A program made the position numbers and the translations under genes. Below the pieces are notes generated by a model. The model was not told where the DNA came from. It made no database searches and saw only the letters and a list, made by a program, of their open reading frames with translations. Positions 1 through 36,074 of a DNA stretch of 36,074 bases are shown one piece after another (the first letter of the stretch is position 1; each line of letters starts with the position of its first letter). This DNA comes from an uncultured bacterium. GTDB taxonomy: Bacteria; Abyssobacteria; SURF-5. The DNA is taken from positions 1-36,074 of the forward strand of contig CAZSKP010000014.1 of the NCBI GenBank assembly GCA_964607485.1, in the 5' to 3' direction.

Positions 1-58
1 GCTTGGCATATTGTCCGTAAGCTGATAGCAGTTTGACCGATTCCCTCTGCGCTTTGAC

Positions 59-94
59 GAAGGGGAAGACAGAAAGTCTTCCCCTTCTTTTTTT
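59..94 (+). terminator. Rho-independent terminator
   Basis: Perfect 12-bp stem GAAGGGGAAGAC-agaaa-GTCTTCCCCTTC followed by a run of 7 T; ends a plus-strand transcript coming from outside the window. Confidence 0.9.
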
Positions 95-240
95 GTTTCG
101 ACTTTGACTCGGATGACGTGAGAAATCGGTCCTGTGGCGGAAGAGAAATAGCCCCGTGGTGTGTGACTCTGAACGAGGAGAGAAGCGTGAGCTGCGCATG
201 CTCTTCCAGGGGGGACCACGTCGGGTTACACGCAGCAGTC

Positions 241-2166
241 TCAGTTTGGGGTGAGGCCGAGGGTTGGTTCGACTGATGTCCGCTCTTTCTGGCAGTAAGG
301 GCAAAAGCGCCAGCTCTTGTCAAGACTCTGCCCGCACTCCGGACATTTCTCTCTGAGAGCGGAACCGCATGCGGGACACGCCAGGTAGGACTGTTCAACC
401 CGTCCGCCGCAATTTGGACAGATCCCGGATGACACTTCCTCGCCGACGACGACGCTCCAAATCTCGGTCGTGGCGGTTGTGCCGGCTTCAACCTTTTCCA
501 CGAAATCCGCCAGCAGAGGCCGCATTCCGTTCATGACCGCAAGTCTCTGGATGACCGACTCGGGCTCCCGAATCTCGATGGCCTTTCTGATCTCTTCATT
601 GACGGCCAGAAGCTCGCCCACTGCCACGCGCCCTGAGAAGCCCCTCTGCTTGCATTTGGCGCATCCCTCGCCTTTTCTCCACGGGATGCCGGCCGCCTGG
701 GGCAGAACCTTCTCCACCTGGTACACTTGACTTGCAGGCGGCTCGTACGTGACCGAGCAGTCCTCGCAAAGCTTCCTGACGAGACGCTGCGCCAATACGT
801 AGAGGAGCGTCGAGCTCACGAGAAACGGCGGCATGCCAAGGTTAACGAGCCGTGTGACGGCGGAGGGCGCATCATTTGTATGGAGCGTGCTCAGCACGAG
901 GTGACCGGTCATGGCCGCACGAAGGGCGATCTCTGCGGTTTCGGCGTCGCGTATCTCGCCCACCATTATGATGTCGGGGTCCTGTCTCAATATTGATCGG
1001 AGTGTATAGGGAAACGTGAGACCTGCCTTGGGATTGACCTGAATCTGGGTGATTTTGGGTATCTCGTATTCCACCGGGTCTTCGACCGTGACGATGTTGA
1101 CTTTTGGCGTCCTGAGTTCGTGGAGTATTGCATTCAGAGTCGTGCTTTTTCCCGAGCCGGTCGGTCCGGTGAGCAGAACCAGCCCCTGCTTGCGCGCGTT
1201 CAAGCTGCGCATCTGTTCCAACTGAGACTCGTTGAGACCGAGGCCGTCGAGCTTCACATGGCTCTCTTTTCTGCTGAGGACTCTTATGACCACTTTCTCT
1301 CCGAATATCGACGGAAGAGTGGATATGCGAAGGTCGTAAAAGCGGGAGCCGACCGAGATGCGAACCTTGCCGTCCTGAGGCACCCTCTTCTCGGCGATGT
1401 CCATGTCGGCCATGATCTTGATTCTGGACACGACGGCGCCATGAATCCAACGGGGCAGTTGATGCATTTCATAGAGCACGCCGTCTATTCTGTCACGGAC
1501 GATCACTGAATCGGCCTGGGGCTCTATGTGAATGTCGCTGGCATGCTCCTGGATGGCCTCGTTGATGACGATGTTGACTATTCTTATGATAGGCGCCTGC
1601 TGGCTTTGAGTTTTCAGGTCGGTAATGCTTTCCTGCTCTTTTTCAGAGTCGGCGCGCTCCACCACCTGGAACAGCCCGTCCAGTTCGGGAAGCGAATCCG
1701 ATATCTGCGACGCATCATCCCTGCTGTGGTACTTTGTTATCGCAGCGTCTATCTGTTCACGGTCCGCCACGGCGGGCCTGATTTCCAGCTTTGTCATCTG
1801 GTTCAAGTCGTCAATAGCCTGGAGGTTCAAGGGATCGGACATGGCCACGACGAGCTCGGTATCTTCCTGCCGTATGGGCAGGCAACCGTATTTCTTCGAC
1901 AGTTTTTCAGGGAAAAGCCTCACGACCTCCACGTCGATCTCGGTCTTGTCCAAATCAAGGAAGGGGATTTCCAATTGGAATGCGAGCATCTTGAGGAGGT
2001 CGATTTTTGAAACCTTGTCGCTTTCCAGGAGTATCTCGCCGAGTCGTCTCTTGTTTGACAGACGCTGGCTTTGCAGGGCCGCGCGGAGCTCTTCATCCGT
2101 GATGAGACCGTTCTTGACCAGCAACTCGCCGAGCCGGATTCGCATATTCTTCCGTTGCCTCCGCAT
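241..2166 (-). CDS. GspE/PilB-family secretion/pilus assembly ATPase with N-terminal MshEN domain and C-terminal double zinc ribbon
   Basis: RLGELLVKNGLITDEELRAALQSQ MshEN motif, Walker A GPTGSGKS, LRQDPDIIMVGEIRD, His box TGHLVLSTLHTN, CEDC/CAKC, and four extra C-terminal CxxC. Alternative start ATG 2145. Confidence 0.93.
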   Translation of the reverse strand: MRRQRKNMRIRLGELLVKNGLITDEELRAALQSQRLSNKRRLGEILLESDKVSKIDLLKMLAFQLEIPFLDLDKTEIDVEVVRLFPEKLSKKYGCLPIRQEDTELVVAMSDPLNLQAIDDLNQMTKLEIRPAVADREQIDAAITKYHSRDDASQISDSLPELDGLFQVVERADSEKEQESITDLKTQSQQAPIIRIVNIVINEAIQEHASDIHIEPQADSVIVRDRIDGVLYEMHQLPRWIHGAVVSRIKIMADMDIAEKRVPQDGKVRISVGSRFYDLRISTLPSIFGEKVVIRVLSRKESHVKLDGLGLNESQLEQMRSLNARKQGLVLLTGPTGSGKSTTLNAILHELRTPKVNIVTVEDPVEYEIPKITQIQVNPKAGLTFPYTLRSILRQDPDIIMVGEIRDAETAEIALRAAMTGHLVLSTLHTNDAPSAVTRLVNLGMPPFLVSSTLLYVLAQRLVRKLCEDCSVTYEPPASQVYQVEKVLPQAAGIPWRKGEGCAKCKQRGFSGRVAVGELLAVNEEIRKAIEIREPESVIQRLAVMNGMRPLLADFVEKVEAGTTATTEIWSVVVGEEVSSGICPNCGGRVEQSYLACPACGSALREKCPECGQSLDKSWRFCPYCQKERTSVEPTLGLTPN

Positions 2167-2390
2167 TCAGGAGTCGGGCCTGAATGCTTCTTCACGCTCC
2201 CAAATGCCCGAGAGAGTGCACAATTTCGTGCGTCTCGGCAGAGGGCGACGCCAACGTTCAAGCGGCCACTGACCGCTTTCCCTCGCCTGTCTCGAGCCTC
2301 CCACAGCAGCGGCGACCCTCGGAACCGATACGGACCACTACGAACATTGCCGAGAGCGAGGTATGCTACAACATCAGTAGCGACAATATA

Positions 2391-2516
2391 TTATGGAACC
2401 CTCCGCGCCGCCTTCAACCTGCATCCACAGCGACACTGAGCGCGGGGTTCCGCGCACTCTCCGCTCCCATGGTCCATAAGCTCAAAGGCCGGCCCCTCCC
2501 GTACGACCTCGAACAT
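2391..2516 (-). CDS. Putative 41-aa Cys-rich small peptide (not in ORF track)
   Basis: Hand translation MFEVVREGPAFELMDHGSGECAEPRAQCRCGCRLKAARRVP*; AGGAG 9 nt before ATG; sigma-54 consensus just upstream. Confidence 0.4.
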   Translation of the reverse strand: MFEVVREGPAFELMDHGSGECAEPRAQCRCGCRLKAARRVP

Positions 2517-2539
2517 CTGATTTGTCTCCTGACTAAAGG

Positions 2540-2555
2540 GCAAGTCCTGTGCCAA
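2540..2555 (-). promoter_or_regulatory. Sigma-54 (-24/-12) promoter
   Basis: Minus strand TTGGCAC-AGGAC-TTGC matches TGGCAC-N5-TTGC exactly; AT-rich tract upstream (~2571-2590) where IHF commonly binds. Confidence 0.75.
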
Positions 2556-2701
2556 CGCCTATCCAACCGACAAAATAAATTAACTCATAAGCAATGCGGC
2601 CGGGCTTGGCGCAACTTCGGCCGAGAAGCGGCTCGCGCGGCGGGCAGACCATCATCTTCTGCGACATCGCGAACGATGAGACGGCCCCGCCGGCTGGGGT
2701 A

Positions 2702-3442
2702 TCACTCGTCGGTGGAGCGAGCAAGGTAGTACCGGCAGATGTGTCTCAGGCAACACGAGGGACATCGAGGCCGGCGGGCATGACACGTCCTGCGTCCATG
2801 TTCGATGAGGTTGAGATGGAGCGGGTATGCGAGTCCTGCGGGCAGTAGTTCGGCCCAGAGTTTGTGGGCATGTTCGAGGCTTGTGTTGTCGGGAATCAGG
2901 CCGAGCCTCTTTGACACGCGCAGGATGTGCGTGTCCACCGGAAACACGTTCATCCCGCACCCGAACAGCAGCACGCAGTTTACCGTCTTCGGACCGACAC
3001 CCTTGAATCCGCCGAGGGCCGCCGCCGCCCGCTCGGGTTTCATGCGGCAAAGGGAACGGAGCGAAAGCCTGCCCTGGCTCTCGTGAATCCGGGAAAGGAT
3101 GTTCTTTATTCGCCGCGCCTTCGTTCTGGCGAGACCGCCGACGCGAATCGCGTTCTCTATCTGACGAGCGGGGGCAAGTCTTGCCGCGTTCCAATCGTCG
3201 AACCGCTTCTGCAACCGTTCGAAGGCTCTGTGACTGTTGGTGTCGGATGTGTTCTGGGAGAGGATCGTCTGCAGGAGGACAGCCAGCGGGTCGGTCCGCT
3301 CTCGCTTCGGAGGCGGGCCGTATTCCTTGCGCAGCAGTAGCTCAATTGTGCGGACGGTCTTCTTCTTTCCCCCTGGCTTGGAATACACGGAATGGAGGCT
3401 CACGTACTCTTCGACCCCGCCGCTACTGGCGGAGCGCTTCAA
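2702..3442 (-). CDS. nth: Endonuclease III-like HhH-GPD DNA glycosylase with [4Fe-4S] cluster
   Basis: ILSQNTSD, Hh[15 protein letters not shown]-terminal [17 protein letters not shown] (Cx6Cx2Cx5C). Start uncertain (TTG overlapping upstream stop, or GTG 3403). Confidence 0.85.
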
Positions 3443-3984
3443 AACAGAAACACGGCTGCTGCAATCACGGTGGTATAGTAATTGCCTTTGATGACGGCCG
3501 ACTGTGTGACGTTGGTCGTCCGAACTATCTCGTTGCTGATCTGGAAGACCTCCTTCTTCTGGTCCCAGCTCTCGTCTTCGTCGAATTCTATTCCCAGAGT
3601 GGAGGCCAGCATGGCGGCCGCGAGGTCTTCGGCATAGTCGCCTGCCACGGTGTCGGTCTGTCCATAGGCATGGTGCTCGCTCAAATATCCGTACATAGAG
3701 CGGTCTTGAGGGACGGCGCAGCCGATGGAGGCGGCGATAAGGCGACGGGGCTCATTGCTGGAGCAGCGCGCCATCACGCAAAAGGTGAGCATCCCCGGTT
3801 TAAGATGCTTTATCCCCTCCCTGCGGCTTATGATCTTGCACTGTGGCGGGAGGATGCTTGAGACGGAGACGAGGTTGCACATCTCGATGTCGGCGTCCCG
3901 CAGCGCCAACTCATAGGAACGAAGCTCCTCTTTGTGAGTGCCATGGCCTTTTGTGAAGAACATTCTCCTGGGAACCAGTTCCAT
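3439..3984 (-). CDS. pdaD: Pyruvoyl-dependent arginine decarboxylase
   Basis: [12 protein letters not shown]...[25 protein letters not shown] with Ser-Ser autocleavage site; [22 protein letters not shown]. Confidence 0.93.
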
Positions 3985-4024
3985 CGGCGTTTCTCCTGCT
4001 TACCATATCCATGTACTGACTATC

Positions 4025-4942
4025 TCACCGACCCGTGAGCACATAGCCCCAAACCTTATACAGAAGCCGCGCTGCCGCGAACTCCGGATGAACCAGCCCG
4101 GCCACGGGCGCAAGCTCGACCAGGTCGAGCCCGACGACCTTCCTTGCCCCAGCCACAGCCCGGAGCAGGCCCAGAACGTCATCCCACAGGAGGCCGCCCG
4201 GCTCGGGGGTGCCCACCGCGGGCATCAAGGGTGGATCGAACACATCGACATCGATGCTGAGGTAAACCTTCGGGCCGAGGCTATCAATCAGGCGCTCTAT
4301 GAGCGCTTCCCGCTCCTTCGAAGCTTGTGCGCCGCGAAACTCATGCGCCCAGAACGTCGCAATCCTGTTCTTCCGGAGCGCGACCGCCTCCGGCTCGCTC
4401 AGGCTTCTGACCCCGGCCTGCACGAGCCGACACGCCTCGGCGATTCGTCTGCCGACGCAGGCGTGGCTGTATCTGTTTCCGCGGTAGCTGTCCCTGAAGT
4501 CGGCATGCGCATCGAGGAAAAGCACGCTCAGTTCCGGATGTATGCGGCTCAGCGCGCGCACCATCCCCAGGCTGACCGTGTGTTCGCCTCCCAGCAGTGT
4601 GACAAACTTGCCGCGCTTCAGGTATCTCGTGGCCACGGCGCTCAGCCGCTCTATCATTTCCTCGGCGTCGTCCACCGTGTCCAGAGGGGGCAGGGTATGG
4701 ATGCCCGCTCTGCAGACTTCGGAGCGAAGTTCCTCATCGTAGAGTTCCATGTTGGTCGAGGCTTCGATTATGGCGCTCGGTCCCTGGCGGCACCCGGCGC
4801 GATAGGTGGTCGAAGCTTCGTAGGGAACGGGCAGGACGACGAACGCGCTTTTTTCGGCTCCGCTCAGACGCGGTGGGAGCGCTCCGAAATTGTGCGAGGG
4901 GTAGAACCAATCCTCACGCGGCCTTTTTGCGGTTCCGCCCAT
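4025..4942 (-). CDS. speB: Agmatinase (ureohydrolase)
   Basis: LGGEHTVS, DAHAD, SHAC, SIDVDVFDP, GTPEPGG. Start moved to ATG 4942, just after the stop of the upstream gene. Confidence 0.92.
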   Translation of the reverse strand: MGGTAKRPREDWFYPSHNFGALPPRLSGAEKSAFVVLPVPYEASTTYRAGCRQGPSAIIEASTNMELYDEELRSEVCRAGIHTLPPLDTVDDAEEMIERLSAVATRYLKRGKFVTLLGGEHTVSLGMVRALSRIHPELSVLFLDAHADFRDSYRGNRYSHACVGRRIAEACRLVQAGVRSLSEPEAVALRKNRIATFWAHEFRGAQASKEREALIERLIDSLGPKVYLSIDVDVFDPPLMPAVGTPEPGGLLWDDVLGLLRAVAGARKVVGLDLVELAPVAGLVHPEFAAARLLYKVWGYVLTGR

Positions 4943-4947
4943 AGCGC

Positions 4948-5979
4948 TTAGTTCTCGGGCCATGCGAGCGGCAGCTCGGGGGCTTTGCGAGACGCTATCA
5001 GCTCTCCGTTCTGCTGAACCAGTGCGTGCACAACCAGAGGCAGAGAAATCGTGGCATCGCAATACGCCGTGACCTTCTTGGCTTTCCGTGCGACCTTTCC
5101 CCACGATTGGGCCTCTTCAAGCGTGCATCCGCTGAGTCCGCCCCAGTGAGGCGGGTCGACCGAAAGTTGAATCGCGTAGGCGTGCCCATGGACGGGATAG
5201 CCCATCAGCGGAGCCGTGACCTCGGTCTGTTGTATGAAGTTTTTCGGCGTGCCGCCGGCCACATATATCACGCCGGTCGCCTTGGCGTCCGCAGCGAGCT
5301 TTGCCGTCTCGCTCACGTCGGAGATGACGTCGAGTTGCGGAATCTTTCCGCCGTTTGTGGCTGCCACTGCAAGCGCTATTCCTATCGACGAGTCGCTGAT
5401 GGCTGGGCAATAGACGGGCACTTTGGCCTCGTATGCCGCCGTGAGTATGCCCTCTTCCTTCCCGCTCTTCGACAACTTTGCTCCGAGAAGGTACAGGAAT
5501 TCGCGCGTGTTCAGTTTTCGGTCGCCGAGAGAGACACCGAAGTCGGCGATGAACTTGTCCGTCTTGAGAAAGGCCCAGTCGTTCGCGAAGACATCGTATA
5601 TCCTATCTATTCCGTGCTCCTTTAATAAGAGATCGTCGGCATATTCGGAGCCTTGGTAATGGAATCCTCCGATGCTCTCATGACAGTCATGGAACAGGTT
5701 GGCGCCGGTGCTCACAAGGCAATCGACCAATCTGTTCTTCACCAAATAGGCCGAGAGCTTTCTCATTCCGGCGGGCACCATGGCTCCCGCCAGACCCAGA
5801 AAGACGGTGGCATTGGCCCTGAGCATATCGGCCCAGATCTCAGCGGCCAGAGCCAGGTTCTTCCCTTGGAAGGCCGTATCGCCCATCCGCCGGAGCAGGT
5901 CGCCCACATCGGACCGAGCATCCACCCGAAGGGATTCAATCGGGTTTTCCAGAAAACCTTTCTCAGCTTTTCTCTTCAC
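4948..5979 (-). CDS. Deoxyhypusine synthase-like protein (probable homospermidine biosynthesis)
   Basis: GLAGAMVPAG, STGANLFHD, DRIYDV, PAISDSSIG, GGTPKNF, GGLSGCTLEEAQSWGK retaining the catalytic Lys; GGAGG before GTG. Confidence 0.9.
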   Translation of the reverse strand: MKRKAEKGFLENPIESLRVDARSDVGDLLRRMGDTAFQGKNLALAAEIWADMLRANATVFLGLAGAMVPAGMRKLSAYLVKNRLVDCLVSTGANLFHDCHESIGGFHYQGSEYADDLLLKEHGIDRIYDVFANDWAFLKTDKFIADFGVSLGDRKLNTREFLYLLGAKLSKSGKEEGILTAAYEAKVPVYCPAISDSSIGIALAVAATNGGKIPQLDVISDVSETAKLAADAKATGVIYVAGGTPKNFIQQTEVTAPLMGYPVHGHAYAIQLSVDPPHWGGLSGCTLEEAQSWGKVARKAKKVTAYCDATISLPLVVHALVQQNGELIASRKAPELPLAWPEN

Positions 5980-6161
5980 AATCCTCCCCCCATCGTCTGT
6001 GAGCCACGGCGCGCTATGTTAACAGAAAATCTTCGCATCGTCAACAGGAAAAGCGGATTCTTTCCCCGCCTGCCCGCCGCCGCTCATTCCCAATCGCGTT
6101 GCGTGAACGTCGAAACCGCATCCATTGCCCCCTCGGCGAAGGCGGGTGCCGTTTCAGACAC

Positions 6162-6191
6162 AAAAATAGCGAAGCCGGGAGCTGGCTTCGC
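6162..6191 (-). terminator. Rho-independent terminator downstream of pilC
   Basis: Minus strand GCGAAGCC-agctccc-GGCTTCGC followed by TATTTTT. Confidence 0.7.
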
Positions 6192-6295
6192 CGTTATTTC
6201 ACTGGCAAAGATAACTACCCTTTATGCTCCCGACAAGCACCTCCCTTTCTGAAGAGGGCAGACTAAAGCACGAATCCGGCGAGAAAAATCTCGGT

Positions 6296-7525
6296 TCAAA
6301 CCAGGTCGCCCATCCTGAAGACCGGCAGATACATCGAGATAACGATGAACCCGACAATGCCGCCGAGCACGACCATCATTGCGGGCTCGAGCATCTGCAA
6401 CAAACCGCCTATGGCGACGTCCACTTCCGCGTCGTAGATGTCGGCGACCTTCAGCAGCATGGAGTCGAGGTTACCCGTTTCCTCGCCCACGTCGATCATG
6501 TTCACGGCCATGGGCGGAAAAGCTCCCGACTCCTCCAGCGGGCCGGCAATCGTCTCGCCTTCTCGGATACTGTCGTGCACCTCGCCGACCGCATTGGCAA
6601 TCACACGGTTGGCGATCGTTTCTTTCACGATGCTGAGAGATTGCAGGATGGGAACTCCGCTGGTGATGAGCGTCCCGAGCGTTCTTGAGAATCGAGCCAC
6701 GCCGATCTTTCTGGTGAGTTGTCCAAACAGGGGCAACCGCAACACGATTCTGTCCCTGATGGAGCGTATAAGCTCGACCTTGAATATCAACTTGATGCCT
6801 ATGAATATCCCCGCACCATAGAGTATTATCTTCAAGGCCGAATTCTTGAGTGCTTCACTCACATTCACCAAAAACTGGGTCGGTGCCGGAAGGGCGCCGC
6901 CGAGGTCGGAGAATATCTCGGCGAACGTCGGAACCACCTTCATGAGCAGGAACGTAACGACGCCGCTCGCGACGAGGAGGACCATGATGGGATATATCAT
7001 GGCGCCCTTCACTTTTCTGGCCAGCGCTTCCCTTCTTTCAGCAAACTCGGCCAGCCTGTTCAGCACGACTTCCAGCATACCGCCGACCTCGCCCGCGCGA
7101 ACCATGTTCACATACAGCTTGTCGAAGGCCTTCGGGTGTTTGGCCAGTCCTTCGGAAAAGGTCGTGCCGCTCTGGACGTCGTTGACCAGTTCGTCCAATA
7201 TGTTCTTCAACTTGCCGGGTTTCTGCTGGTCGTAGAGAATAGAAAGACTGCGCAGAAGAGGGAGGCCCGCGTCGATCAGGGTGGCCAACTGCCGCGTAAG
7301 CAACGTTATCTGCTTCCTCTTCACCGTTCCGCCAATGGCCAGGTTTATACCTTTGGCTTTGCCGCGCTTGCGGCGGGCAAGTTTGCCGGCGTCTTCCTTT
7401 ACCTTTGTCGGGAAATAGCCCAGGCTGCGCACCTGGTTGATGGCGAGAGCCAGGCTGTCGGCCTCGACCATTCCCGTGACTTCCTGTCCCTTTTTGTCGG
7501 TCGCTTGGTACGAAAATATCGCCAT
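6296..7525 (-). CDS. pilC: Type IV pilus / T2SS inner-membrane platform protein (PilC/GspF)
   Basis: MAIFSYQA start, TRQLATLIDAGLPL, NMVRAGEVGGML, AMIYP, RFSRTLGTLITSGVP, VGEETGNLD, LEP, YLPVF. Confidence 0.93.
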   Translation of the reverse strand: MAIFSYQATDKKGQEVTGMVEADSLALAINQVRSLGYFPTKVKEDAGKLARRKRGKAKGINLAIGGTVKRKQITLLTRQLATLIDAGLPLLRSLSILYDQQKPGKLKNILDELVNDVQSGTTFSEGLAKHPKAFDKLYVNMVRAGEVGGMLEVVLNRLAEFAERREALARKVKGAMIYPIMVLLVASGVVTFLLMKVVPTFAEIFSDLGGALPAPTQFLVNVSEALKNSALKIILYGAGIFIGIKLIFKVELIRSIRDRIVLRLPLFGQLTRKIGVARFSRTLGTLITSGVPILQSLSIVKETIANRVIANAVGEVHDSIREGETIAGPLEESGAFPPMAVNMIDVGEETGNLDSMLLKVADIYDAEVDVAIGGLLQMLEPAMMVVLGGIVGFIVISMYLPVFRMGDLV

Positions 7526-7574
7526 GGTTCGCCCCCGTTTTCTTGGGCCGCTAGGTCCCCGCAGTGACATAATA

Positions 7575-7603
7575 AGTATACCATTTGGCACCGTCCAAGT
7601 CAA
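7575..7603 (-). promoter_or_regulatory. Sigma-70 promoter of pilC
   Basis: Minus strand TTGACT-N17-TATACT with extended -10 TG. Confidence 0.7.
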
Positions 7604-7760
7604 GCGGGCAGGCCGCTTTCGCGTACTACGGCTTCTTGGCGCGAAAGAGTCGCTTCGATGGTTCTTGGCCGGGCGTCCAGAGGTGACAGGAGATGCGTTC
7701 AATAACGTCGTCCCCCCACCTTCAGGGCCCTCGGTCAGCCGGTGGATTCCTCGTCGGCAA

Positions 7761-7790
7761 TTGACTCGCCGCTTCCCTTTATGCTAGTTT
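7761..7790 (+). promoter_or_regulatory. Possible sigma-70 promoter of serA
   Basis: TTGACT-N18-TAGTTT with TGn extension. Confidence 0.45.
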
Positions 7791-7827
7791 AACGTGGTAG
7801 TTCTCATGGAGGTATGGGAGAGAGGAT

Positions 7828-9411
7828 ATGCCGAAAATCCTCGTTGCAGATACTTTGTCGGCGGCCGGTCTGGAGGTTTTCACCAGACACGGCGAACTCG
7901 ATGTCAGAACAGAGAGCGGCATGTCGCCCGAGAAGCTCAAGGCGGCGATACCGGAATTCGACGCGCTCGTGGTGCGCAGTTCGACGAAGGTGACCGCCGA
8001 CCTGCTCGATGCGGCGGTGAACCTGAAGGTCATCGGCCGGGCGGGCATCGGCGTGGATAACATCGACGTCGGCGCGGCCACACTGCGGGGCATCGTCGTG
8101 ATGAACACACCCCAGGAGAACTCGATCGCCGCCGCCGAACACACGATTTCACTGATGCTGGCGCTTGCCCGCAAAGTACCCCAGGCGAACGCCTCGCTGA
8201 AGGCCGGCCGGTGGGAGAAGAGCAAGTTCATCGGCACGGAGGTGTTCAACAAGACGCTGGGCGTCATCGGCATCGGCAATATAGGCGGCATCGTGGCTGA
8301 ACGCGCTGCGGGGCTGAAGATGCGCGTCATCGCCTACGACCCCCATATCCCTCCCCAGACGGCCTCCCGCAAGGGGATCCCGCTCGTGTCGCTCGACGAA
8401 TTATTGGCCAGCTCCGACTTCCTGACGATTCACATACCGCTGACCGAGGAGACGCGCAACATGATAGACGCGCGGGCGCTGAAGAAGATGGCACCGGGCT
8501 CAATGCTCATCAATTGCGCGCGCGGCGGAATCGTCAACGAGCGCGACCTGCACGAGGCGCTCGTCTCAGGCCATCTCGGCGGCGCCGCTCTGGACGTGTT
8601 CGACGTGGAGCCGGCGGTGGACAACCCGCTCTGCAAGCTCGAAAACGTCATCTGCACGCCCCATCTCGGCGCGAGCACGTTCGAGGCGCAGGAAAACGTG
8701 GCGGTCGCGATCGCCGAACAGATCGTCGATTACCTGCTCCACGGCACGATGCGCAACGCGGTCAACGTTCCGTCGGTCGCTCCCGAGCTGCTTCCCTACA
8801 TCAACCCCTACCTCACGCTGAGCGAAAAGATGGGAAAATTCCTCGCGCAGATATCCGACTTCGCCATCGAGGAGATCGTCATAGAGTACCAGGGCGACGT
8901 GGTCGAGCACGGCGTGCCGCCCATCACATCGAGCGTGTTGAAAGGCGTTTTCACGCCCGTGCTGGGCAACCGCATAAACATAATCAGCGCGCCCGCGATC
9001 GCGAGGGAACGCGGCGTGAGCGTGCGCGAGGTCACCAGCCGCAAGGCGGAGGATTTCGTAAGCCTCATCGGCATCACCGTGCGCTCGGGCGACAAGCAGA
9101 ATTACGTCGCGGGCACCATCTTCGGGAAGAAGGAAATCCGGATCGTCCGCGTCAACAACTTCGGGATCGAGGCAGTCCCGGTCGGGAACATCCTGTTCAT
9201 TTTCAACTACGACCGGCCGGGCGTGATAGGCAATATCGGCACCATGCTCGCGAAACACAACGTTAACATCGCCACGATGTACCTGGGCCGCGACATGGCG
9301 GGCGGCCGCGCCGTCTCGCTGTGGCACATCGACTCGCCCATCTCGAAAGACACCGTCGATGAACTCGCCAACCTGCCCAACATCATCTCCGTCCGACAGA
9401 TGGAGCTCTGA
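7828..9411 (+). CDS. serA: D-3-phosphoglycerate dehydrogenase (long form with ASB and ACT domains)
   Basis: GRAGIGVDNID, GVIGIGNIG Rossmann motif, INCARGG, ALDVF, TPHLGAST, DRPGVIG ACT domain. Confidence 0.97.
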   Translation: MPKILVADTLSAAGLEVFTRHGELDVRTESGMSPEKLKAAIPEFDALVVRSSTKVTADLLDAAVNLKVIGRAGIGVDNIDVGAATLRGIVVMNTPQENSIAAAEHTISLMLALARKVPQANASLKAGRWEKSKFIGTEVFNKTLGVIGIGNIGGIVAERAAGLKMRVIAYDPHIPPQTASRKGIPLVSLDELLASSDFLTIHIPLTEETRNMIDARALKKMAPGSMLINCARGGIVNERDLHEALVSGHLGGAALDVFDVEPAVDNPLCKLENVICTPHLGASTFEAQENVAVAIAEQIVDYLLHGTMRNAVNVPSVAPELLPYINPYLTLSEKMGKFLAQISDFAIEEIVIEYQGDVVEHGVPPITSSVLKGVFTPVLGNRINIISAPAIARERGVSVREVTSRKAEDFVSLIGITVRSGDKQNYVAGTIFGKKEIRIVRVNNFGIEAVPVGNILFIFNYDRPGVIGNIGTMLAKHNVNIATMYLGRDMAGGRAVSLWHIDSPISKDTVDELANLPNIISVRQMEL

Positions 9412-9478
9412 GGACCAATCTCGTCGTGACGCGCCGTATTTACCGCTGAAAACGAAAAGGGCCATCTCGCCGTTCTGT

Positions 9479-9507
9479 TTGAAGGCGGGCCGATATTTTG
9501 GTATAAT
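9479..9507 (+). promoter_or_regulatory. Sigma-70 promoter of lepA operon
   Basis: TTGAAG-N17-TATAAT with extended -10 TG. Confidence 0.7.
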
Positions 9508-9551
9508 TAAATGTTTATTCCACACACATCCGCATCACCGGAGTCACAGCA

Positions 9552-11348
9552 GTGCTAAGGAACAGGATACGAAATTTCTGCATTGTCGCGCATATCGACC
9601 ACGGCAAGTCCACGCTCGCCGACAGAATATTGGAGCTCACGCATGCCGTCTCGGAGCGCGAGCTGAGAGAGCAGACCCTCGACACGATGGACATCGAGCG
9701 CGAGCGCGGGATAACTATAAAGGCGGCTGCGATACGGATAAACTACAAGTGCTCCGACGGGCAGGAGTATTTCCTGAACCTGATCGATACGCCGGGTCAC
9801 GTCGATTTTTCCTACGAGGTCGCCCGGAGCCTGGGCGCATGCGAGGGCGTGCTGCTGCTCATCGACGCGTCGCAGGGGGTGCAGGCGCAGACTTTGGCCA
9901 ACGCCTACCTCGCCGCCGACCGGAACCTCGAGATCATACCCGTCATAAACAAGATAGACCTGCCCAACGCGCGCATCGACGAGGTGAGGCATCAGATAGC
10001 CGACATCATCGGGCTCGACCCCGACGGCGCCATCCTTGCCAGCGCCAAGAACGGGACGGGCGTCGGCGAGGTGCTGGAGGCGGTTGTGAAGCGCATTCCG
10101 CCCCCGAGCGGCGACGACGATGCTCCGCTTCGGGCGGTGATGTTCGACTCGGTCTATAACTCGTTCCGGGGCGCGGTCGGGTATGTGCGCGTGTTCGACG
10201 GCTGCCTGAGGCCGGGGCAGAAGATAATCGCGATGGCATCGAAGCGCAGGTACGAGGTGGAAGAGGTCGGCATATTCAAGCTGGAGGAAGTGCCCGTAAA
10301 GGAGCTGCGCGCGGGCGAGGTCGGCTATGTCATCGCCAACATGAAGAGCATCCGCGACATCAAGATCGGCGACACGCTGACGGATTCCGACAATCCCGCC
10401 TCCGAGCCTTTTCCGGGCTACAAACCGGTCAAGCCGATGGTGTTCTGCGGGATGTATCCGGGCGACCCCGGCGGGTTCGACGTGCTCAGGTCTTCGCTGG
10501 AGAAGCTCAGCCTCAACGACAGCTCTTTCTATTACGAGCCCGAGACATCGAACGCGCTCGGGTTCGGGTTCAGGTGCGGATTCCTGGGCATGCTGCACAT
10601 GGAGATTATTCAGGAGCGGCTGGAGCGGGAGTTCGACCTCACGCTGGTCACGACGGCGCCCTCCGTGGTCTTCCGGGTCCACACGACGGACGGCAAGTTC
10701 ATCGACGTCGAGAATCCGTCGAAACTGCCCGAGCCGGCGCGCATCGCATACCTCGAAGAACCGTACATATACGCCAGCATACTGACCCCGCCGGAGTACA
10801 TTGGGACGGTATGCCAGCTATGTTCCAGTCGCAGGGGCGAGCACAAGCGCACTCATTACCTCGACCCGCAAAAGGTCCTCATCAACTACGACCTGCCGCT
10901 GAGCGAGGCTGTGATGGATTTCTATGACAAGCTGAAATCGGCCACGCGCGGATATGCGTCGCTCGACTATGAGCTGGTCGGTTTCCGACAGTCCGACCTC
11001 GTCAAGCTCGACATGCTGTTGAATGGCAACCCGATCGACGCGCTCTCGTGCATTGTGCACAAAGACAAGGCCTATGCGAGGGGGAAACAACTGGCGGAGA
11101 AATTGCGGAAGATCATACCCCGCCAGATGTTCGAGGTTGTCATTCAAGCGGCCATTGGAAGCAGGGTGATCGCGCGCGAAACCATCAGGCCGCTCCGCAA
11201 GAACGTGACCGCCAAGTGCTACGGCGGCGACATCACGAGGAAGAGAAAGCTGTTGGAGCGGCAAAAAGAAGGTAAGAAGCGGATGAAGCAGGTGGGCAAC
11301 GTCGAGCTGCCGCAGGAGGCGTTCATGGCGGTGTTTCAAATCGAATGA
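9552..11348 (+). CDS. lepA: Translation elongation factor 4 (LepA)
   Basis: [60 protein letters not shown]. Confidence 0.99.
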
Positions 11349-11389
11349 GGTTTCGTGCCGGATGAACAATGAGGAAAGGACCGGAAGGG

Positions 11390-12079
11390 ATGTCAAAAGC
11401 AGTGTCTGAAACGAATGAGAAGGTGGATCTCGAACACCCCGGCGAATCGGCTCTGTGGGAATGGGTCAAGACGATCATATACGCGATCATTTTGGCGCTT
11501 TTCATTCGTGCTTTCTTCCTGCAAACCTTCAAGATACCCACTGGCAGCATGGAGCCGACTCTCCGCGGGGCGATGAATTACGGACACGGCGACAAGATAA
11601 TCGTCATAAAGTTCATATACGGAATCCGCATACCTTTCACGAGGCACAAGATATTCGAAATGACCGAGCCCAAACGCGGGGACGTGATCGTATTCGACAC
11701 GAAAGGAATCGACGGTCTGGACCAGAACAAAGATTTTATCAAGCGTGTCGTCGGGCTCGGCGGCGAACGCCTGCAGATAGTCCCCGATAACCCCCAGTGG
11801 AACCCGGAGGGAAACGACCTCATACGGGGCGGCGGACACATCTACATCAACGGAAAGCGACTCGAAAAGCCGAGCATCGTCGCGGATAGGACTTATTACC
11901 CGGCGGGAGAATTTGGGGAGGGAGAAATAACCATACCCCCCGGTGATTACTATATGCTCGGCGACAACGCCCTCAACAGCCGCGACAGCCGTTTCTGGGG
12001 ATTCGTTCCCCAGGAGAATATTATCGGGAGGGCCGTCGCAATCTATTGGCCGCCGAAACGAATCGGACTGGTTCACTGA
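11390..12079 (+). CDS. lepB: Signal peptidase I
   Basis: TM helix then IPTGSMEPTL (Ser), DFIKRVVG (Lys), GDNALNSRDSRFWG; follows lepA. Alternative start 11369. Confidence 0.95.
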   Translation: MSKAVSETNEKVDLEHPGESALWEWVKTIIYAIILALFIRAFFLQTFKIPTGSMEPTLRGAMNYGHGDKIIVIKFIYGIRIPFTRHKIFEMTEPKRGDVIVFDTKGIDGLDQNKDFIKRVVGLGGERLQIVPDNPQWNPEGNDLIRGGGHIYINGKRLEKPSIVADRTYYPAGEFGEGEITIPPGDYYMLGDNALNSRDSRFWGFVPQENIIGRAVAIYWPPKRIGLVH

Positions 12080-12105
12080 AACGAAGCAACCTTCGGCGCT
12101 CTCTT

Positions 12106-13227
12106 ATGACCGCAATCTACGTTCATATCCCCTACTGCACGTCCAAGTGCCTGTATTGCGATTTCGATTCCGTCCCGCTCGACGGAAGTATGGACGCGTA
12201 TCTGCGGGCCCTCGCAAAGGAGGCCGCCCGCGCGTCGCAGACGGTCTCTGCGGCTGAAACGGTGTACGTGGGCGGGGGAACGCCCACCGTGCTGACTCCC
12301 GACGAGATATGCCAGCTCTTCAAATGCCTGCGGGAGAACTTCGATATCCAGCCCCTGGCCGAGATCACGGTCGAGGCGAATCCGTGCAGCCTCACGCCGG
12401 CAAAAGCGAGGGCGCTGGCCGCGAGCGGTGTGAACAGGGTGAGCCTGGGCGCCCAGAGCTTCGTTGACGCCGAGCTTTCCCTCCTCGGGAGGTCTCACAA
12501 TACAGAGGATACCCTGCGCGGTTTCTCGCTGCTGCGAGAAGCCGGCGTAGACAACATAAGCCTCGACCTGATGTACGCGATACCCAATCAATCCGAGAAG
12601 AGCTGGAGGCATTCGCTCGCCTGCGCAATCGAACTGAGGCCGGAGCACATCTCCACCTACTGCCTCACCTTCGAGCCGCGGACACCGCTGTGGCGGCTGC
12701 TGCAAGACGGGAAGATCGAGAAGAAATCTGACGACGACGAGCTGGAGTTGTACGAAATAGCGCGGGAGACGCTTGCCGACGCGGGCTACGAGCACTACGA
12801 AATATCCAATTTCGCGCTCCCGGGCCGACGCTCGCTTCACAACATGGTGTACTGGTCGAACGAGGAATATCTCGGCCTGGGCGCGGGCGCGGTCTCCTAC
12901 CTCGGCGCGACGAGAATCGCCAACCTGCACGGACCGAGGGCGTACATCGAGGCGATGGAGAGTCGTGGAGACTCAGCCGTCGAGGTCGAGGAAATTCCTC
13001 CTCACATGCAGGCCGTGGAGACGATAATCCAGCGTCTTCGCCTGCGGGAGGGGATCGACTGTGCCGCCTTCGAGCAGCGGTTCGGAGCTCATCCGACTGC
13101 TTTTTTCGGAGAATCGCTTCCGACCGTGCTCGAATTGGGCCTCATCGAACAGAGAGACGGTTTCGTGATTCCTTCCGTCGCGGGCTGGCATCTTGCCAAC
13201 GAGGTGGCCCTGCGGTGTTTGCCCTGA
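12106..13227 (+). CDS. hemW: Radical SAM heme chaperone HemW
   Basis: YVHIPYCTSKCLYCDF, GGGTPT, YEISNFA, HNMVYW (HNxxYW signature); lepA-lepB context. Confidence 0.92.
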   Translation: MTAIYVHIPYCTSKCLYCDFDSVPLDGSMDAYLRALAKEAARASQTVSAAETVYVGGGTPTVLTPDEICQLFKCLRENFDIQPLAEITVEANPCSLTPAKARALAASGVNRVSLGAQSFVDAELSLLGRSHNTEDTLRGFSLLREAGVDNISLDLMYAIPNQSEKSWRHSLACAIELRPEHISTYCLTFEPRTPLWRLLQDGKIEKKSDDDELELYEIARETLADAGYEHYEISNFALPGRRSLHNMVYWSNEEYLGLGAGAVSYLGATRIANLHGPRAYIEAMESRGDSAVEVEEIPPHMQAVETIIQRLRLREGIDCAAFEQRFGAHPTAFFGESLPTVLELGLIEQRDGFVIPSVAGWHLANEVALRCLP

Positions 13228-13323
13228 GCGGGGCTCGTGAAACCTCAACGCTTTCCCGGAAAAGCCGCCTTTCATTCCCGTCCTCGATGTTTGATGGAAA
13301 CATCCGGCGGGTTTGTTTTTTGC

Positions 13324-13361
13324 TTGAAAACTTGAGCACATCGAGTCTAGAATGGTGCTCA
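13324..13361 (+). promoter_or_regulatory. Possible sigma-70 promoter of the glycosylation locus with overlapping inverted repeat
   Basis: TTGAAA-N18-TAGAAT; TGAGCAC-N15-GTGCTCA (13333-13361) straddles the -10. Confidence 0.5.
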
Positions 13362-13419
13362 GTCAGGGCGCGGTTTGGCGCCGAATCAATGCGTGTCCTG
13401 CTCTTGAGCCGAGGTATAT

Positions 13420-14751
13420 GTGGTCGATATGACCGAATTAAAGATTAATGAAATCCCGAGCGGCGACAGCTCTTTGAAAAAGGATTCGCTGTTCGACGAA
13501 GGGTTCCTGATAGTAATCACCAGTTTGGGCAACGCCTTCAATTTCTATTTCCACATATACATGAGCCGCAACCTGGGCCCCGACGGGTACAGCGCCCTCA
13601 ATTCTCTGTTGTCGCTTCTGTTCTGGATTTCGATTCCCATCATAACCATTCAGACGACCATAACGAAGTTCGTGGCTCAATTCAACGCGCGGGGCGAGGC
13701 CGCAAGGGTCAGACGACTATTTCTCGAATGTCTGAAGCGAGTGGGGATTTTCGCGTTCGTGCTGATGTTGATCATCATGCTGAGCGCGCCGTTTATCGGA
13801 GAGTTCCTGAAGATTCAAAGGAACAGCCCCATCGTCGCTTCGGGCCTGCTCCTCTTCTTCATGTACATGACGCCCGTCTTTTGGGCGGTCTTGCAGGGAC
13901 GCGAGCAATTCGGGTTCCTCGGGACATCGATGTTTGCGGGATTCAGCACAAAATGCGGCCTCGGAATTCTGTGCGCCATTCTCGGATGGGGCGTCGGCGG
14001 AGTGATTTGGGGGGTGACGCTCTCCTTCGTGCTGGCTTTCATGGTGATCTTCTTGCCGATACGAGAAGTGCTCGCGCCCACGCTCGGTGAGGACAGCATC
14101 GAGATGCGGGAGATTTACGTTTTCGCCGCGCCGGTTGTGGCGACCCTCCTGTGTGTGTACTCCTTCTGCAACCTGGATATTCCCCTGGTTCGGCACTTCT
14201 ATGGGGACGTCGGGGAGGGACTGAGGCTGGCGGGCTATTACGCAACGGCGTCGATCATCGGAAAAGGCTTCCTTTTCCTCCCGTTCGGGATAATTCTGGC
14301 GCTTTTTCCCAAGGTGGCACGCAAGAAGGCCGTGGGAGAGAATCCCGTTCCCGTATTGATTCGGGGACTGGTCATCGAAGTAGTCCTCTCGGTGGGTGCA
14401 ATCATCGTCTGCATCGTCCTGGCACGCCATCTTGCGCTCTTCCTCGGAAAGACCGACGCGCCGGAACTCGTCGCCCTGATCAAAATGTTCGGTATAGCGA
14501 TAACTCCTGTCGGCGTGACCATGATACTGGTCCATTACAATCTCGCCAACGAGCGTTACGGTTTCTTGTGGATGCTTGTGCCATTAACCGTTTTGATTTT
14601 CGTGGGAATTTGGATCTTTCACGCTACTCCGATGACCGTTCTCACGATTATAGCGATAGGAGGAGCGGTGATTCTGTCCTCCATTTCGGTCTTCACCTTC
14701 ATGCCCGGCGCTCGCAAGAAACCCGTCGCCGCAGACTTCGACAATTCCTAA
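13420..14751 (+). CDS. Wzx/MOP-superfamily oligosaccharide flippase
   Basis: About 12 hydrophobic segments, SRNLGPDGY, LQGREQF, LDIPLVRH, AGYYATASIIGK, LFPKV; heads a glycosyltransferase cluster. Confidence 0.85.
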   Translation: MVDMTELKINEIPSGDSSLKKDSLFDEGFLIVITSLGNAFNFYFHIYMSRNLGPDGYSALNSLLSLLFWISIPIITIQTTITKFVAQFNARGEAARVRRLFLECLKRVGIFAFVLMLIIMLSAPFIGEFLKIQRNSPIVASGLLLFFMYMTPVFWAVLQGREQFGFLGTSMFAGFSTKCGLGILCAILGWGVGGVIWGVTLSFVLAFMVIFLPIREVLAPTLGEDSIEMREIYVFAAPVVATLLCVYSFCNLDIPLVRHFYGDVGEGLRLAGYYATASIIGKGFLFLPFGIILALFPKVARKKAVGENPVPVLIRGLVIEVVLSVGAIIVCIVLARHLALFLGKTDAPELVALIKMFGIAITPVGVTMILVHYNLANERYGFLWMLVPLTVLIFVGIWIFHATPMTVLTIIAIGGAVILSSISVFTFMPGARKKPVAADFDNS

Positions 14752-14776
14752 GTGTCGATAAGCGAATTGTTTAGGC

Positions 14777-14805
14777 TTGATTTCCATGGGGGCGTATGGT
14801 AAAAT
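14777..14805 (+). promoter_or_regulatory. Internal sigma-70 promoter
   Basis: TTGATT-N17-TAAAAT with extended -10 TG. Confidence 0.55.
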
Positions 14806-14862
14806 CGTCTTTCCGGGGGACAAGGCTTTACATGACAAAGGGCGCCCGTCGGCGTCACAAGG

Positions 14863-15627
14863 ATGGATAAACTCCAGGGCAAGCTCTCCGTGCTGATGCC
14901 CGCCCACAACGAGGGAGCAGGCATCTACGATAATATCGGGGAGACGCTGAAAATCTTGCGGGAAGGCAACCGCGACCACGAGATAATCGTTATCGACGAC
15001 GGCAGCTCTGATAACACCTATGAGGAAGCCGCCCGATTCGCCGCCGACAATCAGTGCGTCAAGCTCATCAGGAATCGGAAGAACCTCGGAAAGGGAGACG
15101 CCCTGCGGGAAGGGTTCGGCGCGAGCAGCGGCGACCTGGTGGTCTTTATAGACGCCGACCTGGACCTGCATCCGAGCCAGCTCCAGGTGTTCTTCGACTC
15201 CATGAGGAGCGAGAATGCGGACGTGGTCATCGGCTCAAAGCGGCATCCTCAGTCGAAGTTGTACTACCCGCTTCATCGCAAGATAGTGAGCGCGGTGTAC
15301 TTCTTTCTGATAAAATTGATGTTCCGGCTGCCCATCCACGACACGCAGACGGGGCTCAAGCTGTTCAAGCGCGAGGTTCTGGACACGGTGTTTCCGCAGA
15401 TGCTCGTCAAGAAATTCGCGTTCGACCTCGAGCTGCTGGTGCTCGCCCACAGGCACCGCTTCAAGATTGCAGAGGCGCCCGTCGTGGTCGATTATCGTCC
15501 CAACATCGGCAGAAAGATCAAGCGGTGGGTTCGGCTGAACGACATCTACACCACATGGTGGGACACGATGGCGATATTCTACAGGCTCTACATCCTGAGG
15601 CACTATGACAAATACCGACACGAATGA
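14863..15627 (+). CDS. GT2 glycosyltransferase, polyprenyl/dolichyl-phosphate sugar synthase-like
   Basis: LSVLMPAHNE, IDDGSSD, NLGKG, FIDADL, VIGSKRH, DTQTGLKLF, FAFDLELL. Confidence 0.88.
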   Translation: MDKLQGKLSVLMPAHNEGAGIYDNIGETLKILREGNRDHEIIVIDDGSSDNTYEEAARFAADNQCVKLIRNRKNLGKGDALREGFGASSGDLVVFIDADLDLHPSQLQVFFDSMRSENADVVIGSKRHPQSKLYYPLHRKIVSAVYFFLIKLMFRLPIHDTQTGLKLFKREVLDTVFPQMLVKKFAFDLELLVLAHRHRFKIAEAPVVVDYRPNIGRKIKRWVRLNDIYTTWWDTMAIFYRLYILRHYDKYRHE

Positions 15628-16663
15628 CGACCGGCCCGCAAGCGCGCACCGGCGGAGCGACTCGGCTCCGAAGATGTCGATAATAATCCCGCTGCATAAT
15701 TGCAGCGAGCGATTCCTCAGGGACTTTCCCCATTTCCGTAACCTTGAGTATCCGAACTTCGAAGTCCTGATAGTTGCCGACGAGCCCGTGTTCGACGAGG
15801 CCGCGAACCCCCGATGCGCCGAACTGAAGCGGCTCGAAAGGCCGGGGCTTGTCAGCGTCGTGTCCACGGGCAAGCAGCTCACCGGCCCCGGAGAAAAGCG
15901 CGACCTCGGAGCAGAGAAAGCGACCGGCGAGATATGCGCATTCATCGACGACGACGCCTATCCTCGCCCCGACTGGCTCCGCAGCGCCCTCCGGTCTTTT
16001 GACGACACGGCGGTTGCGGCCGTCGGCGGCCCGGGCGTGACGCCTCCCGAGGATAGTCTGCTCGAACAGGCGAGCGGGGCGGTGTATGCCTCGCCTCTGG
16101 GGAGCGGGCAGGCGCTCCACCGCTTCATCCAGCGCAGGCCGCGCGAGGTGGACGACTTTCCGGCATTCAATCTGTTCGTGCGCGCCGAGGCTCTGAAGGC
16201 GGTGGGCGGCTTCGCGACCAACTACTACGGAGGCGAGGACACCAAACTCTGTCTCGAGATAGTTAAATCGGGCAGGAAGATTCTGTACAGGCCGGAGGTT
16301 CTGGTGTTTCATCACAGGCGGCCCCTGTTTTTCGGCCATCTGAAACAGATCGCAAATGTGGGGGTCCATCGGGGCTATTTCGCGAAGATGTATCCCGAGA
16401 CATCGCGCCGGCTGTTCTATTTCCTGCCGAGCATCGTGGTGATGGTGCTGTTTCTCGGAGCTATCCTTTCCGTGTTCTCAAACATCGTCGCGGCCATTCT
16501 GCTGCTCAGCCTCGCCGGCTACTTCGTGATTGCGTTCGTTTCCAGCATGCCCGCCAGCCGGCTCAAGGTAGCGCTCCTCGGGGCGGCGGGCATCATGGCG
16601 ACTCACATCGTTTACGGCTGCGCTTTCATTCGGGGGCTCACTCTGAAGCACCTGGACAAATAA
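15605..16663 (+). CDS. GT2 glycosyltransferase with C-terminal membrane helices
   Basis: SIIIP, AFIDDDAYP, AVGGP, GGEDT, VFHHRR, hydrophobic C-terminus. Confidence 0.88.
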   Translation: MTNTDTNDDRPASAHRRSDSAPKMSIIIPLHNCSERFLRDFPHFRNLEYPNFEVLIVADEPVFDEAANPRCAELKRLERPGLVSVVSTGKQLTGPGEKRDLGAEKATGEICAFIDDDAYPRPDWLRSALRSFDDTAVAAVGGPGVTPPEDSLLEQASGAVYASPLGSGQALHRFIQRRPREVDDFPAFNLFVRAEALKAVGGFATNYYGGEDTKLCLEIVKSGRKILYRPEVLVFHHRRPLFFGHLKQIANVGVHRGYFAKMYPETSRRLFYFLPSIVVMVLFLGAILSVFSNIVAAILLLSLAGYFVIAFVSSMPASRLKVALLGAAGIMATHIVYGCAFIRGLTLKHLDK

Positions 16664-16675
16664 GGGGGCGCTCGG

Positions 16676-17686
16676 TTGGAAACGCCCTCGGTCAGCATAA
16701 TAATCCCGACATTCAATTCCTCCCGCTCGCTCGGCGAGTGTCTGGACAGCATAAAGGCACAGGACTATCCCGCCGAAAGCGTAGAAATCATCATCGTCGA
16801 TGCCGGCTCGACCGACGGTACGCTCGACATCGTCTCGAAAGCGGGCGTGAGCAAGGTTCTCCCCAATCCGCTCAAGACGGGCGAAGCGGGCAAGGCGGTG
16901 GGGATACCGGCCGCCTCGGGCGAGATTCTCGCCTTCATCGACAGCGACAACATTCTCGACGGGAGCGATTGGCTCAGGAAGATGGCGGCGCCCTTCGAGA
17001 ATCCCGACATCTTTTTGACGGAGTGCTACACCTTTAAGTATCGACCCTCCGATTCGGTCATCGACCGTTATTGCGCTCTGTTGGGAATGAACGACCCCCT
17101 CCATTTGTTCCTGGGAAACTACGCCTGTCTGTGCACGCTCACGGGCAAGTGGACGGGACTGCCCGTGCAGATGACCGACCGGGGAGAGTATCTGGAGGTT
17201 GTGCTCACAGAACAGACGACGCCCACGATGGGCGCAAACGGCTGCCTGATCCGAAAAAGCGTTCTCGACAAGGTAGATTGTCAGCCGTACTATTTCGACA
17301 TCGACGTGGTCTATGAACTCGTCTGCCGGGGATACGACCACGTCGGGATGGTGAAAAGGGGAATCGTGCACCTTTTCTGTCCCGACCTTCGAACTCTCGC
17401 CCGAAAGCAAAGGCGCCGCATACAGGATTTCCTCCACTACAAACGTCTTGGAAAACGCACATACCCACACCAAAAGTATTTCTGGGGATACGTGAAATTC
17501 GTCCTCTGCTGTTTGCTCGTGTTTCCGCTGTTTATTCAGTCGCTGCTGGGGTACGCGCGAAAGAACGATACCGCATGGTTCATTCACCCAATAGTATGTT
17601 GGCTCACGCTGATAACGTATGGATGGGCGACCGTCCGCTCCCTTTTCCTGACGGGCGAACTCGACAGGAGCGGTTGGAGCCAGTAA
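16676..17686 (+). CDS. GT2 glycosyltransferase
   Basis: VSIIIPTFNS, VDAGSTDGT, AFIDSDN, C-terminal hydrophobic helices; TTG start with GGGGG SD. Confidence 0.88.
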   Translation: METPSVSIIIPTFNSSRSLGECLDSIKAQDYPAESVEIIIVDAGSTDGTLDIVSKAGVSKVLPNPLKTGEAGKAVGIPAASGEILAFIDSDNILDGSDWLRKMAAPFENPDIFLTECYTFKYRPSDSVIDRYCALLGMNDPLHLFLGNYACLCTLTGKWTGLPVQMTDRGEYLEVVLTEQTTPTMGANGCLIRKSVLDKVDCQPYYFDIDVVYELVCRGYDHVGMVKRGIVHLFCPDLRTLARKQRRRIQDFLHYKRLGKRTYPHQKYFWGYVKFVLCCLLVFPLFIQSLLGYARKNDTAWFIHPIVCWLTLITYGWATVRSLFLTGELDRSGWSQ

Positions 17687-17739
17687 TTCACCGACTAACA
17701 AGACGGCGTCTGTAGGAACGATTCACTCCGGACAGAACG

Positions 17740-18933
17740 ATGGACCTCGACAGCTATCTTTCGCAGTGCAGCGTGGCGATCGTGAAGCACACCTACAGGC
17801 CCACAGGCGGCGCCGAGCAGGAACTGCTGCGCTATCTGCTGCCGCGGGCAAAGGCCGTCGCGTACGTGAGCCACCCATTTCCCGACGCGCGCGGAGTGCC
17901 GCTGAACACCGCCGTCTCGTTCTTCGAGCGTGGCGAACGAAAGGAAAACTTCCTCGCGCCGCTCGTGAAGGGGCCGACGTCGCTCTTTTTCGCCAAGGAC
18001 GTCTTTCTCACGCTCTGGTACCTGCTCAGGCGAAAGGGCGCGTTTCAGATTTACATTGGCGTGGACAATCTGAACGCATACTCCGGCCTCCTGCTCAGGC
18101 GGCTGGGCGCAGCGGAGCGCGTGATTTTCTATGTCATCGATTATGCTCCCCACAGGTTTCGCCGCCGCGCGGGCCAGTGGCTCTATCGCGCGCTCGACAG
18201 ACGCTGCTGCTACGGCTCCGATGCGGTGTGGAACGTCTCGGCCTCGATGGAAGAAGCGCGCAGAAGCGACGGCGTCAAACCCGACAGATGCGCGCCCCAG
18301 ATAGAAGTGCCGCTTGGCAGCAGGTATTCCGAGATTCCGAGGCTGCCGTTCGAGAAGATAGACCCAAACCTGATCGTTTTCCTGGGAAGCCTCACGGCTG
18401 AGCAGGGATTGAGCATGATCATAGAGGCGATGCCCGCACTCATGCGTACGTCGCCCCACGTGCGGCTTCGGATAATCGGAGATGGGCCGGAAGCCTCCTC
18501 GCTCAAGCGTCTCGCGGCCGACAGGAACGTTTCGGACCGAGTCGAGTTCATGGGATTCATCGAGGACGATTCCAGAGCCGCCGAGCTCGTGGCCGAGGGC
18601 GCAGTCGGCATAGCGCCGTACGCGCGAACCGGGGATACTTACAAGCGTTTCGCCGACCCCGGCAAGGTGAAGATATACCTCGCGGCGGGCCTGCCCGTCG
18701 TCGTCTCGCGAGTGCCGCGCGTGGCGAAGCTCATCGAGGAATGCGAGGCGGGCGTTGCGGTCGAGCCCGACGCCGACAGCCTGGCCGAAGCGCTGGCCGC
18801 CCTGCTGTCGTCGCCCGAGCGGCTTCGAGCGCTGCGCGCGAACGCGTCGGAGCTGGGCAGGAAATACGACTGGGACGCCATCTTCGACCGCGCCTTCGAA
18901 CAGACATTCGAGCACTGGAGAAATCAACGATAG
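17740..18933 (+). CDS. GT4 (GT-B) glycosyltransferase
   Basis: VFLGSL, IIGDGP, VEFMGF, PGKVKIYLAAGLPVV, YDW. Confidence 0.88.
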   Translation: MDLDSYLSQCSVAIVKHTYRPTGGAEQELLRYLLPRAKAVAYVSHPFPDARGVPLNTAVSFFERGERKENFLAPLVKGPTSLFFAKDVFLTLWYLLRRKGAFQIYIGVDNLNAYSGLLLRRLGAAERVIFYVIDYAPHRFRRRAGQWLYRALDRRCCYGSDAVWNVSASMEEARRSDGVKPDRCAPQIEVPLGSRYSEIPRLPFEKIDPNLIVFLGSLTAEQGLSMIIEAMPALMRTSPHVRLRIIGDGPEASSLKRLAADRNVSDRVEFMGFIEDDSRAAELVAEGAVGIAPYARTGDTYKRFADPGKVKIYLAAGLPVVVSRVPRVAKLIEECEAGVAVEPDADSLAEALAALLSSPERLRALRANASELGRKYDWDAIFDRAFEQTFEHWRNQR

Positions 18934-21323
18934 TGACGCAGAATGCGGAAACATCCGGGGCCCCGGCGCGACAGAAGACTGTCGCGGTTCCTCCTTATCT
19001 TCTCACCGCCGGGTGTGTCCTGCTCTTTGCCGCGGTGAGCGCGTACGTTTTCCGGGGCGCATGGAATCCGCTGAACACAATCGAGGGAGCCGACGCGTCG
19101 CTGTGGCTTCCGAAGTTCGTGCAGGAATGGACGAAGTGGTTGTTCGTTCCCCGCTGGTATCCCCATTTCCTCGCGGGCATTGCGCAGCAGTTCGCGTTCC
19201 TCTCTCACGGTCTACCGTTGATGTTAACGCTTCCGCCGCACAGGTTCCACGGGTTCGAGTTCATGCTCGACACCTTCCTGGCGGGCGCGTTCATGTTCGC
19301 GTTCCTTCGCGACCAGCGCATCGGCCGTTTCGGCTCGCTCGTCGGGGGGCTGTCCTTTCAACTGGGCAACGGTCTGCTGACGGGCGCACGACAGGGCGTC
19401 CTATGGAAGTTCGACACCGCGTGCTGGGTTCCCCTGTTCCTGCTTTTCTTCACCCGAATTCTCGACGACAAACCGGGACGCGTGAGAAACTGCGTGTTTG
19501 CCGGGGCGGCCCTCGGACTCCAGTTTCTCGGCGGCGAGATTCAGCTTGCCTACTACGTGTGTCTGCTCGCGCTTGCGTACTTTGCCGTTGATTCGGCGGG
19601 CGCTCTCTGGAGCGCGAGGCGAGCCGAGCCCCTTTCCGGACCGCTGAAGGCCGTGGGGAAACGGTCGCTCTGGGCGGCGCTGGCGGCGGTGGTCGGCATC
19701 GTCTTTGCCTCGGAGGTGTTCTGCAGCTACATTTCCTACGCGAGACAGAACGAGAACGTCGGGGTTCAGAGCGATGCAGAAAATTGGCGGTTCGCGACCG
19801 AGTTCTCGTTCCCGCCCGAGGAGACGGTCTCGCTCGCGCTGACCGGCCGCATTTTCGGCGACAACCTTCATTCGGAGAGATATATGGGGCGGCAGCTCAC
19901 CCGCATCACTGACGACTATATCGGAATCGTTGTAATACTGTTCGCTTTTATCTCGCTTCTTTCGGGCAAGAGGCGGACGTATTTTTTTGCCTGCGCGGCG
20001 GTCGTGGCCCTGATAATTTCTTTCGGGCGTTATTTCCCCCCGCCCTATCGGCTGATCTACGCGCTCCCCGCGATGAAGGGACTCCGCAATCCGCACAAAT
20101 GGCTGTTCATCACCGCCCTGTGCGTTCCCATCCTCGCCGGAATGGGAGCGGACTACTGGAAGAATGCGCCGCCGTCCCGGAACCGGAGAATCGTCGCCGC
20201 CATAATCCTTTTCTTCGCCCTCATGTTCGGGCTCGCGTACCTGACGCCCGCCATTGTAGGGGACGCGTCGGGCGGAGTGCACCTGCCGTCGGCCGTGCGT
20301 CGTCCGATGGTCGCGCTCATCCTCGCGGCTCTGATATGCATCGTCGGAAGAACGGCCAAGGCGAAGGCATCGAGCGTTGCCCGCGTCGCCTTGCCGGCGT
20401 TTGTCATCATCCTGCTGGCGGGCGACCTCATCATGAATGCTTCCAAATTTATTTTGTACTATAATTATCGTGACAAGTACGTGAAGGATGAGGTGGCGGA
20501 ATGGCTTCGCGAAAAGGCCGGGCCGTTTCGCGTGAAGCTGTGGTCGGAAAGTCCCTACCTGAGGTCCGTCATGACGGAGGTTCTGCCGTTCTATGGAATG
20601 GACGTGGTGGACGCCATCATGTCGAGGCGTCCGCCCAGGTATTCGGACGCGTTTCAAGCTGCGCGGGAGGGTCGCCTGCCATACGAAAAGCTCTTTCAGC
20701 TCTTCAACGTGAAATACATCCTGTCGGCGGCAGCGATGCAGGGAGCGGACGTGTCGGTGAGACCGGTCGCCACGTTCGGATCGAACTCCGACGCGGCGAC
20801 ACCGCGTGATTGCTACATATATGCACTGAACGATTTCCTACCGCGCGTGTACGTGGTCGGCAAGTTCGCGGTGTCCGAGCCGGACGGAGTCATCGATCCC
20901 ATCGGCAGGCCGGACTTCGACTTGCGCCGCGTTGTCATGCTGGAGAAACCGCCGGCGGTGGCTATCGATGCCGAGGCGGAGGAACCGACATGGAGCGTGG
21001 AGGATTTTTCGCGGTCTCCGCATCGAGTCAGCGCACGCGTCACGGTGGACAGGCAGGCCATTCTGGTGCTGCAAGATTTCTACGATGGGGATTGGCACGC
21101 GTACGTGGACCAGCAAGAAGTCGAGATGCTGCGCGCCAACTATCTGATGCGGGCCATTGTCGTGCCGGAGGGCACGCACAGTGTCCTGTTCAAATACAAG
21201 CCCGCCGTGTGGGGATACGCCCTGACGCTGGCGGGGTGGGTCTGTCTGGCGGCGCTCGTTCTGGTGGAAGGCGCGCGAGTCGCCCTGAGGCGCGGACGCA
21301 GGAGGGATGTGGAAACCGGATGA
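18933..21323 (+). CDS. YfhO-like GT-C membrane glycosyltransferase
   Basis: Multi-TM N-terminus (WYPHFLAG, GLQFLGGEIQLAYY, YIG, LRNPHKW) and YfhO-type C-terminus (LPRVY, DFYDGDWHAYVD, RANYLMRAIVVPEGTHSVLFKY); GTG overlaps the upstream TAG. Confidence 0.85.
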   Translation: MTQNAETSGAPARQKTVAVPPYLLTAGCVLLFAAVSAYVFRGAWNPLNTIEGADASLWLPKFVQEWTKWLFVPRWYPHFLAGIAQQFAFLSHGLPLMLTLPPHRFHGFEFMLDTFLAGAFMFAFLRDQRIGRFGSLVGGLSFQLGNGLLTGARQGVLWKFDTACWVPLFLLFFTRILDDKPGRVRNCVFAGAALGLQFLGGEIQLAYYVCLLALAYFAVDSAGALWSARRAEPLSGPLKAVGKRSLWAALAAVVGIVFASEVFCSYISYARQNENVGVQSDAENWRFATEFSFPPEETVSLALTGRIFGDNLHSERYMGRQLTRITDDYIGIVVILFAFISLLSGKRRTYFFACAAVVALIISFGRYFPPPYRLIYALPAMKGLRNPHKWLFITALCVPILAGMGADYWKNAPPSRNRRIVAAIILFFALMFGLAYLTPAIVGDASGGVHLPSAVRRPMVALILAALICIVGRTAKAKASSVARVALPAFVIILLAGDLIMNASKFILYYNYRDKYVKDEVAEWLREKAGPFRVKLWSESPYLRSVMTEVLPFYGMDVVDAIMSRRPPRYSDAFQAAREGRLPYEKLFQLFNVKYILSAAAMQGADVSVRPVATFGSNSDAATPRDCYIYALNDFLPRVYVVGKFAVSEPDGVIDPIGRPDFDLRRVVMLEKPPAVAIDAEAEEPTWSVEDFSRSPHRVSARVTVDRQAILVLQDFYDGDWHAYVDQQEVEMLRANYLMRAIVVPEGTHSVLFKYKPAVWGYALTLAGWVCLAALVLVEGARVALRRGRRRDVETG

Positions 21324-21901
21324 AACTCAACATGGGCTGTGGAAACAAGAGGCGTGCCGGCTTCGTGAACGTCGATATCGTTCCGTACGAGGCGGTTGAC
21401 CTCATCGCCGACCTGAACCGTGCCCCGCTTCCTTTCAAGGATGACGCCTTCGAGGAGGTCGTCTGCGACCACATCCTGGCGCATCTGAACAGCTTCCACA
21501 GGGCGATCATGGAGATCGTTCGGATAACGAAAGACGGCGGCACGCTGCGGGTGTATGCCAGCTACTTCCCCTCTACGAAATGGTTCGGCGACCCGGACCA
21601 CAAGATCCCGTTCGGCTGGCGGACGTTCGACGGCTACACGAAGATCGTAGGCAAGCCCAAATTCTACGAAAAGTGGAAGCTTGAGCACGCGACCAACTAT
21701 GGCGGCGGCTTTCCGTTCGTCATGGAAAAAAGATGGTTTGTGTTCGCGAACTTCAAAGTCATCAAATGGATCGGATACATCATCAACCTTTTCCCCGCCG
21801 TTTACGACGCCTTCTTCTGCCACTGGCTGCCCGCCACCGAGGTGTGCTTCGTCCTGAGGGTCGATAAAGGGCGCCTCGACGTTGGGCCGGTGGAACGCTG
21901 A
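21320..21901 (+). CDS. Class I SAM-dependent methyltransferase
   Basis: MKLNMGCG motif I, GFVNVDI, DLNRAPLPFKDDAFEEV, DPDH; ATGA overlap with the upstream gene. The longer ORF from 20810 is an extension through the YfhO gene. Confidence 0.85.
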   Translation: MKLNMGCGNKRRAGFVNVDIVPYEAVDLIADLNRAPLPFKDDAFEEVVCDHILAHLNSFHRAIMEIVRITKDGGTLRVYASYFPSTKWFGDPDHKIPFGWRTFDGYTKIVGKPKFYEKWKLEHATNYGGGFPFVMEKRWFVFANFKVIKWIGYIINLFPAVYDAFFCHWLPATEVCFVLRVDKGRLDVGPVER

Positions 21902-21948
21902 TATGATATAATGAGGCGGCCGCGTCCACGGTAACCGAAAAAGGGGCT

Positions 21949-23082
21949 ATGGGTTACAAAATTCTGGCAATCAACTGGAGGGACATCAAGAACCCGAACA
22001 CTGGCGGGGCCGAGGTGAACTTCCAGGAGATTTTCAAGCGGCTCGTCAAGCGGGGCCACGAGGTTTCCCTGCTGTGCAGCCGCCACGACCATTCGTTTCC
22101 CGAAGAAGAGTGGATAGACGGCATTCGCGTTCTCAGGCGGGGAAATCGCCACACGTTCAACTACTCGGTGCCGCTGGTGTACAGGCGAGAGTTTGGGCGC
22201 GCGCCCATAGACATCGTGCTGGACGATCTCAACAAGATTCCCTTCTACACTCCTCTGTACGTTCGTCGGCCGCTGTTTGTGATGGTGCACCACCTTCACG
22301 GGACGTCCATTTACGGCGACACCTTCCTGCCTGCGGCGCTGTATGTGCACCTGACGGAGAAGATGATCCCCCTTTTCTACAAGGGAGTTCCGTTCATCGC
22401 GGTGAGCGAGAGCACGAAGTCGGAGCTCGTGCAGATGGGGCTCAGGTCGGAGGATATCGAGATAATACACAACGGCGTGGACCACGACGCCTATACCCCC
22501 GACGCCTCAATGCGTTCGTCCACGCCGCTGGTTGTGTGTGTGACGCGGCTGAAACGGTACAAGGGCGTGCATATTCTTTTGCGCGCGTTGGAGGCTGTGA
22601 AGAGAGAGATTCCGAGCGTCCGGCTGATAGTCACCGGCCGGGGGGATTATGCGCCCAAGCTGCACGAGCTCACGCGGCGGCTGCATCTCAACGGATGCGT
22701 GGAATTTACGGGCTTCATCACAACGGAGCAGAAGGTTGACCTTTACAGGAGGGCGCAGGTCGTCGTGAATCCCTCGGCAAAGGAGGGGTGGGGTCTGACC
22801 GTCATAGAGGCCAATGCGTGCGGGACGCCGGTAGTGGCCGCGGAGGTGCCCGGCCTGAGGGAATCCGTCATCCACGGTGAGACGGGATTGCTCTACCCGC
22901 ACTCCGACGTTGACGCTTTGGCGAGAGCCATCCTGTGGCTGCTCAAGGATAAGGAACTGAGAGAGAAACTGGGTGCGAGAAGCATGGATTGGGCGAGGGT
23001 GTTCACGTGGCAGAAGGCAACGGAAAAGGTAGAAGCCGTCATGGAAGGCGTATTAAGAGATCCGGCCGCACGACGCAACTAA
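21949..23082 (+). CDS. GT4 glycosyltransferase
   Basis: NWRDIKNPNTGGAE, AVSEST, HNGVD, RLKRYKG, EGWGLTVIEANACGTP, FTW. Confidence 0.92.
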   Translation: MGYKILAINWRDIKNPNTGGAEVNFQEIFKRLVKRGHEVSLLCSRHDHSFPEEEWIDGIRVLRRGNRHTFNYSVPLVYRREFGRAPIDIVLDDLNKIPFYTPLYVRRPLFVMVHHLHGTSIYGDTFLPAALYVHLTEKMIPLFYKGVPFIAVSESTKSELVQMGLRSEDIEIIHNGVDHDAYTPDASMRSSTPLVVCVTRLKRYKGVHILLRALEAVKREIPSVRLIVTGRGDYAPKLHELTRRLHLNGCVEFTGFITTEQKVDLYRRAQVVVNPSAKEGWGLTVIEANACGTPVVAAEVPGLRESVIHGETGLLYPHSDVDALARAILWLLKDKELREKLGARSMDWARVFTWQKATEKVEAVMEGVLRDPAARRN

Positions 23083-23114
23083 AAGAGGAGAGACAGAATC
23101 CCAGAGGAAATTCC

Positions 23115-23831
23115 GTGAAAGCTATCGTGGTGATACCCACTTTCAATGAACGCGAGAACCTGGAGCAATTGATTCCTGCCATATTCGCAGTCGGCGACGG
23201 GATAGATGTTCTCGTGGTGGATGACAATTCCTCCGACGGCACGGGAACTGTCGCTGACCAGTTCGCCCTCGAGACCGGCAAGGTGCACGTGTTGCACCGG
23301 CCGATGAGGATGGGCCTCGGCTCGGCGTACATAGACGGCTTCAAATATGCGCTGAAGAACACAGACGCGGAGTACATCTTCGAGATGGACGCGGACTTTT
23401 CGCACGACCCCAAGTTTATTCCGGATTTCCTCGAAGCCATCCATGATGCCGACCTGGTCGTCGGGTCGCGCTACATAAAGGGCATAAGTATCGTCAATTG
23501 GCCTCTGAACAGGCTCATCATAAGCAAGATAGGGAACTGGTACGCCCGAACGATCACGCGGCTTCCGCTGACCGACCTGACAGCCGGCTTCAAGTGTTTC
23601 CGCCGGGAGCTGCTCGAACAGCTCGACCTCGACGGCATCCACTCCAACGGCTATTCTTTCCAGATCGAGCTGTCCTACATGGTGTGGAAGAAAGGATTCC
23701 GCATAAAGGAGATTTCCGTCATCTTCGTTGACCGGACCATCGGAGAATCGAAGATTACGTATGGAATAGTGTGGGAGGCGATCTGGCGCGTGTGGGTTCT
23801 GAAGTTCAGGCACCTGTTTGGCAGAAAATGA
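23115..23831 (+). CDS. Polyprenol monophosphomannose synthase (DPM1/Ppm1-like GT2)
   Basis: VIPTFNERENL, VDDNSSDGTG, GLGSAY, EMDADFSHDP, GSRYIKG, DLTAGFKCFR, GYSFQIE, FVDRTIGESK; GTG start with GAGG. Confidence 0.92.
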   Translation: MKAIVVIPTFNERENLEQLIPAIFAVGDGIDVLVVDDNSSDGTGTVADQFALETGKVHVLHRPMRMGLGSAYIDGFKYALKNTDAEYIFEMDADFSHDPKFIPDFLEAIHDADLVVGSRYIKGISIVNWPLNRLIISKIGNWYARTITRLPLTDLTAGFKCFRRELLEQLDLDGIHSNGYSFQIELSYMVWKKGFRIKEISVIFVDRTIGESKITYGIVWEAIWRVWVLKFRHLFGRK

Positions 23832-24904
23832 GCGCCTTCCGCGATTATTTCAAATTCATTCGGAGAGACAGGCTCTTCCAGGTCATATACCACGTTACTC
23901 GAAGGTGCAACGCCCGGTGTCTCTCCTGCTTCAGTTGGCAGCGCACCTCAGTCGATGTTCCCGAGCTCAGCATCGAGGAGCTTCAAAAAATTACGTCGTC
24001 GATGCCCGCGTTTCCGTGGCTGCTCCTTTCGGGAGGAGAACCTTTTCTGCGCGAGGACTTGCCCGAGGTGGTCTCGGTCTTCTATCGAAACAACGGGGTG
24101 CGTCATGTGACCCTTCCCACGAACGCCATTTTGAGCGACCGAATACCTTCGATGACGGAACAGATATGCTCCTCGGCGAGGGAGGCGACGCTCAACCTCG
24201 TCCTTTCGATCGATGGCGTCGGGCCGGAACACGACCGTCTTCGGGGATGTCCGGGAAACTTCGAGGCGTTATTGAAGACGTGGGAGCGGGTGAAGCCGCT
24301 GAGGGACAGCGCGCCAAACCTCTCCGTCAAGTTTCATACCGTGTTGAGCAATCTGAACTACACCCACTTCGACGAGATACGGGATTTCGTCGAAAAGCTC
24401 CAGCCGGACCTGCACACGTTCGACTTCCTCCGTGGCACTCCGGCCGACGACTCGCTCACGCTCCCGCCGGAGGAGACGCTTCCGGAACTCGCGAGCAAGA
24501 TCAAGGCCGTCATGCGCCGTTACGGAGGCTACGAGCGCCTCCGAAAACATCACTCGCTGCTGAAGACGGTGTACGAGGCCGTCATCGAGGACTATTACGA
24601 CCAGTTTCTGCGAATCCGCCGCGAGAACAGGCAGACGATACCCTGCGTGGCCGACCGGATGACGATGGTGCTGGGATCGTCGGGCGAGGTCTCGCTGTGC
24701 GAGATGCTCACTCCCTTCGCGTCGTTCAGGGATTTCGATTACGATTATGATTCGCTCTGGAGCGGGGAGATGTCGAGAAGAGCGCGCGAGGACGTGGCCG
24801 CCGGCAGGTGTTACTGCTATCATCCCTGCTATCAGACGATCAACGTGCTGTTTCGTCCGATGAGCGTTGTGCGCGCGCTGGTCAAGCGAACGGCGGGCAG
24901 GTAG
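23828..24904 (+). CDS. Radical SAM protein with SPASM/twitch-like C-terminal Cys cluster
   Basis: CNARCLSC, SGGEPFLR, PTN, SIDG, C-terminal PCVA...LCEM...CYCYHPC; ATGA overlap. Confidence 0.9.
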   Translation: MSAFRDYFKFIRRDRLFQVIYHVTRRCNARCLSCFSWQRTSVDVPELSIEELQKITSSMPAFPWLLLSGGEPFLREDLPEVVSVFYRNNGVRHVTLPTNAILSDRIPSMTEQICSSAREATLNLVLSIDGVGPEHDRLRGCPGNFEALLKTWERVKPLRDSAPNLSVKFHTVLSNLNYTHFDEIRDFVEKLQPDLHTFDFLRGTPADDSLTLPPEETLPELASKIKAVMRRYGGYERLRKHHSLLKTVYEAVIEDYYDQFLRIRRENRQTIPCVADRMTMVLGSSGEVSLCEMLTPFASFRDFDYDYDSLWSGEMSRRAREDVAAGRCYCYHPCYQTINVLFRPMSVVRALVKRTAGR

Positions 24905-24925
24905 CCCGGCCGGGAATTTCCCAAC

Positions 24926-26002
24926 ATGGCAATCGCAACCGTCGTTTTCTTCCTGGTTCTCGGATACCTGGCGTTTCTGATGGCGGCCTATGAAGTGTTG
25001 CTGAAGTATCTTACCCGCAACAGGCCGATAGCCCGTCTCGACCAAACGCCTCCGGTGACGGTAGTGGTCCCCGCGTTCAACGAGGAGAGAAACATCGGGC
25101 GGAAGGTCGAGGACCTCCTGGCGCTCGATTATCCGTCCGACAAGCTTGAGATACTGGTGGTCGATAATTCCTCGACGGACAGGACCCGCGAAATCGCTTC
25201 GTCGTATCCGGTCACGGTCCTCGATTCCGCCCGGGGAAAGATAAACGCGATCAACGAAGGCGCTCGAAAGGCGACATTCGAGATACTACTCGTGACCGAC
25301 GCCGACACGCTGATCAGGCCGGACGCGGTGAGATCGCTCGTCACGTGCTTTGCCGACGATAGCATCGGAGCGGTCGGGGGGACGGCGGTGGTCGAAGATA
25401 CCCGCTCATTTTTCGGACGAAGCAAGATGAAATATCACGATGCCGACTGGCGGCTGCGCACGCTCGAGGGGAGGCTCGACAGCGTGATAAGCCTCGACGG
25501 CAAGCTGATGGCGTTCCGAAAGAGTGTGCTGCCCGAAATTCCCCCCGATGCAGTCGTTGACGACCTGGAAATCAACTTTGGGCTCCGCTCGCGGGGATAC
25601 CGCTCAGTGATAGACGACAATGCGGTCGTCTATGAGACCGGCCCTCAGAGCTTCGGGGCCGAGATGAGGCAGATACGCCGGAGGGTGGCTCTCACCATCC
25701 CTGTCCTCTTCAAGTACATTCACATGCTCCTGAATCCCCGCTATGGCTGGTTCGGGATGCTGATTTTCCCCGTGCGGCGCATGCTGGCGGTTTTTTCGCC
25801 GCTGATGTTCGCCTACCTGATCGGCTGCTTGTTCTGGTGGAGTTGGAAGGCGGCGCTCGCGCTGAGTGTCGGGGGGCTTGTCCTCGTCGCGGCGACGGGT
25901 CAGTACTTCCCCATCATCCAGCAGGTGGGCATCGTGCTCGGATGGCTGGATGTGCTGACGGCCCGCGTCAGAGCGTCGGCCCAGTGGGAGAAGGTCAATT
26001 GA
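24926..26002 (+). CDS. GT2 glycosyltransferase, CESA/PgaC-like, membrane bound
   Basis: N-terminal TM, VVVPAFNEE, GKINAIN, TDAD, VDD, QIRRR, C-terminal TMs. Confidence 0.88.
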   Translation: MAIATVVFFLVLGYLAFLMAAYEVLLKYLTRNRPIARLDQTPPVTVVVPAFNEERNIGRKVEDLLALDYPSDKLEILVVDNSSTDRTREIASSYPVTVLDSARGKINAINEGARKATFEILLVTDADTLIRPDAVRSLVTCFADDSIGAVGGTAVVEDTRSFFGRSKMKYHDADWRLRTLEGRLDSVISLDGKLMAFRKSVLPEIPPDAVVDDLEINFGLRSRGYRSVIDDNAVVYETGPQSFGAEMRQIRRRVALTIPVLFKYIHMLLNPRYGWFGMLIFPVRRMLAVFSPLMFAYLIGCLFWWSWKAALALSVGGLVLVAATGQYFPIIQQVGIVLGWLDVLTARVRASAQWEKVN

Positions 26003-26051
26003 GCTTCGTCTCGGATGAAACCCTTGCCGAAGCCTTTCTGAAGAGAATGCG

Positions 26052-28136
26052 ATGAGCGACCGCCGTCCCATATCGCTTCAGCGTTCATATCTTCCCGCCG
26101 GGCTTCGTGCCCGCGACGTTTTGCCCGCCGGCTTCGCCTTTGCGGCCGCCCTGTCGGTGTTTCTGTTCACCCTCGCGCCCACAATCACCTTTGGCGACTC
26201 GGGCGAACTCATAACGGCGGCGGTCACGCTCGGTGTTGCGCATCCTCCCGGTTATCCGCTCTGGCTGCTCCTTGCCAGGCTTTTCTCGTTACTGCCCATA
26301 GGCTCCATTGCGTACAGGCTGAACCTCATGTCCGCCATACTCGACGCGATCGCCGTCGGAATTCTCACGGTCGTGATCTCGAGAACGCTCCCGAAAGTGT
26401 GCGCCCGGATAATCCCGGGCGAGGCGTTTGAATCGCCGGTGGCGAGCGTGACGATGGGTTCGGCGTCGGCGACGGCCGCGCTCTGCCTCGCTTTTTCGCC
26501 CACGTTCTGGCAGCAGTCGCTCGTCTCCGAGGTCTATGCGCTCAATAGTTTTCTCGTCTGCCTGATCCTCCTGCTTCTGGCGCTGTGGGGAGAAGCTCCG
26601 CAGAAGCATGGCCTGTTGCTCGCGCTCGCGTTTGTGTTCGGAGCGGGCCAGGCGAATCATCAGACGCTCCTGCTCATGGCGCCGGCCATCGCTGCATACG
26701 TCGTGCTGATCAAACCGCGCGTCTTGATATCCCCGCGGCTGGTTTCCGGCTGTATCGCGTTGTTTCTGCTCGGGCTCTGTCTGTACCTGTATCTGCCCAT
26801 TCGGGCCTCGGCCCATCCGCCCGTGAACTGGGGCGACCCGACCTCGTGGGAGGCGTTCTGGTTTCATGTTACGCGGAAACAATACAGGGCCATCGAGGTG
26901 CTCAGGCCGTTCTCGGTTTTCGGCCCCCAGTTGAAATTTTTCTTCAGCACGGTGAGCAGCGAGTCGCTGCCGGCCGTGCTGCTTGTGCCCGCTCTGCTCA
27001 CCGTCGGGTTCACGCGCAGGGAGGGAAGGGTGTGGCTGCTCTTCACGCTCGCGGCTTTCCTCTGTACGGGCGTTCTCCTGATTGTCATCGCCAACACGGA
27101 ACTCGACCTGAATGCGCAGGATATTCTGAAAGTGTACTTCCTGCCGGCATGGATGATCGTCACCGTCTGGATCGGCTATGGGATAGGCATGATCGGGCTG
27201 TTGGCGCTGCGGGCCTCGCGACGACTGCGCCGCGAGGCGATACCGGCGACGGTCGTTGCGGCATTGTGGCTGATGCTGCCCGTCAGCAGTCTCGCGCTCA
27301 ACTACAGGGCGGCGAGCATGAGAGGGCACGATTTCGGCCGCCTGTACGGAGACATGCTGCTCAACGGCCTCCGGCGGGACGCGGTCCTGCTTGTGGGGAC
27401 GGATTCCGCATATTCCATTCCCATGTACATGAAGTGGGTGAGGGGTCGCAGGCCGGACGTGTCGGTGCTCAGCGTCAACAGGCTGTCTCACCAGAGCTAT
27501 CGAGAAGAGGCGATGCGCAACGCGCCCGACCTCGCCTTCTTGACCGCGAAAGATTATGTCGAGGCCTTCTCGCAATACGCATCCGCCGGGGGAGAGGCAG
27601 GCGGCGGAGTGTACGGCTCCCGCAAGATAGCGCTCATAAACGGCTACCTGGCGGGAAAGCTCTTCCAGCGTAACATCTCGAAAAGGCCGATGTATTACGA
27701 TGAAGGGATGCCCATCGAATGGATACGCGACTACGCGATTCCCTCGGGGCTGGTGATGGAGCTGAGAGAGAAGAGGGTCGAATCGCTGCCCGCCGAAGCG
27801 GTGGCATCAGATACGGATTACTGGAATTCGCTCGAGGCCAAGCTGCTCGGCAACACCAATTTCCTCGCCGACCTCGCCGCCCGGCAGAAATTCTCCAAGT
27901 GTCGGTCGAACACGGGCGCCCTGTATCTCCATCACAAGATGTATCCGGAGGCCGAAGCTGCGCTCAAACAGGCCATTCGCTTCTCGGACAGGAATATAGA
28001 GGCGTACGCCCTGCTCGCGGTCATGTATAAGGAACAGGGCAGGCAGGAAGAGGCTGTCAGAATCTTCGAGGGATATTTGCACCGAGACACATGGAACACC
28101 AGCGCGCGCGCCTTCGCCCGTTCGCTCCGGCAGTGA
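26052..28136 (+). CDS. DUF2723/TMEM260-like GT-C protein with C-terminal TPR (candidate protein O-mannosyltransferase)
   Basis: TLAPTITFGDSGELITAAVTLGVAHPPGYPLW, SEVYALN, NHQT, YLYLPIRA, NWGDP; C-terminal helical TPR-like repeats. Confidence 0.88.
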   Translation: MSDRRPISLQRSYLPAGLRARDVLPAGFAFAAALSVFLFTLAPTITFGDSGELITAAVTLGVAHPPGYPLWLLLARLFSLLPIGSIAYRLNLMSAILDAIAVGILTVVISRTLPKVCARIIPGEAFESPVASVTMGSASATAALCLAFSPTFWQQSLVSEVYALNSFLVCLILLLLALWGEAPQKHGLLLALAFVFGAGQANHQTLLLMAPAIAAYVVLIKPRVLISPRLVSGCIALFLLGLCLYLYLPIRASAHPPVNWGDPTSWEAFWFHVTRKQYRAIEVLRPFSVFGPQLKFFFSTVSSESLPAVLLVPALLTVGFTRREGRVWLLFTLAAFLCTGVLLIVIANTELDLNAQDILKVYFLPAWMIVTVWIGYGIGMIGLLALRASRRLRREAIPATVVAALWLMLPVSSLALNYRAASMRGHDFGRLYGDMLLNGLRRDAVLLVGTDSAYSIPMYMKWVRGRRPDVSVLSVNRLSHQSYREEAMRNAPDLAFLTAKDYVEAFSQYASAGGEAGGGVYGSRKIALINGYLAGKLFQRNISKRPMYYDEGMPIEWIRDYAIPSGLVMELREKRVESLPAEAVASDTDYWNSLEAKLLGNTNFLADLAARQKFSKCRSNTGALYLHHKMYPEAEAALKQAIRFSDRNIEAYALLAVMYKEQGRQEEAVRIFEGYLHRDTWNTSARAFARSLRQ

Positions 28137-28212
28137 GGCTCTGAAGCCGGCGGCTCGGAAGTTATAACTAGGAAGAAGCCTTGGGTGTACGCTGCGGAAG
28201 GGATCGGGTGAG

Positions 28213-28938
28213 TCACTCGACGCCGTAGCGGCGGGCTACGAGTGTATTCGCCCTCACAAGCGAAGGGAACGTGCCGGCGTCGGTCCACCACCCATCGAGA
28301 ATCTCGTAGGTCATGTTGCCCCGCCGGATATAGGCGTTGTTTACGTCGGTGATCTCCAGCTCACCCCTGTCTGAAGGCTTAAGCGTCTTGATGATATCAA
28401 ACACGGTGTTGTCGTACATGTAGATTCCAACCACCGCATAGTTGGACTGGGGCTTTTTCGGCTTTTCATCGATTCTTTCAACCTTGTCCCCATTCAAAAT
28501 GGCCACGCCGAAACGCTCGGGGTCGTTTACCTCCTTCAAGAATATCTTCGCGCCGACTTTCTGCCGTTCGAAATCTTCGACCGCCTTACGAATGGACCCC
28601 TCGATTATGTTGTCGCCCAGAATGACGGTTATCATGTCGTCGCCCGCAAAATGTTCGGCCAGCCCGAGGGCCTCGGCGATCCCGCCCTCTCCCTCCTGGT
28701 AGGTGTAGTTTATGTGTTTGAGGCCGAATTCCTTGCCGTTTCCCATGAGCCTCAAGAAATCGCCCGCGCTGTTGCCGCCGGTGACCAGAAGGATATCCTT
28801 GATTCCCGCTTCCACGAGGGTTTCGACCGGGTAATAGATCATCGGCTTATTGTAGATGGGGAGCAGATGCTTGTTCGTCACCTTTGTGAGGGGGAGGAGG
28901 CGCGTTCCCAAACCGCCGGCGAGCACGATGCCTTTCAT
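28213..28938 (-). CDS. Glucose-1-phosphate thymidylyltransferase, short form (RmlA/SpsI-like)
   Basis: MKGIVLAGGLGTRLLPLT, NKHLLPIYNKPMIYYP, LGDN, EKPK, LKPSDRGELEITD, WWTDAGT. Confidence 0.92.
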   Translation of the reverse strand: MKGIVLAGGLGTRLLPLTKVTNKHLLPIYNKPMIYYPVETLVEAGIKDILLVTGGNSAGDFLRLMGNGKEFGLKHINYTYQEGEGGIAEALGLAEHFAGDDMITVILGDNIIEGSIRKAVEDFERQKVGAKIFLKEVNDPERFGVAILNGDKVERIDEKPKKPQSNYAVVGIYMYDNTVFDIIKTLKPSDRGELEITDVNNAYIRRGNMTYEILDGWWTDAGTFPSLVRANTLVARRYGVE

Positions 28939-28984
28939 TTCTGAAGTTCCTCTCTATTCGTCGCCCTCGAGGCAGTTTCTCGCA

Positions 28985-29548
28985 TCAATCGAGGGACTTT
29001 ACGAAACTTGCCTTGAACCCGGGAATCCGACGAACCGATTCCAAGACCTGTTGGGCCTCCGCCTCGTCTTCGTACGGGCCGACGTACACGCGATACCATC
29101 TCCCTTTTTCGCCCAGGTCGGCCTCGAAAATCCCAGCGGGAAAACCCTCGGCCATGATCCTGTTTCTGGCGGCGGAGGCGTCGCCTCGATTTGAGGTGGA
29201 GATGGTCTGAATGACGTATCTCGTGGACAAGAGCGGAGACGAAGCGTCTCCGAGCGGCAGGATTGACACCTCCGGTTCGGTTGGCTCCGTCGGCGGAGAA
29301 GGGACCGACGTCGAGGGAGAAACCGTTGCCTCATCCAGAGCGGCGCCCGACTCCAATGCGGGCAGGCCCGCTCCTTCAGGCTCGGCCGTCCGGGACTCAC
29401 TGGGATTCTGAGCGGCTCCGCTCGGATATCTTGAAACGGAGACACCCTGCCTCTGGACCGCCCATCTTCCCCCGATGAGCCCGCCTCCCAACGACAGAAA
29501 CAAGACCCCTCCGAACAGACAGATGAGCTGTCCGACCCCCACTTTCAT
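28985..29548 (-). CDS. SPOR-domain membrane-anchored protein (FtsN/DedD-like)
   Basis: N-terminal TM, Pro/Ser/Thr/Glu linker, YVIQ...WYRVYVGPYEDEAEA. Confidence 0.85.
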   Translation of the reverse strand: MKVGVGQLICLFGGVLFLSLGGGLIGGRWAVQRQGVSVSRYPSGAAQNPSESRTAEPEGAGLPALESGAALDEATVSPSTSVPSPPTEPTEPEVSILPLGDASSPLLSTRYVIQTISTSNRGDASAARNRIMAEGFPAGIFEADLGEKGRWYRVYVGPYEDEAEAQQVLESVRRIPGFKASFVKSLD

Positions 29549-29600
29549 TCCATCACGCTCCAGCTCGCCGGGTCCAAACCGCTACCCGTGTTCGGGATAC

Positions 29601-29630
29601 ACTTTACCATTTCACCGTGAAGCGTGTCAA
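29601..29630 (-). promoter_or_regulatory. Sigma-70 promoter of SPOR/nucleotidyltransferase genes
   Basis: Minus strand TTGACA-N18-TAAAGT with extended -10 TG. Confidence 0.55.
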
Positions 29631-29672
29631 TCACACGGGCGATTTTCGCGGGAAGGAATGCGCCTGAGAGGG

Positions 29673-30599
29673 TCAGCTTTGCTCTTTCGCCGCCCCATCG
29701 GGCGACTGCGTTGCGGCTGCGGGGTCCGTCGATGTCGTGCCGGCGGCAGAAGGCTCGCCGACGACCCAGACGGGGCAGGCCGCCTGACGCGCAAGCCTGA
29801 TGGCGACGCTGCCAAACAGGAACTCCTCGGAGCGCGACAGCCTGTGGCGTCCGACAACGATCGCGCTGTAGCCGCCCGCCTTCAGCTCATCGAGTATCAC
29901 GTCCGAGGTGCGGGCGTTCTGCGAATGCGCGATGCGGCTCTCCAGGCGGGCTTCGTCGAACCCGCCCCGCAGCAACAGTTCGCGTGCCTTTTCGATTGCG
30001 CGCGCGCTCGATTCGAGAACCTTCGACTGCTCTTCCTCATGTTCTTTGTCCGACTCGAAAAGCTCGGGATTGGGCCTGTGCGACACGCTCAGCAGGGTGA
30101 CTTTCACATCAGGAACTCGGCCGAACAGGTTCGCGACGTAGCGCACCGCATTCATCGAGGCTCCGGAATTGTCGAGATACATGAGGAATCTCTGGTCAAT
30201 GGGAAACGTTGTCGCGGGATAAGAGGCGGGCTCGCGGATGGCCTCCTCATAGCCGCTCCTTATATCGGCATAGGTGCCCGTGAGAAAACCGACGACGAAG
30301 AGCAGGAATATCTGGATGCCGTTGCTGACTGCCAGGTCGGTGGTCGGCATCATCACGGTCACGGCGTGATGGATGTACACGGCGGAAATGACGGCGGCGG
30401 CGGCGAGCCCGCCCTTCTTGCCGAACCACCATCCGGAAAGCGAGACCGGAACAAAGAAGAGTGTCTGGAGTAGTATGTGCAGATACATCAGCCGGTGCGG
30501 TGTTCCGTAGTGGAAGAGGACGGTGCCAATGATGAGACACGCTATCAGCAGCAGTTTCGATTTCTTGTCCGACACGCTTATCACGAAACCTTTCTTCAC
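29673..30599 (-). CDS. Universal stress protein fused to an N-terminal 4-TM (DUF4118-like) domain
   Basis: Four hydrophobic helices then USP fold (FLMYLDNSGAS, AIVVGRHRLS, FLFGSVAIRL, CPVWVV); GTGA overlap with the kinase gene. Confidence 0.85.
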   Translation of the reverse strand: MKKGFVISVSDKKSKLLLIACLIIGTVLFHYGTPHRLMYLHILLQTLFFVPVSLSGWWFGKKGGLAAAAVISAVYIHHAVTVMMPTTDLAVSNGIQIFLLFVVGFLTGTYADIRSGYEEAIREPASYPATTFPIDQRFLMYLDNSGASMNAVRYVANLFGRVPDVKVTLLSVSHRPNPELFESDKEHEEEQSKVLESSARAIEKARELLLRGGFDEARLESRIAHSQNARTSDVILDELKAGGYSAIVVGRHRLSRSEEFLFGSVAIRLARQAACPVWVVGEPSAAGTTSTDPAAATQSPDGAAKEQS

Positions 30600-31585
30600 G
30601 TCGTCAATGGACGGTGATCTTCCGCGGGCATCGATGCCGTTGCGTCGGCCAGGTCTTCGGCAATCTCGGCGGCCGACTCGTAGTACCGTTCGGTTCCGGC
30701 GGCAAAGTGCATCAGCACCCGGTTCAGCTTGTCGGGAACGTAGGGATAGAGTTTCTTCCAGTTCATCAGGCGTGTGGGCTCGACCGGCGAAAAGTCTTCG
30801 GGGCTCAGGTCTTCCATCGCCTGTGCGAGAGCCGGGTTGAAACGAAGGTTGTGAATGGTTCTCTCGCCCTTGCCCAGCAGCTCGCTGAGGATGTTGCCGA
30901 CTCCGAGCAGGTCGAGCGCCAGCGGGGCCTCGTCAAAGATGAAATCGTAATCGAAGTCGATCCAGCGGAGCCGGCCGGTTTCCCTGGCGAGTATGAGATG
31001 GTCGGCCCGAACGTCGCCGTGCCGTATCCCGAGTCGGTGAAGAGAATCGAGCGCAGTCAGGCACGGGACGAACAATTGCAGGAGCGACGGGAGCAGCTCG
31101 CGGAAGTAGGCCTCGTGGGGTCCGGGGTGTGTCTCTATCTTGTCCAGAAGGGTCTTCCCGCTGATGTGGTCGATGATGCGCACCTCTTTGTTTCGTTCGG
31201 CAGCGATCGTGCGGCCCTGCATGAAGTGCACGTGTCCCCTGACGCACTCGAGCGCGCGCCCCTCTTTCGCAGGGCTCCGAAAACAGCGAACCACATGCTC
31301 GCCGTATTTCAGGTCGAACTGCTCGAGATAGACCAGCTTGATGATTTTGCGCTTTCCCGTTGACACGTCGTAGGCGTATTTCACCCAATACTTCGGCTCC
31401 TCATCCAGCCCGAAGCTCCTCTCCCTCGCGGTTCCACTGATGACGTAGTGGTGACCGTCGAGCAGCACGATATCGCCGCGATTGATGGAAAAGAAGTCGC
31501 TCACTTCTTCGTGAATGGTCACGCTCGCGGGGCGAATATTCAGATATTTCTCCACTTCGTCCTGCAAATCCGTTCGCGCGCTCAT
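30596..31585 (-). CDS. Atypical protein-kinase-like (Ser/Thr kinase-fold) protein
   Basis: KIIKL Lys, KE helix-C Glu, catalytic loop LH..GIRHGDVRADH, WIDFD; GGAGAGG before ATG 31585. Confidence 0.75.
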   Translation of the reverse strand: MSARTDLQDEVEKYLNIRPASVTIHEEVSDFFSINRGDIVLLDGHHYVISGTARERSFGLDEEPKYWVKYAYDVSTGKRKIIKLVYLEQFDLKYGEHVVRCFRSPAKEGRALECVRGHVHFMQGRTIAAERNKEVRIIDHISGKTLLDKIETHPGPHEAYFRELLPSLLQLFVPCLTALDSLHRLGIRHGDVRADHLILARETGRLRWIDFDYDFIFDEAPLALDLLGVGNILSELLGKGERTIHNLRFNPALAQAMEDLSPEDFSPVEPTRLMNWKKLYPYVPDKLNRVLMHFAAGTERYYESAAEIAEDLADATASMPAEDHRPLTT

Positions 31586-31633
31586 CGTATCCTCTCCAAT
31601 CAATGTTCTTCGCCGGGTTTTGCTGTCATTAAT

Positions 31634-31650
31634 AGCAAGTTCGATGCCCA
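31634..31650 (-). promoter_or_regulatory. Sigma-54 promoter of kinase-USP operon
   Basis: Minus strand GGCAT-CGAAC-TTGCT (GG-N10-GC); AT-rich tract at ~31692-31729 upstream. Confidence 0.6.
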
Positions 31651-31929
31651 AATTGGATGAGCGAAATGCGTGATCTTGAGCTACGCACGGGAAGTTATAT
31701 ATTCTTGTTATACAAAAGTTTATGATATTGCGGAAATGTCGGGGCGTTGGCGGTCCCGCGGGCTGGCGTGTTGGCAATCCTACACAGGCTGTTTGCTAAC
31801 CGCCAGATGGAGAGTCCCGACCCTTCATCATGGCAGGCTATCGCGGGCGAGCGTGCAACCGGTCAGCCACACCGACACGCGGTGCTGGCAAGGCCCCTAC
31901 CCTGCTGAAATCAGACGCGTTATGAATGA

Positions 31930-31953
31930 AGGGGGCTCTCCCGAGAGCCCCCT
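31930..31953. repeat. Perfect GC-rich inverted repeat
   Basis: AGGGGGCTCTC-cc-GAGAGCCCCCT with no U-tract on either side. Confidence 0.7.
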
Positions 31954-32008
31954 CCGTTGCCCCGAATCGGCTCGCGGTCGTCTCCGGCCACTGCGATGCC
32001 CGACTCCT

Positions 32009-32025
32009 TTGGCACCTTAGTTGCT
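32009..32025 (+). promoter_or_regulatory. Sigma-54 promoter of YHS gene
   Basis: TTGGCAC-CTTAG-TTGCT, exact TGGCAC-N5-TTGC consensus. Confidence 0.78.
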
Positions 32026-32084
32026 TAGTTCTTCTTTGGCACTGTAGCCAGATAATGGCTAAGATAGATAGAAGGAGATAGGAG

Positions 32085-32285
32085 ATGATGATAATGGTTA
32101 GCGGAAAAACGTGCCAGGTTTGCGCGAAACCGATAAACGAAAAAGAAATGTATTTCGAGAAAAATTACAAGGGAACCACGTATTTTGCCTGTTGTCCGAT
32201 ATGCTTTTCGATTCTGCAGAAATATCCCGAAAAGCACATCGGGGCTGCGTTCCCTGAAATGCAACAGTCGGCCAAAGACAACTGA
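32085..32285 (+). CDS. Small YHS/TRASH-like metal-binding protein
   Basis: CQVC...YKGTTYFACCPIC...YPEKH; AAGGAG and AGGAG SDs; exact start among tandem ATGs uncertain. Confidence 0.8.
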   Translation: MMIMVSGKTCQVCAKPINEKEMYFEKNYKGTTYFACCPICFSILQKYPEKHIGAAFPEMQQSAKDN

Positions 32286-32653
32286 GGCCAGCCTGGGGCA
32301 TTCTTTCAGGCGGCTGAAAGATCAGGAGGATTCGCCTGAGGCCGCCTCAGGCACAACGGCCTACCCCGCGTTTCAACGTTGACCGGGTCGCCCTGCGGTG
32401 GATACGCGGGAGGAGAAATCCTGCGCCTTCCAGCCCGGCCGTACGGAGACTGTCCGCCGTGGCGGGTGATGTGAGGCGAATGGCCGGAGAATGCCGCCCT
32501 TGACACGATAGAGTGCCAAGAGCGATTCCGCAAAGGTTCGACTCCCTCAACAGAAAAATAGTATCATGTTCCCGAAACTCATACTCCGTGCAAATTCGTG
32601 TTTCGGCGGTTTGCTCTGATCCATGATCCGTGGTCCGATGAGGGAAGGACTCG

Positions 32654-33754
32654 ATGAACGCTCGCGAAAGATTCATCGCAACATGCAAATTCGAACCCGT
32701 TGACAGGCCGTTCAGAATGGAAACAATCGGCTTCTGGCCCGAGACAATCAACCGCTGGCACGAAGAAGGTCTGCCCGACTGGGCCGAAGAACTGACCGCA
32801 CTTGTGCACTTCGGGATGGACCTGCGGATGATCATTCATCTCGGTGACTTCGACAACCCTTGCCTCTATCCCGCCTTCGAGGAAGAGGTGATCGAAGAGA
32901 CCGAGAAATACAGGATCAAGCGCACGCCCGCGGGCTCGGTGATACGCGAGTTCACCGACGGCACGTCGTCGATTCCCGAATTCATGGAGTTCCCCGTAAA
33001 GGATATGCGCTCGTTCGAGCAAATGAGATGGAGGCTCGAGCCCTCGCTCACCGAACGTCTGGGCAGCGACTGGGATTACTCGTCGAGCGCATACAACGAG
33101 TCCGAGCTGCCTGTGTTCGTCTATACGTGCGGCCTGTTCGGGCTCGCACGGCATCTGCTCGGTTTCGAGAACCTGATGTACGCCTATTTCGATTCGCCCG
33201 AATTGATTCACGCCATCGGCGAGCAGTGGGTGAAGCTGTGCACCGCGTTTCTGGAGAAGGTCGCGTCAACCGTCAAGATCGACGCGATCGACTTCTGGGA
33301 GGACATGGCGTACCGCAACGGCCCGATGATCGGTCCCGAAATGTTCAAGGAGTTCATGTCGCCGTACTACAAGCGGGTCATCGACTGCGCGCGCTCGGTC
33401 GGGGTCGATGTGTTGGAGGTCGATTCCGACGGCAACATCAATCAGCTGATACCGCTGTTCGTCGATGCCGGCGTCAATTTGCTCTATCCGTTCGAGGTTC
33501 AGGCCGGAATGGACATCCTCAAGGTCCGCAAGCAATACGGGAAGCGGCTGGCGATCCTGGGCGGTCTCGACAAGCGGAAGCTTGCGCTCGACTTCGACGC
33601 CATCAGGGAAGAGGTCGAATCCAAAGTGCCCGTCATGCTCAAGCGAGGCGGCTACATCCCTTCCCTCGACCACAACGTCCCTCCCGACGTCCCCCTCGAA
33701 AACTTCGAGTATTATCTGAAGCTGGTGCGAGAGATTGGGGAGAGGGATGTGTAG
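32654..33754 (+). CDS. Uroporphyrinogen decarboxylase (URO-D/MtaA) superfamily protein, function unknown
   Basis: MNARERF...VDRP, FPVKD, LGFENLM, WEDMAY, DSDGN, PFEVQAGMD, GGLDK, GGYIPSLDH. Confidence 0.85.
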   Translation: MNARERFIATCKFEPVDRPFRMETIGFWPETINRWHEEGLPDWAEELTALVHFGMDLRMIIHLGDFDNPCLYPAFEEEVIEETEKYRIKRTPAGSVIREFTDGTSSIPEFMEFPVKDMRSFEQMRWRLEPSLTERLGSDWDYSSSAYNESELPVFVYTCGLFGLARHLLGFENLMYAYFDSPELIHAIGEQWVKLCTAFLEKVASTVKIDAIDFWEDMAYRNGPMIGPEMFKEFMSPYYKRVIDCARSVGVDVLEVDSDGNINQLIPLFVDAGVNLLYPFEVQAGMDILKVRKQYGKRLAILGGLDKRKLALDFDAIREEVESKVPVMLKRGGYIPSLDHNVPPDVPLENFEYYLKLVREIGERDV

Positions 33755-33848
33755 AATCGTCCGGCAACGCGGTCAGGCAAGAGTGTGAATGCAGGAATTG
33801 ATCGCGATTCTGCTCTCACGAGACGATGCGGTCGTCATGCAAATCATT

Positions 33849-34778
33849 TTAAGCCGCCACGTGCATTCTTATAAAAGCACAGATTTCATTCATTGCTTGC
33901 GTAGCTTCGGGAAAAAGGGGAGCGCATACGGGATAACAATGAAACAGCCCCTCTCCGACTCTCAATGTAACATCCACGCCTGCACCCTTAGCCTTTTCTG
34001 CAAAGCACACCGAGTCATCGAGAAGCGTTTCGTCTCCTCCGACATAAATGAGTGTAGGTGGAAGACCACGAAGGTCGCCGTAAAGAGGGGATATCCACGG
34101 CAGTTCCGGATCGCTGTCGCCCACGTAATGTCTGCTGCAAGCGGCCGTCATCCCCTCGGGAGAAAGACATTTCTTGGCGTTGCTCCGGTAAGACTCCCCT
34201 GAACACTTGAGGTCCGTCCAGGGAGAGATCGCCACCGCAGCCGAGGGAAGAGGAATGCCTTTATCCCTCAAGGCAAGTAACGTGGCCAAACACAGACCTC
34301 CTCCGGCGGAGTCTCCGGCAAATACAATGTGAGAAGATGAAACGCCCTGGGCCAGCAACCAGCGGTACGCTTTGACTGAGTCATCGAGCGCTGCGGGGAA
34401 GGTATGTTCGGGGGCGAGACGATACTCATACAGCAGAGCGGCAGTGTTGGTGCCTTTGACGAATTTGGAGACGTGAATTCGGTGATCGGAACACGAACCC
34501 GAAACATATCCGCCGCCGTGAGCAAAGAATATCACTTTGTCTTTCGCCGCCCCGGAAGGCAATATCCATTCCGCCGGGAGACCGTCGATCGTAACAGGCG
34601 TGACTTTTATCCCTGCGGGGATTTTGCCGAACCGCTTGGCGCCTTTTTCACATTCTCGGCGGAAACGGAGTATCGATTCCTTCTTGTTCCAATCGATGTT
34701 CTCTTTCCTTAACCGGAATTGGAACAAATGGCGATTTCTCAATATAAATACCAGCAGACGGCTTCGCAAACTCGGCAC
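33849..34778 (-). CDS. Alpha/beta hydrolase, hormone-sensitive-lipase family esterase
   Basis: HGGGY, YRLAPEH, GDSAGG nucleophile, ISPWTD, ETLLDD, GLFH; GAGGAG before GTG. Confidence 0.93.
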   Translation of the reverse strand: MPSLRSRLLVFILRNRHLFQFRLRKENIDWNKKESILRFRRECEKGAKRFGKIPAGIKVTPVTIDGLPAEWILPSGAAKDKVIFFAHGGGYVSGSCSDHRIHVSKFVKGTNTAALLYEYRLAPEHTFPAALDDSVKAYRWLLAQGVSSSHIVFAGDSAGGGLCLATLLALRDKGIPLPSAAVAISPWTDLKCSGESYRSNAKKCLSPEGMTAACSRHYVGDSDPELPWISPLYGDLRGLPPTLIYVGGDETLLDDSVCFAEKAKGAGVDVTLRVGEGLFHCYPVCAPLFPEATQAMNEICAFIRMHVAA

Positions 34779-34891
34779 TTACTATTCTCCTCTCGCATAA
34801 CGGCTAAGCTCGGCCGCCAGAAGCTGCGAGCAAAGTTGACTAGATGACATTATTTGCCTTCTCCCAACACATCAATAAAAATTATGAGCAC

Positions 34892-34919
34892 ATTATAACA
34901 GAATCAACAAACACCTCAA
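34892..34919 (-). promoter_or_regulatory. Sigma-70 promoter of esterase
   Basis: Minus strand TTGAGG-N16-TATAAT with extended -10 TG. Confidence 0.5.
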
Positions 34920-34950
34920 GGGCAGCCGCTGCCCTCGCTTCCGGCCTAAA

Positions 34951-34980
34951 CTTGCCCAACGGCAAGACTTTCTGTAAGAT
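34951..34980 (+). promoter_or_regulatory. Possible sigma-70 promoter of the histidine kinase with palindrome over the -35
   Basis: TTGCCC-N17-TAAGAT; CTTGCC-caac-GGCAAG at 34951-34966. Confidence 0.4.
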
Positions 34981-35051
34981 AGAATAGATTTACCCGACAA
35001 GCGGCGAAAGGATACGCTGAAAATCCGGCTCGGAGTCGATATCAACCGAAA

Positions 35052-36011
35052 ATGAGGCACAACCCAAAGGCGCGAGACTGGATTCGTCTGACGACGCTCG
35101 CGATTGTCATAGCGGCGATAACCGCCCAGCACTACCTCACCACCGTCAGCCACGAGAACCTGTCACTGCACAACATCCACTACCTCCTGTACTTCCTGCC
35201 GATACTGATGGCCGCGATATGGTACGGACTGCTCGGAGGCGTCGCGACCGCGATAGTGGTGAGCGTTCTCTATGCGCCGGTCGTGTTCGGCCCCGTCGGG
35301 CAGAACGTGTTCACCTCGGGCACCCAGCGGGTTCTGGAGCTGGTCATCTACAACGTGGTCGGTTGGGTGACCGGAATCCTGTCGGAACGCGAAAGACGCG
35401 AGCGCGAAGAGTACCGGCGAACAGCCGAAGAACTTCAGACGGCGTACCGCAAGCTCCGCGAGCAGACCGACCTCATCGTCGAGAAAGAGGAGCAGCTTCG
35501 CCGGGCCGAACGGTTGAGCACCCTGGGCGAGCTCGCGGCTGGAATCGCTCATGAGATACGCAATCCGCTCGCATCTATCAAGGGGACGGCGGAAATACTG
35601 CAAGACTCCGCCACCCCCCAGTCGAGGCGGAAAGAATTTTCGCAATTGATGCTCGACGAGGTGAACCGACTCAACAAAGTCGTGGCGAATTTCCTCGAGC
35701 TGGCACGATTCCGACGGCTGCACCGCGAGAATGCGAACATCAACGACCTCCTCTGGCGGATGCTCCGCATCATCGACCTCCAGCTTGGACGCAAGAACAT
35801 CGCGGTCCGCACCCATCTTATGCCGGAACTGCCCGAGCTCAGCCTCGACGTTTCCCAGGTAGAGCAGGCGGTCTTGAACGTGCTGCTGAACGCAGTCGGC
35901 GCCATGCCCGACGGCGGCGAGCTCGACCTGACGACGAAGCTCGAGACGCGCGACGGCGCAGAAGTGATAGTGGTCGAGATTGCCGATACCGGCGCGGGCA
36001 TTGCGCCCGAG
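35052..36011 (+). CDS. Sensor histidine kinase (NtrB/AtoS-like) with 4-TM DUF4118-like sensor, 3'-truncated
   Basis: Missing from the ORF track because it has no stop. Hand translation MRHNPKARDW...HYLTT...LHNIHYLLYFLPI...ERLSTLGELAAGIAHEIRNPL (H-box), LNVLLNA (N-box), DTGAGI (G1). Confidence 0.92.
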
Positions 36012-36074
36012 CTGTCACTTATACACAACTCCCAGCCCACCAGACACGACGTCATCTCGTATGCCCTCTTGTGC
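36012..36074 (+). other. Illumina Nextera adapter read-through (technical artefact)
   Basis: CTGTCACTTATACACAACTCCCAGCCCACCAGAC-ACGACGTC-ATCTCGTATGCCCTCTTGTGC aligns without gaps to CTGTCTCTTATACACATCTCCGAGCCCACGAGAC-[8-nt index]-ATCTCGTATGCCGTCTTCTGC with 6 substitutions. Confidence 0.96.

What the first reader, a model, noticed from the sequence alone, without database searches (positions are those of the whole stretch)
29673..36011. Candidate undescribed signalling module: the same His-containing 4-TM sensor on a USP and on a histidine kinase, plus an atypical kinase and a YHS protein under divergent sigma-54 promoters
Seen: the USP N-terminus (FHYGT..LHILLQTLFFVPV..WWFGKKGG..ISAVY..FVVGFLTG) aligns by eye with the HK N-terminus (QHYLT..LHNIHYLLYFLPI..IWYGLLGG..VSVLY..NVVGWVTG), sharing HYxT, LH, FxP, WxGxxGG, SxxY and VVGxxTG. 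Between them are back-to-back sigma-54 sites driving kinase-USP and a Cys-rich YHS/TRASH protein. Established: AHEIRNPL-type kinases commonly pair with NtrC-like sigma-54 activators, and YHS/TRASH domains are linked to heavy-metal handling. Inference: one ligand (possibly Cu or another metal bound by the membrane His residues) is read by two outputs, a transcriptional HK to sigma-54 arm and a post-translational kinase/USP arm that the first arm induces.
Basis: partly seen in the sequence, partly recalled or inferred. Interest (0 to 1): 0.75.

Follow-up and report, generated by a model that had tools for sequence, protein, structure and literature searches.

The report
Shared membrane sensor signalling gene cluster
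An uncultured sediment bacterium attaches one small membrane domain to a stress protein, a sensor kinase and two other signalling enzymes, beside a widespread but unstudied kinase plus stress-protein gene pair; the parts are known kinds, the combination is new, and the signal is unknown.

Summary
The N-terminal membrane domains of the USP (29673-30599, -) and of the histidine kinase (35052 onward, +) are homologous (31 of 100 identities, E 1e-9). The kinase-like gene, the Cys-rich YHS gene and two divergent sigma-54 sites exist. The next gene on the contig is an NtrC-type sigma-54 activator, as predicted.

The reading needs three changes.
- The membrane domain is not private to these two proteins. 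It is a subfamily of DUF4118 with 1810 representative clusters, mostly small histidine kinases. This genome has exactly four copies, one each on a USP, a kinase, an HD-GYP and a cyclase.
- The kinase-like gene plus USP is an old two-gene cassette, found in 75 of 80 loci, mostly Desulfobacterota. Only this family fused the USP to the membrane domain and put the pair under sigma-54.
- Linkage to the histidine kinase and regulator is partial: adjacent in 3 of 6 family genomes.

Both promoters and a palindrome between them are conserved. A metal ligand is neither supported nor excluded. The closest analogue is KdpD, which has a kinase, USP, DUF4118 and HisKA in one chain. The scan noted a similar kinase and membrane-USP pair in another genome (e1-1891837). 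I rate it a new variant of a known kind.

The parts
29673..30599 (-). Membrane USP, 308 aa. Residues 1-128 are a DUF4118-like domain with four hydrophobic segments. Residues 137-280 are the universal stress protein domain.
   Evidence: Pfam Usp 72 bits. The N-terminus scores 19.3 bits on DUF4118, below the cut-off, but is homologous to the kinase N-terminus at E 1e-9. Hydrophobic segments lie at 13-33, 36-56, 62-84 and 88-113. Orthologs form 20 clusters.
30596..31585 (-). Kinase-like protein (PKL), 329 aa: a divergent eukaryotic-type protein kinase fold with catalytic motifs kept. Its stop overlaps the USP start (GTGA).
   Evidence: Pkinase scores only 15.8 bits, below the cut-off. The AF2 model has pLDDT 89.3. 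Best Foldseek match is PknB, E 1.9e-9. Invariant K83, E108, HGDxRxDH 189-196 and WIDFD 208-212. Start codon, overlap.
31635..31649 (-). Sigma-54 -24/-12 element (GGGCATCGAACTTGC), about 50 nt upstream of the PKL start.
   Evidence: present in 6 of 6 family loci and almost identical in 5 of them.
31775..31795 (.). Palindrome CAATC-N11-GTTTG between the two promoters: candidate binding site for the sigma-54 activator.
   Evidence: Invariant alignment columns cluster here. CAAAC-N11-GTTTG is perfect in L094, L095 and L096. Genome-wide it lies near a sigma-54-like site at only 2 places.
32010..32024 (+). Sigma-54 -24/-12 element (TGGCACCTTAGTTGC), 60 nt upstream of the YHS start.
   Evidence: Perfect consensus. 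A matching element lies upstream of the divergent YHS gene in 4 of 4 loci.
32085..32285 (+). YHS/TRASH-like Cys-rich protein, 66 aa.
   Evidence: Pfam YHS 24.9 bits, below the cut-off of 30.3. C10, C13, C36, C37 and C40 are invariant in 5 orthologs.
32654..33754 (+). URO-D/MtaA-like protein, 366 aa. Probably an insertion, not part of the module.
   Evidence: Pfam URO-D 72 bits. NCBIfam MtaA/CmuA hits are far below their cut-offs. Absent from this position in L093, L095 and L100.
33849..34778 (-). Hormone-sensitive-lipase-type esterase, 309 aa. Probably an insertion, not part of the module.
   Evidence: Abhydrolase_3 186 bits. Absent from relatives at this position.
35052..36074 (+). Histidine kinase: DUF4118 + HisKA + HATPase_c. 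It is cut by the window end and complete at contig C14:36188 (378 aa). The NtrC-type regulator follows at about C14:36280-37668, outside the window.
   Evidence: Orthologs with the regulator occur in 9 of 10 family genomes.

Best explanation
This is a signalling node specific to one lineage, assembled from known parts.

Shown:
- A conserved cassette encodes a divergent eukaryotic-type protein kinase (PKL) and a USP of the ATP-binding class.
- In this Abyssubacteria-like family the USP is fused to a four-segment membrane domain.
- That domain belongs to a DUF4118 subfamily marked by two histidines, a tyrosine, a proline and a GxxGG turn.
- The same domain is the only candidate input domain of a small AtoS/ZraS-like histidine kinase, whose partner is an NtrC-type regulator.
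- PKL-USP and a divergent Cys4 YHS gene each carry a conserved sigma-54 promoter, with a conserved palindrome between them.

Inferred:
- The histidine kinase reads a cue at the membrane, or one delivered by the YHS protein, and phosphorylates the regulator.
- The regulator binds the palindrome and fires both promoters.
- The induced membrane USP sits beside the kinase in the membrane, reads the same cue or a nucleotide, and gates PKL. This adds a protein-phosphorylation output to the transcriptional one.
- YHS is an accessory partner of the membrane domain rather than a metal chaperone.
- The signal itself is unknown.
For: Homology of the membrane domains: E 1e-9; 9 invariant columns across four output types.

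PKL-USP pair: a USP lies on the same strand within 0.7 kb of PKL in 75 of 80 loci. In the window the stop and start overlap by 4 nt.

PKL is probably active: the lysine, glutamate, HGD and DFD positions are invariant in 18 sequences, and the fold is kinase-like.

Fusion and sigma-54 control are specific to this family. Membrane USP orthologs form 20 clusters and occur in 6 of 9 family genomes against 0 of 31 others. A sigma-54-like site lies upstream of PKL in 6 of 6 family loci, but in only 3 of 76 loci of the wide set, two of which are family loci.

Palindrome.

Regulator and sigma factor: the regulator has REC + Sigma54_activat + HTH_8, and rpoN is present.

Gene order: YHS then kinase then regulator in L093 and L100, and YHS, membrane HD-GYP, kinase, regulator in L095.

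YHS directly precedes a gene carrying this membrane domain in 4 of 8 loci, with three different outputs: kinase, HD-GYP and cyclase.

Analogy: KdpD joins a serine kinase, USP, DUF4118 and HisKA, and acts both on transcription and on the pump protein (PMC11018627, abstract).
Against: - In 3 of 6 family genomes (G003, G004, G009) the kinase and regulator lie on another contig. They stay in a fixed block with PNP, PIN/TRAM and IspD genes.
- The genome has 29 full sigma-54 activators, so another one could serve these promoters.
- In the window the kinase has no sigma-54 site of its own, and two unrelated genes separate it from YHS.
- The window USP has Arg where 62 of 76 partner USPs have the second glycine of the nucleotide loop, so nucleotide binding may be altered.
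- The AF2 model draws residues 49-82 as one helix. This does not fit a simple four-helix hairpin reading. I could not read coordinates to see whether the histidines cluster.
- There are no expression data and no binding test.
Confidence: 0.5

Rival explanations
1. The neighbours are only loosely related. The histidine kinase and regulator belong to a separate, fixed housekeeping-side block and control other genes. The PKL-USP and YHS promoters are driven by a different sigma-54 activator. On this view the shared membrane domain reflects a common modular anchor, not a shared circuit.
For: The block of kinase, regulator, PNP, PIN/TRAM and IspD is constant in all 6 genomes, while PKL-USP|YHS is beside it in only 3. 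There are 29 activators in the genome. The membrane domain has 1810 representative clusters.
Against: Adjacency recurs in G000, G005, G006 and metagenome contig L100. In L093 and L100 YHS appears to be the first gene of the kinase-regulator operon. In G000 the palindrome with sigma-54 sites is essentially unique to this locus.
Confidence: 0.25
2. Histidines of the membrane domain bind copper or another metal, the YHS protein handles the same metal, and both the kinase and the USP read it.
For: - Histidines are invariant or nearly so at positions 30 and 41, and 'PH' sits at 77-78 of the family consensus. All lie near the predicted outer face.
- The YHS protein has five invariant cysteines.
- The cyclase paralog lies downstream of CusA- and CusB-like genes, the latter with a heavy-metal-binding domain.
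- The kinase core resembles ZraS.
- An earlier scan note links such kinases to metal genes (e1-1891837, not checked here).
Against: No metal pump, chaperone or resistance gene lies beside the module in the window or in L093-L097. The one exception is a type-II cation P-type ATPase convergent to YHS in L097. YHS scores below the Pfam cut-off. Conserved histidines can equally serve structure, protons or another ligand.
Confidence: 0.2
3. This is a second-messenger model. The USP domain is a nucleotide receptor (ATP, cAMP or c-di-AMP) that switches PKL, as the USP region does in some KdpD proteins. The membrane domain only co-localises it with the cyclase, HD-GYP and kinase paralogs.
For: - Partner USPs match ATP-binding USP structures: MJ0577 at 2.3e-7 and TeaD at 3.8e-7.
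- They keep G-x2-G-x9-G-S in 62 of 76 sequences.
- The same membrane domain sits on a class III cyclase and on an HD-GYP.
- A short KdpD is controlled by c-di-AMP (PMC11018627, abstract).
Against: The window USP has Arg at the second glycine. The cyclase paralog was found in only 1 of 10 family genomes. There are no binding data.
Confidence: 0.25
4. This is a split or degenerate KdpD system for potassium control.
For: It combines a kinase, USP, DUF4118 and HisKA, as KdpD does. A profile match to the KdpD membrane region gives probability 73.9% and E 2.8e-5.
Against: - No KdpD_N domain was found on any of the proteins.
- No kdpFABC genes lie near.
- The regulator is NtrC-type, not OmpR-type.
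- KdpD aligns only over its residues 429-496 and lacks the His/Thr/His/Pro/GG/Tyr signature.
Confidence: 0.03

Closest known systems
KdpD of Escherichia coli, a tandem serine/histidine kinase (Silberberg et al. 2024, PMC11018627; abstract read)
   Same: It combines a serine kinase, a USP domain, a DUF4118 membrane domain and a HisKA/HATPase kinase. One sensor gives a transcriptional and a post-translational output. The membrane regions are distantly related (hhalign probability 73.9%, E 2.8e-5).
   Different: - KdpD is one chain; here the functions are spread over four genes.
- The serine kinase of KdpD is the KdpD_N domain, whereas PKL has a eukaryotic-type kinase fold.
- The regulator is NtrC-type and sigma-54 dependent.
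- No kdp pump genes are present.
- The signature residues of this membrane subfamily are absent from KdpD.
ZraS/ZraR and AtoS/AtoC two-component systems
   Same: The kinase core scores best on AtoS (157 bits) and ZraS (147.5 bits), and the regulator on AtoC (502 bits). All are below the equivalog cut-offs. The kinase carries the AHEIRNPL H-box, and the regulators are sigma-54 dependent.
   Different: By my own knowledge ZraS has a periplasmic sensor domain and AtoS has PAS. Here the only input is the DUF4118-like membrane domain, directly before HisKA.
MHYT membrane sensor domain (Galperin and colleagues 2001; recalled, not read here)
   Same: It is a membrane domain with conserved His/Tyr/Thr near the outer face, fused to varied signalling outputs, and was proposed to bind a metal or a gas.
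   Different: The membrane domain gave no MHYT hit in Pfam even at E up to 10. It has one HYxT motif, not three MHYT repeats, and four hydrophobic segments, not six.
USP-protein kinase fusions of plants (Tkaczuk et al. 2013, PMC3673472; passages read)
   Same: A USP domain is coupled to a eukaryotic-type protein kinase domain.
   Different: Those are fused in one eukaryotic protein. Here they are two bacterial genes, and the USP carries a membrane domain.
Earlier scan note e1-1891837 (another genome; AI note, not checked)
   Same: A ZraS-like kinase and a membrane-anchored USP share one four-segment membrane module.
   Different: It is not a sequence look-alike of this USP or PKL in the scan's index. 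The listing of that note mentions no PKL, YHS or sigma-54 promoters.

Membership tests
DUF4118 (PF13493) | Score over the Pfam gathering cut-off (28.4 bits), histidine kinase N-terminus | tested here: met
   40.6 bits at residues 15-123; 40.2 bits on the full protein.
DUF4118 (PF13493) | Score over the Pfam gathering cut-off, USP N-terminus | tested here: not met
   19.3 bits, E 0.00099; it is the best Pfam hit but lies below the cut-off. Homology to the kinase domain is shown separately. 71 of the 150 top family members match DUF4118 at E up to 1e-4.
DUF4118 (PF13493) | Four membrane helices, as in KdpD | tested here: inconclusive
   There are four hydrophobic segments. The AF2 model shows helices at 9-32, 38-47, 49-82 and 87-122. 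KdpD aligns only from the second segment onward.
Universal stress protein (PF00582) | Score over the Pfam cut-off (24 bits) | tested here: met
   72 bits at residues 137-280.
ATP-binding (UspFG/MJ0577-type) USP | Nucleotide loop G-x2-G-x9-G-[ST] (motif recalled from my own knowledge) | tested here: not met
   The window USP reads G250-x2-R253-x9-G263-S264. 62 of 76 partner USPs have Gly at position 253. The family profile matches MJ0577 and TeaD.
Eukaryotic-type (Hanks) protein kinase (PF00069) | Score over the Pfam cut-off (31.7 bits) | tested here: not met
   15.8 bits, E 0.0097. The paralog scores 22 bits.
Eukaryotic-type (Hanks) protein kinase (PF00069) | Bilobal kinase fold | tested here: met
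   AF2 pLDDT 89.3. Foldseek finds PknB at E 1.9e-9, probability 1.00, TM 0.45-0.53, with at least 500 kinase chains at E up to 0.001. The profile matches MSK1 at 3.7e-8.
Eukaryotic-type (Hanks) protein kinase (PF00069) | Catalytic Lys, Glu, HRD-like Asp and DFG-like Asp (roles assigned by analogy, recalled) | tested here: met
   K83, E108, D191 (in HGD) and D210/D212 (in WIDFD) are invariant in 18 sequences. No glycine-rich loop was recognised.
YHS (PF04945) / TRASH | Score over the Pfam cut-off (30.3 bits) | tested here: not met
   24.9 bits, E 2e-5.
YHS (PF04945) / TRASH | Cysteine pattern C-x2-C-x19-22-C-x3-C (pattern recalled) | tested here: met
   C10-x2-C13-x22-C36-x3-C40, with an extra C37; all are invariant in 5 orthologs.
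NtrC-type sigma-54 activator response regulator | REC + Sigma54_activat AAA+ + HTH_8, each over its cut-off | tested here: met
   112, 245 and 53 bits. It is below the equivalog cut-offs for AtoC, NtrC and ZraR, so it cannot be named as any one of them.
Sigma-54 promoter | GG at -24 and GC at -12 with fixed spacing, conserved position, and rpoN present | tested here: met
   Transcription from these sites was not testable here.
KdpD | KdpD_N domain and linkage to kdpFABC and kdpE | tested here: not met
   No such domain or gene was found.
MHYT domain | Pfam match | tested here: not met
   It is not among the hits at E up to 10.

The most novel reading that the evidence does not exclude
The His/His/Tyr-marked DUF4118 subfamily is a true ligand-sensing membrane domain, and the Cys4 YHS protein is its partner. 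In one cell it feeds four outputs:
- sigma-54 transcription, through the kinase and regulator;
- protein phosphorylation, through the membrane USP and PKL;
- c-di-GMP breakdown, through the HD-GYP;
- cyclic-nucleotide synthesis, through the cyclase.

On this reading the widespread PKL-USP cassette is a non-homologous counterpart of the serine-kinase/USP arm of KdpD, and the USP is the switch of the kinase.
Probability: 0.2. Interest if true: 0.75.

Novelty: new variant of a known kind. Interest (0 to 1): 0.5.

Why it matters
DUF4118 is one of the commonest membrane domains of sensor kinases and still has no assigned function. Only 10 papers in the searched library mention it. A subfamily with invariant polar residues, one copy on each of four outputs in a single genome, and a recurring small Cys4 neighbour gives a concrete, mutable hypothesis for what such domains do.

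Separately, the PKL-USP pair recurs in hundreds of anaerobes: 426 protein clusters and 546 genome loci. It is annotated only as hypothetical or generic protein kinase. Showing that a USP gates a dedicated kinase would give a biochemical role to a large class of USPs. It would also extend the logic recently shown for KdpD.

Tried and rejected
- **Complex prediction, PKL (A1) with the USP domain (A5).** I handed it in 27 times. The queue was full every time, so the job never ran and there is no result.
- **Expression.** No RNA holder is listed for 29600-33800.
- **Fold of the membrane domain.**
  - Foldseek against the PDB gave no match at E up to 0.001; the best was 0.46.
  - The wide VIA search gave a best Z of 8.6, on designed helical repeats. 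That is within what the tool calls common for helical bundles.
- **Defence system.** PADLOC gave only weak generic kinase hits (PD-T4-6, 21.7 bits) for PKL and none for USP or YHS. The NCBIfam MADS6 hit of 20.6 bits is far below its cut-off of 460. Rejected.
- **Split KdpD and MHYT.** Both rejected; see the membership test.
- **Regulon search.** I looked for the palindrome plus a sigma-54-like site across G000. It found only this locus and one weak place, C10:65195.
- **Metagenome scan with the YHS alignment.** It returned only 5 loci, 3 of them close.
- **Other conserved neighbours of PKL-USP in the wide set.** These were ketopantoate reductase (11 loci), RACo (6), NtrC-type regulator (5) and M48 peptidase (5). 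None is general. The ORF picker missed PKL in 16 of 80 loci, so these are minimum counts.
- **Literature.**
  - 'YHS domain' with 'sigma-54' gave 0 papers.
  - DUF4118 with USP and sensor gave 2 irrelevant papers.
  - USP with protein kinase and gene pair gave only plant papers.
  - USP with Hanks-type gave 4 papers, none on this pair.
  - One search gave nothing specific.
  - The library misses most subscription journals.
- **Scan index.** Searching by sequence for PKL and for the USP returned nothing.

Full report
**What is there.** The window is the first 36 kb of a 113-kb contig (C14) of a 4.7-Mb draft genome. The interval holds six genes.
- A 308-aa USP with a hydrophobic N-terminus: 29673-30599, minus strand.
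- A 329-aa kinase-like protein, here called PKL: 30596-31585, minus strand. The start is the ATG behind GGAGAGGA, and its stop overlaps the USP start as GTGA.
- A 66-aa Cys-rich YHS-like protein: 32085-32285, plus strand.
- A URO-D/MtaA-like protein: 32654-33754, plus strand.
- A hormone-sensitive-lipase-type esterase: 33849-34778, minus strand.
- A histidine kinase that starts at 35052 and runs off the window.

On the contig the kinase is 378 aa (DUF4118 + HisKA + HATPase_c). It is followed by a REC + Sigma54_activat + HTH_8 regulator. The best-named relatives of these proteins are Candidatus Abyssubacteria MAGs.

**The shared membrane domain.** The two N-termini align with 31 of 100 identities, E 1e-9.
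- The kinase domain is a Pfam DUF4118 member (40.6 bits against a cut-off of 28.4). The USP domain is sub-threshold (19.3 bits).
- The own genome has exactly four copies, each on a different output: the USP, the kinase, an HD-GYP on contig C44, and a class III cyclase on contig C5.
- In an alignment of 10 such domains, H30, T33, H41, L47, P51, W58, G60, G63 and Y75 are invariant.
- A profile of the domain finds 1810 representative clusters at E up to 0.001, and 811 at E up to 1e-10.
- Of the top 150 hits, Pfam finds:
  - HisKA on 94;
  - a DUF4118 match on 71;
  - HD_5 on 5;
  - Usp on 5;
  - a cyclase domain on 2;
  - SpoIIE on 1;
  - GGDEF on 1.
- In that set the first histidine is invariant. 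The second histidine, Y, P, two glycines and the 'PH' proline are at 90% or more.
- E. coli KdpD aligns only over its residues 429-496 (probability 73.9%, E 2.8e-5) and lacks these signature residues.

So this is a distinct, modular subfamily of DUF4118. It is used mainly by small kinases and is not a sensor private to the two genes.

Hydrophobicity gives four segments (13-33, 36-56, 62-84, 88-113) and a Lys-rich N-terminus. With a cytoplasmic output domain, this puts H30 and H41 on either side of the short outer loop, and Y75, H77 and H78 in the outer half of segment 3. That placement is inference. The AF2 model is confident (pLDDT 91.6) but draws residues 49-82 as one helix. I could not read coordinates, so the geometry of the histidines is open. 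No solved structure matches clearly.

**The kinase-like protein and its USP.**
- PKL has no Pfam hit above the cut-off (Pkinase 15.8 bits).
- Its model (pLDDT 89.3) matches PknB, Src and other kinases (Foldseek E 1.9e-9). Its profile matches MSK1, RNase L and CK2.
- K83, E108, HGDxRxDH and WIDFD are invariant in 18 family members, so I expect an active kinase.
They lie mostly in Desulfobacterota and Nitrospirota.
- In the best 80 loci a USP gene lies on the same strand within 0.7 kb of PKL in 75. It is downstream in 63 and upstream in 12. Five loci have none: L008, L022, L037, L049 and L079.
- Most partner USPs are about 150-175 aa with no membrane part. They share VVGRxGLSxxEEFLFGS, with E258 and G263 in 76 of 76 and S255 in 70 of 76. 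They resemble ATP-binding USPs.
- The window USP has Arg at the second glycine of that loop.
- Other neighbours vary.
- A PKL paralog on contig C34 (40% identical) is followed not by a USP but by a HAMP kinase and a REC-GCV_H protein.

**What is special to this family.**
- Membrane USP orthologs form only 20 clusters. They occur in 6 of 9 same-family genomes and 0 of 31 others searched.
They are counted once below.
- Layouts in the six genomes:
  - G000: USP<-PKL | YHS-> URO-D-like-> <-esterase, kinase-> regulator->.
  - G005: USP<-PKL | YHS-> kinase-> regulator->.
  - G006: USP<-PKL | YHS-> membrane HD-GYP-> kinase-> regulator->.
  - G004: USP<-PKL | YHS-> only.
  - G003: USP<-PKL | membrane HD-GYP->, with YHS 3 kb away before a REC protein.
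  - G009: USP<-PKL, no YHS found.
- Two metagenome contigs add further layouts:
  - L100: PKL | YHS-> kinase-> regulator->.
  - L099: YHS-> membrane cyclase-> next to <-USP<-PKL.
- Kinase orthologs (68-77% identity) exist in all five relatives tested. In G003, G004 and G009 they lie on other contigs.
- The block of kinase, regulator, PNP, PIN/TRAM and IspD is constant in all six genomes.
- Kinase and regulator occur in 9 of 10 family genomes. The membrane HD-GYP occurs in 4 and the cyclase in 1.

**Promoters.**
- A sigma-54 element lies upstream of PKL in 6 of 6 family loci. It reads GGCATCGAACTTGCT in four (the window and L093, L094, L097), with variants in L095 and L096.
- A sigma-54 element also lies upstream of the divergent YHS gene in 4 of 4 loci.
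- In the wide set only 3 of 76 loci with enough upstream sequence have such a site within 350 nt. Two of these are family loci.
- Between the promoters the otherwise diverged spacer (43% mean column identity) keeps a palindrome. CAAAC-N11-GTTTG is perfect in L094, L095 and L096. It has one mismatch in the window (31775-31795) and is variant in L093 and L097.
- In G000 such a palindrome lies within 300 bp of a sigma-54-like site at only two places, this locus and a weak one.
- rpoN is present. The genome has 29 full sigma-54 activators.

**Reading.** I favour a circuit in which the DUF4118-type kinase and its NtrC-type regulator switch on both promoters. The induced membrane USP-PKL pair then adds a phosphorylation output. 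YHS, which directly precedes a gene with this membrane domain in 4 of 8 loci and with three different outputs, would act as a partner of the domain.

The steps from the kinase to the promoters, from the USP to PKL, and from YHS to the membrane domain are all inferred. The partial linkage (3 of 6 genomes) and the many activators are the main counter-evidence. A metal ligand remains a minority reading. There are no metal genes next to the module. The hints are the Cys4 protein, the histidines, and a Cus-like pair beside the cyclase paralog.

**Comparison with what is known.** KdpD is the nearest analogue. It has a serine kinase, USP, DUF4118 and HisKA in one chain and gives transcriptional and post-translational outputs (PMC11018627, abstract). 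Every defining KdpD feature other than the distant membrane homology is missing here.

The kinase core and the regulator are ordinary AtoS/ZraS-like and AtoC-like proteins, below the equivalog cut-offs. USP-kinase fusions are known from plants (PMC3673472, passages). I found no paper on the bacterial PKL-USP pair, on this DUF4118 subfamily, or on YHS under sigma-54. The library lacks most subscription journals. The scan itself noted a kinase and membrane-USP pair with a shared module in another genome (e1-1891837).

**Verdict.** The module is partly conserved and is built of known kinds in a new arrangement. The function and the signal are untested. Interest is moderate.

Noticed in passing
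G000 contig C34, locus L002:5570-8913: A PKL paralog (40% identical) is followed directly by a HAMP-HisKA-HATPase kinase and a REC + glycine-cleavage-H-domain protein. It lies downstream of NrfD-like, nitrate-reductase-gamma-like and Fer4/CCG genes. Here the kinase-like family is paired with a two-component system instead of a USP.
   Followed up: partly
G000 contig C5, locus L004:5668-12591: The membrane-domain cyclase paralog lies on the same strand just downstream of a methyltransferase, a CusA-like RND pump, and a CusB-like fusion protein with a heavy-metal-binding domain.
   Followed up: partly
window 2540-2554 (-): A second perfect sigma-54 consensus (TGGCACAGGACTTGC) lies about 375 nt upstream of a MshEN-domain T2SSE/PilB-type ATPase gene (241-2166, -). 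That gene also ends in a double zinc ribbon.
   Followed up: no
window 3439-5979 (-): A pyruvoyl arginine decarboxylase, an arginase-family protein (agmatinase-like) and a deoxyhypusine-synthase-like protein lie in a row. This is a polyamine (homospermidine-type) cluster.
   Followed up: no
window 32654-34778: A URO-D/MtaA-like protein and a GESAG-type hormone-sensitive-lipase esterase sit between YHS and the kinase only in this genome. The URO-D-like protein has several paralogs elsewhere in G000.
   Followed up: partly
L098:502-1008 (metagenome contig): Two or three YHS-like reading frames lie in tandem on a 1.4-kb contig.
   Followed up: no
L097:10019-10759 and row G004: In one relative the membrane USP matches only from residue 40 onward, and the tool reports one TGA inside the frame. 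The membrane part may be truncated or broken there.
   Followed up: no
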